A stretch of 58,615 nucleotides of DNA from a virus. Its lineage: Duplodnaviria; Caudoviricetes. Below the pieces are notes generated by a model. That model searched no databases. It saw only the letters and a list, made by a program, of their open reading frames with translations, and was not told the DNA's origin. The stretch lies in the IMG/VR virus record IMGVR_UViG_3300043015_001060, positions 1 through 58,615 of that record; one strand, 5' to 3'. Shown here one piece after another: positions 1 through 58,615 of this stretch (position 1 is the first letter of the stretch; every line of letters begins with the position of its first letter). The translations under genes and the position numbers were made by a program.

Positions 1-2
1 AA

Positions 3-1931
3 AGTGATGACGTTGTACTAATTAATATTGGCGAAAAAAGTTTAGCAAAATACGGACAATATCCTTTTCCTAGACAATACTATGCTCAAATGGTAGTAGA
101 CGTTGCTATAAAGAATGGTGGTGTTTTAGGTTGGACAATTATGTTTCCTGAAAAAGATAGATTTCAAGGAGATGAAAGTTTTGCAGGTATGATGAGTCAG
201 AACGTAATGAACGTTCCAGGTGCTAGAAAAAATCCTGTAAACTATAATGTACTAAGTCAAACTCCAAGTGTAAAAGGAACAAAAAGTACAGGTCCGCATA
301 TAGGCACAGGCACAATTGGTCCAGTTCCTGCAAAAGACTATTTGCTTACTTGGCCCAACTTGGTTACTAATGTTCCAATGCTAGAAGTTACAAGTAATGG
401 TAAAGGTGTAAATGCATCAGCACCACAACCAGATAATCAAACAAGAACATATCCATTAGCAATTACTGTGGGAGATAAAATATATCCCTCTTTTGCTGTG
501 GAAATGTTAAGAGTCAAAACAGGTAAACCTAGTTACATAATTAAGACAAGTGAGATAGGAATACAAGAAGTTGCTGTTCCACCATTTGACCCAATAGTAA
601 CACAACCAAACGGAACTGCATACATACGTTTTAATAATACATTTACTGAAATAGAATACGAAGGTGCAGAAAGCATACCAGATTTAGCAGGCAAATTTGT
701 TATAGTAGGTGTTACAGCAGAAGGCATTGCAAACCCTGTGCCTACACCAAGAGGAAATCTATATCCACAGCATATACAAGCACACATGCTACAAAATTTT
801 ATTGATGGTTCAAATATACAGCGGAGCCAGTTTGCGTCGCTTGTAGAGGTTCTTATAGCATCTGTGACTATGTTATTAATTGCATTAGCAGTATATAAAC
901 TTCCTTTACTATGGACAGCACCAATAAGTTTAAGTATTTTAATAGGTATTGTATATTTAAGTATAAAACAATATACTGGTAATCTAGTTTTATTAGACGC
1001 AACATTTCCTGTATTGAGTGGTTTCCTTGTATTCACACAGGCGGCATTTAATAACTTTTACAAACAGTTTAAATTACGTGAACAAATCAAGAAACAGTTT
1101 GAACACTACCTTGCTCCAGCAATGGTTAAAAAGTTACAAAAAGATCCAAGTCTATTACGTTTAGGTGGTGACACAAGAACAATGACATACTTGTTCTCAG
1201 ACATTCGTGGATTTACTCCTATATCGGAACAATTTAAAACAGACCCACAAGGTTTAGGTAAACTCATAAACAGATATATGACACCAATGACTGATTTAGT
1301 TATGCGTAAAGAAGGAACAATAGACAAGTATATAGGTGATGCCTTAATGGCTATATGGAATGCTCCACTTGATGTAGATAATCATGCTCAGTTGGCAATA
1401 GAGACAGCACAGGAAATGGAAGTAGAACTTAAAAATCTTAATAAAGACCTTAAAGAAGACGGACTTATGGAGTTAGGTGTCGGTATAGGTATTAATACAG
1501 GCGATGCAGTAGTAGGTAATATGGGCAGTAACCAACGATTTGATTACACAGTATTAGGTGATAGTGTAAACTTAGCGGCAAGACTAGAAGCACAAACAAA
1601 AGAGTATGGTGTCTTCTTTATGTTTACAGAGCATACATTAAACCAAATCACAACTCCAGAAAACTTAACAATGCTAGACAAAATTGCAGTCAAAGGTCAA
1701 ACAGCACCTGTAACAATTTACACTATATTAAAAGACCATAAGTATGCAAGAGTTGTAAATAGGATGGTTGATAGTTATCAAAACAGAGCATGGGCCGAAT
1801 GTGCAAATCAAATAGAAATTATTAAAGAGCACAACTGGAATAATACATTAGCAGAACTTTATGCAGACAGGATAAAACAACCTATGCCTAAAGGTGAATG
1901 GGACGGAGTAGAACGAAAGACTAGTAAGTGA
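3..1931 (+). CDS. CHASE2-domain membrane adenylate/guanylate cyclase (class III), 5'-truncated by window edge
   Basis: The frame is open from position 3 (SDDVVLINIGEKSLAKYGQYPFPRQYYAQ, a CHASE2 N-terminal motif). Three TM helices follow, then cyclase motifs LFSDIRGFT, DKYIGDALMAIW, GINTGDAVVGNMGS and GDSVNLAARLE. Confidence 0.93.
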   Translation, partial: SDDVVLINIGEKSLAKYGQYPFPRQYYAQMVVDVAIKNGGVLGWTIMFPEKDRFQGDESFAGMMSQNVMNVPGARKNPVNYNVLSQTPSVKGTKSTGPHIGTGTIGPVPAKDYLLTWPNLVTNVPMLEVTSNGKGVNASAPQPDNQTRTYPLAITVGDKIYPSFAVEMLRVKTGKPSYIIKTSEIGIQEVAVPPFDPIVTQPNGTAYIRFNNTFTEIEYEGAESIPDLAGKFVIVGVTAEGIANPVPTPRGNLYPQHIQAHMLQNFIDGSNIQRSQFASLVEVLIASVTMLLIALAVYKLPLLWTAPISLSILIGIVYLSIKQYTGNLVLLDATFPVLSGFLVFTQAAFNNFYKQFKLREQIKKQFEHYLAPAMVKKLQKDPSLLRLGGDTRTMTYLFSDIRGFTPISEQFKTDPQGLGKLINRYMTPMTDLVMRKEGTIDKYIGDALMAIWNAPLDVDNHAQLAIETAQEMEVELKNLNKDLKEDGLMELGVGIGINTGDAVVGNMGSNQRFDYTVLGDSVNLAARLEAQTKEYGVFFMFTEHTLNQITTPENLTMLDKIAVKGQTAPVTIYTILKDHKYARVVNRMVDSYQNRAWAECANQIEIIKEHNWNNTLAELYADRIKQPMPKGEWDGVERKTSK

Positions 1932-1937
1932 TAAATA
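1930..1937 (+). promoter_or_regulatory. T4-like late promoter variant GATAAATA
   Basis: Recurrent motif; 5 nt before ATG at 1943. Confidence 0.7.
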
Positions 1938-1942
1938 CTACT

Positions 1943-2248
1943 ATGGCACAGAACAAAATACAGCAAAAAGAAGAAGAAGTTTTAATAAAGGTCAGTATTT
2001 GGTCTAAGATTAAACATTGGTGGCGCACACTTATTAGAGAAGAATGGGAAATAACCATTTTCTTCCCTGGCGAAACTAGAATGCTGGAAGATGGGACCAC
2101 AATACAAAACGATGCTCCTAAAACTTATCGTGCTAAAAAAATAAAGAAACTCACAACTAAGCATATAATTTTTACAGACTTATTAGGTGTTAAACACGAA
2201 ATACGAGTTGTAAATCCTGTTGGGTATGACGTAAGAAAAATATACTAA
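1943..2248 (+). CDS. hypothetical protein
   Basis: ORF; start moved to the ATG just after the late promoter. Confidence 0.65.
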   Translation: MAQNKIQQKEEEVLIKVSIWSKIKHWWRTLIREEWEITIFFPGETRMLEDGTTIQNDAPKTYRAKKIKKLTTKHIIFTDLLGVKHEIRVVNPVGYDVRKIY

Positions 2249-2881
2249 TTATTCGTCTGGCTCCCAATCTTTTATACTTCTAAAAAACAAATAATAGTGC
2301 CTAAAATCTTTTAATTGTTGCTTTGCATGAAACAATTCTAATGGCACTCCTTTGCTGTGTTTAATTAACGGAAAATAATATCTTTTTAATATCTTTTCGA
2401 TTTTTTTAACATCAGTTGCTAAAGCATCTAATAAAATATTATTAAATTCTAAATCTGTAACTAAGTCTATTAACCAGTAATGATAAGGATGTTCGGGGTT
2501 ATATCTTCGTACAACATCTCGTGTTTGGTAATATAATGCTCTTACAGGATTTATACCAGGACGGTATGAATTCATAACTTGTTTAAATCTAAAACTATCA
2601 TGTTCTGTGCGAAAATTTTTTATTACACTTGCATAATCGTTTTTCATTGCTTTTTTTACTGAACCAATATTTTCGCCAAGTTTTTGGTCATACTCTTTAT
2701 AGAGTTTATCAAATATTTTTTGATACTTCGAAGATAACTTCTCATAATAGATATCTTTTATTTCGTCTATTTCTATAGCACCTTCTAGTAGTGTATGTGG
2801 AATTGTAGTTGTTCTATCGAACTTGTCTAGTTCAGTGGTTATCCGCAATAGTACAAAATCGATTATTTCGCCTTTGCTCAT
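2249..2881 (-). CDS. hypothetical protein
   Basis: 210-aa ORF with GATAAATA (2887-2894, minus strand) 5 nt upstream. Confidence 0.7.
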   Translation of the reverse strand: MSKGEIIDFVLLRITTELDKFDRTTTIPHTLLEGAIEIDEIKDIYYEKLSSKYQKIFDKLYKEYDQKLGENIGSVKKAMKNDYASVIKNFRTEHDSFRFKQVMNSYRPGINPVRALYYQTRDVVRRYNPEHPYHYWLIDLVTDLEFNNILLDALATDVKKIEKILKRYYFPLIKHSKGVPLELFHAKQQLKDFRHYYLFFRSIKDWEPDE

Positions 2882-2889
2882 ACTTATAT

Positions 2890-3318
2890 TTATCGAGAAT
2901 GAATTTCAAGAATAGTGTGTAGTTTTTCTGTTCCACCGTTTTTATTTAGAGTAATATGTGAACCATTATGTAAAGGCCTAGGCCAAACTCCAATATCAAT
3001 CCAGGCATATCCAGCACTTTCACAATTAAGTGAAGGAATAAATTCTTCGTCGACTACATATACAAAACTGTAATAGTAAAAATTTTTATCTTTGCTTTGA
3101 TATACGTCTATGGGATTTAATTTTTGTAGTTCTGGAACGAACCCAATTTCTTCGTCTAGTTCTCTAGTAATACATTGGTAAGGAGTTTCTCCGTCTTCAA
3201 TCATACCTCCCCAAAACCCCCAGGTATTATTAAATCGTTTGTTGCCTTCTCTAAGTTGTAATAAACATCTGCCTGTGTCTTTAGCAAGAAATACAACTCC
3301 TGCCGCCGTAGTAGTCAT
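2890..3318 (-). CDS. Nudix hydrolase
   Basis: Nudix box GGMIEDGETPYQCITRELDEEIG; ATG at 3318 overlaps the upstream stop codon. Confidence 0.9.
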   Translation of the reverse strand: MTTTAAGVVFLAKDTGRCLLQLREGNKRFNNTWGFWGGMIEDGETPYQCITRELDEEIGFVPELQKLNPIDVYQSKDKNFYYYSFVYVVDEEFIPSLNCESAGYAWIDIGVWPRPLHNGSHITLNKNGGTEKLHTILEIHSR

Positions 3319-4667
3319 TAAAGTGTCAATCTCCAAAAGGAAGGATTATATTCTCCTTCATAACTACTTATCCAGTTGTTGTTTATCCACCTATACTGTT
3401 TTGAAGTAAATGTGTTTTTAACATATTGCTCTTCGCTTATTGAACTAGCATCAAATACTACTATCCAGTTACTGCCGTTATATTCTATTATATCGTTTTC
3501 ATCGGCATCAACATTCCAATTTGGGTAGCCTGATGCAGTAATTTGTTGAGTAATTAAATACCTTTGTCCAGTTGCTACAGCATCTAATGTGCCATCACCT
3601 GGATAATTTTCACGAGGATCTATAATTTTATTTACATCATTAATAGTATTTGTAGGTAATGTGTCTACATCTAAATTAAATATTAATGTTGTAGGAGATG
3701 TAGGATGCGATGTAACTGTGCCGACTAATAATCCTAGATCGTTATCACTATCGTTACCTATGTTTAACTTTAGCAAACTTGTTGCTGATAATTTTCCTTG
3801 CTGATCTATTATATTAGACCAAGCAATTGGTTGTTCATTTTCATCTATTAGGATTGCACTATTACCTGTGACTTGAACCTTATAATCTCCAGCAGTAACA
3901 ATTATTTCGAATGTATCAGGAATATTACCAAAGAAATCTGCATAATCTTCGCTGTAGCCTAAATCTGCAATACTACTTGTTGAATGCACATCTGCTATTA
4001 TCTGCTGTATAATGCTTTGACGTTTAACTTTTGCTGGTGGACTTATCCAAATGGGTGAATTGAATGTTAATGATGAAATGTCTAAACTTTCGTCAACTCC
4101 TGCAGGAACACTTCTACTACTCCAAGATATATCAGATAACTCAACTTCAAATACACTTGTCCAATCTAGCGGATTGCTATTAGACTGTAATTGTATGCTT
4201 GGATTAAATAGAACAAAAATTTGTTCTAAAATTTGTAATTTTGTATCTGTGTTAGTTGTCCATATATCAACATTAAAGGTTAAGTTATATGGTACCGGCA
4301 TATATCTTTGTGTAGTATATAAGTTACCTTGAGTATTACTATAAGTATTAGTATCAGCATCATATTCCCTTTCTGCAACCTGTGTTGTGTCTACTAAAAA
4401 AGGTTCATGTGTTCTATCTCTTGCTGGCTGAATGCTTTGTATTGTAACTGCAATAAATGGTGCACTATTAATAACGTTTTCAGAATTATTACGCAATATA
4501 CTTGCAACCATTCTACTACTATCGCCATACCTTGCTGGTACACGATTATAATTTATTCCGTCTTTTGTAAATTCTCTAACTTTAAAATTAGAAAATACTC
4601 TTACAAGTTGTATCAGATATCTTTTAATCTGTTCGTCGTACCAATAATCTAAATTCTTGCCTGCCAT
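3318..4667 (-). CDS. tail sheath stabilizer/terminator, T4 gp15-like, with C-terminal extension
   Basis: YWYDEQIKRYLIQLVRVFSNF, PVPYNLTFNVDIW and KLQILEQI are typical of gp15-like proteins; adjacent to the neck gene. Confidence 0.75.
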   Translation of the reverse strand: MAGKNLDYWYDEQIKRYLIQLVRVFSNFKVREFTKDGINYNRVPARYGDSSRMVASILRNNSENVINSAPFIAVTIQSIQPARDRTHEPFLVDTTQVAEREYDADTNTYSNTQGNLYTTQRYMPVPYNLTFNVDIWTTNTDTKLQILEQIFVLFNPSIQLQSNSNPLDWTSVFEVELSDISWSSRSVPAGVDESLDISSLTFNSPIWISPPAKVKRQSIIQQIIADVHSTSSIADLGYSEDYADFFGNIPDTFEIIVTAGDYKVQVTGNSAILIDENEQPIAWSNIIDQQGKLSATSLLKLNIGNDSDNDLGLLVGTVTSHPTSPTTLIFNLDVDTLPTNTINDVNKIIDPRENYPGDGTLDAVATGQRYLITQQITASGYPNWNVDADENDIIEYNGSNWIVVFDASSISEEQYVKNTFTSKQYRWINNNWISSYEGEYNPSFWRLTL

Positions 4668-5734
4668 TAGTTATCCGTTTTTGGTTTTACAACTTTGCTT
4701 AAATTTACTCTTTCTGGTTCTGTAGCCCCATTAACCGAAGTAATATTATCGTTGTTTATAAATGTACTTAAAATTCTATTTGCCGCAGACCAAACACCAG
4801 TATTATCAGTGCTGACATTAAGCCAACGTGTTCCTGATTTTTTGAATAATCTATTTGGACTAAAGTCTGTTCTTAAAAAGTAATCGCCGTCACTGGTACC
4901 GCTTGTAGGAAATGTAGACCCACTGCCTACAATATTTAATCCATTTATAGGTAATCCATCTGCTCCTCCGAAATCTAATCCAGGTCCAGGTTTGTCAGGC
5001 ACAGAGTCATCAAAATATAGATGTGCTGTATCTCTGTACTGAGGATCATATGGCACATCTTTTTCTGCTTGTTCTAGTAATTTATTACTAATATTAATTT
5101 CGTTAGCATAGGTACTAATTAAGTTACGCAAGTCGCCTTCTTCTTTGCCAGTGCCAAGTATATCTCTGTATTCTTGACTGTCTGTTATAGGACCTAGTTT
5201 TACTCTCCACAAGTGTGACCACCAACGTGGATCATATCCTTCTGCTGGTCTGCTACCATCTGTAACAACATAAAATCTGTTTATGGCTTCATCACTGCCT
5301 AGTAATAAATCATCACGCAAGTGCGGCAGTTCTAAAACATCACCGGGCATAAGTCTACGGCCTATTGCTTCTACCATACTTTCTGTATGAAAGTTCATAA
5401 ACAAAGTATCATTTGCTAAAAACATACCAAATTGTGTTAAATCGTATGCATCGTTTTCTGCAATATTATATTGACCTCTTAATTCATAGATATCTTTATC
5501 GTATTTTCTATCTCTGTTTTCTAGAAATAATAAGTCTTGAATAAAAACTTCATTGTTAGTGCCTGCTTCTGCAGAAGGTCTAGTAGGATCAGAGCCATCG
5601 TCTGCTACATTTACGCCTATGTATTTGTGTACATTTACACCAGTACCGCCCGCATAGATATGCTCGCCTACAATTCTATCTGTGAACTTGTAGTCATTCG
5701 TTTTTATCGGGTTCCATAAACTGATTCTTGGCAT
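4667..5734 (-). CDS. neck protein, T4 gp14-like
   Basis: DLLFLENRDRKY, LTQFGMFL, GRRLMPGDVLELPH; late promoter at 5742-5749 (minus strand). Confidence 0.7.
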   Translation of the reverse strand: MPRISLWNPIKTNDYKFTDRIVGEHIYAGGTGVNVHKYIGVNVADDGSDPTRPSAEAGTNNEVFIQDLLFLENRDRKYDKDIYELRGQYNIAENDAYDLTQFGMFLANDTLFMNFHTESMVEAIGRRLMPGDVLELPHLRDDLLLGSDEAINRFYVVTDGSRPAEGYDPRWWSHLWRVKLGPITDSQEYRDILGTGKEEGDLRNLISTYANEINISNKLLEQAEKDVPYDPQYRDTAHLYFDDSVPDKPGPGLDFGGADGLPINGLNIVGSGSTFPTSGTSDGDYFLRTDFSPNRLFKKSGTRWLNVSTDNTGVWSAANRILSTFINNDNITSVNGATEPERVNLSKVVKPKTDN

Positions 5735-5753
5735 AATGTACTATTTATCAGAA

Positions 5754-6914
5754 TTAATCAGGTGTAGTACTGCCAACTCCTGTATGAACATCAGGATTGT
5801 CTATAATTGCATTTCTATTCTTACAATGTTGTACACATGTTACACAGTAACCTGCTTTATCATCTAATTTACCTGACATACCATCAGGCATTATTTTTGT
5901 AAACACTTTGTGATTAAGAACATCGTAAATAGAATTATCTTTTGTAACTGTAAGTTCTTTTTCGTATGGACCGTACATTCCTACTAATTGCTCATCTCCC
6001 ATCACATATTTAGAAGCAGTAAAACAGCAAGGTAATATCATACCATTTGAATCCATAAACACTTCGTGCCTATCTTCATTATTAACCATGCAGTCTATAT
6101 TTACATTAGAATTTTTTAAATGTTGCCATTGATCTAAATCGTAGAAACCTGGTTTCCATTTAGACAAACTGTACTTTTCATTATGTTCATTTACTAAATC
6201 TTCTTCTTTAACGCCATATGGCTTAATAGTATACGCAAGATCGCTGTCTAATTTATTATTAACATCTTTAACTTTTTGGTATACTGGCATTGTTTTGTAT
6301 ACAACATTACTTTCAGTATTCACAGACTCAAAACCAAATGGTTCACGTTCAAATAATTCGATTTTGTATTTGTTACAAAAATTTCTTATTAAATGTACAT
6401 CTTGTTGATTATGAGCAAAGTTACTGAATTCCCATTTTGATTGAGCACCAGTTTTTATGTATGCTAAAAGATTAGCATACAACTTATCCCATTTAACATT
6501 TTTTCTATAAACTTCGTTATTATCGCCCCAACCGTCTATGCTCCAAACTACTCGAGCCCTTCCTCTAGTGCCTTTGAATCTATAGCCTACCCTTGACCAA
6601 AATTTTTCGTTTCTTGCACCACCATTAGTTCTAATATCTATTTCTGCATCTGGATTACAGTCTAATATAAAATCTAATATTTCAAAAAGTTCTTGTGCTG
6701 ATGCAGGATCTCCTTTTGTGCCACAAAAGTTCCATTTACTTATTTGGGAAATAAAATCACGACCAAGTATATGAAAGTATTCTAGACCTAATTCTTGGTT
6801 TTTTACATATGGCATAACTTGTCCACCACCATGTGATCTTGGACAAGCAGGGCATTCTGCATTACATCTGTCTGTTACTTCTATATGTACTTGGTTTATG
6901 TGTTTGTAATACAT
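5754..6914 (-). CDS. radical SAM protein with C-terminal SPASM/twitch-like Cys cluster
   Basis: CNAECPAC (CxxxCxxC), RTNGG, WSIDG; C-terminal C..CC..CxxxC; late promoter at 6920-6927 (minus strand). Confidence 0.9.
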   Translation of the reverse strand: MYYKHINQVHIEVTDRCNAECPACPRSHGGGQVMPYVKNQELGLEYFHILGRDFISQISKWNFCGTKGDPASAQELFEILDFILDCNPDAEIDIRTNGGARNEKFWSRVGYRFKGTRGRARVVWSIDGWGDNNEVYRKNVKWDKLYANLLAYIKTGAQSKWEFSNFAHNQQDVHLIRNFCNKYKIELFEREPFGFESVNTESNVVYKTMPVYQKVKDVNNKLDSDLAYTIKPYGVKEEDLVNEHNEKYSLSKWKPGFYDLDQWQHLKNSNVNIDCMVNNEDRHEVFMDSNGMILPCCFTASKYVMGDEQLVGMYGPYEKELTVTKDNSIYDVLNHKVFTKIMPDGMSGKLDDKAGYCVTCVQHCKNRNAIIDNPDVHTGVGSTTPD

Positions 6915-6919
6915 GCTAT

Positions 6920-6964
6920 TATTTATCGTAAAAAAATTAAATACATATTTAACTCCGATAAATA
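6920..6964. promoter_or_regulatory. divergent pair of late promoters
   Basis: TATTTATC at 6920-6927 (minus strand, radical SAM gene) and GATAAATA at 6957-6964 (plus strand, tRNA operon). Confidence 0.7.
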
Positions 6965-6972
6965 TTTAGAAC

Positions 6973-7063
<91 letters not shown>

Positions 7064-7071
7064 GAGACAAT

Positions 7072-8406
7072 ATGTTTGATATTTTATATAAATTTGAAGG
7101 TACACAATTTAACGAGTTGACACTAAGTCAACCCCTATTACCCTTAGAAACTATCTGCCAATTAGATACTTGTTGTAAATATGAATTTAATGTAGTTAAT
7201 AATTTTGATATTTCGCAAATTAAAAACAACAATATAATTGTTCCTATAGATTATCAAAGTACACCTTTATCACATGAAGGAAGGAACAAATATTTTGGTC
7301 CTACAGAACTTGGTATTCGAGTAGAAAATTTTTTACAAGAAGTATATAATTTAACCCTTGCAGATAAAAATGTTATAATAATATTATATACTAGTACTGA
7401 ACCATTCTTCCATGACAATCATCTTTTTATAGAAAGTATTTCTAACAAGTTTAATAATTTTAAATTTGTTTGTAGTGGATCAGGCGAAGTTAAAAATTTA
7501 CTTTCAGAAAATAAATTAAGATTTGATAACTGTAAAAATGTTTCGCTTATAAGCAAACTTTGGTATGTAGATAGGGTACAGTATAACACACAATTAATTT
7601 ATCCTGATCAATGGCTTAATAGGCATTTTAATAATTCTGAAAAAGAACCATCTAGTGACATACCCGAATATGCTACAGTTTATAATAAATTTTTATTAAC
7701 CATGCGTAATGCTAGGTCCCATCGTGTATTAATGAGTATGTTATTGGAATCAGATCCGTTTGGATTAGAAAGTGTAAGATATAGTAGATTATGGTCATTA
7801 GATCCTGGCTACTTAAACAGCATATATTTTGATGAAAACACACAAAGTGAACACAGATATCAAGTAGATTTAGTAACTACGGCAATAAAAGAATTAGTAA
7901 AAGAAAAATTGAATGATAGAACATTAGCAGATATACTTAGAGTAACATATAAAACTCCTCATAAATTAGATATGAAAACTATTGCAGAAGTTGGACATCC
8001 ACCTAAATGGCTTTATGACAATATAGATATTGCTATTATTTCAGGCGGCGAAGGCTCTGGCTGGGGCTATGTAGATGAAAAACAACTTATTCCTATGTAT
8101 TACAAAGTACCTTTTATAACATTTGGTTGCAAAGGCATTTACGAAGAAATGGAAAAACTTGGTTTTAAAACATATGGAGATCATTGGGATATATCATTTA
8201 ATACTAAAAATTCGTTGTATGACAGAGTGGTAGGTTGTTACGAACTTATGAATACAATAAAAGAATTACCACACGATGAATATAACACTCTAATAGAAAA
8301 TACCAAAGATGATGTAGAATACAATTACAATCATTTGACTAGTAGCAATTTTAGACATGTAAGTAATAATAACTTTTTTGGAGAAGTAATAAATGCCTGC
8401 TGTTAG
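7072..8406 (+). CDS. putative glycosyltransferase-like protein
   Basis: C-terminal YVDEKQLIPMYYKVPFITFG...LGFKTYGDHWD resembles the ORF at 31225 and GT10-like TEK motifs. Confidence 0.45.
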   Translation: MFDILYKFEGTQFNELTLSQPLLPLETICQLDTCCKYEFNVVNNFDISQIKNNNIIVPIDYQSTPLSHEGRNKYFGPTELGIRVENFLQEVYNLTLADKNVIIILYTSTEPFFHDNHLFIESISNKFNNFKFVCSGSGEVKNLLSENKLRFDNCKNVSLISKLWYVDRVQYNTQLIYPDQWLNRHFNNSEKEPSSDIPEYATVYNKFLLTMRNARSHRVLMSMLLESDPFGLESVRYSRLWSLDPGYLNSIYFDENTQSEHRYQVDLVTTAIKELVKEKLNDRTLADILRVTYKTPHKLDMKTIAEVGHPPKWLYDNIDIAIISGGEGSGWGYVDEKQLIPMYYKVPFITFGCKGIYEEMEKLGFKTYGDHWDISFNTKNSLYDRVVGCYELMNTIKELPHDEYNTLIENTKDDVEYNYNHLTSSNFRHVSNNNFFGEVINACC

Positions 8407-9265
8407 AGGTGCTAGACCTATAAGAAATAAAGAAGTTTCTACATTTCACAAAAATTTAAAAGATTTAAAGATACCGTCTATAGAAGAATATGCACACATT
8501 TGGAGAGAGTGGCTTAATTATTCTAACACAAAAAGCCTTGAAGGTCTAGATCAATTTAAACATGCAGACTACACGCAAGGTACAAGTCAAACGTTTGATC
8601 AGTTTATTTTAAAACATAGTAAAGACAGACAAATTCTAGTACTAGAAGGTGATTTTCAATACCACGCATGTTTAGGAAAACACGTTGATTTTAAATATAT
8701 AAATCACCCACATCATTTAGAATCTCATTTATTAGGATCAGGATTACATGCTTTATTAATAAGTGCGCCGTTTAGTGATTTTGGTTGTATACACCCTGAG
8801 TTTGAGCATCTTATGAATATATGTGAGGTACATGATATTCCTGTATGCTTAGATTTAGCCTATTGGGGTATAGCAAAACACATACATATCAATCTTAATG
8901 ATTACCCTGCAATAAAAGAAGTCACATGCAGTCTTAGTAAGCCTTTCTTTACATTAGAGAATCACAGAGTAGGTATACGTTTTACAAGGGAATATGTCGA
9001 CGATGGTATTAGTATGCTAAATGAAGTAAAAATGGCAAATAATTATTCTATGGCATTAGGTGTAGAGTACATGAAAAACTTTAGTCCTGATTATAATTGG
9101 GAAAAATACGAAAACCAATACATAAAGATTTGTGAAGAACAAGATTTAGTCTGGTGTGATACAGTAATATTTGGTCTAGGTGATGATGTTAGGCATGCAG
9201 AATTTAATAGGGGAGTGTCGGGTAATTATCGAGTTTGTGTTTCTGAATGGTTAGCAGATGATTAA
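8393..9265 (+). CDS. PLP-dependent fold-type I enzyme (aminotransferase-like)
   Basis: GTSQTFD, CLDLAY (PLP-binding Asp), SLSKPF...RVG (Schiff-base Lys motif). Confidence 0.75.
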   Translation: MPAVRGARPIRNKEVSTFHKNLKDLKIPSIEEYAHIWREWLNYSNTKSLEGLDQFKHADYTQGTSQTFDQFILKHSKDRQILVLEGDFQYHACLGKHVDFKYINHPHHLESHLLGSGLHALLISAPFSDFGCIHPEFEHLMNICEVHDIPVCLDLAYWGIAKHIHINLNDYPAIKEVTCSLSKPFFTLENHRVGIRFTREYVDDGISMLNEVKMANNYSMALGVEYMKNFSPDYNWEKYENQYIKICEEQDLVWCDTVIFGLGDDVRHAEFNRGVSGNYRVCVSEWLADD

Positions 9266-9854
9266 TATAGATACCTTAATACTTATAGATTTATATAATT
9301 CGTATACCTTACCTAAAGTAAAAGATGAGAATCAACATAGAGAAATATATCATAATCTTGCTAGAGACTTAGAACAGATAATTTTAAAAACTGGATGTAC
9401 TGATGTAGTGTATGCCGCATATGGTTCACAGTGTGAACTTTCACCTGATAACACAGATAATATTTTTAGAGATAAAACAATATTTCCTTTAGACAAAATA
9501 AAAAGGCATGTGTTTTACAACATAGATGACAATACAGATCTATTTAAAGATAAAAATATATTACTTGCAGGTACATCTTTTTATACATGTATTAGATCAC
9601 GGCCATTAGGTATTAGGGCATTACTTGACTCGGAGTTGCCTAAAGGAGTTTGGTCGTCTCCTAACATCACATGCTATTACGGTAAACCTAGAGAATCGTT
9701 AGATCAAGTAGTCGAAAGTAGTAAAGGTCCTGTACATCTAAAAAGAACATCTGAAAAAGATTATAGGCAAGACGAAAACTTTAAATGGCGTAAAGCAGAA
9801 CTTACTGATTTTCACAATATCTTTAGATGTAATCATATAAATAGTACAAAATAA
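9258..9854 (+). CDS. isochorismatase/cysteine-hydrolase-like protein
   Basis: TLILIDLY and ILLAGTSFYTCI match the Asp and Cys motifs of the family. Confidence 0.5.
   Translation: MINIDTLILIDLYNSYTLPKVKDENQHREIYHNLARDLEQIILKTGCTDVVYAAYGSQCELSPDNTDNIFRDKTIFPLDKIKRHVFYNIDDNTDLFKDKNILLAGTSFYTCIRSRPLGIRALLDSELPKGVWSSPNITCYYGKPRESLDQVVESSKGPVHLKRTSEKDYRQDENFKWRKAELTDFHNIFRCNHINSTK
9836..9843 (+). promoter_or_regulatory. late promoter TATAAATA
   Basis: Exact T4 late consensus upstream of an AGGAG RBS and the amidinotransferase gene. Confidence 0.7.
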
Positions 9855-9873
9855 CAGCACAGGAGACACACAA

Positions 9874-10935
9874 ATGATAGTAAATTCTCACAACGATTGG
9901 GATCCTTTAGAGGAAATAATCGTTGGTCATGCCCACCATTCAAGAATAGCAACTGATATTTCAGCAAGAAGTTTCAGTTACGCAAATTTCCCAAAAGAAG
10001 ATGTAGAAAAATTAGAAGGCACTTATCCACAATGGGTAATTGATGAAGCCAACGAAGATGCAGACGGACTTGCAGATACATTAAGTAAAATGGGTGTAAA
10101 AGTACATCGCCCAAAAATTATTGATTGGGACAATGTGAATTATGACATTGGACAAGGTTGGAACACTAAAGGCTGGTACAGTTGGTGCCCCAGAGACTTA
10201 ATATTACCATTAGGTGATATGCTTATTGAAACTCCTACTCCTGTAAGAGCAAGATATTTTGAAACAAGATTATACGAAGACATTATGTATGAAGCATTTG
10301 AAGACGGTGCTTTATGGATGTCAGCACCTAAGCCAAAGTTACATGATGACATGTATACGTTTGAAGACATTGAAGACAAGCCAACGTTGTTAAACCATGA
10401 AATTTGTTTTGATGCTCCAAACATAGTAAGAGTTGGAAGAGACTTATTATACCAAGTTAGTAATAGTGGTAACATGAAAGGCTACCAGTGGTTAAAAAGA
10501 TTAGTTGAACCTATGGGTTACAAAATGCATTATAGTGAACTTTATAGTTTTGCACATTTTGATAGCACTATTGTTCCACTGAGACCTGGACTAGTGCTAA
10601 TGAATAGTTCAAGAGTAACACCAGACAACTGTCCTGAAATGTTTAAAAAGTGGGATAAGATTTGGTTTGATGATTGTGTTGTGCAGGGTAGTAAATTGGC
10701 AGACGAAGGTTACATGCCACCATGTTCACCATACATTGGAATGAATCTATTGAGTGTAGACGAGAATACAGTAGTCTTAGACTCAGCACAAGAACCTCTA
10801 ATGCGTGAACTAGACAAGTATGGTATCAATAGTGTACCTGTGCAATTCCGCCACAGTATGACGCTCTCAGGCGGCATTCATTGTGCAACACTAGACTTAA
10901 GAAGAAGAGGCACATTAGAGAGTTATTGTGATTAA
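9874..10935 (+). CDS. amidinotransferase (glycine/inosamine-phosphate amidinotransferase family)
   Basis: VNSHNDWDPLEEIIVG, CPRD, FDAPN (Asp), HFDST (His), GGIHCATLDLRRRG (Cys). Confidence 0.93.
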   Translation: MIVNSHNDWDPLEEIIVGHAHHSRIATDISARSFSYANFPKEDVEKLEGTYPQWVIDEANEDADGLADTLSKMGVKVHRPKIIDWDNVNYDIGQGWNTKGWYSWCPRDLILPLGDMLIETPTPVRARYFETRLYEDIMYEAFEDGALWMSAPKPKLHDDMYTFEDIEDKPTLLNHEICFDAPNIVRVGRDLLYQVSNSGNMKGYQWLKRLVEPMGYKMHYSELYSFAHFDSTIVPLRPGLVLMNSSRVTPDNCPEMFKKWDKIWFDDCVVQGSKLADEGYMPPCSPYIGMNLLSVDENTVVLDSAQEPLMRELDKYGINSVPVQFRHSMTLSGGIHCATLDLRRRGTLESYCD

Positions 10936-11419
10936 ATACGGAAATATAAAACTCGACATTCCACTTGCTCAATTAGAGAACTTGAGATTCGAAGATTATT
11001 TTCAGTGCTATCAACAATATGATGCAATAAAAAAATATTACACAAAACATAATAGCAGTATATGGCAAATGTTTGAGACAGCACCACAATGGGTGCATGA
11101 CCTAGCATTAAAGATTCCACAAAATTACGATCATCATGTTGTGAGTGTGATTAACATAGAACCAGGACAAACAATTCCACATCATGTTGACAAACATTTT
11201 AAACTTAAACAGGAACATGGCGAAGGCGAAAGTTATCGTTACTTAATATTTTTAGAAGATTGGAAACGTGGGCACTATTATGAAGTGCATGATCAACCTT
11301 TTACAAAATGGCGTAAAGGTGATTGGGTAAAGTTTGGCATAGATGATTGGCACATAGCAGGCAATATGGGAGATGCACCATTTTATTCTGCACAGATTAC
11401 AGTACTTAAAAATGCATAA
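10928..11419 (+). CDS. 2OG-Fe(II) dioxygenase-like (cupin/DSBH) protein
   Basis: PGQTIPHHVD...WHIAGN gives an HxD...H triad. Confidence 0.75.
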   Translation: MIKYGNIKLDIPLAQLENLRFEDYFQCYQQYDAIKKYYTKHNSSIWQMFETAPQWVHDLALKIPQNYDHHVVSVINIEPGQTIPHHVDKHFKLKQEHGEGESYRYLIFLEDWKRGHYYEVHDQPFTKWRKGDWVKFGIDDWHIAGNMGDAPFYSAQITVLKNA

Positions 11420-11957
11420 AGGCCATGTAGATATAGAACATATAACAGATGAAATGTTATATAGGCTCAAATTCACAGAACATACTAATACTGTTTACAG
11501 TGGAGGTTACTGGAAAAGTTTAGGAGTAGCAGTTCCTGACTATCCACATGATGCTCCTTGGGTATGGCAAGTATTTGAAGATGACTGCCCTAGTTGGGTA
11601 CATAGTGTGTACGATAATTTTAGTGACTGGTTACACTATGGTATAGTTACAATTAATAAATTAATGCCAGGAAGATTTATTGCTCCTCATGTCGATACTT
11701 TATACAAAATGCGTAAGAAAGTAGAACGTGAAAACATGAATACAAAAGGTATGGAACCTGTTAGAGTAAATCTATTTTTACAAGATAGGCTAATGGGACA
11801 CTACATTGAAATAGAAAACGAATCTTGGTTAGATTATAAGAAAGGTGATTATACTATTATAACACCTAATACTGTTCATTCAGTTGCTAACTTAGGATAT
11901 GAGCCGAGATTTACGATGCAAATTACAGGTTATACAAAAACTGAGGATATACAATGA
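11412..11957 (+). CDS. 2OG-Fe(II) dioxygenase-like (cupin/DSBH) protein
   Basis: PGRFIAPHVD...VHSVAN..PRFTMQIT; start moved to ATG 11412. Confidence 0.8.
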   Translation: MHKGHVDIEHITDEMLYRLKFTEHTNTVYSGGYWKSLGVAVPDYPHDAPWVWQVFEDDCPSWVHSVYDNFSDWLHYGIVTINKLMPGRFIAPHVDTLYKMRKKVERENMNTKGMEPVRVNLFLQDRLMGHYIEIENESWLDYKKGDYTIITPNTVHSVANLGYEPRFTMQITGYTKTEDIQ

Positions 11958-12910
11958 GAATCTTTATAACAGGCGCAGACGGATTTATCGGTCAGCATAT
12001 GGTACAACGGCTTAAAGACAACCACGAATTAGAGTTTTTAAAAGAAGATCTAAGAGATCATGCTAAAGTAGGATTTCAAATTAAACAATTTGATCCAGAA
12101 GTAATTGTGCATTTAGCCGCAAGAACAGAAGTACAAGAAAGTTTCTATGAGCAAATAACTTTTAGCGAAGTAAATTACGTTGGTACTGTAAATTTAATTG
12201 AAATTGCGGCAACACTACCTAATTTGAAAAATTTTGTATTTGCAAGTACAATGGAAGTATATGGTTGGCAACCTATAAGTGATTTGATTAGAGACGGAAA
12301 AGAAGAAGGCATTATTGCATTCAATGAAGCAACGCCTCCAAATCCTAATGCCCCCTACGCCGTTGCAAAGTATGGCTGTGAAAAATACTTAGAGTATGCT
12401 CACAGAAGTTATGGATTGCCTTTTACTGCTATTAGGCAAACAAATGCATACGGTAGAAAAGACAATGACTTTTTTGTAACAGAGCAAATTATTACACAAA
12501 TGTTAAAAAATCCCAAAGAGATTAACTTAGGATATGGTGAGCCATACAGAAACTTTATTTACATTGATGATTTATTAGATGCCTGGCAGGCAGTGATTGA
12601 GAATCCTGATAAATGCCAAGGAGAAATATTTTGCATAGGACCTGATAATGCAATCAAGATCAAAGACTATGTAAAATTAATTGCTGATAAATTAGATTGG
12701 AACGGACATGTAAATTGGAATACTAAACCTCCTAGACCAGGAGAAATTTATCTACTTAACAGCACGAATCACAAAATCACAACTAGGTTAGGCTGGTTTC
12801 CTAAAGTAGAATTAAGTGACGGTTTAGATAAAACTATTGCAGTTTGGAAAGATATAATAGAAAACGATAAACCTCACAATCAAAGAAAAAACTTCAGCAG
12901 AGGAAAATAG
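11954..12910 (+). CDS. NAD-dependent NDP-sugar epimerase/dehydratase
   Basis: TGADGFIG, HLAA, ASTMEVYG, YAVAK (YxxxK), NFIYIDD. Confidence 0.92.
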   Translation: MRIFITGADGFIGQHMVQRLKDNHELEFLKEDLRDHAKVGFQIKQFDPEVIVHLAARTEVQESFYEQITFSEVNYVGTVNLIEIAATLPNLKNFVFASTMEVYGWQPISDLIRDGKEEGIIAFNEATPPNPNAPYAVAKYGCEKYLEYAHRSYGLPFTAIRQTNAYGRKDNDFFVTEQIITQMLKNPKEINLGYGEPYRNFIYIDDLLDAWQAVIENPDKCQGEIFCIGPDNAIKIKDYVKLIADKLDWNGHVNWNTKPPRPGEIYLLNSTNHKITTRLGWFPKVELSDGLDKTIAVWKDIIENDKPHNQRKNFSRGK

Positions 12911-12917
12911 ATAAGAC

Positions 12918-12945
12918 TTGACAAATAACTAAGTAGTGCTATACT
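12918..12945 (+). promoter_or_regulatory. sigma70-type promoter
   Basis: TTGACA-N16-TATACT with an extended TG. Confidence 0.75.
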
Positions 12946-12965
12946 AACTTTTTATTGGAGTATCT

Positions 12966-13202
12966 ATGGACTTTTTTCAGATTACTATTTTTATGATTTT
13001 TATTCTATTGAATTCATATTTCTCATATTCTGCTGGTAAAAAAGAGGGTATGTACCAAGGAATGATAAGTATTACTCAGTTTTTTAAGACAAAGAACGCA
13101 TTTGTTGATAAAAACAAAATAACAGGATATAAAAATTGGCCTACACCAATTAGACACATTTTTCAATCTTCTATACATATTATTGAAGATATGAAAAAAT
13201 AA
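12966..13202 (+). CDS. small membrane protein
   Basis: GGAG RBS; hydrophobic N-terminus. Confidence 0.6.
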   Translation: MDFFQITIFMIFILLNSYFSYSAGKKEGMYQGMISITQFFKTKNAFVDKNKITGYKNWPTPIRHIFQSSIHIIEDMKK

Positions 13203-13219
13203 ATGAAACAATATTTACT

Positions 13220-14365
13220 ATGCCTAGAAGAAAGAAAACAAAATCGCTTTACTTGTTAAAGGAACCTGATTGGAAACAATTATCATTACTTACGGAACTT
13301 GCAGATCAAAAAAAAGCATTAGCACATTGCGAGTATTTTGTACATTATGAAATACACACAAAGAAAAAACAAGAAGCACTTATTAATTGGATAAAAAAAC
13401 AAAGTGGTTGGAGTAAACAAGATATAAAATATATTTTAAGTATTGACAAAGGGTATTTTTCATCGATGGGCAAAACGGCCTGGACTGCTGAAAAATTAGG
13501 TTATTGGCCTGAAGGTACAATTGAACACATACATGAAAAATGTAAACCTCATTGGTTACAACTTGGAAAAAAAGCATTTGCAGAAAAAGTTGACAAACAA
13601 GACAAGAAAAAAGATGTTAAAGTAATTAGTATACAAGATCGTATGAGAGAACAGGTTTCTACACTATGTGGCAAATGGGAAGCAGTATTAGATCAATTCT
13701 TAGAATCAGATGACTTTGATTTAAAGGCATTTGACCCTTACAACGATATGAGGGCTCACACTCCTGCTATAAAACCAGCACATGCTAAAATTATTAAAGA
13801 ATTATTTGATTGCGAATATCAAGAAGCATTAGAAGTGTTTGCTTGGAAGGATGAAGATATAAAAGAAGCATATAGTCATTTTGATAAAAAGATGAGAAAG
13901 AACTTTCTAGCATTTTTTGAAAAAATTAATAGTGCAACAGACACATTGATTCAAACTGGCAAAGCACAACGCAAGCCGCGTAAACCTAAAGCAATTAATA
14001 AAGACAAACTAATTAGTAAACTTAAATTTAAAATTAATGATAGTGATTTAGGCATAGCAAGTATTCACCCAATAGATATTTTAGATGCATCAGAAGTTTG
14101 GGTTTATAATACTAAAAATAGAAAATTAGGTGTGTATAAAAAATCAATAACATCAATTGGCTTAACTGTAAAAGGTACCTCTATAAGAGATTTTTCAGAG
14201 ACTAGTAGTTGGCAAAAAACATTGCGTAAACCAGCGGAACAATTAAAGTTGTTTACTGGTAATGCAAAAACAAAGTATCAATCTGCATTTGATGATATAA
14301 ATGCTACTGAAATAAAACTTAATGGTAGACTTAACGAGCATATCATTATACTTAAAGCATTTTAG
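13220..14365 (+). CDS. hypothetical protein, resembles a conserved T4-like phage family
   Basis: C-terminal WVYNTKNRKLGVY...VKGTSI...KTLRKP...NGRLNE. Confidence 0.65.
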   Translation: MPRRKKTKSLYLLKEPDWKQLSLLTELADQKKALAHCEYFVHYEIHTKKKQEALINWIKKQSGWSKQDIKYILSIDKGYFSSMGKTAWTAEKLGYWPEGTIEHIHEKCKPHWLQLGKKAFAEKVDKQDKKKDVKVISIQDRMREQVSTLCGKWEAVLDQFLESDDFDLKAFDPYNDMRAHTPAIKPAHAKIIKELFDCEYQEALEVFAWKDEDIKEAYSHFDKKMRKNFLAFFEKINSATDTLIQTGKAQRKPRKPKAINKDKLISKLKFKINDSDLGIASIHPIDILDASEVWVYNTKNRKLGVYKKSITSIGLTVKGTSIRDFSETSSWQKTLRKPAEQLKLFTGNAKTKYQSAFDDINATEIKLNGRLNEHIIILKAF

Positions 14366-14388
14366 TATGAATTCTGATAAATAGTACT

Positions 14389-15150
14389 ATGCCGCAAGAT
14401 CAAATAGGATATAAAAGTAGAGAAGACCTTATAAAAGAGTTGCAATTACGATTGGCTGACGGAATGGTAGATGTCGAATTAGACAGAGGTCATTACGATG
14501 TTGCAATAGATAAAGCATTAGCAATCTATAGACAGTTAAGTGCAGGCTCAGTAGAAGAAAGTATTATATTTTTAACTACTCAAGATGGTGTTACTGAATA
14601 CACTCTCCCAGATGAAGTTATGGAAGTTAGAAGAATGTATCGTAGAGGTATAGGTACTAACAGCGGTGGCGGTACTAACTTTGATCCATTTGATGTTGCA
14701 TTCAACAATATGTACATGCTACAAGCCGGCCAAATAGGCGGACTTGCAGTATTTGATGCATTTGCACAATATAAAGAAACAATCGGGCGTATTTTTGGAA
14801 GTGAGTATAATTTTCTTTGGAATAGAAATACTAAACAGTTAAAAATTTTAAGAAACATACGTCACGAGGAAGAAATTGCTGTAGGTGTGTATAACTTTAT
14901 TCCAGAAAGTTTATTATTAAAAGACATATACGCAAGTAATTGGCTAGGTACCTACGCATTAGCACAAAGTAAAATGATGCTAGGTGAAGCAAGAAGTAAA
15001 TATCAATCAGGCTTACCAGGCGCCGGCGGAGCAATTCAGTTAAATGGCGAGGCTCTAAAAGCAGAAGCACAGGCAATGATCGATAGTCTCAAAGAAAGCA
15101 TTCATAATATGGAAGAAGGCAATATGCCTTTAAACTTTATAATAGGATAA
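14389..15150 (+). CDS. neck protein, T4 gp13-like
   Basis: LRLADGMVDVELD...KMMLGEARSKY...GAIQLNGEAL...PLNFIIG; GATAAATA at 14376-14383. Confidence 0.85.
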   Translation: MPQDQIGYKSREDLIKELQLRLADGMVDVELDRGHYDVAIDKALAIYRQLSAGSVEESIIFLTTQDGVTEYTLPDEVMEVRRMYRRGIGTNSGGGTNFDPFDVAFNNMYMLQAGQIGGLAVFDAFAQYKETIGRIFGSEYNFLWNRNTKQLKILRNIRHEEEIAVGVYNFIPESLLLKDIYASNWLGTYALAQSKMMLGEARSKYQSGLPGAGGAIQLNGEALKAEAQAMIDSLKESIHNMEEGNMPLNFIIG

Positions 15151-15151
15151 T

Positions 15152-15814
15152 ATGATCATAGGTATTTGTGGATTTATTGGTAGCGGTAAAGATACAGTAG
15201 CAAAAATGATGGTAGACAAAGGCTGTGTTCAAGACAGTTTTGCGGCACCAGTTAAAGATGTTTGCTCTAGTATATTTGGCTGGTCCAGAGAACTATTAGA
15301 AGGCGATACTGTAGAAAGTAGAGACTTTCGAGAAACTCCAGACTTATACTGGACTAGTAAATTAGGCGTACCAAATTTTACTCCCAGACTAGCACTACAA
15401 TTATTAGGAACAGATGTATTAAGAAACCATTTTGACCAAGATATTTGGATTAATAGTTTAGAATATCGTATGCGTAAATTAACAGAACAAGCACCATGCG
15501 TAGTTATAAGCGATGCTAGATTCAGAAATGAACTAGATGTTATAAAAAGAATGGGCGGAGTTGTTGTTTGGGTACAACGCGGAGAGTTACCTGAATGGTT
15601 CGAAACGGCATCTAAGGCACACGACAACGTCGTTGCTAAGAAGATAATGACAACTAAGTACAAAGATGTACATGAAAGCGAATGGAACTGGGCAGGGTAT
15701 CCTGTAGACTATATAATTGATAATAATAGTGATCTAGACCATTTAGCAAAGCAAATAGAAGATATAAGAGACTGGAATACTGGTAAGTTTAGAGAATCTC
15801 TTAAATTAATATAA
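15152..15814 (+). CDS. deoxynucleoside monophosphate kinase (T4 gp1-like)
   Basis: GICGFIGSGKDT, FAAPVKD, RLALQLLGT, SDARFRNE, HESE. Confidence 0.92.
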   Translation: MIIGICGFIGSGKDTVAKMMVDKGCVQDSFAAPVKDVCSSIFGWSRELLEGDTVESRDFRETPDLYWTSKLGVPNFTPRLALQLLGTDVLRNHFDQDIWINSLEYRMRKLTEQAPCVVISDARFRNELDVIKRMGGVVVWVQRGELPEWFETASKAHDNVVAKKIMTTKYKDVHESEWNWAGYPVDYIIDNNSDLDHLAKQIEDIRDWNTGKFRESLKLI

Positions 15815-15865
15815 TATCGCCTAATATCGAATAATTTCCTTAAATACACAAAAATATCTATTTGT

Positions 15866-15910
15866 GATAAATATATGAATACGAGTAACGTATCTAATAT
15901 ATTAGGAGAA
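15866..15910 (+). promoter_or_regulatory. late promoter, ATACG/CGTAT hairpin and RBS of the sheath gene
   Basis: GATAAATA at 15866-15873; ATACG-AGTAA-CGTAT; AGGAG. Confidence 0.65.
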
Positions 15911-15914
15911 CATT

Positions 15915-18668
15915 ATGGCGACATTGACTAGCCCTGGTGTAAGTATAACAACATCCGACGAATCTTTCTATGCTCCTGCAGGAGCCGGTACAGTACCTTT
16001 GATTGTGATCTCAACAGCACAAGATAAATCTGCACCAGACGGAAGTGGAACAGCAAGTTACACTACATCAGCCAATGCAAACAAACTTCAATTGATTACA
16101 AGTCAAAGAGAGTTATTACAAAATTACGGAAATCCAGTATTCAAAACTAGTGGTGGAACAGCACTACATGGTAATGAACAAAATGAATATGGATTATTTG
16201 CCGCATACAGTTTTTTAGGTATTGCTAATCGAGCCTATGTCTTAAGAGCAGACATTGACTTAGAAGAGTTGACACCTAGTACTACATCACCAACTAAGAA
16301 ACCAGCCGATGGTGCTTATTGGTTAGATGCTAGTTCAACTACATGGGGTATCAAAAAATACAACGGCACAGCATGGGAATTACAAACTGTTAAAGTTCCT
16401 AGTGCAAGTGAAATTAATAGTTCAGGAAATCCAAAAACAGCATTTGGTTCTGACAACGATTTTTGTGTAGTATATTATACAGACGCTGGTGCTACTGCAA
16501 GTACTATTAAGTTTTTCCAAAAACTTAGCGGTGCATGGTATCATTTAGGTTCAAGTAATTGGACAAGTGCAGTAAGTGGATCAAACGGTGACTTCCAATT
16601 TGCAAGTCATTTGTTAATACCTACAACTAAAGGTGGAGGCGGATCCTTAACATCAGGTGATGTATTTTTACAAACAACAACATCAAACAATGGTTCTAAT
16701 GTTATTGTTAAAAAATATTCCACATCAAGTGCTCAATTCACAACTGAAAGTATCGTATTAAAAACACTTTCGAATTCAGTTTATGCAAATGATTATCCAA
16801 CTCCAACAGTTGGCGATCTTTGGGCAGATGCAGACGACTCTAACTTAGGAACAATTAATTTAACAAGACATAATGGTGGAACAAGTTTAAGTGCTACATC
16901 AACAACTGCTTTAGCAGACGGAGTTGATCTTAGTGCTCATACAGGAAAAACATCAATTGGTTTTAAAATTAATCATGGTTCACAGGTAAATGTAACATTA
17001 GCAAATGTTGATGGTTCTAATGTTACTTCAGTATCCGTTGACGATATTGCGGCTTCTATTACTAATGCATTAAGTTCTAATGTTGCAACAGCAAGTAATG
17101 TAGAAGGTAAGTTGAGTATTACTGTAAGCAATGGTACTGATTTAGAAGTTATAGACGGTAATGTTGCAGGATTTACAGCATCAAACTTAAATTTAACAGC
17201 ACAGATTTATTCAAACTTTGCAGATTTAAGTTATGAAGCAAGTTCAACAGCAATTACTGGTAACCCAGTAGAAGGCACTTTATGGTATGATAACAATGTT
17301 TCAAATACTAACATTGATATGTTATATCAAAATGCTGGCTCATGGGCAACATATTCAAATGATGTTCAATTTGCCGCAAGTGCACCAACACTACAAAGCG
17401 ATGGTTCAAGTTCATTGGTAACTGGCGATTTATGGATTGACAGCAGTGACTTAGAAAACTTCCCTGTAATTTATAAAAGATCAGCAACTTCAACTTGGGT
17501 ACTAGTAGATAATACAGACCAAGTATCTGAAGATGGTATTTTATTTGCAGATTACAGAGCAAGTTCATCAGGTAGTGCATACTCAGACGCACCAAGTGCC
17601 GCATTATATCCAAGTGGTATGTTGCTATGGAACAAGTCTGCATCAGTTGGTAATATTAAATCATATGATGCAACAAACAGCAGATGGGTTGATTACAGTG
17701 GTAACAAAGAAGACGGTTCACCTTACATGATGCGTAAAGCACAAAGAAAGGCAGTAACTAAAGCATTACAATCAACATTAAACAGCAACGATGCAATAAG
17801 AAATGAATCTAATAGATTTAATATCTTAGCAGTTCCTGGATATGGTGAATGTTTAGATGAAATGTTAGCACTAAGCACATCTAGAAAAGACACAGTATTT
17901 TGTGTAGCAGACGCACCATTTAGATTGGCCGCAGACGCAACAAGCACTCAAAACTGGGCAACTAATTCTAGTATTGCTACTGAGAACGGTGAAGATGGAC
18001 TTGTAAGTAGTTCTTACAACGCCGCAGTATATTATCCACATGGATTAGCAAGTAACCTAGACGGTACTAACGTAATGGTTCCTGCTTCGCACATGGCTTT
18101 GAGAACTATAGCATTTAATGACCAGGTATCATTCCCATGGTTTGCACCAGCAGGCTTCCAAAGAGGTCTTGTTAATAATGCTACAAGCACAGGATACTTA
18201 GATTCAACTACTGGAGAATTCCAATCAGTTAGTTTAAGTGAAGGACAAAGAGACAGTCTTTACCTTAACAAAATTAACCCTGTTGGAAACTTCCCAGGTA
18301 GAGGTATTGCAGTATTTGGACAAAAAACTTTGAATCCAAGTGCAAGTGCATTAGATAGAATTAATGTAGCAAGATTGGTTATTTACATCAGAGAACAACT
18401 TGATGATGCAGTAAAACCGTTCTTGTTCGAACCAAACGACGAAGTAACTAGAGCAAATGCTAAAGTAGTAGTTGATAGATTCTTAGGCCAATTGGTAACA
18501 CAAAGAGGTTTATTTGACTTTATCACAGTTTGCGACACTACTAATAACACTCCAGCAAGGATTGACAGAAATGAATTGCATATTGATATTGCTATTCAAC
18601 CTGTTAAAGCAGTTGAGTTTATTTACATTCCGATCAGAATTCAAAATACTTTGGGTTCAACAGGCTAA
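15915..18668 (+). CDS. contractile tail sheath protein (gp18-like)
   Basis: SPGVSITTSDES, WFAPAGFQRG, GQKTL...ALDRINVARL, PFLFEPND, QPVKAVEFIYI. Confidence 0.97.
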   Translation: MATLTSPGVSITTSDESFYAPAGAGTVPLIVISTAQDKSAPDGSGTASYTTSANANKLQLITSQRELLQNYGNPVFKTSGGTALHGNEQNEYGLFAAYSFLGIANRAYVLRADIDLEELTPSTTSPTKKPADGAYWLDASSTTWGIKKYNGTAWELQTVKVPSASEINSSGNPKTAFGSDNDFCVVYYTDAGATASTIKFFQKLSGAWYHLGSSNWTSAVSGSNGDFQFASHLLIPTTKGGGGSLTSGDVFLQTTTSNNGSNVIVKKYSTSSAQFTTESIVLKTLSNSVYANDYPTPTVGDLWADADDSNLGTINLTRHNGGTSLSATSTTALADGVDLSAHTGKTSIGFKINHGSQVNVTLANVDGSNVTSVSVDDIAASITNALSSNVATASNVEGKLSITVSNGTDLEVIDGNVAGFTASNLNLTAQIYSNFADLSYEASSTAITGNPVEGTLWYDNNVSNTNIDMLYQNAGSWATYSNDVQFAASAPTLQSDGSSSLVTGDLWIDSSDLENFPVIYKRSATSTWVLVDNTDQVSEDGILFADYRASSSGSAYSDAPSAALYPSGMLLWNKSASVGNIKSYDATNSRWVDYSGNKEDGSPYMMRKAQRKAVTKALQSTLNSNDAIRNESNRFNILAVPGYGECLDEMLALSTSRKDTVFCVADAPFRLAADATSTQNWATNSSIATENGEDGLVSSSYNAAVYYPHGLASNLDGTNVMVPASHMALRTIAFNDQVSFPWFAPAGFQRGLVNNATSTGYLDSTTGEFQSVSLSEGQRDSLYLNKINPVGNFPGRGIAVFGQKTLNPSASALDRINVARLVIYIREQLDDAVKPFLFEPNDEVTRANAKVVVDRFLGQLVTQRGLFDFITVCDTTNNTPARIDRNELHIDIAIQPVKAVEFIYIPIRIQNTLGSTG

Positions 18669-18687
18669 GTTATACCCTAACTTAGAT

Positions 18688-18717
18688 AAAAGGGCAGTTT
18701 TTACTGCCCTTTTTTTT
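18688..18717 (+). terminator. rho-independent terminator
   Basis: AAAAGGGCAGT-TTTT-ACTGCCCTTTT followed by a T tract. Confidence 0.85.
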
Positions 18718-18798
18718 ATGCCATAATTAAAACTAGAGTTTACTTTTTTCTCCTTATTATGATAAATATTAGCATAATATAGCCCTTAGGAGAAAAAT

Positions 18799-19437
18799 AT
18801 GGCAGTATCAAGTGCAACAACAGAAACTAAGAGTAAGTTTGGTGTTCCTGTAACAGGTGCTACCGGTTCTGGCATTTTGATGCCAAAACTAAAGTACAGA
18901 TTTAGAGTCAGTTTCTTAAACAACTTCGGCGGCACGCCAGAAGCAAAAGTTTTGACTCAAAACGTTCAGAATGTTGGTAGACCAAAAATTACTTACGAAG
19001 AAATAATAATTGATAGTTATAACTCAAGAAGTTACCTTCAAGGTAAACATACATGGGATCAAATTACATGTATAATTAGGGATGATATAACTAACCAGGT
19101 CACTAAGCAAATAGGGGCTCAGGTTCAAAGACAACTTAACCATTTTCAACAAACAACACCAGCGGCAGGTTCAGACTACAAATTTGATATGCAAATTGAA
19201 GTACTAGACGGTGTCAACGCAGGTGCTACTGAAGTTTGGTTCTTAGAAGGCTGTTTCTTACAAAACGTTGATTACAGTGAAGGCGACTATTCTGTAAATG
19301 ATGCAGTAACAGTAACAATGACTATCAGATATGATAACGCAACTCACTTTGAAGGTGATAACGATATTAATGGTAGAACAGTAGCAGGAAATCCATTCCC
19401 GGATACAGTACCAACCAATTCAACAATTAGTACTTAA
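18799..19437 (+). CDS. tail tube protein (gp19-like)
   Basis: Follows the sheath gene; PKLKYRFRV, GKHTWDQITCIIRDD, WFLEGCF, MTIRYD; GATAAATA at 18761-18768. Confidence 0.9.
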   Translation: MAVSSATTETKSKFGVPVTGATGSGILMPKLKYRFRVSFLNNFGGTPEAKVLTQNVQNVGRPKITYEEIIIDSYNSRSYLQGKHTWDQITCIIRDDITNQVTKQIGAQVQRQLNHFQQTTPAAGSDYKFDMQIEVLDGVNAGATEVWFLEGCFLQNVDYSEGDYSVNDAVTVTMTIRYDNATHFEGDNDINGRTVAGNPFPDTVPTNSTIST

Positions 19438-19459
19438 TACTAATTGACGTGTTCAAGTT

Positions 19460-20644
19460 GTGTCTGAATTCCTAAAGTTTACTGGAAAGAACAGTAAGAA
19501 CAAGTTTTACGTCAGGGACTTTCGAAATGCTTATCGCTTTCGACCTGACGTAAATCCACCACGTCAAAAATTTAATGGATACGTTAATTTTATTGTAAAT
19601 AGACAATTACAAGAAACAGTATTCAATAATTTAGCAGGCGCAAGTTTTAGAACTAGTATTAGTAGTTTAGTCAGAAGATCTTCTTTACCAGCCGCTAATT
19701 TTAGAACTGAAGTTAAGAATCAATATAATAAGAAACGTATTGTAACAACCGGTGTAGATTTTGCACCTATAGACTTGACAGTTTTTGATACTATTAATAA
19801 TGAATGGTTAACATTATTGATGAGATACTATGCATACTTATATATGAATCCAAGAAATAAGAATGCAGAAAATGACAGAGATGTTTATCCTTACACAATC
19901 GAAGCATTAGAAAAACAAAAAAACTTTTTTAACAGCAATGAAGCAGGTTTAAATTTGCAAGTTGATAAAAACTTTTTTGAAAGAATAGATATAATTTTAT
20001 ACCATGGCGGACGAGGAGTCCAATATAGTTTAACAAATCCTTTTATAACACAATTTTCTAATTCAGAAATTGATTATGCTAACAGTGAAGCAATGGAATT
20101 CAATATGCAAATTGAATACGAAAACTTTACAACATACGACATTACTAATTTTGAATTATCGAGTGTTGATTTGGATAGATTTGAAAATGTAGCAGGTGTA
20201 AATTTTGCTAATGATGAAGTAATGATTAAACCATTAGCAATTCAGAAAGAAACAGATTTAGAATTTTTAGGCAATAAATCAGGTAATTCGATAAGTGCAA
20301 ATGGTACAAGAGGTCGTACATCACAACCAGGTGTAAGAACAACTCCAAAAGCAGAATTTGAACCGTCTTTATCTGATATAATAAAAGGTTATGCAAAAGA
20401 TTTATTATTTGGTGGATCCAATGGTAGTAGTCCAGGTGTAACTGCCGCTACTCCTACATATGATAGGTTAGATAACCCTATTACTAAAAAGTTAAACGAC
20501 TTTATTCCAGGCCTGGGCGGAATCATAGATACTGCGGCACAATCTTATTCAAGTGGCGGTGATGTAGGTGATGACCTTAAAAACTATGCTATTGATAAAG
20601 GGTTAAGTTATTTAGGCGACCAACTAAATAATGGAGATTCGTAA
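19460..20644 (+). CDS. tail tube-like/baseplate tube initiator protein
   Basis: Tube-fold pattern SLPAANFRTEVKNQYNKKRIV...PIDLTVFD...LTNPFIT...IEYE. Confidence 0.6.
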   Translation: MSEFLKFTGKNSKNKFYVRDFRNAYRFRPDVNPPRQKFNGYVNFIVNRQLQETVFNNLAGASFRTSISSLVRRSSLPAANFRTEVKNQYNKKRIVTTGVDFAPIDLTVFDTINNEWLTLLMRYYAYLYMNPRNKNAENDRDVYPYTIEALEKQKNFFNSNEAGLNLQVDKNFFERIDIILYHGGRGVQYSLTNPFITQFSNSEIDYANSEAMEFNMQIEYENFTTYDITNFELSSVDLDRFENVAGVNFANDEVMIKPLAIQKETDLEFLGNKSGNSISANGTRGRTSQPGVRTTPKAEFEPSLSDIIKGYAKDLLFGGSNGSSPGVTAATPTYDRLDNPITKKLNDFIPGLGGIIDTAAQSYSSGGDVGDDLKNYAIDKGLSYLGDQLNNGDS

Positions 20645-20645
20645 T

Positions 20646-21080
20646 ATGTCATCTGCTATATATAATACATTTGGTTCTGAAATACAATTTAAATATAACC
20701 AGGGAGTTTTAGAAGCATATTTTGAAAATGCATCTGTAAAATTTCCTCTTCCGGAAGCAACGTCTGACATACTATCACAAATTGCTGTACCTCCAGAAAC
20801 ACCAATTGACTCGCAAACATTAGAAGCAGTAAAATCTCGTTTAGAAAGTATTGGGTTTGGAAAATACAATGCTAATGCAATGGCTAAAGTATTAATACAA
20901 GTAGCAAAAGTGCAAAATATAAGTCCAATGGAATATTTTGAAATAAGTGAAAATAGCCTTAAATTAACAGTAGACTCATACAATGCAGTAAATTCATTAA
21001 GACCTAAAGGAAGTAAAATAGATCTTAAGACACCTATACTTAATAACAGAAGTACAGTAAAATCTCTTATTAAGCCGTAA
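20646..21080 (+). CDS. hypothetical protein
   Basis: ORF within the structural operon. Confidence 0.6.
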   Translation: MSSAIYNTFGSEIQFKYNQGVLEAYFENASVKFPLPEATSDILSQIAVPPETPIDSQTLEAVKSRLESIGFGKYNANAMAKVLIQVAKVQNISPMEYFEISENSLKLTVDSYNAVNSLRPKGSKIDLKTPILNNRSTVKSLIKP

Positions 21081-21082
21081 CA

Positions 21083-21532
21083 ATGCCTAAGTTTGCAAAA
21101 GGCCAATATACCGTAATAAACGAATCTAAATATGTAGGCAAAAAGGCTCCTACATACAGAAGTAGTTGGGAATTAGCATTTATGCGTATGTGCGATAATC
21201 ATCCTAATATTTTTAAATGGGCAAGTGAAAACATAAAAATACCTTACCAAAGTCCTTTAGATGGCAAGTACCATAATTATGTTCCTGACTTTATGATACA
21301 ATATCAAGACAAAAATGGCAAAGGCCATGTTGAAGTAATTGAAATAAAACCTCGTAATCAGACCACAATGGAAAGTGCTAGAACACAAGGACAAAAAGTT
21401 CAAACAGCCTTAAATGCCGCTAAATGGGTTGCGGCACAAGAATGGTGTAAACGCAAAGGTATACGTTTTAAAGTTATCAACGAAGATCAAATATTTCAAA
21501 ACAACAAACCTCGAAAACAGAAAAGAAAATGA
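21083..21532 (+). CDS. head completion nuclease (T4 gp4/TnsA-like)
   Basis: YRSSWE, WASE, YVPDF, IEIKP, NAAKW. Confidence 0.9.
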   Translation: MPKFAKGQYTVINESKYVGKKAPTYRSSWELAFMRMCDNHPNIFKWASENIKIPYQSPLDGKYHNYVPDFMIQYQDKNGKGHVEVIEIKPRNQTTMESARTQGQKVQTALNAAKWVAAQEWCKRKGIRFKVINEDQIFQNNKPRKQKRK

Positions 21533-22020
21533 AGATATTTGAAATAACAAATTCGATTGATCATAGATATATCATAAGAAAAATAATGATAGATAAAAAA
21601 TGGCCAGCAGGACTTATTAAGGAAATTGAAGATGAATGGATAATGAAAGACCCCACAGCAGGTAAAGATGCTGTAGAATATATAAACAATTTAACATTAG
21701 TTAAACCAACACCAGTAAAAATGCCTGTAGAAAAACTATTACAACATAAAGATAATATACTTCAAATGAAAAATTTACCCCAGGACATACTATATAAAAT
21801 AAAACAAAATCATCCAAATAGTCCCATACCAAATAATATTAACAAAAACTTTGAAAAGAATCCTAACAGATATGATCAATATTCTAAAATGGACCCTTCT
21901 ACAGCAAGACCCAGTGTAATGGTAGATGGCGCAATAGATTTTGGTGTAGGCAGATTCACAGCCGCATTAGTAAGAGGCGACCAGCACTTGAACGTTTGGC
22001 AATTACAAGCAAATAAATAA
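21529..22020 (+). CDS. hypothetical protein with a ParB-like C-terminal motif
   Basis: PSVMVDGAIDFGVGRFTAALVRG; N-terminus MKIFEI. Confidence 0.5.
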   Translation: MKIFEITNSIDHRYIIRKIMIDKKWPAGLIKEIEDEWIMKDPTAGKDAVEYINNLTLVKPTPVKMPVEKLLQHKDNILQMKNLPQDILYKIKQNHPNSPIPNNINKNFEKNPNRYDQYSKMDPSTARPSVMVDGAIDFGVGRFTAALVRGDQHLNVWQLQANK

Positions 22021-22028
22021 ATGTATAT

Positions 22029-22769
22029 ATGAAGTTATTAGTAGCAGGTGACAGTTTTGCACAATTTCCTAATGGTGAATGGTATAAAAGTTTTGCTGAA
22101 TCACATATAACAGATAAGCATTGGTGTCAACTAATCGATAAAAATGCTGTTTCGATTGGTTATGGAGCAGGAGATATGTACACAACTTCTTTTGTCACAA
22201 TACAACGTATTCTGCAAGACACTAGTTTTACTCATTGCATATTTTTTATTACATCTGTTGATCGAGATATTATACAAACAAATAGTAGAAGGCATACAGA
22301 TATTGCAGTAAGCACTACTCATAACAATTTTATAGATAATTATGAAAACAATTTTGCGGATTCAGGCGTAGCAAAAACAGATACAGAATATAGTGATTAT
22401 AAATTTGTAAACTTTGAAAATATTTTTAAAAATGAAGAAAATGATATTGTAAAAGGATACTTTCATACAAGTGCTGAATTTAAAAATTTACATACTAAAT
22501 TAAGTTGTTTGTCTTTAATTAAAACTTTTTGCGATAGAAATAATATTAAATTATTATTTGTTGCACCATTTGACGATGCAAATATACAAGAGCAATATAA
22601 TTTTTTTACAAATACTCCTATGTTTGATTTTAGACATGCTGATATAAATTGGTTTGAATTTTTTGAATCAAAAGAATGTAACAATTATATTTCTCACTTA
22701 ACGAATGATATGCACTTAACAGTTGCAAATCATTTCCACAAAATCTATCCTAATTGGCTCGATAAATAG
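22029..22769 (+). CDS. SGNH/GDSL hydrolase-like protein
   Basis: LLVAGDSF (block I) and C-terminal SHLTNDMH. Confidence 0.6.
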   Translation: MKLLVAGDSFAQFPNGEWYKSFAESHITDKHWCQLIDKNAVSIGYGAGDMYTTSFVTIQRILQDTSFTHCIFFITSVDRDIIQTNSRRHTDIAVSTTHNNFIDNYENNFADSGVAKTDTEYSDYKFVNFENIFKNEENDIVKGYFHTSAEFKNLHTKLSCLSLIKTFCDRNNIKLLFVAPFDDANIQEQYNFFTNTPMFDFRHADINWFEFFESKECNNYISHLTNDMHLTVANHFHKIYPNWLDK

Positions 22770-22773
22770 AAGT

Positions 22774-23253
22774 ATGACTAAAAAATTAGAAGAAGAGTTT
22801 AATTTACCTCCTATAGAAGAAGTTACTAAAACTGAAGAAGAAGTTATACCCACGGTTGAAGAAACTACAGAAGTCATACAAGAAACACAAGGTGCTCTTA
22901 GTGTTAGTGAAAAGATCAATGCGGCATTCAAAGAAATTAAAGGTTTAGAAGATCATGAAACTGAAATGTCAGACATTGGCAAAAAAGCATTAGAAAGTTA
23001 TGAAACATTAATGCAATTAGGAATGAATGTAAGTGATATGGCGGCTGGTAAAGTATTTGCAGAAGCAAGTAATATGTTAAAAATTGCACTTGAGGCCAGT
23101 GATGCTAAAACAAAAGCAAAACTACAACAAATAGATTTAATGCTAAAAAAAGCCAGAATTGATAAATTTGATAATAAAGGTGCAGAAACAGAATCAGTAC
23201 AAGCAACAGTATTTGATAGAAACGATCTTTTAAAAATTATAAAAGGTAATTAG
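22774..23253 (+). CDS. hypothetical coiled-coil protein, possible terminase small subunit
   Basis: Helical protein ending DRNDLLKII, upstream of terL; GATAAATA at 22761-22768. Confidence 0.45.
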   Translation: MTKKLEEEFNLPPIEEVTKTEEEVIPTVEETTEVIQETQGALSVSEKINAAFKEIKGLEDHETEMSDIGKKALESYETLMQLGMNVSDMAAGKVFAEASNMLKIALEASDAKTKAKLQQIDLMLKKARIDKFDNKGAETESVQATVFDRNDLLKIIKGN

Positions 23254-23882
23254 ACCCAAGTAACTAGTTTAAATCTTTCTTTGGGTAAGTTTAATTGTTC
23301 TGTAGTCCATTTACTTTGTCCAACAAAATCTAAGTCTTTCCAACTTTCTTTATTTTCTAATTTGTAGTTAGCAAATTCTTGCCAATCCATACTAAAAATT
23401 AATTTTTCAATTTCCTCTTTTTTGACTAATACTTCATCTAAGTCGTTGCTATCCCATTCATAATGAAACAATTCCATAGTGTTGTATCTATTGCTATCAA
23501 CATAATCTAAACTGATATCTATGCCCCACTTAGATTTAAGTTGAGTCATTTTGTGTATAAGATGATTGCCTTCTGCCCAATGCCCTAACTGTTCTAGAGC
23601 ATATCCGTGATAACCTTTGCGTTCAAATAAGTAAGAATGATTGATGTGTGGTCCTGTTTTATTAGTCTCACTGAGTATCCAAGGTTTAGCAATAGCACGT
23701 CTATAACGTATGTACTCTGCTTCTCCTATATTTGCTTTGGCGTATTCTTGCTCTAGTGGACATAAGTCATACCCTGATTGATCAAACAAGTGTAACATAT
23801 CTGCATTAGGGCAATGCATTTGTTCTATTGCAGTACCCCAGGTAACTCTATTTGAAAATTCTTCTTGTGATAGTTTAAACAT
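23250..23882 (-). CDS. hypothetical protein
   Basis: 210-aa ORF with its own AATAAATA (23888-23895, minus strand). Confidence 0.7.
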   Translation of the reverse strand: MFKLSQEEFSNRVTWGTAIEQMHCPNADMLHLFDQSGYDLCPLEQEYAKANIGEAEYIRYRRAIAKPWILSETNKTGPHINHSYLFERKGYHGYALEQLGHWAEGNHLIHKMTQLKSKWGIDISLDYVDSNRYNTMELFHYEWDSNDLDEVLVKKEEIEKLIFSMDWQEFANYKLENKESWKDLDFVGQSKWTTEQLNLPKERFKLVTWV

Positions 23883-23948
23883 AGTATTATTTATTTGATT
23901 TAAATTTTAGTTAGATGATAAATAAGTACTATAATTGGAGTTAAGTAA

Positions 23949-24644
23949 ATGGAACTAAAAACTTATATAGCAGAAGCATTCAAAAAAGAGTATGGCTTTA
24001 GAGTAAAAATAGCCGCAGATTGTGGTTCTGACCATATGGACATATTAGAAAAATGTCTAGCAAAATATAATGTAACAAGTATTGCACCGTTCAATAGAAC
24101 ACCAATACAAGAAAATCCACAGGAATTTCAGAGAGCCAAAGGTGCTACATTTACAAGTGAAGTATGCAGTACAGATATATCATTGAAATATCCAGTTAAC
24201 GAAAGAATTTTAGAAGTATGGTTAGCAGTAAATTTAGGTTTAGATCATGAAAGAGTATTATGCTACAATGTGAAAGAACCTAGAAAACTTGAATCAGACT
24301 TATCTGCAGAAAGATTAGTAAATGATGTAGATAGAACTGTAACTGGTGAAGATGCAGAACTGGCCAAAGAAGAAATGGCACATTACGAAAACGAAAATGC
24401 AGAAATAGATTTAAAAGATGCGTTCTTTGGCGAAGAGTATAATAAAAAATTCCTAGAAGAATTAGCAAAAATTAAAGCAGAAAAAGGTGCTGACTATTTT
24501 AGCAACTACCCAACTAAAGACGAATTAATGGGCGATAACTTAAAACCAACTTACGATGATCTCACAGGAAGACCTAATATGGGTAAAGGTGCTGAATCAA
24601 CTAAGCAAGTTACTAACATTTTTCAAAGCGGCGGTAATTTATAA
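23949..24644 (+). CDS. hypothetical protein, probable virion protein
   Basis: GATAAATA at 23917-23924; N-terminus MELKTYIAEA resembles a T4 capsid-targeting sequence. Confidence 0.65.
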   Translation: MELKTYIAEAFKKEYGFRVKIAADCGSDHMDILEKCLAKYNVTSIAPFNRTPIQENPQEFQRAKGATFTSEVCSTDISLKYPVNERILEVWLAVNLGLDHERVLCYNVKEPRKLESDLSAERLVNDVDRTVTGEDAELAKEEMAHYENENAEIDLKDAFFGEEYNKKFLEELAKIKAEKGADYFSNYPTKDELMGDNLKPTYDDLTGRPNMGKGAESTKQVTNIFQSGGNL

Positions 24645-25405
24645 TGAAAAAAGATATATTTGAAAGATACACCAACATGGTGCCAGATGACCTCGGGCGT
24701 GATCCAGAGTTTGTAAAACGCATTAATCAGCCTCAAGGAACAGCATCAGGATTTAATATGGGCAAAAAGGATGTCGGTGGACGTCATTCAGGTCAGATAG
24801 TTGCTAAAGGTTTAGATAACATTTCTCAAGGTAAGCAAGTTTCAGGTGAAGTACTAAAATCATTAGAACCGTATGCAAATATACTTAATGACATATTTTC
24901 TAATACAAAATATAGACAACGATTCTTACAATTAGTAAGACAAATGCATCAAGAGATGAAACCACAAGCAGAATCAGTTAACGAAGCAATGAGCGATGCT
25001 TATGGTGTTGTAAATGCAGAACCTGAAGTTGAAAGTTCAGTAGAATTCAAACAACATAAAAACACTGACAAAGGTTCAGTAAGTATAGAAGCAAGTGGTG
25101 AAGACATGCAAGAACTTGCAAGAGTTTTAAAACTTGCAGGACTTACACTACCAAAAGGTATGAATCCGGAAGAACCAGAAGCAGAAGAAGTATGTGATGA
25201 TTGTGGCAAGCCTGGATCAGAATGTGACTGTCCAGGACATGATCATGGTGATGAAGAATGCGATACATGTGCTGATGACAAACCTGAAGTTAAGGTATTA
25301 ACACCTAATGCACAACCAATATCAGATTTAGATGCCGCATATACTACTGACAAAGAAACATTAGTTAATGTACTCAAAGACAAACTTAAAAAGTCTCTTT
25401 CTTAA
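24644..25405 (+). CDS. acidic hypothetical protein with a Cys/His-rich segment
   Basis: CDDCGKPGSECDCPGHDHGDEECDTC. Confidence 0.65.
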   Translation: MKKDIFERYTNMVPDDLGRDPEFVKRINQPQGTASGFNMGKKDVGGRHSGQIVAKGLDNISQGKQVSGEVLKSLEPYANILNDIFSNTKYRQRFLQLVRQMHQEMKPQAESVNEAMSDAYGVVNAEPEVESSVEFKQHKNTDKGSVSIEASGEDMQELARVLKLAGLTLPKGMNPEEPEAEEVCDDCGKPGSECDCPGHDHGDEECDTCADDKPEVKVLTPNAQPISDLDAAYTTDKETLVNVLKDKLKKSLS

Positions 25406-25429
25406 ACTAAATCTTTATAAATAACTATT

Positions 25430-27016
25430 ATGGCAAGAGGAACTGCGGATACCAGTCTGGTCAAACAAGGCTATAGTAGAATTGCCTATACACCAGAAAC
25501 ATTAGAAGATTTTAAAAAGTGTGCTGATCTAGAATCAGGACCATTGCACTTTATGACAAATCATGTCAAAATTCAACATCCTACAAAGGGAGGCATGGAT
25601 TTTGATCCATTTAGTTATCAATTAGATCTAATAGAAAACTACAATAATTACAGATACAGTATCAACATGCTGGGTAGACAGATGGGTAAAACCACTGTAG
25701 CGGCAGGATACTTGCTGTGGTATGCTATGTTTAGACCCGACAGTACAATATTAGTTGCGGCTCACAAACAAGCAGGTGCTCAGGAAATTATGCAACGTAT
25801 TAGGTATGCTTACGAAAGTGTACCAGATTACATTAGAGCAGGTGTAACAGAATATAATAAAGGTAGTATAAGTTTTGATAACGGTAGTAGAATTGTAGCA
25901 AGTACAACAACCGAAAACACTGGTAGGGGTATGTCGCTTACATTAGTATACTTAGACGAGTTTGCTTTTGTGCCTCCTAGAATAGCCAGCGAGTTTTGGA
26001 CATCACTATCACCCACACTAGCAACAGGTGGTAAGTGTATTATTACAAGCACACCAAATAGTGATGAAGATACCTTTGCTATGATTTGGAATCAGGCAAA
26101 CAAGTTGTTTGATGAGTTTGGAAATGAACAGGACGTAGGTGTAAACGGATTCAAGCCATTACTTGCAAAATGGGAAGAACACCCAGACAGAGATTCAATT
26201 TGGGCAACAGAAGAACGTGGTAGAATTGGAGAAGAACGTTTTAGACGTGAACACGAATGCGAATTTATTATATATGACGAAACACTTATAGATCCACTTG
26301 TATTAATAGAATTAAAAGGTGTCGACCCTCAAATTAAAATGGGGCAAGTTCGTTGGTACAGTCAACCTAATCAAGATAGCATTTACATAGTAACTTTAGA
26401 TCCAAGTACAGGAACAGGCGGAGATAATGCCGCTATACAAGTATTAGAATTACCTAGCATGAAACAGGTTGCAGAATGGAATCATAACAAAACGCCTATA
26501 GAAGGCCAAGTAAAAGTTATGATGGAAATTATGTATTACATAAAAGAAACATGTAAATCTTCTATATACTGGACTGTAGAAAATAATGCCATAGGTGAAG
26601 CGGCCTTAGTAGTTATAAGAGATACTGGAGAAGATCAGTTCCCAGGAGACTTTTTACACGAACCAAAAAAGATACAAGGTAAGAAAGGACGTAAAGGATT
26701 TCACACTACACACAAAAATAAAATGGAAGCCTGTTTGCAATTAAAAAGATTAGTAGAAAGCAATAAAATTTTTATTAAAAGTAAAGCACTAGTAAGTGAA
26801 CTAAAGAATTTTGTTGCAACACATAATACATTTAGATCTAAGCCAGGACAAACAGATGATTTAGTAATGGCATTAGTTGTTGCAATTAGAATGATAGAAT
26901 ATGTAAGTACTTTTGAAGATGATGTTTATAATGCTGTAAATAGTAGTTTAACATACAATCCACAAGACGATGATGACGATCCTGCTAACAGTCCGCTACC
27001 AATTGGTATCTTATGA
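25430..27016 (+). CDS. terL: terminase large subunit (gp17-like)
   Basis: GRQMGKTT (Walker A), YLDEFAF (Walker B), STPN, LDPSTGTGGD, TVENNAIG, DDLVMA; TATAAATA at 25416-25423. Confidence 0.97.
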   Translation: MARGTADTSLVKQGYSRIAYTPETLEDFKKCADLESGPLHFMTNHVKIQHPTKGGMDFDPFSYQLDLIENYNNYRYSINMLGRQMGKTTVAAGYLLWYAMFRPDSTILVAAHKQAGAQEIMQRIRYAYESVPDYIRAGVTEYNKGSISFDNGSRIVASTTTENTGRGMSLTLVYLDEFAFVPPRIASEFWTSLSPTLATGGKCIITSTPNSDEDTFAMIWNQANKLFDEFGNEQDVGVNGFKPLLAKWEEHPDRDSIWATEERGRIGEERFRREHECEFIIYDETLIDPLVLIELKGVDPQIKMGQVRWYSQPNQDSIYIVTLDPSTGTGGDNAAIQVLELPSMKQVAEWNHNKTPIEGQVKVMMEIMYYIKETCKSSIYWTVENNAIGEAALVVIRDTGEDQFPGDFLHEPKKIQGKKGRKGFHTTHKNKMEACLQLKRLVESNKIFIKSKALVSELKNFVATHNTFRSKPGQTDDLVMALVVAIRMIEYVSTFEDDVYNAVNSSLTYNPQDDDDDPANSPLPIGIL

Positions 27017-27041
27017 TAAATAGTAGTAAGGAGAAATCATA

Positions 27042-28298
27042 ATGCCAATTAGTTATAGTACAGTAGCAGAAAAAATTTATAATTCTTTAAAAGGTTTTGG
27101 GTACTCAGTACAATCTTTTAATGAAGATGGTGAATTAGTAATAGATCCTAGTCAAGGTTCTAGATTTGCTGTTGATTCGCCTAACATCATAGTTAGAGTT
27201 AATAAAGATAAAGACGAAGTATATATGGCTACTAGTGAAGATATTAATGCAGATGAGATAAGAATACGTCTTAAAGAACTAGCACAAGATTACTTACTAG
27301 ATTTTGATTATAAGGTATTTGATAAAAAATTAAAACCAAAAGGTGAGCAAATCGATATTAAGAGGAATGCGGAGAGAGACATGGCAGAAGTAATGGAAGC
27401 CAACTACGGAAAAATGACAGGTAGCACCAAATCTAGTTACCAAGCATTAGAAAACATCAAACTAATAGTACGACATAAAAAAGCAGTAAACGAAGAAGTA
27501 CGCGGTGCTAGAAGTAGAAATATACATAGTATACTAATACAACGTGGTGAAGAAAAGTTTAAAATGGCAGAAAATAACTTACAAGCCGCAAGAGCAATGG
27601 CAAGACATTTATATAATGGCGGTGAAGTTTACGATCAACAAGGCACAACAATTTCTAAAATGGCAGAAGATTATCGTCAATTAAGAGAATTTGTACGTTA
27701 TGTAAAAAACTCTAAATTAGTTAACGAAAGCAATCAAGAATATGTAGATCTTGCTATTGAAAATATAAATGATATTAGAACTACATTTAAAAAATTGAGT
27801 GGTGTAAAAACTTATGCAAGTACCATTGAAAGTATATCAGATTATAATAATGTAGAAATTTTAGAAGATGATATAGATTTAGAAAGTAAATTTACTGAAA
27901 CACATTTCGATAATAAAGTTTCAGATGTAATGGACAATTTAAAAACATTAGTAAACAAAAAGAAAAGTTTTGAAAGTAAAATTGTGTCAGCAATAGAATC
28001 TGAATCATTTGCAACATTAAAAGATAAATTACAAGAGTCTGATTTAGTTGACTTTGCTTCACCACATGCAAGGCTTGGACATCAAGTAAGTCAATTAGGT
28101 TATTCTGCAAGTGATCCTGTATTGTCTAACTATTTACAAAGCATTAGTAGTAAACTTTCATCAGGCGGTAACTTAAATCAATTTGAATATGGCACTATTA
28201 AAAGTTGTTTATTAAGTGCTAATTCTAACAGTAAAAATGCATCACCTGTAGATGTTGCAGAAACATACGAAGCATTTTTGAACCAGTTTACAGACTAA
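27042..28298 (+). CDS. late hypothetical protein (possible head core protein)
   Basis: GATAAATA at 27015-27022 and an AGGAG RBS; possible internal start at 27381. Confidence 0.65.
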   Translation: MPISYSTVAEKIYNSLKGFGYSVQSFNEDGELVIDPSQGSRFAVDSPNIIVRVNKDKDEVYMATSEDINADEIRIRLKELAQDYLLDFDYKVFDKKLKPKGEQIDIKRNAERDMAEVMEANYGKMTGSTKSSYQALENIKLIVRHKKAVNEEVRGARSRNIHSILIQRGEEKFKMAENNLQAARAMARHLYNGGEVYDQQGTTISKMAEDYRQLREFVRYVKNSKLVNESNQEYVDLAIENINDIRTTFKKLSGVKTYASTIESISDYNNVEILEDDIDLESKFTETHFDNKVSDVMDNLKTLVNKKKSFESKIVSAIESESFATLKDKLQESDLVDFASPHARLGHQVSQLGYSASDPVLSNYLQSISSKLSSGGNLNQFEYGTIKSCLLSANSNSKNASPVDVAETYEAFLNQFTD

Positions 28299-28312
28299 AA
28301 ACACACTAACCA

Positions 28313-28447
28313 GATAAATAAATTTGTTAATAGAAAATCTATTAATAGTTGTAAAAAGGTGTTGACTTTTTTACATCTTGGCTTTATAATAAAAAACAAG
28401 TGATACCCTAAACACAGAAGGTATTACGAACATGGCAAATATAGGAG
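28313..28447 (+). promoter_or_regulatory. gp32 leader: late promoter, sigma70 promoter and hairpins
   Basis: GATAAATA at 28313-28320; TTGACT 28362-N17-TATAAT 28385-28390; inverted repeats; AGGAG RBS. Confidence 0.7.
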
Positions 28448-28454
28448 AAATATC

Positions 28455-29483
28455 ATGGCCTCATTAGCAGAAATAAGAGCAAAGTTACAATCAATGGAAA
28501 ACAATTCCAAAGGTAACAACACCGGCTCAAGCGATAACGCAATATACCCATTTTGGAACATAGACGAAGGAAGTAGTACAGTACTACGATTCCTACCTGA
28601 CAATGATCCAAACAACACGTTCTTTTGGGTTGAACGACAAATGATCAGACTTACATTCCCAGGAGTAGTAGGCGGCGATCAAAAACCAACAACTGTACAA
28701 GTTCCTTGTATGGAAATGTTTGGTGAAACATGTCCAGTATTAACTGAGGTAAGACCTTGGTTTAAAGATCCTTCACTAGAAGATATGGGCAGAAAGTATT
28801 GGAAGAAAAGAAGTTATATTTTCCAAGGCTTTGTAAATGAAAATCCACTTAACGAGGAATCACCAGAGAATCCAATTAGACGATTTGTTATTGGACCTCA
28901 AATCTTTAACATTATTAAATCAGCATTGATGGACCCAGAAATGGAAAACCTTCCAACTGATTATGTTGCAGGTACAGATTTCCGTTTATCAAAAACAACC
29001 AAAGGTCAATACGCAGACTATTCTACAAGTAAGTGGGCAAGAAAAGAAAGTGCTCTTACTGAAGAAAACTTAGCGGCAATTGATACACATGGTTTATTTG
29101 ATCTCAATGACTTCCTTCCTGCTAAACCAACAGCAGAAGGCGTACAAGCAATAGCAGAAATGTTCCAAGCATCAGTAGATGGGGAGTTATATGACCCTGC
29201 AAAATGGGGTAACTTTTTCAAACCCTATGGACTCGATGTTGGTACAAAAACACAGGCAACAGTTGCACCAGCACAAACTACTCCAGCAGTATCACAACCT
29301 GCAACAGAGAGTGTGGCTCCTGTAACAGCACCTGCACCAGCAGTAGCAGAAACAACTGCACCAGCAGTAGAAACTCCTGCTCCAGCACCAGCGGCTGAGC
29401 CAGTTGCAAGTACTCCAGCAGAAGATACTGGTAAGAAATCAGCAGATGATATTCTTAACATGATCAGAAACAGACAGTCGTAA
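28455..29483 (+). CDS. single-stranded DNA-binding protein (gp32-like)
   Basis: LRFLPD, CMEMFGETCP, KYWKKRSY, GTDFRLSK...ADYSTS; Ala/Pro-rich tail. Confidence 0.9.
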   Translation: MASLAEIRAKLQSMENNSKGNNTGSSDNAIYPFWNIDEGSSTVLRFLPDNDPNNTFFWVERQMIRLTFPGVVGGDQKPTTVQVPCMEMFGETCPVLTEVRPWFKDPSLEDMGRKYWKKRSYIFQGFVNENPLNEESPENPIRRFVIGPQIFNIIKSALMDPEMENLPTDYVAGTDFRLSKTTKGQYADYSTSKWARKESALTEENLAAIDTHGLFDLNDFLPAKPTAEGVQAIAEMFQASVDGELYDPAKWGNFFKPYGLDVGTKTQATVAPAQTTPAVSQPATESVAPVTAPAPAVAETTAPAVETPAPAPAAEPVASTPAEDTGKKSADDILNMIRNRQS

Positions 29484-29492
29484 GGAGAAATC

Positions 29493-30599
29493 ATGCAAAA
29501 ACCATTTGACTTAACAAAGTTTAGAACTGGATTGACTAAAAGCATATCTGGTATTAGTGCTGGTTTCCATGACCCAAAGGATTGGATCAGTACTGGTAAC
29601 AAAACATTAGACTACTTAATAAGTGGAGACTTCAATGGAGGTATACCACTAGGTAAAGTTAGTGTGTTTGCAGGTGAATCAGGTTCTGGTAAATCGTTTA
29701 TATGTTCTGGAAACATTGTTAAAAATGCACAAGATCAAGGATGCCAAGTAGTATTATTTGACTCTGAAAACGCATTAGATGAACAATGGTTGCAGGCATT
29801 AGATGTTGATACATCACCGGAAAAACTATTAAAAATTAGTGTTTCAATGATTGACGATGTTGCTAAAGCAATAAGTGAATTTATGAAAGACTATAAAAAT
29901 AATTACGGTGATATGGAATATGAAGATATGCCAAAACTATTATTTGTTATAGATAGTTTAGGAATGTTATTAACCCCTACTGATGTAACACAATTTGAAA
30001 AAGGTGACATGAAAGGTGACATGGGTAGAAAACCAAAGGCATTGGCGTCTTTAGTTAGAAACACAGTTAACCAAATTGCACCTTTTCCAATTGGAATTGT
30101 TGCAACTAACCATACATATGCATCACAAGATATGTTTGACCCAGATGACAAGATCTCAGGTGGTCAAGGCTTTATCTATGCAAGTAGTATTGTAGTTGCA
30201 ATTAAAAAACTAAAACTAAAAGAAGATGCAGACGGAAACAAAGTATCTTCTGTGCAAGGCATCAGAGCCGCCTGTAAAGTTATGAAGTCTAGATATAGTA
30301 AACCTTTTGAAGGTGTACAGATTAAGATTCCATATGAAACAGGAATGGACCCTTATAGCGGAATGGTAGAAATGCTAGAAGCAAAAGAAATACTTACTAA
30401 AGTAGGTAACAAACTTTCTTATGTTTCTCCTGTTACAGGTGAAGAGATCAAAGAGTTCAGAAAAGGTTGGACAGATGATAAACTTCAAGTAATTCTAGAT
30501 GAATGGGGTCAAAATCCACTAGCACAAGGTGACATAGTAGAAGATTTAGACCCAGAGGTATTAGAACCAGAAATGGAGGATTATACAGATGAGTCCTGA
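29493..30599 (+). CDS. uvsX: RecA-like recombinase UvsX
   Basis: AGESGSGKS, FDSENA, VIDSLGML, TNHTY, SGGQG. Confidence 0.95.
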   Translation: MQKPFDLTKFRTGLTKSISGISAGFHDPKDWISTGNKTLDYLISGDFNGGIPLGKVSVFAGESGSGKSFICSGNIVKNAQDQGCQVVLFDSENALDEQWLQALDVDTSPEKLLKISVSMIDDVAKAISEFMKDYKNNYGDMEYEDMPKLLFVIDSLGMLLTPTDVTQFEKGDMKGDMGRKPKALASLVRNTVNQIAPFPIGIVATNHTYASQDMFDPDDKISGGQGFIYASSIVVAIKKLKLKEDADGNKVSSVQGIRAACKVMKSRYSKPFEGVQIKIPYETGMDPYSGMVEMLEAKEILTKVGNKLSYVSPVTGEEIKEFRKGWTDDKLQVILDEWGQNPLAQGDIVEDLDPEVLEPEMEDYTDES

Positions 30600-30822
30600 A
30601 GTAGCACTACTATTAGACGCATGGGATACGGTTAAATCGTTTATCCCTGCAAAAGAACGACTACATGTAGCAGAAGAATTACTTAGGTCTTTTGAAGATC
30701 ATGTAGATATTTCAGATGCAGAAGATAATGCTAACGAATTTGATTCTGTTATGAAAGCCGCATTAATCAGTCACTTTGACATCGGATTAAACGATGATGA
30801 TGACGAAGAAGATTGGGATTAA
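30589..30822 (+). CDS. small acidic hypothetical protein
   Basis: GGAGG RBS; lies between uvsX and uvsY. Confidence 0.7.
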   Translation: MSPEVALLLDAWDTVKSFIPAKERLHVAEELLRSFEDHVDISDAEDNANEFDSVMKAALISHFDIGLNDDDDEEDWD

Positions 30823-30826
30823 TTAA

Positions 30827-31288
30827 ATGGCTACCCATTACAATAAAATTGTTCAAGACTTAGGTAATATAGTTCCGGCGATCGAGTATTACGAAAAAGA
30901 ACTTGATGATGCTAGATGGGAAGTCAAAATTAAAGGGAGTTTAGAAAAGGCCTCTTCTTCACTACCCGGATTGACCGAGTATCGCTTTAATCAACTACAA
31001 GAGATTGAAGCGATACTTGAGCATTTAAATATTGAACTTAGGCGAGAACGTAGTAAAGTATTTAGAAAATATTTAGAAAGTTACAATAGAACACTTAGTA
31101 GTAGAGATGCAGATAAATTTGTAGACGGTGAAGATAGTGTTATTGATCTAACTCACCTTGTAAACCAATTTAGCCTTTTACGAAATAAATATCTAGGCAT
31201 AATGAAAGGATTGGATACTAAACAATGGCAGATAGGACACATAACGAGATTGAGAACAGCGGGAATGGAAGACATAGTGATCGACTAG
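30827..31288 (+). CDS. uvsY: recombination mediator UvsY-like
   Basis: YNRTLSSRDADKFVDGE...KGLDTKQWQIGHITRLRTAGMED. Confidence 0.85.
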   Translation: MATHYNKIVQDLGNIVPAIEYYEKELDDARWEVKIKGSLEKASSSLPGLTEYRFNQLQEIEAILEHLNIELRRERSKVFRKYLESYNRTLSSRDADKFVDGEDSVIDLTHLVNQFSLLRNKYLGIMKGLDTKQWQIGHITRLRTAGMEDIVID

Positions 31289-32427
31289 ATTCTCCTAAAC
31301 GTCATTTTGTAAATTATGATATTATAAATTGTCAAGAGCGAGTATGGGACAATTTTGAAGATTTTACAAAAACTTTTCGTAAAGACATAGATCAAAAATT
31401 AAGCGAGTTAGAGTCTCCTGAATATCTTTTTATAAAATTTTTATATTCTTGTGAAGCATCTAAATTTCTAATTAACGGCGAATGGTTTCCTAGAGCAATA
31501 CACAATTTTTCAAACGACACAGGCATACCATTAGAAAATATTACATTCACTTCAGGTAATTTAAAATTCAAAGAATCATATGATAGATGGCATTCACTTT
31601 ATGTGCCTAATGACAAAAAGTTTAATTGTGAATACTATAATTTTGGTATTTGGTTATATTCAAAAGGCCATGTTCATCATGATAAACTTGTTTATAGTTC
31701 TGACCCAATAGATATCAAACGAAGTTTTAGATTTAATTGCTTAAATGCAAATATGTTAAAACATAGACAAGTGTTTATGTTAAAACTTTTTGAAAGTGGT
31801 ATTTTAACCCAAACATTTTTAAATAACAATATTACAAGTTTTCATTATTGGCATGATGTAGATAATATGTTTCCATTACCAGAAAAGTTATTAGAAATGT
31901 TGCCTATACAGTATGATTTAAAAGGAGATTGGCAACAAGTGTTCGATCAAATTTTTCATATAGAAACTGATATGAATGGCACTGATTTTAATAAAACTGG
32001 TGATTATAGATACATATATGATAGGTCATATATAACTATTACCACTGAAAGTGGTGAATGCCATGGGAATCTTGATGTTTGTAATGATGAAAAACTAGAT
32101 AACTATTTTAGGCCTTTTCATAGAGAAACATTTTTAACTGAAAAAAGTACACGACCAATGTTAAATTTACATCCTCAAATAATTTATTCTGGTGCAGGTA
32201 CATTAGAATATTATAAAGAAAAAGGGTTTAAAACATTTAGTAATTATTGGAACGAAGACTACGATAATGAAGAAAACGGTGAACGTAAATTACAAATGAT
32301 AATTGATCTCATCAATGAATTAAACAACAAACATATAGATGAGATACACGAAATGTATTGGGACATGATGCCTATATTAAAACATAACCAAAAACATTTA
32401 ATTAATATGGATTTAAAGTATCAATGA
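31225..32427 (+). CDS. putative glycosyltransferase-like protein (start uncertain)
   Basis: FNCLN..HR, ITITTES, FLTEKSTRP, GFKTFSNYWNEDYD; paralog of the ORF at 7072. Confidence 0.5.
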   Translation: MADRTHNEIENSGNGRHSDRLDSPKRHFVNYDIINCQERVWDNFEDFTKTFRKDIDQKLSELESPEYLFIKFLYSCEASKFLINGEWFPRAIHNFSNDTGIPLENITFTSGNLKFKESYDRWHSLYVPNDKKFNCEYYNFGIWLYSKGHVHHDKLVYSSDPIDIKRSFRFNCLNANMLKHRQVFMLKLFESGILTQTFLNNNITSFHYWHDVDNMFPLPEKLLEMLPIQYDLKGDWQQVFDQIFHIETDMNGTDFNKTGDYRYIYDRSYITITTESGECHGNLDVCNDEKLDNYFRPFHRETFLTEKSTRPMLNLHPQIIYSGAGTLEYYKEKGFKTFSNYWNEDYDNEENGERKLQMIIDLINELNNKHIDEIHEMYWDMMPILKHNQKHLINMDLKYQ

Positions 32428-32633
32428 AATTAGATTTACATGGCGTAAGGCACCACGAAGTTGATTTAAAGGTAGAAAATTTTATACTAATGAATCAATC
32501 TCAAATACCCTTAACAATTATTTGTGGTAACAGCCAACGTATGATAGATTTAGTATTTGATGTTATAAGTAGAATAGGTTGTGAAACAGTTGTAATGGAT
32601 AGTTATGGCATCATAGTTATTAGAAATGTTTAG
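32424..32633 (+). CDS. stand-alone Smr-domain-like protein
   Basis: LDLHG and IICGNS motifs. Confidence 0.6.
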   Translation: MKLDLHGVRHHEVDLKVENFILMNQSQIPLTIICGNSQRMIDLVFDVISRIGCETVVMDSYGIIVIRNV

Positions 32634-32741
32634 AATTATAGGAAACATATATCATCAATTAACACTTCGATTTTATCTATATCGAGCAAAACGTATCTGC
32701 AGGAAAGCAGATTCTCTTTTAATAAAGCATATTAAAAACTC

Positions 32742-32769
32742 TTGACAATTACAGTATTTTTGCTATAAT
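32742..32769 (+). promoter_or_regulatory. sigma70-type promoter
   Basis: TTGACA-N16-TATAAT with an extended TG. Confidence 0.8.
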
Positions 32770-32775
32770 AATACT

Positions 32776-32988
32776 ATGTTAATTAATACAGTCTTTTTAA
32801 TAGGTTTCATACTTCTAGCAGGTGTGATTATCGAAGGTGCCTGGAAGAACTTTAATATCGATCTTTCTGGTACTCCTATTTGGTTTCAACTTATTATGCC
32901 CTTTGTAGCGGTCGGATTGTATTTTTGGATTATATATTTAATCTTTTCTGGTATTGGTAATTTTTTATATAATTTTACTTATGGTTGA
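32776..32988 (+). CDS. small two-TM membrane protein
   Basis: Two hydrophobic segments; ATG 6 nt after the -10 box. Confidence 0.65.
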   Translation: MLINTVFLIGFILLAGVIIEGAWKNFNIDLSGTPIWFQLIMPFVAVGLYFWIIYLIFSGIGNFLYNFTYG

Positions 32989-33012
32989 CAATATCAAAAA
33001 CGATAGTATAAT
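32985..33012 (+). promoter_or_regulatory. sigma70-type promoter
   Basis: TTGACA-N16-TATAAT. Confidence 0.8.
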
Positions 33013-33052
33013 ATAACTATATTTTAAATTAATGCTGTGGGAGGCAATCAAT

Positions 33053-34072
33053 ATGAAATCATTTGTTAAAATTAAAAAAGGTACTTACCGTAATGCACCT
33101 ATTAAAGATGCGGTTTTTCCAGTAGTTAAGCCACTTTCATTTGGTAAGAAAGGACCGTTTGTAACGGTTGATGGTTCTGCTTTAATGGGCAGTACTGCTA
33201 AAAAAATTAGAGTGTTAGTAGCATCACCATTAGATGTAACACCTAGTTCACAGGAAGAATACAAATCCTTGATGCCAGTTAAGGAAACTACTAAGAAAAA
33301 AGAAACTCCAGAACAGGCTATGGATAGAATCAAAGGTCGTTTTGAAGTATTAGATAAGATGACCGATGCAGTTGCTAATGGTAATGTAAGAGGACTTATT
33401 GTTAGTGGTCCTCCAGGAGTTGGTAAAAGTTTTGGTGTAGAAACTATACTTGATGAGTATGAAGCAATGGCTAAATTATCAGGTCAGTCTAGAACTGAAA
33501 TGGTAAAAGGTGCAATGACACCGATTGGGTTATTTCAAACATTATTTAATAATTCGAATGCAGGAGACATTCTTGTATTTGATGACTGCGATAGTATTTT
33601 ATTTGATGAAGTTTGTTTAAACATGCTTAAGGCTGTTTTAGATTCTGGTAAAAAGAGAACTATTACTTGGAAAGCAGAGTCTAACGTTTTAAGAAGAGAA
33701 GGTATACCTGAAAGATTTGATTTTAAGGGTGGTTGTATTTTTATTACTAATGTCAACTTTGAAAATGTTAGAAGTAAAAAGATCAAAGATCACTTAGACG
33801 CACTTATGTCAAGGTGCCATTATTTAGATTTAGGTATGGACTCTACAAGTGATAAGTTCTTAAGAATTAACCAAATCGTTAGAGATGGTATGCTTAAAGA
33901 ATACGGATTCAGCAAAGAGTTCGAAAAAGAAATCATAGACTTTATGGTTTTGAAAAGTGCTAGACTTAGAGAGATAAGTTTAAGAATGGTACTAAAAATT
34001 GCTGACTTGGCTAAGATGGATTTCGATAATTGGAAATCAATTGCTGAGTCAACATGTATGAGACGTTCATAG
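33053..34072 (+). CDS. AAA+ ATPase
   Basis: SGPPGVGKS (Walker A), VFDDCD (Walker B), IFITN, ALMSR; start moved to the ATG after the GGGAGG RBS. Confidence 0.9.
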   Translation: MKSFVKIKKGTYRNAPIKDAVFPVVKPLSFGKKGPFVTVDGSALMGSTAKKIRVLVASPLDVTPSSQEEYKSLMPVKETTKKKETPEQAMDRIKGRFEVLDKMTDAVANGNVRGLIVSGPPGVGKSFGVETILDEYEAMAKLSGQSRTEMVKGAMTPIGLFQTLFNNSNAGDILVFDDCDSILFDEVCLNMLKAVLDSGKKRTITWKAESNVLRREGIPERFDFKGGCIFITNVNFENVRSKKIKDHLDALMSRCHYLDLGMDSTSDKFLRINQIVRDGMLKEYGFSKEFEKEIIDFMVLKSARLREISLRMVLKIADLAKMDFDNWKSIAESTCMRRS

Positions 34073-34076
34073 TTTC

Positions 34077-34116
34077 ATACTCCCCCTAGTGTTCAAAACC
34101 CTCCCACTTTGAGCAC
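34077..34116 (+). ncRNA. candidate structured 3'-UTR/sRNA with anti-SD loop
   Basis: Stem GTGTTCAAA/TTTGAGCAC (one G-U pair) with loop ACCCTCCCAC; preceded by ATACTCCCCCT. Confidence 0.45.
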
Positions 34117-34119
34117 TTT

Positions 34120-34152
34120 GAAACCCTCAAATTTATTTGGGGGTTTCTTTTT
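34120..34152 (+). terminator. rho-independent terminator
   Basis: GAAACCCTCAAAT/ATTTGGGGGTTTC stem followed by a T tract. Confidence 0.8.
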
Positions 34153-34161
34153 ATAAAACTC

Positions 34162-34189
34162 TTGACAATACTTAAAAGTCATGTATAAT
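34162..34189 (+). promoter_or_regulatory. sigma70-type promoter
   Basis: TTGACA-N16-TATAAT. Confidence 0.8.
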
Positions 34190-34225
34190 TAGTACTTAAT
34201 GAACTATATCTTTTTTTGGAGAAAT

Positions 34226-35965
34226 ATGAATAAATTAGATAAGAACTTTCATATCAATATGTCTCCTTTATATTTAACATTTGTTTTCATGATTTTTATG
34301 TTATGGGCAAGTGAAGTAAAAGGCGATGAGATAGAAGAAATTATTGTAACTGCTCAACAAGAGGAAACTGTGGTAGCAAATCCTGTTACATCAAGTAGCC
34401 TTATTAGTGCAATACAAGAAGACTTTACATACTCACAAGGTGGATATGGTGGTTTTGTAGGCTACAATGAGCGAGGTGCTCAAACAATACATACATCAGT
34501 TTATGTAAATGGTATACCAGCAAATGGCACAGGCAGTGGTTGGTATGATTTTGGACACGATTTTGCAAGTGGACAAACTGTAAAGGTTATTTCAGGTGCA
34601 AACGGAGTGTTATATGGCTCAGGTAGTATTGCTGGTGCAATACTTATTACTGATACAATTGATAGCGGTTTAACAGTACGGCTCGAAGACGATATAAAAT
34701 TTGCCAGAGTTGCACCTACTGATTCAATTGAATTTAGTATGATAAACGATGGCATGGATAGTGTTCGCAACGACAATGATGAAGAAGACAGTTACAAAAA
34801 TAAAACTGCAAGGTTTGATGTTGATGCTGGAGACTTTAATCTAGTAGGCAAATATACAGATTACGAATATGATTATGACAACTGTTATACTTCAAGTTTC
34901 TCTCAAAGCAATGACTGTTTACAAGACGGCGAACGTTACAATGTTGCTATTAGAAACAACATACTAACATTAGGTAGAGCATACGAAAAATCAGAATACT
35001 TTACTGAAGGTGATTCAACATACGTGAATGAAAACTATAGAGACTTTCTTAGAGTTGGTAAGCAAATGATTCTAAGTAACAAACTAAATGTTACATACGG
35101 TCTAGATGCAGAACAGCAACACTATAAAACATCATCTCCTTATAGTTCAAACATATATGAAGATGAGAACTTTGCTGTATTCATGTCTGCTAATGCTGAC
35201 TTTGTAATGAGTTACAACTTTGGATTTAGACTAGGTAACGATGATCAAAATGCTCTTAGACTTGGTATTGAAAATGGACCATGGTATTTTAACATTGGTG
35301 ACAGTTTTAGAAAACCTAACTTGTATGAAAAGTTTGGTGATGCCTATGTCGATGGCGACGAAGATCTAAAGCCTGAAGAAGGTATTGGATATGAATTAGG
35401 CTTTGGCGTTATGAGTTTATTTAGATATGAGTTCGATGAAACAATTGAGTATGTAGCAGGATATTCTACTACTGTAGTTGTAGAACCAGAAGTAAGTGTA
35501 ACAGATCCTGACACAGGTGAAGTTACTGTAACACCTGCTGTAACAGAAGATGTGTACACAAATGCCACGTACGCAAATGGTGGTGATTACATCACACAAG
35601 GTTTTAGATTTGCTAATAACTTTGGACCAGTGTATTTAAGTTTAAAGTATACAGATACTGAACAACCTAGAGTACCAAAAATATCAGGTGCTGTACAATA
35701 CAGTAAAGATGTTTATGGTGTAAATCTTAGAATTAAGTATGCAGTACAACTAGATAGAGAACCTAGTCAATATGATGTACTACCAGAAGGACAAACAAAG
35801 TTAGATGATCTTAAGAAGTTAAATTTTTATGCTACTAAAGATTTCAATAACGGATTTGTTTTATCGTTTAAGGTAGAAAATATCACAGACGAAGATGTTG
35901 AAGTAGTTCCTTTCTATGGAGTTGAAGGTACTGAATATTATTTGACATTAGGCTATAAGTGGTAG
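34226..35965 (+). CDS. TonB-dependent outer-membrane receptor
   Basis: Signal peptide, TonB box EEIIVTAQ, plug motifs VYVNGIP and GANGVLYGSGSIAGAI, FRKPNL, C-terminal strand YYLTLGYKW; GGAG RBS. Confidence 0.88.
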   Translation: MNKLDKNFHINMSPLYLTFVFMIFMLWASEVKGDEIEEIIVTAQQEETVVANPVTSSSLISAIQEDFTYSQGGYGGFVGYNERGAQTIHTSVYVNGIPANGTGSGWYDFGHDFASGQTVKVISGANGVLYGSGSIAGAILITDTIDSGLTVRLEDDIKFARVAPTDSIEFSMINDGMDSVRNDNDEEDSYKNKTARFDVDAGDFNLVGKYTDYEYDYDNCYTSSFSQSNDCLQDGERYNVAIRNNILTLGRAYEKSEYFTEGDSTYVNENYRDFLRVGKQMILSNKLNVTYGLDAEQQHYKTSSPYSSNIYEDENFAVFMSANADFVMSYNFGFRLGNDDQNALRLGIENGPWYFNIGDSFRKPNLYEKFGDAYVDGDEDLKPEEGIGYELGFGVMSLFRYEFDETIEYVAGYSTTVVVEPEVSVTDPDTGEVTVTPAVTEDVYTNATYANGGDYITQGFRFANNFGPVYLSLKYTDTEQPRVPKISGAVQYSKDVYGVNLRIKYAVQLDREPSQYDVLPEGQTKLDDLKKLNFYATKDFNNGFVLSFKVENITDEDVEVVPFYGVEGTEYYLTLGYKW

Positions 35966-35971
35966 TATAAT
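35942..35971 (+). promoter_or_regulatory. sigma70-type promoter
   Basis: TTGACA-N18-TATAAT, 5 nt before the uvsW ATG. Confidence 0.6.
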
Positions 35972-35976
35972 AAATT

Positions 35977-37434
35977 ATGGGTAAATGTGTTTTAGAAATT
36001 AGAGACGAAGTAAATGTTCGTTTCACAGGACTTGATGTTAAAACAAGGCGTAAAATTTCAGATGAAGTAAAATACTTTTTACCTTATGCCTATCATATGC
36101 CTGCTTATAAATTGGGCAGATGGGACGGCTGTATTAGATATTGTGATATAGGCGGTAGAACATATTTTCATTTATTAGAAAGATTACTGCCTATTGTTAC
36201 TGGTGACGGATACGAAATAGAAGTAGTTGACAACAGAACAAAATGGGATTTCAGTTTTACTTCTGTAAAACAAGATAGTTATAGTCACGTAACTTGGCCT
36301 AAAGGTCATACTGTAGCAGGAACACCAATTCAGTTAAGAGATTATCAAGTAGATATTGTAAATAAATTTTTAGAAAATCCACAATGTTTACAAGAAATTG
36401 CCACAGGTGCAGGTAAAACTCTTGTTACAGCAGTACTTAGTGAAAAATGTGAGGAGTACGGCAGAACAGTAGTTATTGTACCTAACAAAGATCTTGTTGT
36501 GCAAACAGAAAAAGATTACAAAAACTTAGGACTTGACGTAGGTGTCCTTTATGGCGACAGGAAAGAGTATGACAAAACACATACAATTTGTACATGGCAA
36601 AGTTTAGCAGTATTAGAAAAGAAAACTAAGTCATATGAAGCAGAAGTAGACATTGATGTATTCTTAGATAACGTTGTTTGTGTAATGGTCGACGAAGTTC
36701 ATAAGGCAAAAGCAGATGTATTACAAAAACTTCTTAGCGGAGTGTTTGCCAATGTCCCTATTAGATGGGGACTAACTGGCACTATACCAAAAGACGAACA
36801 TGAAGCAATTGGTTGTTTGGTGAGTTTAGGCCCAGTTGAAGGTAAGATGAGCAGTAAAGAATTACAGGATATGGGTGTACTAGCAGATTTAGATATTACT
36901 ATTCTACAACTACAAGATGGAATGATGGGATTCAGCACATACGCACAAGAACTTAAATGGTTAGTTACAGACCCAAAAAGAATAGATCAGTTAAGTAACA
37001 TTATCTCAGGCTATGCTAATAACGGTAATACACTAGTTCTTATAGATAGAATTGCTACAGGAGAAATGTTAGCAGAAAGAAATAAAGATTGGGTTTTTGT
37101 AAGTGGGTCTATGAAGACTCAAGATAGACAAGATGAATATGCAGAAATCAGCGAAATGGATAATAAAGTCATTGTTGCTACATACGGTGTAGCGGCAGTA
37201 GGTATCAACATACCAAGAATATTTAATCTTATAATGTTGGAACCAGGTAAGAGTTTTGTGAGAGTAATACAAAGCATTGGAAGAGGTATTAGAAAAGCAC
37301 AGGATAAAGATTATGTCAATGTGGTTGACATAACGAGTAATTTAAAGTATAGTAAGAGACACTTGACTAAAAGGAAAGCCTTTTACCGAGAGCAGAATTT
37401 TAGACATACAGTAACTAAAGTGGAGTATAAATGA
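35977..37434 (+). CDS. uvsW: SF2 helicase UvsW
   Basis: GRWDG, LRDYQ, ATGAGKT, DEVH, GLTGT, QSIGRGIR. Confidence 0.95.
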   Translation: MGKCVLEIRDEVNVRFTGLDVKTRRKISDEVKYFLPYAYHMPAYKLGRWDGCIRYCDIGGRTYFHLLERLLPIVTGDGYEIEVVDNRTKWDFSFTSVKQDSYSHVTWPKGHTVAGTPIQLRDYQVDIVNKFLENPQCLQEIATGAGKTLVTAVLSEKCEEYGRTVVIVPNKDLVVQTEKDYKNLGLDVGVLYGDRKEYDKTHTICTWQSLAVLEKKTKSYEAEVDIDVFLDNVVCVMVDEVHKAKADVLQKLLSGVFANVPIRWGLTGTIPKDEHEAIGCLVSLGPVEGKMSSKELQDMGVLADLDITILQLQDGMMGFSTYAQELKWLVTDPKRIDQLSNIISGYANNGNTLVLIDRIATGEMLAERNKDWVFVSGSMKTQDRQDEYAEISEMDNKVIVATYGVAAVGINIPRIFNLIMLEPGKSFVRVIQSIGRGIRKAQDKDYVNVVDITSNLKYSKRHLTKRKAFYREQNFRHTVTKVEYK

Positions 37435-37928
37435 AAATATTAACAATAGAAAATGATACATACGATATAGATTGTGTACCAGATGAGATAGATGACATAC
37501 GATATTGTGTTCTTGATGGCGGCGATCCAGAGTGGGTAGACTTTTTCTTCTTACCATTAATATTTTTAGAAAGTTTCTATGCACCTGCAATTTGTTTGCA
37601 GATAGGAGAATATAAAATTCAAATGCCTATGGATTGGAGTGTATTGTTATGTGACGAAGAATTAGATGGTATAGAGGTAATTCCTTTAGCAAGTTTAAAT
37701 AATCGAGGTTTTAGGGTTTTAGCAATGAATCCATTTACATCAAAAATACCTGGTAGTGAAGAAGTTAGTATTACAAACGTATATCAAGATGTAAAATGGT
37801 TTTTTCCAAAACTTAAAAATGGACATTTATTAGCAATACCTCTTGAAGATGGCCCTAACCCTAAATGTGCATACTTTGTAAAAGATGCAAATAAAGTTAA
37901 AGATTTTGAAATAGGCGATTTAATGTAA
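37431..37928 (+). CDS. hypothetical protein, possible degenerate Hint-fold
   Basis: The beta-strand pattern resembles Hint blocks; catalytic residues are not evident. Confidence 0.6.
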   Translation: MKILTIENDTYDIDCVPDEIDDIRYCVLDGGDPEWVDFFFLPLIFLESFYAPAICLQIGEYKIQMPMDWSVLLCDEELDGIEVIPLASLNNRGFRVLAMNPFTSKIPGSEEVSITNVYQDVKWFFPKLKNGHLLAIPLEDGPNPKCAYFVKDANKVKDFEIGDLM

Positions 37929-38023
37929 TGTTTGAAATATTATTTTGGAGTTTAATTGTAATTACATGGGCGTCAGTAGGCTTACATGTAATAAAAGAGT
38001 TTGTGAGAAATCACATAGAATAG
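37928..38023 (+). CDS. 31-aa membrane peptide (not in ORF track)
   Basis: MFEILFWSLIVITWASVGLHVIKEFVRNHIE; TAATG overlap with the upstream stop. Confidence 0.55.
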   Translation: MFEILFWSLIVITWASVGLHVIKEFVRNHIE

Positions 38024-38032
38024 GAGAATAAA

Positions 38033-38443
38033 ATGATAGAACCAAGTATTAACAAACCTAGTCTATTTAGAAGAACTGTAATGGGACTTGTAAATGGCTG
38101 GAGACGTGTAATGGATGTGAGATTTAATCCATTAAGAGTAATCAAAGACCCAAGTTTACAAACATACTTTATGCTAGTACTGTTTACTGTATGGAGTGTG
38201 TTCTTTGGCTTCTTAGCGGCAAACTATCTAGGGTTCTTTAACTACAATACAGTTATAAGTATCTTTATTCATGTTGCTGTATTGTTACCACTAGCATTCA
38301 CCAATGCAATCTTTGTTGATGCAGAACGTGATGGGCATAAATGGTTAAAAGAATGGAAAGCAGAGCAGAATAGATATACTATTATAACAAACAGACTGAG
38401 AAAGAAAAACTTAGTTATGTGGGATCCAAACAAGGAGGCATGA
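38033..38443 (+). CDS. membrane protein
   Basis: AGGAG RBS; two TM helices. Confidence 0.75.
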   Translation: MIEPSINKPSLFRRTVMGLVNGWRRVMDVRFNPLRVIKDPSLQTYFMLVLFTVWSVFFGFLAANYLGFFNYNTVISIFIHVAVLLPLAFTNAIFVDAERDGHKWLKEWKAEQNRYTIITNRLRKKNLVMWDPNKEA

Positions 38444-38631
38444 TGAGAAGTATATGGGATTTTATTGTGAAACACGAGTTTTGGTTTACCATACTACCAG
38501 TGATTGGTTTATATATTGGTGAATACCTAACTCGCACAGATTGGATGGGTGGTCTCGGATTTTTGTTATTTTTAATTGCAATAACACGATTAGCATCACA
38601 TCCAATGTGGAAAAAGGATAAGGAGGCGTAA
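38440..38631 (+). CDS. small membrane protein
   Basis: AAGGAGG RBS; two hydrophobic segments. Confidence 0.65.
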   Translation: MMRSIWDFIVKHEFWFTILPVIGLYIGEYLTRTDWMGGLGFLLFLIAITRLASHPMWKKDKEA

Positions 38632-38813
38632 TGGCAATATCAGATGAAATGAGAGAACAACTTGAAATGGTTGTTCAGTATGGTGACCAAATAAAAGCAA
38701 TGTTCAAAGAACAAGATGACGTTGACTATGAGATTGGTGACTACGATGAACCTATCACACAACTGTTAGGTCATATGAATGAAGTAATGGAAACAATTGA
38801 CGGAGGTTGGTAA
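38631..38813 (+). CDS. small acidic protein
   Basis: AAGGAGG RBS. Confidence 0.7.
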   Translation: MAISDEMREQLEMVVQYGDQIKAMFKEQDDVDYEIGDYDEPITQLLGHMNEVMETIDGGW

Positions 38814-38815
38814 AA

Positions 38816-39589
38816 ATGTCAAAAAGAAAATTTAGAATAGAAGGCGGAAGATACGGAGGAGAACTTGTTTTAGGAGAAGTTAATCCAATATTTGCAAGTT
38901 ATTATGCAGAACTAGATGATACTAGTGAACTTATAGATGCAGTATTAGAATCAGAAGATTGGGAAGAAGGAGATGATAATTCAGATGCATTATTAGATCC
39001 TGAAGGTCCACCTCATCCTGCACTACCAGGTGAAGATTTTTATATGTGGGAAAACGATGAATTTGAACACATTAATAGTGCCTACGCAGATGGAGGCTTT
39101 ACAGTATATGAAGTTCCGGCAGATGGTTCCGATGATTGGGACTACGAAAATGAAGTATATGAAGGAGAAGCAATTCATGTTTATGGCAGAGAAGGCGGCC
39201 TCTTTAATACCGATGAAGAACCGGAAGTAATCAATGAAGAAGATGAAGACGGCAACAAATATGTGCCTGTTTTAATGTTCCACAGTTGTGAGAAAGGTTC
39301 TTTTGGTGCTTGGTTTGTAGAAACAGATGGCGAAGATTTTGATGAGTTTAAATTAGGTATGGGTGTAGTAGAAACAAATTTAGGTGAATTTGTTGATGCT
39401 GTATTTTACAATAAAGTAGAATTAGACTGTGATTACGATTACAATGACACTACCGGTAAAAGTTATGATGCACAAGTAGGTTGGTTAAATACTAAGTGGC
39501 ATGACAGTCAAGATCTTATTCATGAAAACTTAGATGAATACCTTGCAGAGTTTGACGATAATGCAGAATGGGAAAGAGAAAATAGATGA
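38816..39589 (+). CDS. highly acidic hypothetical protein
   Basis: GGAGG RBS; D/E-rich. Confidence 0.75.
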   Translation: MSKRKFRIEGGRYGGELVLGEVNPIFASYYAELDDTSELIDAVLESEDWEEGDDNSDALLDPEGPPHPALPGEDFYMWENDEFEHINSAYADGGFTVYEVPADGSDDWDYENEVYEGEAIHVYGREGGLFNTDEEPEVINEEDEDGNKYVPVLMFHSCEKGSFGAWFVETDGEDFDEFKLGMGVVETNLGEFVDAVFYNKVELDCDYDYNDTTGKSYDAQVGWLNTKWHDSQDLIHENLDEYLAEFDDNAEWERENR

Positions 39590-40386
39590 AAAGAATTTTA
39601 ATTTGTGGTTTACCTGGTTCAGGTAAATCTACTCTAGCAAAACGTCTTGTTGAAACATTAGGTAATGCAATGTGGCATAATGCTGATGATATCAGGGAAC
39701 TTTTTAATGATTGGGATTTTTCGCCGCAAGGTAGAGAAAGACAAATGAAAAGAATGACCGATTATTGTTTGAAAACTGTAGGTAATGGTAATTATGCTGT
39801 TGCTGATTTTGTTTGCCCTACTAATGAATTAAGAAGAAAATTTAATCCTGAGTATGTAATATGGATGGATACTATTGAAGAAGGTAGATTTGAAGATACA
39901 AATAAAATTTTTGAAAAACCAGATGCAACTATTAATGTAGATGTTGTAATTAGAAAAGAAGATTGGTGGACTCAAGAAGCAGTAGAAAAAATAGCAAGGC
40001 TAATTGCTGTAGATATAAAAGACCCTAATTTTCATCCTAAGAAACCTACTACCCAAATGCTAGGGCGATTTCAACCATTTCATGAAGGTCATAAAAAGTT
40101 ATTTGAAAGAGCATTAGCAAAACATGGCCAAGTGGCAATACTGGTCAGAGACATGCCTTTAAGTGATAGTAATCCCTGGACCCCTGAAGATATTTGTGAA
40201 AATATAGAACAAGAACTCTATGAACATGCAGGTAAATTTAGGTGCTATCCTGTGCCAAATATTATGAATATTACTTACGGCAGAGGCGTAGGTTATAAGA
40301 TTGAAGAGGAAGTTCTCGATGAGGAAACACAACAAATTAGTGCAACTAAGATTCGAGAGCAGATGAGAAAGGATGGAGAACTATAA
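39586..40386 (+). CDS. adenylylsulfate-kinase-like domain fused to an HxGH nucleotidyltransferase
   Basis: GLPGSGKST, NADDIR, DFSPQGR, FVCP, FEKP; then GRFQPFHEGH...ISATKIR. Confidence 0.8.
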   Translation: MKRILICGLPGSGKSTLAKRLVETLGNAMWHNADDIRELFNDWDFSPQGRERQMKRMTDYCLKTVGNGNYAVADFVCPTNELRRKFNPEYVIWMDTIEEGRFEDTNKIFEKPDATINVDVVIRKEDWWTQEAVEKIARLIAVDIKDPNFHPKKPTTQMLGRFQPFHEGHKKLFERALAKHGQVAILVRDMPLSDSNPWTPEDICENIEQELYEHAGKFRCYPVPNIMNITYGRGVGYKIEEEVLDEETQQISATKIREQMRKDGEL

Positions 40387-40630
40387 CCATCCTGCTTATA
40401 CAAGGTATCCACATTTGAAACCATTACCCACTGAAGCAGAATATACAGATTGGGTTAAATGGTTTGCTTGGAAACCTGTAACTTTGCTTTCTGGAAAGAA
40501 AGTATGGCTACAAAAAATATATAAAAGAGAAAGGACGGTACAATGGGTACCTCCTACTTTCCCTGAAGGATCGTTTGATCGTATTGAATATTCTACTTGG
40601 GAAGACATAATGGAAAACAAATTTAAATAA
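40373..40630 (+). CDS. hypothetical protein
   Basis: WVKWFAWKPV motif; overlaps the upstream gene. Confidence 0.65.
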   Translation: MENYNHPAYTRYPHLKPLPTEAEYTDWVKWFAWKPVTLLSGKKVWLQKIYKRERTVQWVPPTFPEGSFDRIEYSTWEDIMENKFK

Positions 40631-40642
40631 GGAAAACAAAAT

Positions 40643-41740
40643 ATGTATCAATTTACAAGTGAAAGTGTCAGTGAAGGGCATCCAGATAAAATAGCAGACT
40701 TGATATCCGATAAAGTAGCAACATACTTGCTGAATAATGAAATTAATAATAGGACAGCAATTGAAACGTTAGTTACAACCAATATGGTTACATTGGCAGG
40801 AGAATATAAAACTAATATAGAAGTTGATAATAACTACATAGACGAAATCGTTAGACAAACAGTTAAAGAAATAGGTTACGAACAAACAGGGTTTCATTGG
40901 AAGAATTTAAAAATCTATAATGAACTACATGGCCAAAGCGAAGACATTGCATTAGGTACAGACTCATTTGGGGCAGGCGATCAAGGAATAATGTTTGGAT
41001 ATGCATGTAATGAAAATGAACATTACATGCCATCACCACTAATATACTGTCATAAAATTTTAGAATCTTTAAGTGATAGTAGAAAAAATGATTCTGAATA
41101 TAGCATTATTAGACCAGACAGCAAAGCACAGATAACATTTAACTATGCAAATACAGGCGAACCTATCGACATTGATAAAGTATTAGTTAGTACTCAACAC
41201 AGCGAAGATAGTACACAGGATCAAGTAAAAGAACTAGTTCACAAAACAATTAGTAAAGTAGTACCAAATGAATTACTAAAAAATGCTGAGTACTTAATAA
41301 ATCCAACTGGTAGATTTGTTATCGGTGGACCAGATGGAGATACTGGACTTACTGGAAGAAAAATTATTGTTGATACTTATGGAGGAGCCGCACCTCATGG
41401 TGGCGGAGCATTTAGTGGTAAAGATCCTTCTAAAGTTGATAGAAGTGCGGCTTATATGGCTAGATGGATAGCAAAAAATATTGTTAAACGATATAATTTT
41501 AAGAATGTATTAGTTCAAATAAGTTATGCTATAGGAGTTGTGCAACCAACATCATTAGTAATCTTTACTGATGGTAAGATAAATGAAAATATAATCCAAC
41601 AGGTAAAAGATCAAGTAGATTTATCTCCGTTAGGTATTATACAAAGATTTGGATTAGGTTGTCCTACACCACTAGACATTAGTACTAACTATGGACATTT
41701 TGGTAAAGATCATTTACCATGGGAAAGAGATGATTTATAA
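40643..41740 (+). CDS. metK: S-adenosylmethionine synthetase
   Basis: FTSESVSEGHPDK, GAGDQG, GGPDGDTGLTGRKIIVDTYGG, GGGAFSGKDPSKVDRS. Confidence 0.98.
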   Translation: MYQFTSESVSEGHPDKIADLISDKVATYLLNNEINNRTAIETLVTTNMVTLAGEYKTNIEVDNNYIDEIVRQTVKEIGYEQTGFHWKNLKIYNELHGQSEDIALGTDSFGAGDQGIMFGYACNENEHYMPSPLIYCHKILESLSDSRKNDSEYSIIRPDSKAQITFNYANTGEPIDIDKVLVSTQHSEDSTQDQVKELVHKTISKVVPNELLKNAEYLINPTGRFVIGGPDGDTGLTGRKIIVDTYGGAAPHGGGAFSGKDPSKVDRSAAYMARWIAKNIVKRYNFKNVLVQISYAIGVVQPTSLVIFTDGKINENIIQQVKDQVDLSPLGIIQRFGLGCPTPLDISTNYGHFGKDHLPWERDDL

Positions 41741-42269
41741 TTTAAAAGATATTATACGCACAGTACCTGACTATCCTATACCAGGAATACAGTTTAGAGA
41801 TATTACAAGTATTACAGATAATGCCGACGCATTTAGTAGTACAATTATACAATTATCAGTTGCTACAGCAAAATTTAATGCTAACACTATAATTGGTATT
41901 GAAAGTAGAGGATTTGTTTTTGGAGCACCAGTTGCCGCAAAATTTCATTTACCGCATATACTTGCTAGAAAACCTAGCAAATTGCCTAACGAAACATTTA
42001 GTAAACCCTTTAAATTAGAATATGGAGAAACAGAAATACATATACAAAAAATTTCTCCTATAAAAGGTAATGTTGTAATTATAGATGACTTGATTGCAAC
42101 AGGTGGTACTGCTATTGCAACAGCAGACTTAGTTCATGAAAATTGGGGTATACCAAAAGAACATATTCTAATACTTGCAGTAATAGATCTACCAGACCTT
42201 AAAGGAAGTACTATTATTAAAGATCAAGGATACAATGTCGAAACACTTATAGAATTTGATGGAGAATAA
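41730..42269 (+). CDS. apt: adenine phosphoribosyltransferase
   Basis: PDYPIPGIQFRDIT, GIESRGF, LEYG, IIDDLIATGGT. Confidence 0.95.
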   Translation: MIYNLKDIIRTVPDYPIPGIQFRDITSITDNADAFSSTIIQLSVATAKFNANTIIGIESRGFVFGAPVAAKFHLPHILARKPSKLPNETFSKPFKLEYGETEIHIQKISPIKGNVVIIDDLIATGGTAIATADLVHENWGIPKEHILILAVIDLPDLKGSTIIKDQGYNVETLIEFDGE

Positions 42270-42840
42270 AATATTGCTAATAGGTTCTCCTAGAACGGGA
42301 GGACATAGTGTATTAGAAAACTTAACAAGCAATGAACATAGAAACTTTGGCGAAATTTTATTTTGTAAAGAACAAGAAGATTGTAAAAGTATTATCGAAA
42401 GTAGAATACAAGAATATAATTTAAGCAAAAAATGTATAGCAAAAGTTATACCCGGCCAAACACCATTTGATAGAAAATTTATTAAACGACAATGTTTTAA
42501 ATTATGTGAAATGGCAGATACACTATATTATACTCAACGAGAGTCGATAACAGATCAAGTAATTAGTTATGCAGTAGCATGTAAACAATTTGATATCAAT
42601 GATGTTAGTCCATGGAGATCTAATAGAAAGTTGTATAGCGAACAGTTATCGAATAATGATTTAGATAAAGCATTTGACAATTTAAGTTTTTATAGTAAAC
42701 TAGTATTAGAGATATATAAAGAATATCCTGGTCAAGTTTTTACATTAGAAGATGATTTAGAATATAACCCGTACCCAAATAGGTACACATATAATGGAGA
42801 CTGGCAACCTCCGTATAATTTTAGGATGTTAGATGGCTAA
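42259..42840 (+). CDS. sulfotransferase-like P-loop protein
   Basis: LIGSPRTGG resembles the 5'-PSB loop, plus FGEIL and QRESITDQVIS. Confidence 0.55.
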   Translation: MENKILLIGSPRTGGHSVLENLTSNEHRNFGEILFCKEQEDCKSIIESRIQEYNLSKKCIAKVIPGQTPFDRKFIKRQCFKLCEMADTLYYTQRESITDQVISYAVACKQFDINDVSPWRSNRKLYSEQLSNNDLDKAFDNLSFYSKLVLEIYKEYPGQVFTLEDDLEYNPYPNRYTYNGDWQPPYNFRMLDG

Positions 42841-43300
42841 GAAACCACAACTACCGCTAAAAGATGTAATGGCGGCAATAGATAAAAAAAATAAAAGTTT
42901 TTACACAAATCTTAGTGATGAACAAAAGAAAGCCTTTAGTGCCTGGATGATGATGAGATACTGTAGTAGTGTACAAGGTAAACATGCGGCCAATTACATT
43001 TATATGACAAATGAATTAGTTAATTTACAATTTAGTGAAGTTAGCAAACATCCAGAATTGCAGTGGTTATTATTAAGTGCATGTGGTAGCGGAAAAGTTG
43101 AATTTCACCCTTATATAAAACCTCCACATTCAAAAAAGAAAAAGAACAAAGTATTTAATTTTATGAAAGAACTATTACCAGATGTAAAAGATGATGACTT
43201 AGAAGTTCTTATCAGTATCAATGTAAAAGATGATTTAAAAGAATTTGCTAAAAGAAATGGCTGTGATGATAAAACAATAAAAGATGTCTTTGGAAAGTAA
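42833..43300 (+). CDS. clamp loader small subunit-like (gp62-like)
   Basis: FSAWMMMRYCS...TNELVN...HPELQW...FHPYIK; replication gene context. Confidence 0.5.
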   Translation: MAKKPQLPLKDVMAAIDKKNKSFYTNLSDEQKKAFSAWMMMRYCSSVQGKHAANYIYMTNELVNLQFSEVSKHPELQWLLLSACGSGKVEFHPYIKPPHSKKKKNKVFNFMKELLPDVKDDDLEVLISINVKDDLKEFAKRNGCDDKTIKDVFGK

Positions 43301-43967
43301 TAAATGTAAATGGTGCAGTAAGTCGTTTATGAACGAACGCACTCTATCGGCTCATATGTGCGTCAAAAAAAGACGTTGGGCAGATAAAGATCTTACACAT
43401 ACAAGATTAGCATTTAGGGTATTTCAAATGTTTTATGATTTAAATACATCAGCAACAAAAATAAAAACACAGGAAGAGTTCATACAGAGTCAGTACTATG
43501 AAGGTTTTGTAAAATTTGGTAGAAGTTGTGTTACAAATGAATATTTAAATCCAGAGCAGTTTGCAGAATGGTTAATAAAAAATGGTAAGAAATTAGCAGA
43601 CTGGAGCAAAGACAAACTATATGATGAATATCTATTAGCATACATTAAAAAAGAGCCAGGCATGAAAGCATTAGAACGAACAATTATGTATTTGGCAAAA
43701 TGGAGTGAAGAAAATAATTTAGATTGGACTGAATATTTTAAAGAAGTGTCTACACCTAGAGCAGTCTATGATATTAGAAGTGCAAAAGTATCTCCTTGGA
43801 TGTTATACTTATGTGACACCGGTGATGAATTACTTACAAGATTTAGTGACGAGCAAGTAAAAATAATAGAGGATATAATTAGTGCGCCGTTTTGGATGAA
43901 ACTCTTTACACAAAATAAAGAAGAAGTTTCAGAAGTAAAACAAGCATGTTCAATAGCAGGTATATAA
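43284..43967 (+). CDS. protein with an N-terminal zinc finger
   Basis: CKWCSKSF...LSAHMC. Confidence 0.65.
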   Translation: MSLESNKCKWCSKSFMNERTLSAHMCVKKRRWADKDLTHTRLAFRVFQMFYDLNTSATKIKTQEEFIQSQYYEGFVKFGRSCVTNEYLNPEQFAEWLIKNGKKLADWSKDKLYDEYLLAYIKKEPGMKALERTIMYLAKWSEENNLDWTEYFKEVSTPRAVYDIRSAKVSPWMLYLCDTGDELLTRFSDEQVKIIEDIISAPFWMKLFTQNKEEVSEVKQACSIAGI

Positions 43968-44219
43968 ATGAAAAAACGAGAAGAAATGTTAGTAATCACA
44001 ATGGAAGAATGTGGAGAACTCATTCAAGCATGTAGCAAAATGATAAGATTTGACGAACCATGTGATTATAAACAATTACAAGATGAAATCGGTGATGTCA
44101 TGTGTATGATAGATATACTTAAAAATGGCGGCCTTGTTACTGATGAGCAAATACAAAAACGTATGGCAGTTAAAAAAGAAAAACTAATGAAGTGGAGTTT
44201 ATTGTTCAGTGAAGATTGA
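43968..44219 (+). CDS. MazG-like NTP pyrophosphohydrolase
   Basis: MEECGELIQA...LQDEIGDV. Confidence 0.8.
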   Translation: MKKREEMLVITMEECGELIQACSKMIRFDEPCDYKQLQDEIGDVMCMIDILKNGGLVTDEQIQKRMAVKKEKLMKWSLLFSED

Positions 44220-44793
44220 TTTTGATGTAGATATCGATATGGCTAACAGAGATGACTTTCTCAAGTTAGTTAATGTCACACCTGCAAGTATTGAAAAGGA
44301 TGGTAAGTTTACCAAGCACAATACTGGTGTCTACTTTCAAAATATTCCAAAGTTTCCACTAGAAGGCTATAGTACAATAGATCATAAACAAGCAGAACAA
44401 GACGGCTGGTTTAAATTAGATGTACTTAATAACCATGTTTATAAAGAAATAGAGAATGAGCAACACTTAGATAAACTGATAGAAACAGAACCTATGTGGG
44501 AATTATTCCAGCATAAGGAAATAGTTGACCAACTGTTCCATATAAACAAACATTTTGATATTATACAACAACATTTACCTAACAGCATAGAGCAACTAGC
44601 AATGATACTTGCTATGATAAGACCAGGTAAACGTCATTTGGTTGGAAAGGATTGGAAGGATATTGAAAAAGATGTTTGGGTCAAACCAGCAGATGATAGT
44701 TACTTTTTTAAGAAAAGTCATAGTTATGGATATGCTTTAGCAATAATAGTACAATTAAATTTGATTGTTGAGACTGCTAGTCAATCTTCCTAA
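44209..44793 (+). CDS. miniature DNA polymerase III alpha (family C)-like protein
   Basis: FDVDIDM, KHNTGVY, FKLDVL, LAMIRPG and YFFKKSHSYGY occur in DnaE order within 194 aa. Confidence 0.8.
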   Translation: MKIDFDVDIDMANRDDFLKLVNVTPASIEKDGKFTKHNTGVYFQNIPKFPLEGYSTIDHKQAEQDGWFKLDVLNNHVYKEIENEQHLDKLIETEPMWELFQHKEIVDQLFHINKHFDIIQQHLPNSIEQLAMILAMIRPGKRHLVGKDWKDIEKDVWVKPADDSYFFKKSHSYGYALAIIVQLNLIVETASQSS

Positions 44794-45157
44794 TTAGTTG
44801 AATACCTCTTCGCTTTATTCTTTTTCTAATTAAATTTTGTAGGCTTGTAGTTGGACCAAAGATAATTTCTATATCTTTCATTATAAATGTTCGCAAGTAC
44901 TTTTTAAATGGTTGCATCTCATGATGTAAAAAAACATCAATAGGTAACTGTCTATTAGACTCCCACCACCATACTTCACCTAACTCTAAAAAAAGTTTTT
45001 TAATTTCTTTATCTTGTATTCGATCTAGATCATAAAATGTCATAATAGAATTATCATGATTAATTACTATGCCTATGAATTCTTGGTCACTATATGTAAT
45101 ACCGGTTAGGAAAGGATATCGTTCTTGCGTTTCTTTTATTAAAGTCTCTTTATCCAC
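44777..45157 (-). CDS. hypothetical protein
   Basis: GTG start 5 nt after TATAAATA (45163-45170, minus strand). Confidence 0.7.
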   Translation of the reverse strand: MDKETLIKETQERYPFLTGITYSDQEFIGIVINHDNSIMTFYDLDRIQDKEIKKLFLELGEVWWWESNRQLPIDVFLHHEMQPFKKYLRTFIMKDIEIIFGPTTSLQNLIRKRIKRRGIQLIRKID

Positions 45158-45162
45158 AAAAG

Positions 45163-45187
45163 TATTTATAATCTAGAATGATAAATA
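45163..45187. promoter_or_regulatory. divergent pair of late promoters
   Basis: TATTTATA at 45163-45170 and GATAAATA at 45180-45187. Confidence 0.7.
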
Positions 45188-45211
45188 CTGTAATATAAAG
45201 AGTTTAAATTT

Positions 45212-46015
45212 ATGAGTTTTAGCGATAATAGATTATATCTTTACGAAGATTACATTGATTTGGTTATCGATACCAACGGATTATATGTGGATAATAGGCC
45301 TATGAACAATAGAAAATTAATTGCCCATAAGGGATTAAGCAACGAAATATTTTTTAATATTAGAAATAGAGATAGAAAGTTACAAAATGTGTTTAGCGAC
45401 ATATTAACTGCAACACTAATAAATCCTACAACTAAAAGAAGATTTTTTTATAAAACATTAGAACATACAAGTGATGTAGGTATATCAAAATTAGTTTTAG
45501 ACGAAGGAGATCTCAGAGATATTGATGCAGGGTTATACACAATTTACATTGCTAGAAGGCAATCTGATAGTTCAGATTATCCTGTATACTCTGATCAAAA
45601 CAGCAATTTAGTATTTAATATAGAAATATCAGAACAAATAGATCAAAGTCCAGTTGAAACACAAATAGGGAATACTTTTTTACAAACATCGAGTACATCG
45701 GCAGGCGACGCCGCTAATGTATTTGTGAGTTCTGCATTTAAAGGCAACCAAGATCGAAACTTTTCACATGCATTACATTCTATAGCAATATATCCAGATA
45801 CTTATACTGGTAAATTTGACGTTCAGGCAAGTTGCATAGAAAATGCACCAAGTAGCGATGAAACAAGTAGTGATTGGTTTAATATAGAAAGTAATATAAG
45901 TATATCCGCTTCTAGTGATATCTACCATAAAACATTTACTATAAATGCAAATTGGATTAGAATTAAACATACACCAACCTCTGGTAATATCTCCCAAGTA
46001 CAAGTTAGAAACTAG
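45212..46015 (+). CDS. late, beta-rich putative structural protein
   Basis: Late promoter upstream; beta-sandwich-like sequence pattern. Confidence 0.55.
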   Translation: MSFSDNRLYLYEDYIDLVIDTNGLYVDNRPMNNRKLIAHKGLSNEIFFNIRNRDRKLQNVFSDILTATLINPTTKRRFFYKTLEHTSDVGISKLVLDEGDLRDIDAGLYTIYIARRQSDSSDYPVYSDQNSNLVFNIEISEQIDQSPVETQIGNTFLQTSSTSAGDAANVFVSSAFKGNQDRNFSHALHSIAIYPDTYTGKFDVQASCIENAPSSDETSSDWFNIESNISISASSDIYHKTFTINANWIRIKHTPTSGNISQVQVRN

Positions 46016-46044
46016 TTGACTTTTCTCTAATATTCCTGTATAAT
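46016..46044 (+). promoter_or_regulatory. sigma70-type promoter
   Basis: TTGACT-N17-TATAAT, 6 nt before the primase ATG. Confidence 0.75.
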
Positions 46045-46050
46045 ACACTT

Positions 46051-47028
46051 ATGGATATAGACTTTCTCGTAGAACGAGTACATCGCCTTCTTTTAGATAA
46101 CTTGCCTGTAAAAACAAGCAGAACGCCTAGTGGATGGATGACAATGAACTGTCCTATGTGTAATGATAAAAGAAAAAGAGGCGGCATAATTACTAGTGGT
46201 GCGAGAATAAGTTATAACTGTTTTAATTGTAATTTCTCTACTGGATGGGCACCTGGGCCAAGTTTAGGTAAAAAATATAAAGATCTTGCAGGACAATTAG
46301 GTGTAACAACAGATGAAATACATAAAGTTACAATTGAACTGCTTAAACACAGCGAACTTTTAGAAACAGAAGAAACCACAGATTATATCTACAATTTACA
46401 AAAGTTTAAAACAGAAGACTTACCAGCAAATGCTATGGCAGTTGATGATTTAGAAGACAATCATCCTGTTAAAATGTATGCGGTAAAAAGGGGACTACTA
46501 GGACTATATCCACTTTTATATTTTAATGAAAATTTATATAAAAAAAGACTAGTAGTGCCCTTTACTTATAATAACGAATTAGTAGGCTGGACTGCAAGGC
46601 ATATAAGTCCGCCAGACAAAAGTACACCTAAATACTTACATAAAATACAGCCTGGATATGTTTTTAATATTGATAGATTTGCTGACAGCAAAAGAGAAAT
46701 AGTTGTTGTAACAGAAGGTGTGTTTGATGCTATACAATTAGATGGTGTAAGTATACAAGGCAATAGTGTAACACCAGAACAAGCACACTTAATTGACAAA
46801 CTAGGTAAACGTGTTATACTTTGTCCGGATAGAGATAATGCAGGTAAAGAATTAATTAATCAAGCATTAGAACTAGGTTGGGAAGTTAGTTTTCCGCCAT
46901 GGCATGCCGATATAAAAGATGCCGATGAAGCAGTAACAATGTATGGTAGATTATTAACATTATCTAGTATTATAAAACATGCTACAGATAATAAATTAAA
47001 AGTTCAAGTAAAGGCAAAAATGTTATGA
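46051..47028 (+). CDS. DNA primase (gp61-like, Zn ribbon + TOPRIM)
   Basis: CPMC...CFNC; VTEGVFDA; PDRDNAG; KDADE. Confidence 0.92.
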   Translation: MDIDFLVERVHRLLLDNLPVKTSRTPSGWMTMNCPMCNDKRKRGGIITSGARISYNCFNCNFSTGWAPGPSLGKKYKDLAGQLGVTTDEIHKVTIELLKHSELLETEETTDYIYNLQKFKTEDLPANAMAVDDLEDNHPVKMYAVKRGLLGLYPLLYFNENLYKKRLVVPFTYNNELVGWTARHISPPDKSTPKYLHKIQPGYVFNIDRFADSKREIVVVTEGVFDAIQLDGVSIQGNSVTPEQAHLIDKLGKRVILCPDRDNAGKELINQALELGWEVSFPPWHADIKDADEAVTMYGRLLTLSSIIKHATDNKLKVQVKAKML

Positions 47029-47183
47029 GAGAAAAAATTAAAAATTGGGCAAATGTTTGTAAATTACATTGGAAAGAAATAGTAACACTATCTATTGCAT
47101 TACATTGGATAGTAGATCTATTAATTCTAGGTCCAATAGTTTTCTTTTTAGGATATATGTTTGGATTGTATACAGGACATTAA
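47025..47183 (+). CDS. 52-aa membrane protein (not in ORF track)
   Basis: MREKIKNWANVCKLHWKEIVTLSIALHWIVDLLILGPIVFFLGYMFGLYTGH; ATGA overlap with the primase stop. Confidence 0.6.
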   Translation: MREKIKNWANVCKLHWKEIVTLSIALHWIVDLLILGPIVFFLGYMFGLYTGH

Positions 47184-47184
47184 T

Positions 47185-47832
47185 ATGAAGTTATATGTAA
47201 ACGGTTGTAGTTTTAGTTACGGTAATACTTTAGAAAACAAATCTGCTTGGCCAGATTTTATGGAAGGTTATGAAGTTATTAATGAAAGTTGGATAGGTAG
47301 CAGTAATAAAAGGATACTTAGACGAACAAAAGAATATATAAAAACTCATGCAGTAAATGATACTATGTTTGTAATACAATTATCAGATTGGTTTAGAGAT
47401 GAATGGTATGATTCAGAATTTGATACTTGGATAGGTATGTGTAAAAATGATGTTGTATTAGATGATTTATCTTATAATAGAAGTGATATTGATATAGATG
47501 AACTTAATAAAAAAGTTACAAGTTTTGTACATCATTCTCTACTACATAGAAGTATTAAGACTGTAGAAGAAGAAACATATAACCTTATTAATTCAATGGT
47601 AGCATTCTTCAATCAACATGAGATACCTTACATGTTTACAGGAATGAGTTCACGTTGTATGCCTGCAGAAAATAATGTAGACATAATTGTACCTACGCAT
47701 TTTGTAAAACCTATAAGTATAATAGCAGGTAATAATGTAATAAGCACCAGCGATAGCCATCCAGACGATGCAGGACATAAACTATTTGCTAGATATATAA
47801 CTAATGAGATAAAGAATTATGAGCGATATTAA
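47185..47832 (+). CDS. SGNH hydrolase-like protein
   Basis: LYVNGCSFSYG, GSSN, DSHPDDAGH; start moved to ATG 47185. Confidence 0.65.
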   Translation: MKLYVNGCSFSYGNTLENKSAWPDFMEGYEVINESWIGSSNKRILRRTKEYIKTHAVNDTMFVIQLSDWFRDEWYDSEFDTWIGMCKNDVVLDDLSYNRSDIDIDELNKKVTSFVHHSLLHRSIKTVEEETYNLINSMVAFFNQHEIPYMFTGMSSRCMPAENNVDIIVPTHFVKPISIIAGNNVISTSDSHPDDAGHKLFARYITNEIKNYERY

Positions 47833-49201
47833 AGAGTACAACGAAGAAACACAGGAACTATTTTTAAGATTTTTACTTAGCGACAATGACTTGTTTGCTA
47901 GATGTCAAAACATAGTTAAGCCTGAGTTTTTTAATTTAAAATATAGAAAAGCAGTAGATCTTTTTATTAGCCATAGTGTAAGCCATAATGCTATCCCTAC
48001 GCCTGAACAAGTTAGTGCAGTAGCAGGTATAAAACTAGAACCTATTCCAAATGTAACACCCGATCATCACAACTGGTTTATGAATGAGTTCGAGACATTC
48101 TGCAGACACAAAGCATTAGAAAAAGCAATTATTGAAAGCACAGACTTGTTAGAAAAACAAGACTATGGTACTGTGGAAAATAAAATTAAAGAAGCAAGCC
48201 AGGTAGGCTTAGTAAAAGATTTAGGTTTAGATTATTTTGAAAATCCGAAAGAAAGACTTGAATGGATCAAAGCACAGGCTGGTGCTATTAGCACAGGCTG
48301 GAAAGCAATAGATCAAAAACTATATGGTGGCGTTAATAGAGGAGAAATGTCAATATTTGCAGGAGGGTCAGGAGCGGGTAAAAGTTTATTCTTACAGAAT
48401 TTTGCTGTTAATTGGGTACTTGCAGGATATAATGTAGTTTATATTAGTTTAGAACTTAGTGAGCAACTTATTAGTATGAGACTAGACAGTATGGTTTCCG
48501 GCTATGGCGTGAAAGAAGTTATGAAAAACATCAGTGATGTAGATCTAAAAGTTCGTATGAAAGCCAAAGGTGCAGGTAGACTTAGAGTAAAACAGATGCC
48601 TAATGGTGTTACATCAAATGATCTCAGAACATTTTTACGTGAATATGAAATATCCTGTGGTGAAAAAGTAGATTGTTTACTTGTAGATTATCTAGATTTG
48701 ATGATGCCTATAAGTACAAAAGTAAGTGGCAGTGATTTGTTTATCAAAGACAAATATGTATCTGAAGAATTACGTAATTTAGCAGTAGAAAGAGACTTAT
48801 TATTTGTTACAGCATCGCAGTTAAATAGAGGTGCAGTAGAAGAAATAGAATTTGATCATCACCACATAGCAGGTGGTATCAGTAAAGTACAAACAGCAGA
48901 CAATGTTGTAGGTATATTTACTTCAAATGCTATGCGAGAAAAAGGCAGATATCAAATACAGTTTATGAAAACACGTTCTAGTAGTGGTGTTGGCACTAAA
49001 GTAGATTTAAGATTTGATCCTGACACACTAAGAATAGAAGACTTACAAGATGGTGACGAAGATGCAATGACTATTACTACAGGTTCACTAGTAGATCAAC
49101 TTAAACGTAATAATAGTATCAAAGCAGACGAACCTGAAGCACAAGACACAGTTAGCCAAGCAATGAATATGCGTGAGTTCTTGAAAAAGAATGACTTATA
49201 A
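47819..49201 (+). CDS. replicative helicase (DnaB/gp41-like)
   Basis: AGGSGAGKS, YISLELSE, VDYLDL, TASQLNR, MKTR. Confidence 0.95.
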   Translation: MSDIKEYNEETQELFLRFLLSDNDLFARCQNIVKPEFFNLKYRKAVDLFISHSVSHNAIPTPEQVSAVAGIKLEPIPNVTPDHHNWFMNEFETFCRHKALEKAIIESTDLLEKQDYGTVENKIKEASQVGLVKDLGLDYFENPKERLEWIKAQAGAISTGWKAIDQKLYGGVNRGEMSIFAGGSGAGKSLFLQNFAVNWVLAGYNVVYISLELSEQLISMRLDSMVSGYGVKEVMKNISDVDLKVRMKAKGAGRLRVKQMPNGVTSNDLRTFLREYEISCGEKVDCLLVDYLDLMMPISTKVSGSDLFIKDKYVSEELRNLAVERDLLFVTASQLNRGAVEEIEFDHHHIAGGISKVQTADNVVGIFTSNAMREKGRYQIQFMKTRSSSGVGTKVDLRFDPDTLRIEDLQDGDEDAMTITTGSLVDQLKRNNSIKADEPEAQDTVSQAMNMREFLKKNDL

Positions 49202-49238
49202 TGATAAATAGCATTATACGTTTTTATTTGGAGAAGCG

Positions 49239-49505
49239 GTGAGAAGAAGTATATTAGAAGAACTTAATCAGATATCTGTAGATAGAGATAGAGATCATGT
49301 TGTTTCTAATAGAGGAGAGCATGTAATTAATAGTGCAATTAATCTTATCGAGCAAATAGAAGAATATTATGATGAATCAACTGCTAAAGATCTAACAAAC
49401 AGAATTATCAATAGTATTAAAGGCCGAGACGGCAAAAAATTCTCCAGAGGTATTACAAAGATTATAAAAGAATCTCAACGAGAAAAAGAAAATGCTGATA
49501 AATGA
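49239..49505 (+). CDS. hypothetical protein
   Basis: GATAAATA at 49203-49210; GGAG RBS and GTG start. Confidence 0.7.
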   Translation: MRRSILEELNQISVDRDRDHVVSNRGEHVINSAINLIEQIEEYYDESTAKDLTNRIINSIKGRDGKKFSRGITKIIKESQREKENADK

Positions 49506-50112
49506 AATTATTGAAGGTATTGTAGAAGCACCACAAGGAAATACTGCCTCCCCTTTGGATGCTAAAACACGTGACGACATTGCTGACAGAAAAACATACA
49601 GTATTAATGGTAGAAAATACATTTGGGTTAAAGAAGTTAGTGCCTGGTACAGTCAAAATGATAGAGCATACGTTAGACCCGGGTCAGAATCTGATTATGT
49701 TCTAACTACTTCAGTACTTAACATAATGAATCCAAGGAAAAAAATTACATTAAATCCTTTTAAATTAGCAAATGATTTAATAGCAAAACCAATTGCAAAA
49801 AGACTTGGATTAAGAGGTATAGGCAAAGCAACTAGAACTGATCCAAACGCAAGTATTATGAAAAAAACAGGCACAATGATAGGTGGAGCAATTGGAAGAG
49901 GTTTAGATAAAATGACAGGCGACGGTGGTTATAAATTTAATAGACGTGGAAAACTAGACGATCCAGAACTATCAAATACTCCTGATACTCCTAATACTTT
50001 CGACGAACCTAAGACTAAAAAACCGAATATTATAAATTTAGATAAAAAACGTAAAAAATCAAATAAAAAATCAAGTATCTTAATGCCAGGTGATCCTGAC
50101 TTTAGAAAATAG
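49492..50112 (+). CDS. putative internal virion protein
   Basis: N-terminus MLINEIIEGIVEA. Confidence 0.6.
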   Translation: MLINEIIEGIVEAPQGNTASPLDAKTRDDIADRKTYSINGRKYIWVKEVSAWYSQNDRAYVRPGSESDYVLTTSVLNIMNPRKKITLNPFKLANDLIAKPIAKRLGLRGIGKATRTDPNASIMKKTGTMIGGAIGRGLDKMTGDGGYKFNRRGKLDDPELSNTPDTPNTFDEPKTKKPNIINLDKKRKKSNKKSSILMPGDPDFRK

Positions 50113-50117
50113 TACAA

Positions 50118-51377
50118 ATGAAATTCAACGAAATTTCACAAGGATATGTTACTGAACTTATACTTGAAGCAGTAGGCAAAAACACTCATCTCGAGCATCT
50201 CGAAGATCATATTTTTAATAAAGGCTTTGAAGGAGCCAAAGAAGCAATAAATTATCTATCTAGTCTACACGAAATGCTAGAAGGAAATTCTAAAACTCCT
50301 ATCAGCATGACAACAAAATGGGATGGTGCTCCGGCAATCATTGCAGGCAGAGATCCAGAAACTGGTAAATTTTTTGTAGGCACCAAGGGAGTGTTTGCTA
50401 CTAGAAAGCCTAAAATAAACTTTACAGAAAAAGACATAGATGAAAATCATCCTGCAGAAGGCTTACGAGACAAATTAAAACTTGCATTAAGGACTTTGAG
50501 CAAATTGAATTGGAACACAGTTGCACAGGGTGATATGTTATTTTCTAAAGAAGATTTACAAAAAACAAATATAGACGGTGAAGAAGTTCTACTATTTAAA
50601 CCCAACACAATAGTTTATGCAGTCCCTACTAATAGTGATTTAGCAAAAGAAATTGCTAGTGCAGATATAGGCATTGTATGGCACACAGAGTATGTAGGTG
50701 GACCTACACTTGCAGATACACGAGCCAAGTTTGGTTTTAATGCTGATGTATTAGGTAATAGTAAAAGTGTATGGCATAGAGATGCTATAATAAAAAATTT
50801 AAGCGGCATAGTTACATTCACAAAAGAAGAAAGTATTGATGTACTAAATGCAATTAATTCTGCAACAGCATATATGAAAAGTATAGACTCTAGTACATTT
50901 AATTGGTTAGAACAAGGAAATGAATTAATAGGTAAAGATTTTTTACAACAATTAAAGGCTCATGTAAATAACAATATTAGAGCAGGAGCATTTGATAAGC
51001 CTACTAAATTTGCACAAGGATTTATTCAAAAGTACATAGCCTTTATGACAAAGGAAATAGACAAAGTTAAACAACAATCTACTAAAGATGCTAAATTACA
51101 AAAACAGGTAGCAGGTGTTAAATTTATAAGAAAAAATTTAAAAAGTATTGTAGCAGTATATGATTTGTATTTAAAAATCATAGAAGCAAAAATTAAGATT
51201 ATTAGGAAATTAGAAATAATTAGACAAATGCCTACATTTAAAGAAACAGAAAATGGGTATGAAGTAACAGGCGAAGAAGGATTTGTTGCAGTTGATAGAA
51301 AGGGTAATGCTTTGAAACTAGTTGATAGATTAGAGTTTAGTAAATTAAACTTTGGTTCAGGGAGGCCTGGAGCATAA
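50118..51377 (+). CDS. phage protein with ligase/nucleotidyltransferase-like motifs
   Basis: KNTHLEHLED, TTKWDGAP (KxDG), QGDML, EGFVA, LKLVDRLEFS. Confidence 0.6.
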   Translation: MKFNEISQGYVTELILEAVGKNTHLEHLEDHIFNKGFEGAKEAINYLSSLHEMLEGNSKTPISMTTKWDGAPAIIAGRDPETGKFFVGTKGVFATRKPKINFTEKDIDENHPAEGLRDKLKLALRTLSKLNWNTVAQGDMLFSKEDLQKTNIDGEEVLLFKPNTIVYAVPTNSDLAKEIASADIGIVWHTEYVGGPTLADTRAKFGFNADVLGNSKSVWHRDAIIKNLSGIVTFTKEESIDVLNAINSATAYMKSIDSSTFNWLEQGNELIGKDFLQQLKAHVNNNIRAGAFDKPTKFAQGFIQKYIAFMTKEIDKVKQQSTKDAKLQKQVAGVKFIRKNLKSIVAVYDLYLKIIEAKIKIIRKLEIIRQMPTFKETENGYEVTGEEGFVAVDRKGNALKLVDRLEFSKLNFGSGRPGA

Positions 51378-52513
51378 TGGATACTATGACATTAGATCAG
51401 ATGTTATCAAAGTTACAAAAAGATATGAAAGAAAGGCATCATCCAGATTGGCTTGGCTGGGTAAGTCAAAATAAAGTTTTTAAATTAAAAAATATTGATA
51501 TAGACTCTGTATCTCCTGCAGATGGTTGGCAAGGAAATAAAGATAACATAGATAACATGTTTAAGAGTAATTTAAGTGATGCTCCTATCATTGTAGTTCA
51601 TAAAAATGGCGGCATTATTGATGGCAATCATAGACATCAAGCATTAAAGAAACAAGGTGCTAAAACAATACAAGCCTATGTGGGCGAAGATAAAATGGAA
51701 TTTAAATTAATAGATAAAGAAATATCAGAAGCAAGACTATGGCGTCAAAGTAGACAATTTGGCGAGATGGATGGACGAGGTATTGCCGATTTATTATATC
51801 TAAGTTTTTTATCGTTGCTTACATTTGCAAAAGATGATTATAAATCCGATTATGCTAAAGCATATGCAAGACAAACTTCGCAGTATGGTACTTTTACTAT
51901 GTTTAGGAGCCATGCTACAGACATTTATCTTTTAGCATATCAAGTAAAAAATCCAAAGAACAAACATATAAGTTTAAAAAATAACATAGAAAGCACTAGG
52001 TTTTTAAAAAGTTTATCTTTCGATTCTAGAAAATTTTATTTCATACTATCTAAAATTGCAAGAGGCAATCTCAATAAAAGCGAAATATCTACATACCTTT
52101 TTAGATTAGAAGCACAACTTAAGATATCAAATGCAAACTTTAAGCAATATAGACGTTACATCAATGATTGGGAAAATTTAAAATTTGCACAAAGGCAATA
52201 TGTTACCAGCAAACTTATTCAAGACTTTAGACGATTAGGTCGAGGAAGTGAAATGGTTTCATCTTTGAGTGATATGGCAAAGTATAAAAAATACAGAATA
52301 TCAGATGAAGTTAAGAGTAGAAGTTATAAAAAACCAAAACCTTCAGCAACTTCAAGAGTAGTTGGTACAGCCGCAGGTGCAATAGCAGGTAGGTATGTTG
52401 GTAAAAAGGTTGCAAAGAAGTTGGGCAAAGATATTGATAAATATAAGAAGTACGGCACAGGTATAGGCGCAATAGCAGGTTATTGGGCAAGTGGCCGGAA
52501 GAAACAACAATGA
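51377..52513 (+). CDS. ParB/Srx-like N-terminal domain fused to a helical phage protein
   Basis: PIIVVHKNGGIIDGNHRHQAL; the second module begins MEFKLIDKEISEA at 51695. Confidence 0.65.
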   Translation: MDTMTLDQMLSKLQKDMKERHHPDWLGWVSQNKVFKLKNIDIDSVSPADGWQGNKDNIDNMFKSNLSDAPIIVVHKNGGIIDGNHRHQALKKQGAKTIQAYVGEDKMEFKLIDKEISEARLWRQSRQFGEMDGRGIADLLYLSFLSLLTFAKDDYKSDYAKAYARQTSQYGTFTMFRSHATDIYLLAYQVKNPKNKHISLKNNIESTRFLKSLSFDSRKFYFILSKIARGNLNKSEISTYLFRLEAQLKISNANFKQYRRYINDWENLKFAQRQYVTSKLIQDFRRLGRGSEMVSSLSDMAKYKKYRISDEVKSRSYKKPKPSATSRVVGTAAGAIAGRYVGKKVAKKLGKDIDKYKKYGTGIGAIAGYWASGRKKQQ

Positions 52514-53019
52514 AAATAAACGAGATAATTTTAAAAGAAGAAGCATTTAGTCCCCAAGAGTTAACGGCTTATGCATCATCTCTTTATCAATTGGGTAGAA
52601 GTAGAGAAGCAGTTTTGACTTTACAAATTGCTTCTGATCCTAAATATAATAACTCGATTGATGCTATTCAAGGTGAAGTTGCACGTCGAATTTCTAAAAT
52701 GACTGGTGGCGATAACGAAGCATCTAAACAAGAATTTGATTCAGCAAAAAATAATTATGTCAAAGCATTTGGTGGTGCTCCTAAATCTAGTCCTAAATCT
52801 AGTGAAGAACCTAGATCACGAGGTGCCCAAGTAGGTAATACAAATGCTCAAAAGTATGATAAAAGACGAGCGTCTAGTTATAGACAAAAAGCCAAAGATT
52901 TTTATCATGACAATAAAATTGATACAACAAGTCTAGGATCAACAGTAGATACATCATTGAATTTAGGTCGAAAAATAAATTCAAAATTAGGTCAGTATTC
53001 ACCTAGATCATCTAAATAA
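52510..53019 (+). CDS. putative internal virion protein
   Basis: N-terminus MKINEIILKEEA; ATGA overlap with the upstream stop. Confidence 0.6.
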   Translation: MKINEIILKEEAFSPQELTAYASSLYQLGRSREAVLTLQIASDPKYNNSIDAIQGEVARRISKMTGGDNEASKQEFDSAKNNYVKAFGGAPKSSPKSSEEPRSRGAQVGNTNAQKYDKRRASSYRQKAKDFYHDNKIDTTSLGSTVDTSLNLGRKINSKLGQYSPRSSK

Positions 53020-53087
53020 AAACCTTTAAATTTGATAAATAAGTGCATATGATACTTTTATAGTATCTGTGTTTAAGGAGAATTAAA

Positions 53088-53348
53088 ATGGCACAATCAG
53101 ATAGAAGAGCGGCGGCGGCTGGTGAGTTTATTGGTAAAGATGTATTCTTAAAAAGTTTTCAACAACAATCAGGAAACATTTCAGCAACTCAATTAACAGC
53201 ACTAGTTAGTTCAGTCCAAAACTTGAACCTTTCAGTATTAAAACTTGGCGCAGTTAGTGGCGACACAGTTAATATGATTCTAGAAGGTGCAGACAACTTA
53301 GCAAACGGTGACCTAGCAGGACACGTTATTGCAGACGTCTCATTCTAA
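53088..53348 (+). CDS. small late protein (paralog 1)
   Basis: Own GATAAATA at 53034-53041, a hairpin, an AAGGAG RBS and a terminator. Confidence 0.8.
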   Translation: MAQSDRRAAAAGEFIGKDVFLKSFQQQSGNISATQLTALVSSVQNLNLSVLKLGAVSGDTVNMILEGADNLANGDLAGHVIADVSF

Positions 53349-53365
53349 GTTAAACTAAACTTAAT

Positions 53366-53392
53366 AAAAAGGCAGTTATACTGCCTTTTTTT
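53366..53392 (+). terminator. rho-independent terminator
   Basis: AAAAAGGCAGT-TAT-ACTGCCTTTTTTT; same stem family as 18688. Confidence 0.85.
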
Positions 53393-53462
53393 ATGGCTAA
53401 AAGTGATAAATAAAAGCAAAGGATACAGTAAAACAAGTATCCAGTAACATAGGAGAATTATA

Positions 53463-53711
53463 ATGGCACAATCAAACCCAAACGCGGCAGTTAGAGCGGC
53501 AAACGGATTCGTAGGAACTACTCACATTATGTCAGTTACAGACGTATCTGTAGTTTCAGTTGAAGCAGTATGTACAGAAGCACAAAACGAAGGTTTTGTT
53601 GTTGTAGCAGTTGAAAATGACGTAGCAAGTGACGGATGTCACATTGCGGTACAAGGCGCAGGCGCAACACCTTCATTCACAGGTGCAACATTAGTAGTAA
53701 CATTTAGTTAA
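53463..53711 (+). CDS. small late protein (paralog 2)
   Basis: Own GATAAATA at 53405-53412, a hairpin, an AGGAG RBS and a terminator; begins MAQS like paralog 1. Confidence 0.8.
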   Translation: MAQSNPNAAVRAANGFVGTTHIMSVTDVSVVSVEAVCTEAQNEGFVVVAVENDVASDGCHIAVQGAGATPSFTGATLVVTFS

Positions 53712-53730
53712 GACTTAGTTTTTACACAAA

Positions 53731-53760
53731 AGAATCCTCGTTTATACGGGGATTTTTTTT
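53731..53760 (+). terminator. rho-independent terminator
   Basis: AATCCTCGT/ACGGGGATT stem followed by a T tract. Confidence 0.8.
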
Positions 53761-53809
53761 GACTAGCAAAAAGTATAAACTGATAAATAGTACAAAGACG
53801 GAGACACAC

Positions 53810-54214
53810 ATGGTTGGACAAAGAAGCGGTGCGATGGGCAGTAGTGAGGTATTATCGAGTAATATAGAATATTACACACTATTCACTACAATTGATATCA
53901 CACAAACAGGCGATTTTTCTGATAACACACAAAAAGATTTTGAAAGTGTTGTACAAGTAATAGGTTTAAGAGCACAACCAATTATTATGAATACACCGGT
54001 AGCACTTAATGGTGTAGGCCAAAATCTTTTAGAAAATTATGGTGCACCAAGCATTACTGGAGCAGGTTGGATTTTTAAATTTGCTTTTGAAAGAGAAGGT
54101 GTACACACATTAGACACGTTAAAAGATGAATTAAACGGTATTGTTTTAAACGGCGGTACTATAGATACAAAGAGTTCTATCAATATGGAATTCACTAAAC
54201 AAGATTTATTATAA
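53810..54214 (+). CDS. small late protein (possible distant paralog 3)
   Basis: GATAAATA at 53782-53789 and a GGAG RBS; start moved to 53810. Confidence 0.75.
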   Translation: MVGQRSGAMGSSEVLSSNIEYYTLFTTIDITQTGDFSDNTQKDFESVVQVIGLRAQPIIMNTPVALNGVGQNLLENYGAPSITGAGWIFKFAFEREGVHTLDTLKDELNGIVLNGGTIDTKSSINMEFTKQDLL

Positions 54215-54215
54215 T

Positions 54216-54458
54216 ATGCCAAAAAAGCCTACAATTAAAAAAGAAACTAAGCCTTATAATCAAGACGGAAACCTAGAAGCACACATAATTGCTGACATGC
54301 TACGAATAGAAAGCATTACTACTGAGTTACGTGAATTTAAGGATGATACAAAAATGCGATTTAACAAATTAGAAAGTTGGATTGTAGCCATTGTAGGCAT
54401 AACAGTAACATCTTTACTTGCTATTATTGGTATCTTCATAGAGAGTTTACTTGGATGA
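54216..54458 (+). CDS. coiled-coil protein with a C-terminal TM helix
   Basis: RIESITTELREF...RFNKLESWIVAIVGITVTSLLAIIGIF. Confidence 0.65.
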   Translation: MPKKPTIKKETKPYNQDGNLEAHIIADMLRIESITTELREFKDDTKMRFNKLESWIVAIVGITVTSLLAIIGIFIESLLG

Positions 54459-54733
54459 AATTACAAGAATTCAGCAGTATACTTGAAGCCAGAATGGTAT
54501 GGCGTAAACAAGGTAATAAGATTAAACGTGCAGTTCGTTGTACTAGTGGTCCTAGAAAAGGTAGAGTGGTTGCAACATCATCACAATGTTCTAAACCTAT
54601 CAACATAGCAAAAAGATTAAATCTCAAACGAACTAAAGCCAAACTAGGTGGCAGGATGAGGTTCAAAGCAAAAAGAACAAAGAGAATGAATCCTTTGAGC
54701 AGAAGATTAAGAACACTTAATAAGAGAAGGTAA
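54455..54733 (+). CDS. highly basic putative internal/DNA-binding virion protein
   Basis: MKLQEFSSILEA followed by an R/K-rich body; ATGA overlap with the upstream stop. Confidence 0.7.
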   Translation: MKLQEFSSILEARMVWRKQGNKIKRAVRCTSGPRKGRVVATSSQCSKPINIAKRLNLKRTKAKLGGRMRFKAKRTKRMNPLSRRLRTLNKRR

Positions 54734-57700
54734 TGAAGTTTAAAGACTTACGAACTATTCAAACATTATTAAAAGAATATGGCATGACACCAGGCGCTCC
54801 TACGAGCAGTGGTAATCAACGTACAGGTTCTATTGTAAATAAAGTATCAAGTTCTCCTACTATTAATGGCACAAAGCAAAAAGAAAAACCAAAAACAGTT
54901 TCAGCAAACACAGTAAAAGTTAATTCTAGAATAACATCACCAGATGGTAAGAAATCAGGCAAAGTTGTATCACCAGTAAATAAGAATCCAGCATTTGGTG
55001 GCGTAGTAGTTCAAAGCGACGACGGTGAATATTTTATTATTAAAGGTAAAGATCGTGTACAAATGCAACCAGAAGAAGTAACTGAAGATCTAAAAGATTA
55101 TGCATCAACACCAGAAATACATAACAGAGCATTACAAATTGCCAAAGATGCATATAAAAAATCTAATAAGCAAGTATCCTTTACTAAATTATATGATAAA
55201 GCCTTAGAAAAAATAGACCCAATGTATGGTAATATTGAAGAAGGAAAATTAGGAAAGTTAGCAAGAAAAAATAATAGAAAATTAAAAATAAAAGATCTAA
55301 AAGGAAAGATTAAAAAACTTTCTAGAAAAAGGTTAAAAGAAGCAGACCCAAAACTTTTTGAAATAAACTTTAACAAAAAAGAAATAGCACAACAAGGATT
55401 AGATGCACCTGTAAAATGTGGATTTGAAGCAGAAACATTTTTCTATAGTGTAGAGGGCGGTAGATCCAATGACGTAGATGATATGAGCATCAGTGATATC
55501 GAATACGAATACGGTGATATGCCAGATCAAGTTTGGGAAGATTTTGAAGACTGGTTGTATGATAAAGGACAAGACGAATACTTAGATGACCTCATATATG
55601 ATAAAGTAGAAGAAGTCAGAGAAGATGAAGAATATTTAAATGACTTTATAGATAGTGGTTCAGGTCCAAGTTCAGAAGCAATAGAAAGATACAAAAAAGA
55701 TTTTGAGGAAGAAGACCCCAAAGAATACGAAAACCGTGAGGAAGACGGTTGGGAATATATGAACTGGGTCAGAGAATATGTTGAAGAAGAATACGAAGAA
55801 GCATACCTAGAATGGTTAAGAAATAATGTACAAGAAGATAATGATCTAGGCAATGATGCCAGAGAGGCCGCAAGACAAGACTATAATGTAGAAGATTGGA
55901 TATATCGCAACTACGATTATATGAGCAGTTTCCTTAATGATTATGGCTATGAGTATGGTGGTGGTAGTGGCGATGTTGAAGGTGTTGCAGATGAATTATG
56001 GAACTGGATAAAGGATAACAGTAAATTTGATAGTTATCCAGAAACAGGAGATTACGATGATACTTACACTACAACTAGTTGGGCAGTAGAAAAAGACAGC
56101 AGTATTGAACCTGATGAAGGTACAGGAGCAGAACTAATATCACCTGTGTTTGACAGTCCTAGAAAAATGCTTGAAGAAATGAGAAGTTTATTTCAATGGA
56201 GCGAAGAAAACTTTGGCACTAATAATTCTACAGGACTTCACGTCACAATGAGTTGGCAAGGTAAAAAAGCAGAACAAAATAAATTAAAAATGGCACTACT
56301 GTTAGGTGATGAATACTTACTTGCAGAGTTTGGCAGACTTAAAAACAGTTACACAAAAAGCCAATATCGAAATATTTTAAAATATGCTGAAGGCATGAAA
56401 CGTGGAGATGCAAAGAGTTTTAAACAGTTTGAAGAAATGCTCACAAAAGGTATAGATACTGGTAAGTTTAATAGTATACATTTCAAAGGCGAAAAAGACA
56501 ATGACTCAGAAAACAATCTTGTAGAGTTTAGAATAGCCGGTGGTACAGATTATAACACAATGTATGAAAAAGTTGTAAAAGCCTGTGTGAGATATGCTAC
56601 CATAATGAAAGCAGGTTATGAAGAAGATGCATTTAGAAAAGATTATGTAAATGCTGTATTTAGATTATTGCGTAAGGCACAGGAAATAGATCCTAACAAA
56701 TTAAAAGATTTAGAAGTAGTTAATCACGAAGTAATAGACTCTGCAAAAAGTATTGTGGGCAAAAAAGATTACTTTGATGTTATTAAATTATTAAGTACCA
56801 GTGTTGAATATTTACAAGCCTATAAAGAACTGAGTGATCCTGATGCAGATAAACAATGGAAACAGAGTATAAAGGATTACGAAAAAGGTACTGGTGACAA
56901 AGTAGAGATAGAAGAAGTAGAAGAAAAAGAGCCAATGACAGGATATATTATGCCTTCAGCCCTAGCACCTAGCAGAAGAGCACCTGGCGAATTAGACAAA
57001 GCACAAGACAGATTTGGGTCAGCAATAACATTGTTGGCAAGAGACATAGCAGATGGCAATAACAGAGCACCTGTTAGTGCTAAACACATTGGTGCATTTA
57101 GAAAGTTTGCCAAAGAATTAAAACTAGATATAAAACAAATAGAAAAACTGGCCTTGTCAGGAATGAATAATTATAATTTTGATGGAACTGACAAAGAAAA
57201 AATAGCAAGATTACAAAAAGGTATAAATTCTTTATTCAAGCAAGACATAATTAAGAAACCAGAATATCTGTCAATCAAAGACGTTGATGTTATCGGTAGT
57301 AAAATGTGGCAGTTCTATCAGTCAGATGATGCCAAAGATAATGGCAAAATGGATAAACTTGCAGACTTACTGGTTAACCTAAATCCCTCAAATAACAAAA
57401 TAGATGTTGAAGAAATATTAAGAGAATTACCACAAGAAAGAAGTGAAAATGGATTTTATGCTAAACTGAAAGGCTCCGGCTGGAATACAAGAGTATCATT
57501 ATTAAAGAACAACGGTATAACAAGTAAAGGCTCAGCACAAGAATTATTAAAATTCTTAGAACCATATGGTGGTTACAAACACCCAACAAGTCCAGACCAT
57601 CACGTTAATATAAAGAGTGATGATCCATATACAGACGTATTTCTAATGAGGCTCACACAGAGATTAAGAGCCAGGTTGGACCATTTAAAAGACCTGGAAA

Positions 57701-58615
57701 GGGAAGACAAAGAAAAATATGTAAGTATTGCTAAACAAGTAAGCAAACTAGGAATAGAATTACTAGAGGCATTGAAGCCTAAAAAACTTGATCCATATGA
57801 CGGCCCAAATTATCTGGCTTCGCACAATGAACTAGATCGATGGAATGATGTAATGGACAGGCTTGTAAAAGCAGACAGTGAAATAGGAACAGATGAACAA
57901 ACATTCAATTTACCTGCTCTTATTGATGATTATGTATTAGCATCTATCAATTTAAATAATTATTATAGAGAAAAAGAATTAGGTACAACAATTAGTTCAG
58001 AAATAAAGTCATTAATTAAAGAACGATTTGCGGCAATAAAAAAATTCTTATCAGCATTTGATAAAATATTCCAGAAAGAAGGATTTGTAAATCTTAAACA
58101 AGAAATAAAAGCCAAAAATACTTTGGATAAACGCAACAAAGACTTTGAAAAGAATGTCAGAGACAACGCAAAAGCAAAACTAAACATACCAAGTCACAGT
58201 TGGGTGTACATAGACAAAGACTTTTTTGACACTATTACTGATGACAACTACGAAGACAGAGCGGCATATTTAGATAATCATATAGAACATTTTAATGACA
58301 AAGTAAACCAATCTAAAGTTTATGTCATACCTTCCAGTCATTTTAGCGATGCCGAGGACGCCACTAATGGCTTAGAACTCATAGACACTTTTGAAAAAAA
58401 CAAAAACTATTATCACACCTGGCGTAAAAAGGGTTATAAAAAAATAGTAAATAGATTCAACAACAAATATGGTTATAGTTGGAAGGACTTAATCGACCCA
58501 GATAAGTTTATTCAAGGCGATGGTGATGTATATCAAAAATTACAAAGACTTGGTATTGAAGTCACTCACAAAGGCGACAGCAGAAAAGGTGCACCTGGAC
58601 AAGAAGATTTATTTC
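54733..58615 (+). CDS. giant protein (>1290 aa, 3'-truncated) with a putative amidoligase (COOH-NH2 ligase) domain
   Basis: Frame open from ATG 54733 to the window end (absent from the ORF track, consistent with no in-window stop). Motifs CGFEAE, WAVEKDSSI, AELISP, NNSTGLHV, GKFNSI, VEFRIAGG. Confidence 0.85.
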   Translation, partial: MKFKDLRTIQTLLKEYGMTPGAPTSSGNQRTGSIVNKVSSSPTINGTKQKEKPKTVSANTVKVNSRITSPDGKKSGKVVSPVNKNPAFGGVVVQSDDGEYFIIKGKDRVQMQPEEVTEDLKDYASTPEIHNRALQIAKDAYKKSNKQVSFTKLYDKALEKIDPMYGNIEEGKLGKLARKNNRKLKIKDLKGKIKKLSRKRLKEADPKLFEINFNKKEIAQQGLDAPVKCGFEAETFFYSVEGGRSNDVDDMSISDIEYEYGDMPDQVWEDFEDWLYDKGQDEYLDDLIYDKVEEVREDEEYLNDFIDSGSGPSSEAIERYKKDFEEEDPKEYENREEDGWEYMNWVREYVEEEYEEAYLEWLRNNVQEDNDLGNDAREAARQDYNVEDWIYRNYDYMSSFLNDYGYEYGGGSGDVEGVADELWNWIKDNSKFDSYPETGDYDDTYTTTSWAVEKDSSIEPDEGTGAELISPVFDSPRKMLEEMRSLFQWSEENFGTNNSTGLHVTMSWQGKKAEQNKLKMALLLGDEYLLAEFGRLKNSYTKSQYRNILKYAEGMKRGDAKSFKQFEEMLTKGIDTGKFNSIHFKGEKDNDSENNLVEFRIAGGTDYNTMYEKVVKACVRYATIMKAGYEEDAFRKDYVNAVFRLLRKAQEIDPNKLKDLEVVNHEVIDSAKSIVGKKDYFDVIKLLSTSVEYLQAYKELSDPDADKQWKQSIKDYEKGTGDKVEIEEVEEKEPMTGYIMPSALAPSRRAPGELDKAQDRFGSAITLLARDIADGNNRAPVSAKHIGAFRKFAKELKLDIKQIEKLALSGMNNYNFDGTDKEKIARLQKGINSLFKQDIIKKPEYLSIKDVDVIGSKMWQFYQSDDAKDNGKMDKLADLLVNLNPSNNKIDVEEILRELPQERSENGFYAKLKGSGWNTRVSLLKNNGITSKGSAQELLKFLEPYGGYKHPTSPDHHVNIKSDDPYTDVFLMRLTQRLRARLDHLKDLEREDKEKYVSIAKQVSKLGIELLEALKPKKLDPYDGPNYLASHNELDRWNDVMDRLVKADSEIGTDEQTFNLPALIDDYVLASINLNNYYREKELGTTISSEIKSLIKERFAAIKKFLSAFDKIFQKEGFVNLKQEIKAKNTLDKRNKDFEKNVRDNAKAKLNIPSHSWVYIDKDFFDTITDDNYEDRAAYLDNHIEHFNDKVNQSKVYVIPSSHFSDAEDATNGLELIDTFEKNKNYYHTWRKKGYKKIVNRFNNKYGYSWKDLIDPDKFIQGDGDVYQKLQRLGIEVTHKGDSRKGAPGQEDLF

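What the first reader, a model, noticed from the sequence alone, without database searches (positions are those of the whole stretch)
33037..34152. 3'-UTR hairpin whose loop is the exact complement of its own gene's ribosome-binding site
Seen: after the AAA ATPase stop, a 9-bp stem (34089-34097/34108-34116) presents CCTCCCAC (34100-34107). This is the perfect reverse complement of GTGGGAGG (33037-33044), the RBS of the same gene about 1 kb upstream. A second C-rich tract, ATACTCC (34077-34083), complements the GGAGTAT RBSs at 12957 and 37422. A terminator follows. Such C-rich runs stand out in this AT-rich DNA. Inference: either 5'-3' fold-back translational silencing (as in hok/sok-type mRNAs) or a 3'-UTR-derived anti-SD sRNA acting on early phage or host mRNAs.
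Basis: partly seen in the sequence, partly recalled or inferred. Interest (0 to 1): 0.72.

Follow-up and report, generated by a model that had tools for sequence, protein, structure and literature searches.

The report
Phage mRNA tail masks its own start
A hairpin loop behind a phage ATPase gene is complementary to that gene's own ribosome-binding site, and the two sites have changed together in many related phages, so the messenger RNA most likely folds back on itself to limit its own translation.

Summary
[quoted passage not shown] CCTCCCAC (34100-34107) lies in the 10-nt loop of a hairpin just before the intrinsic terminator.

In the window alone this is only suggestive: 34 of 5000 shuffles match it. 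Comparison with relatives decides it. Of 116 unique 5'/3' UTR pairs from related viral contigs, 107 keep at least 7 Watson-Crick pairs between the SD region and a 3' loop. The paired sequence occurs in 24 forms, for example GCTGTAGGAG/CTCCTACAGC and GGGGATGACTAA/TTAGTCATCCCC. G.U wobbles place the pairing in the sense RNA. Hairpin stems differ between clades, but the anti-SD always sits in a loop.

A second, unrelated AAA+ gene in a 340-kb relative has the same design, also with covariation.

Base pairing is therefore well supported. Still inferred are that it acts in cis, that it represses translation, and when it does so.

The side claim (ATACTCC against GGAGTAT sites) is at chance level and is not conserved.

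Closest known analogues are icaR in S. aureus and the hok fold-back. This is not a member of either family. I rate it a new variant of a known kind, recurrent in aquatic jumbo phages.

The parts
32985..33012 (+). Sigma-70-type promoter of the ATPase gene (TTGACA, 16 nt, TATAAT; 12 of 12 consensus positions)
   Evidence: a -10 element about 25-30 nt upstream of the SD is also visible in relatives
33019..33052 (+). Inferred AU-rich 5' UTR. The transcription start is inferred from the -10 position and is not mapped.
   Evidence: inference
33037..33044 (+). Shine-Dalgarno region GUGGGAGG, the 5' arm of the long-range duplex
33053..34072 (+). AAA+ ATPase gene, 339 aa, stop TAG at 34070-34072. It matches phrog_1250 and is a homologue of T4-type nrdC.10. 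Function unknown.
34082..34089 (+). Conserved C-rich tract CCCCCUAG before the hairpin; role unexplained
34088..34117 (+). Hairpin that presents the anti-SD. It has a 10-bp stem whose pairs covary among relatives.
   Evidence: 5 of 12 predicted pairs have changes on both sides
34100..34107 (+). Anti-SD CCUCCCAC in the 10-nt loop, the 3' arm of the long-range duplex
34120..34152 (+). Intrinsic terminator: 12-bp hairpin 34120-34147 followed by UUUUU
34162..34189 (+). Context only: consensus promoter of the next gene (TonB-dependent-receptor-like). Together with the terminator it forms a terminator-plus-early-promoter composite.

Best explanation
The gene is a self-contained unit: consensus promoter, short AU-rich 5' UTR, strong SD, AAA+ ATPase ORF, anti-SD hairpin, intrinsic terminator.

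Comparative analysis shows that the loop of the 3' hairpin base-pairs with the SD region of the same gene, over 7-12 Watson-Crick pairs ending 1-9 nt before the AUG.

The rest is inferred. The pairing forms within one molecule once the 3' end has been transcribed. It then competes with the 30S subunit for the SD. The mRNA would be translated freely only while nascent, or until the duplex forms. The finished transcript would be throttled and perhaps destabilised. That would give a small, fixed protein yield per transcript. Loop presentation would give fast association. Where the anti-SD abuts the stop codon, a terminating ribosome would transiently reopen the SD.
For: Conservation
- All 74 loci of the first search whose 3' flank is present, plus the window, carry CTCCCAC within 80 nt after the stop. 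Of the 80 sequences with a 5' flank, 76 carry GTGGGAG and 4 carry CTGGGAG.
- Both motifs are islands of invariance in otherwise variable UTRs.

Covariation
- Across four searches, 107 of 116 unique UTR pairs keep at least 7 contiguous Watson-Crick pairs, in 24 duplex forms.
- Examples: GCTGTAGGAG/CTCCTACAGC, GGGGAGG/CCTCCCC, TGTGGGAGA/TCTCCCACA, GTGGGAGAAC/GTTCTCCCAC, GGGGATGACTAA/TTAGTCATCCCC, AAAGGGGA/TCCCCTTT.
- On the protein tree the duplex type changes at least 32 times.
- Swapping partners among the 24 types gives 514 for own partners against 403.7 +/- 20.9 for swapped ones. 0 of 20000 permutations reach the observed value.

RNA level
- G.U and U.G pairs occur at duplex ends (TGTGGGAGG/TCTCCCACA, CTGTGGGAG/CTCCCACGG, GGATGGC/GTCATCC). 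These are allowed only in sense-strand RNA.

Presentation
- The anti-SD is on average 92% unpaired in local folds and lies inside a helix-enclosed loop in 107 of 107 cases. The stems differ between clades and covary.

Thermodynamics
- The window duplex is -14.6 kcal/mol, against -7.0 for GGAGG:CCUCC.
- Both the MFE and the centroid of the full 1134-nt mRNA contain the 5'-3' pairing.

Independent replicate
- A second, unrelated AAA+ gene in a 340-kb relative has the same design. Covariation holds in 12 of 13 unique UTR pairs of its closer clade.

Precedent
- Anti-SD-like 8-mers hundreds of nt downstream pair with the RBS, block translation and promote decay in B. subtilis (PMC12697547, abstract and discussion read).
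- The icaR 3' UTR masks its own SD (PMC3868564, abstract read).
Against: - No experiment exists. Cis action, repression and timing are all inferred.
- 9 of 116 unique UTR pairs have weak or no pairing. Six belong to a subclade with 5' AAACGGGAGTAAAG that still keeps the loop, two have only 6 bp, and one has 7 bp with a G.U. So the loop can persist without this partner.
- Folds of whole mRNAs are inconsistent. The pairing is in the MFE in 8 of the 20 mRNAs folded before the script timed out, with probabilities from 0 to 0.99.
- The swap test by RNAduplex energy is not significant (2184 of 20000; 809 of 5000). C-rich terminator arms offer the SD alternative partners.
- An 8-bp helix inside a 10-nt loop is sterically strained unless the stem opens.
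- A strong SD deliberately masked implies some release or timing mechanism that has not been identified.
- The metatranscriptome data are assembled contigs and show neither transcript ends nor a 3' fragment.
Confidence: 0.6

Rival explanations
1. The hairpin plus terminator is released, by processing or from an internal promoter, as a small RNA of about 70-115 nt. This RNA acts in trans on the SD of its own parent mRNA, giving dose-dependent negative feedback.
For: - The element has the anatomy of 3'-UTR-derived sRNAs: a seed in a loop, directly followed by the parental terminator with a U tail.
- Covariation cannot tell cis from trans.
- The subclade that lost complementarity to its own SD still keeps the loop.
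- RNA contigs of two studies end at 34109 and 34113. This is a very weak hint.
Against: - No discrete RNA has been shown.
- The only internal promoter-like site (34002-34030) matches 9 of 12 positions, and the count of such sites is at the chance level (9 found, 7.7 expected).
- A tethered partner has a kinetic advantage.
- In 45 of 107 cases the anti-SD starts 0-7 nt after the stop, with the 5' half of the stem inside the ORF. That makes an independent sRNA unit less natural.
Confidence: 0.2
2. The pairing is positive or protective rather than repressive. One version: it circularises the mRNA so that ribosomes finishing at the stop codon are handed back to the SD. Another version: it shields the 5' region and the SD from endonucleases.
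For: - The anti-SD begins 0-7 nt after the stop codon in 45 of 107 unique cases. A terminating ribosome must melt the duplex and is then next to the freed SD.
- A 5'/3'-UTR interaction that controls ribonuclease action is reported for B. subtilis hbs (PMC5737220; title and start of abstract seen).
Against: - In 61 of 107 cases the anti-SD lies 22-76 nt after the stop, out of reach of a terminating ribosome.
- Masking an SD is experimentally repressive and destabilising in the studied cases.
- No RegB-type GGAG endonuclease (PF10715) was detected in 4 records, including a 91%-complete one. The control genomes were also silent, so this search is uninformative.
Confidence: 0.12
3. The two motifs act as DNA: an inverted repeat flanking the gene that serves as a protein-binding or recombination site of a mobile gene cassette.
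For: - Watson-Crick covariation alone is equally compatible with a DNA inverted repeat.
- The gene sits between terminator-plus-promoter composites of the kind linked to modular shuffling in T4-type phages (PMC2839356 and PMC4122927; search listing only).
Against: - G.U and U.G pairs are tolerated at duplex ends. In DNA, or on the other strand, these would be mismatches.
- The 5' arm always overlaps the SD, 1-9 nt from the AUG.
- The 3' arm is always in an RNA hairpin loop with a covarying stem.
- All loci show the same gene orientation between promoter and terminator.
Confidence: 0.02
4. Chance: any CCUCC-containing loop complements any strong SD.
For: Within the window alone the signal is modest: 34 of 5000 shuffles, and 9 of 100 shuffles give two copies of the 8-mer.
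Against: The pairing is maintained through at least 24 sequence forms and in a second gene family.
Confidence: 0.01

Closest known systems
icaR mRNA of Staphylococcus aureus: 5'-3' UTR interaction (PMC3868564, abstract read)
   Same: A C-rich anti-SD motif in the 3' UTR pairs with the SD of the same mRNA. In icaR this blocks the initiation complex.
   Different: - icaR has a long 3' UTR with the motif UCCCCUG, and the duplex is cut by RNase III.
- Here the 3' UTR is short and the anti-SD is presented in a hairpin loop directly before the terminator, often abutting the stop codon.
- The gene is a phage AAA+ ATPase.
- There is no sequence relation, and repression and RNase III cleavage are untested.
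hok mRNA fold-back (tac/fbi) of plasmid R1 (PMC9841398, passages read)
   Same: A long-distance 5'-3' pairing closes the full-length mRNA and keeps it untranslated.
   Different: - In hok the 3' fbi pairs with the 5' tac element. The SD of mok is masked by another box (ucb).
- Activation in hok needs 3' trimming, and an antisense RNA (Sok) and a small toxin are part of the system.
- None of these is seen here, and here the 3' element pairs with the SD itself.
Long-range anti-SD-like sequences in B. subtilis mRNAs (Gill et al., bioRxiv 2025, PMC12697547; abstract and discussion read)
   Same: Pyrimidine-rich 8-mers far downstream pair with the RBS, inhibit initiation and promote decay.
   Different: There such sequences are engineered, and they are depleted from natural genes. 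Here one is positively conserved, covaries with its SD and is placed in a dedicated loop.
hbs mRNA 5'/3'-UTR interaction of B. subtilis (PMC5737220; title and start of abstract only)
   Same: Pairing between the two UTRs of one bacterial mRNA.
   Different: It is reported to control ribonuclease access and stability, not to mask the SD. I did not read the details.
3'-UTR-derived sRNAs such as NarS (PMC7038943; search listing only)
   Same: A seed region directly upstream of the parental terminator.
   Different: Those act on other mRNAs. Here the partner that covaries is the gene's own SD.
Masking of the RBS in early transcripts of T4 genes (e, soc, I-TevI). Recalled from memory; no call.
   Same: A phage mRNA structure hides an SD and ties translation to the form of the transcript.
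   Different: In those cases the masking sequence lies nearby, upstream in the longer transcript, not in the 3' UTR 1 kb away.

Membership tests
icaR-type 5'-3' UTR anti-SD interaction | The 3' UTR carries a motif complementary to the SD of the same mRNA | tested here: met
icaR-type 5'-3' UTR anti-SD interaction | Pairing prevents the initiation complex and lowers protein output | not testable with these tools
   Needs toeprinting or reporter assays
icaR-type 5'-3' UTR anti-SD interaction | The duplex is a substrate of RNase III | not testable with these tools
   Duplexes of 7-12 bp are short for RNase III. That statement rests on my own knowledge.
icaR-type 5'-3' UTR anti-SD interaction | Homology to the icaR UTRs (UCCCCUG motif, staphylococcal gene) | tested here: not met
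   Different motif, gene and organism. The resemblance is by analogy only.
hok/sok type I toxin-antitoxin fold-back | 5'-3' pairing of the full-length mRNA | tested here: met
hok/sok type I toxin-antitoxin fold-back | Small toxin ORF with an overlapping reading frame and an antisense RNA | tested here: not met
   The gene encodes a 339-aa AAA+ ATPase. No Rfam family matches.
hok/sok type I toxin-antitoxin fold-back | The 3' element pairs with a 5' activator element while the SD is masked by a separate box | tested here: not met
   Here the 3' loop pairs with the SD itself (hok description)
3'-UTR-derived trans-acting sRNA | Shares the parental terminator, with a conserved seed upstream of it | tested here: met
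3'-UTR-derived trans-acting sRNA | A discrete stable RNA made by processing or from an internal promoter | tested here: inconclusive
   Only a 9-of-12 promoter-like site at 34002-34030, at chance frequency. The RNA data are contigs only.
3'-UTR-derived trans-acting sRNA | Targets on other mRNAs | tested here: not met
   There is no other GTGGGAGG in the window. GTGGGAG elsewhere occurs only inside an ORF. No second site was found in 5 fragmentary contigs of the exception subclade.
Any Rfam family | Covariance-model match at the gathering score | tested here: not met
   At the gathering score only a tRNA matches. In 32950-34250 the best E-values are 0.48-5, far below the gathering scores.
AAA+ ATPase phrog_1250 / T4 nrdC.10 | Profile match and a P-loop | tested here: met
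   - phrog_1250 E = 5.4e-85
- PF00004 E = 9.1e-6
- tblastn to genes annotated nrdC.10 at 33% identity over 98% of the query
- invariant GPPGVGKS
- AAA+ fold matches
PeSL-type terminator-plus-early-promoter composite (context) | A stem-loop terminator directly followed by an early sigma-70 promoter | tested here: met
   34120-34152 followed by 34162-34189. The family definition comes from a search listing only.

The most novel reading that the evidence does not exclude
Aquatic jumbo phages use a general 'closed-loop' mRNA design. A 3' loop holds the SD, so each transcript is translated only during a defined window.

That window could be the co-transcriptional period, making a per-transcript dose limiter. 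Where the anti-SD abuts the stop codon (45 of 107 cases), it could instead be a relay. There, each terminating ribosome melts the duplex and licenses, or itself performs, the next initiation.

The design has arisen or been kept in at least two unrelated AAA+ ATPase genes. It may extend to the cultured Pseudomonas phage PA5oct.
Probability: 0.2. Interest if true: 0.85.

Novelty: new variant of a known kind. Interest (0 to 1): 0.74.

Why it matters
Natural long-range 5'-3' interactions in bacterial mRNAs are known from only a handful of cases. The discussion of PMC12697547 cites three. None of those cited rests on broad covariation.

This case offers:
- a short, well-defined element with more than 100 natural sequence variants and 24 compensated forms;
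- recurrence in two unrelated genes of one phage lineage;
- E. coli-type promoter, SD and terminator signals that make it easy to test.

It would give a clean model for how transcript completion, ribosome traffic and mRNA folding set protein dose. It could also serve as a compact part for limiting expression per transcript.

My searches found no phage dsDNA example in the listings. Those searches cover only the open-access library held here.

Tried and rejected
- Rfam: the gathering-score scan of the window found only a tRNA. The E-value scan of 32950-34250 gave nothing near threshold.
- blastn of the region against the phage collection: no match.
- Whole-mRNA partition-function folds: the script hit the time limit after 20 unique mRNAs, with mixed results. 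I did not repeat it.
- Swap test by RNAduplex energy: not significant. I replaced it with a contiguous Watson-Crick-run statistic. Representatives are related, so the permutation numbers are not strict probabilities.
- PA5oct protein as a query in viral contigs: no relatives found. No covariation test was possible for the PA5oct complementarity.
- T4-type nrdC.10 loci (Acj9, fHe-Yen9-01): the genes are tightly packed and show no comparable pairing.
- RegB (PF10715) search in 4 records: silent. The controls were silent too, so the result is uninformative.
- Metatranscriptomes: 18 of the 20 listed runs are RNA libraries, and 9 of the 20 hold at least half of the sampled words. I laid four of them. 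They give only short contigs. Some cross the promoter. None covers 34164-34224. Contigs of two studies end at 34109 and 34113. This is not evidence of transcript ends or of a small RNA, and DNA carry-over is not excluded.
- CTCCCAC at 44960 lies inside a minus-strand ORF and shows no hairpin.
- The tail-sheath 'hit' in the refined scan is really a local 5'-UTR hairpin of the next gene.
- Structure of the ATPase: mean pLDDT 70.5, and only generic AAA+ matches (clamp loader, RFC, RuvB, NorQ/CbbQ). No specific function follows. PADLOC gave no hit.
- Earlier findings of this scan: none for this place.
Full report
**What is in the window**

The window is a 58.6-kb fragment of a viral record, estimated 16% complete. 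It has 33% G+C. It carries T4-like replication and structural genes: tail sheath, terminase, gp32-like SSB, UvsX-like recombinase, primase and DnaB-like helicase.

The gene in question runs from 33053 to 34072 and encodes a 339-aa AAA+ ATPase.
- It matches phrog_1250 (E = 5.4e-85) and PF00004.
- It is 33-35% identical over its full length to genes annotated nrdC.10 in T4-type phages. It is 50% identical over 74% of its length to a gene of Pseudomonas jumbo phage PA5oct.
- Its predicted fold (mean pLDDT 70.5) matches only generic AAA+ proteins: clamp loader, RFC, RuvB, NorQ/CbbQ.

The gene is a self-contained unit.
- A 12-of-12 consensus promoter lies at 32985-33012.
- An inferred AU-rich leader of about 34 nt follows.
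- The SD region is GUGGGAGG at 33037-33044, 8 nt before the AUG.
- After the stop come a hairpin (34088-34117) with the loop ACCCUCCCAC, then a terminator hairpin (34120-34147) and a U run.
- The next gene has its own consensus promoter at 34162-34189.

**Checking the observation**

The coordinates and the complementarity are correct.

The 8-mer occurs only at these two places in the window, against 0.38 expected. The local 3' structure is far more stable than shuffles (z = -5.15).

Taken alone the match is only suggestive.
- 34 of 5000 shuffles of the 3' UTR do as well.
- The gene ranks 1st of 72 ORFs by weighted Watson-Crick run and 2nd of 72 by duplex energy.

Two side statements fail.
- CCTCC is not rare: 29 found against 32.4 expected.
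- The ATACTCC/GGAGTAT pairing is at chance, 6 found against 5.55 expected, and is not conserved.

**Comparative evidence**

Four protein-guided searches of viral contigs gave 318 locus entries. The same contig can recur between searches. Of these, 304 have both flanks, and they collapse to 116 unique 5'/3' UTR pairs.

In the first set:
- Every sequence with a 3' flank (74 loci plus the window) has CTCCCAC within 80 nt of the stop.
- 76 of 80 sequences with a 5' flank have GTGGGAG at the SD, and 4 have CTGGGAG.
- Both motifs are invariant islands in UTRs that otherwise vary.

More distant relatives supply the decisive cases. The sequence of the SD region changes and the 3' loop changes with it. 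Examples:
- GCTGTAGGAG/CTCCTACAGC
- CTGTAGGAG/CTCCTACAG
- GGGGAGG/CCTCCCC
- TGTGGGAGA/TCTCCCACA
- GTGGGAGAAC/GTTCTCCCAC
- TGCTGTGGGAG/CTCCCACAGCA
- GGGGATGAC/GTCATCCCC
- GGGGATGACTAA/TTAGTCATCCCC
- GGGATGACTAA/TTAGTCATCCC
- AAAGGGGA/TCCCCTTT

Overall figures:
- 107 of 116 unique pairs keep 7-12 contiguous Watson-Crick pairs. The counts by run length are 7:13, 8:47, 9:38, 10:2, 11:3, 12:4. The duplex ends 1-9 nt before the AUG.
- There are 24 duplex forms. On a protein tree the form changes at least 32 times, and at least 11 times among 7 coarse classes.
- With one representative per form, own partners give a summed score of 514. Permuted partners give 403.7 +/- 20.9, and 0 of 20000 permutations reach 514. 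An earlier test on 19 representatives gave 22 of 20000. The representatives are related, so these are not strict probabilities.
- G.U and U.G pairs at duplex ends fit sense-strand RNA. They do not fit DNA or the opposite strand.

**Presentation of the anti-SD**

In local folds of the 107 positive 3' regions:
- The anti-SD nucleotides are on average 92% unpaired.
- They are fully unpaired in 69 cases and at least 75% unpaired in 97.
- They lie inside a helix-enclosed loop in all 107.

The enclosing stems are not the same in different clades, and they covary. Examples are GTGTTCAAA/TTTGAACAC, GTGTTCGAA/TTCGAACAC, GTGTTTAGA/TCTAAACAC, GTGTCCGAT/ATCGGACAT, and in other clades GCCTA/TAGGC, GTGTTGC/GCAACAC and GAGTG/CACTC. 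In an alignment of 22 sequences of the window's clade, 5 of 12 predicted pairs show changes on both sides.

The position of the anti-SD is bimodal. It starts 0-7 nt after the stop codon in 45 of 107 cases, at 9 nt in 1, and at 22-76 nt in 61. The window is at 27 nt.

**Results against, or neutral**

- Nine of 116 unique pairs lack a good duplex.
  - Six belong to a subclade with the leader AAACGGGAGTAAAG. It nevertheless keeps the loop GTCATCCCCCAC. No other complementary site was found in five fragmentary contigs.
  - Two have 6 bp.
  - One has 7 bp with a G.U.
- For the window's full 1134-nt mRNA, both MFE and centroid contain the 5'-3' pairing, extended by UGCU/AGCA. Among the 20 unique mRNAs folded before the script timed out, the pairing was in the MFE in only 8, with probabilities from 0 to 0.99.
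- A partner-swap test based on RNAduplex energy was not significant.
- T4-type nrdC.10 loci have no 3' UTR and no such pairing.
- RNA libraries from several studies contain the stretch, but only as short assembled contigs. These cannot show transcript ends or a small RNA.

**A second gene with the same design**

I scanned a 339.8-kb, 91%-complete relative. The scan looked for SD-overlapping complements in the downstream intergenic region. Of the 110 testable genes, two came out on top:
- the nrdC.10-type ATPase;
- an unrelated 363-aa AAA+ protein (PF07728, AAA_5).

The second gene has its own promoter-like -10 element. Its SD is GUAGGAG. CUCCUAC sits in a hairpin loop before a terminator.

Its relatives again covary: GTAGGAGTAA/TTACTCCTAC, GGAGTAACAT/ATGTTACTCC, GGTAGGAG/CTCCTACC and AGGTAGG/CCTACCT.
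- 12 of 13 unique UTR pairs in the clade of at least 63% identity keep 7 or more pairs.
- One is weak.
- 0 of 4 in the 52-55% clade have the element.

The second gene is not in the window. In the window the same refined scan puts the ATPase first of 21 testable genes.

**How it most likely works**

Shown by comparison: the 3' loop and the SD region of the same gene pair as RNA.

Inferred:
- The pairing is intramolecular.
- It competes with the 30S subunit. The window duplex is -14.6 kcal/mol, against -7.0 for the five-base SD core with CCUCC.
- It can form only after the 3' end is made. Translation would therefore be free on the nascent transcript and throttled on the finished one.

This fits two experimental results. 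Anti-SD-like 8-mers placed hundreds of nt downstream pair with the RBS, block initiation and speed decay (PMC12697547; abstract and discussion read). The icaR 3' UTR masks its own SD (PMC3868564; abstract read).

Rivals:
- A released 3' RNA acting in trans on its parent mRNA. Covariation cannot exclude this.
- A positive 'closed-loop' or protective role. The 45 stop-adjacent cases speak for it and the 61 distant ones speak against it.
- A DNA-level inverted repeat. The G.U pairs, the loop presentation and the SD overlap speak against it.

**Comparison with what is known, and novelty**

It works like icaR and, more loosely, like the hok fold-back. It is a member of neither family. There is no sequence relation, no toxin or antisense RNA, and in hok the 3' element does not pair with the SD itself. 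No Rfam family matches.

My three literature searches listed no dsDNA-phage case. They cover only the open-access library held here.

I rate it a new variant of a known kind. It is a loop-presented, terminator-adjacent anti-SD. It is conserved with unusually rich covariation and is recurrent in two genes of a lineage of aquatic jumbo phages.

Noticed in passing
window 34226-35965 (+): A phage-encoded protein resembling a TonB-dependent receptor. It has a Plug domain (PF07715, E = 4.5e-7) and a BtuB-type C-terminus (TIGR01779, E = 1.7e-6), and its own 12-of-12 consensus promoter.
   Followed up: partly
L082 (Pseudomonas phage PA5oct, MK797984.1 248492-250444): The PA5oct homologue is 50% identical. 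Its RBS spacer AGTAGCAT is complementary to the 3' arm of a hairpin that starts 10 nt after its stop codon. 11 of 5000 shuffles do as well. All PA5oct-like phages are identical here, so no covariation test was possible.
   Followed up: partly
L330:15056-16144 (-), in a 339.8-kb relative: A second, unrelated AAA+ gene (AAA_5 type) has the same design: its own SD region pairs with a 3' hairpin loop. Covariation holds among its relatives.
   Followed up: yes
window 18745-18800 (+): A local hairpin in the leader of ORF 18799-19437 pairs UUUUUUCUCCU with the gene's SD region AGGAGAAAAA. This is a 5'-UTR structure that masks the SD. It lies downstream of the tail-sheath terminator at 18688-18713.
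   Followed up: partly
window 34082-34089 and the same place in relatives: The conserved C-rich tract TTCCCCC[TC][AG]G lies just before the anti-SD hairpin in two clades. RNAalifold pairs its CCC with the GGG of the terminator, without covariation. Its role is unexplained.
   Followed up: partly
L155, L158-L160, L192-L200: This subclade keeps the loop GTCATCCCCCAC, but its leader (AAACGGGAGTAAAG) no longer matches it. No other complementary site was found in five fragmentary contigs.
   Followed up: partly
L161-type loci (for example L162, L180): In the 3' region, CTAACG...CGTTAG interleaves with GGTGCTC...GAGCACC. This could be an H-type pseudoknot around the anti-SD. I saw it by eye and did not test it.
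   Followed up: no
window 9258-9854 (+): An 8-nt complement (TGAATGGT) links this ORF's RBS region and its 3' flank. It has the best RNAduplex energy of the 72 ORFs (-21.6). The 3' site lies in the next gene.
   Followed up: no
window 32742-32769, 32985-33012, 34162-34189: Three perfect TTGACA-16-TATAAT promoters lie within 1.5 kb. The terminator at 34120-34152 plus the promoter at 34162-34189 resembles the promoter-terminator composites described for T4-type phages. I saw only the search listing for those.
   Followed up: partly
L070-type loci: Their 3' motif (CCTCCCACAGC) would pair 11 bp with the common leader GCTGTGGGAGG but only 8 bp with their own leader (TGTGGGAGC). This may reflect a recent change or an exchange of the 5' part.
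   Followed up: no
window 40643-41740 (+) and 6973-7063 (+): A phage-encoded S-adenosylmethionine synthetase with all three Pfam domains, and a tRNA-Ser(GCU).
   Followed up: no
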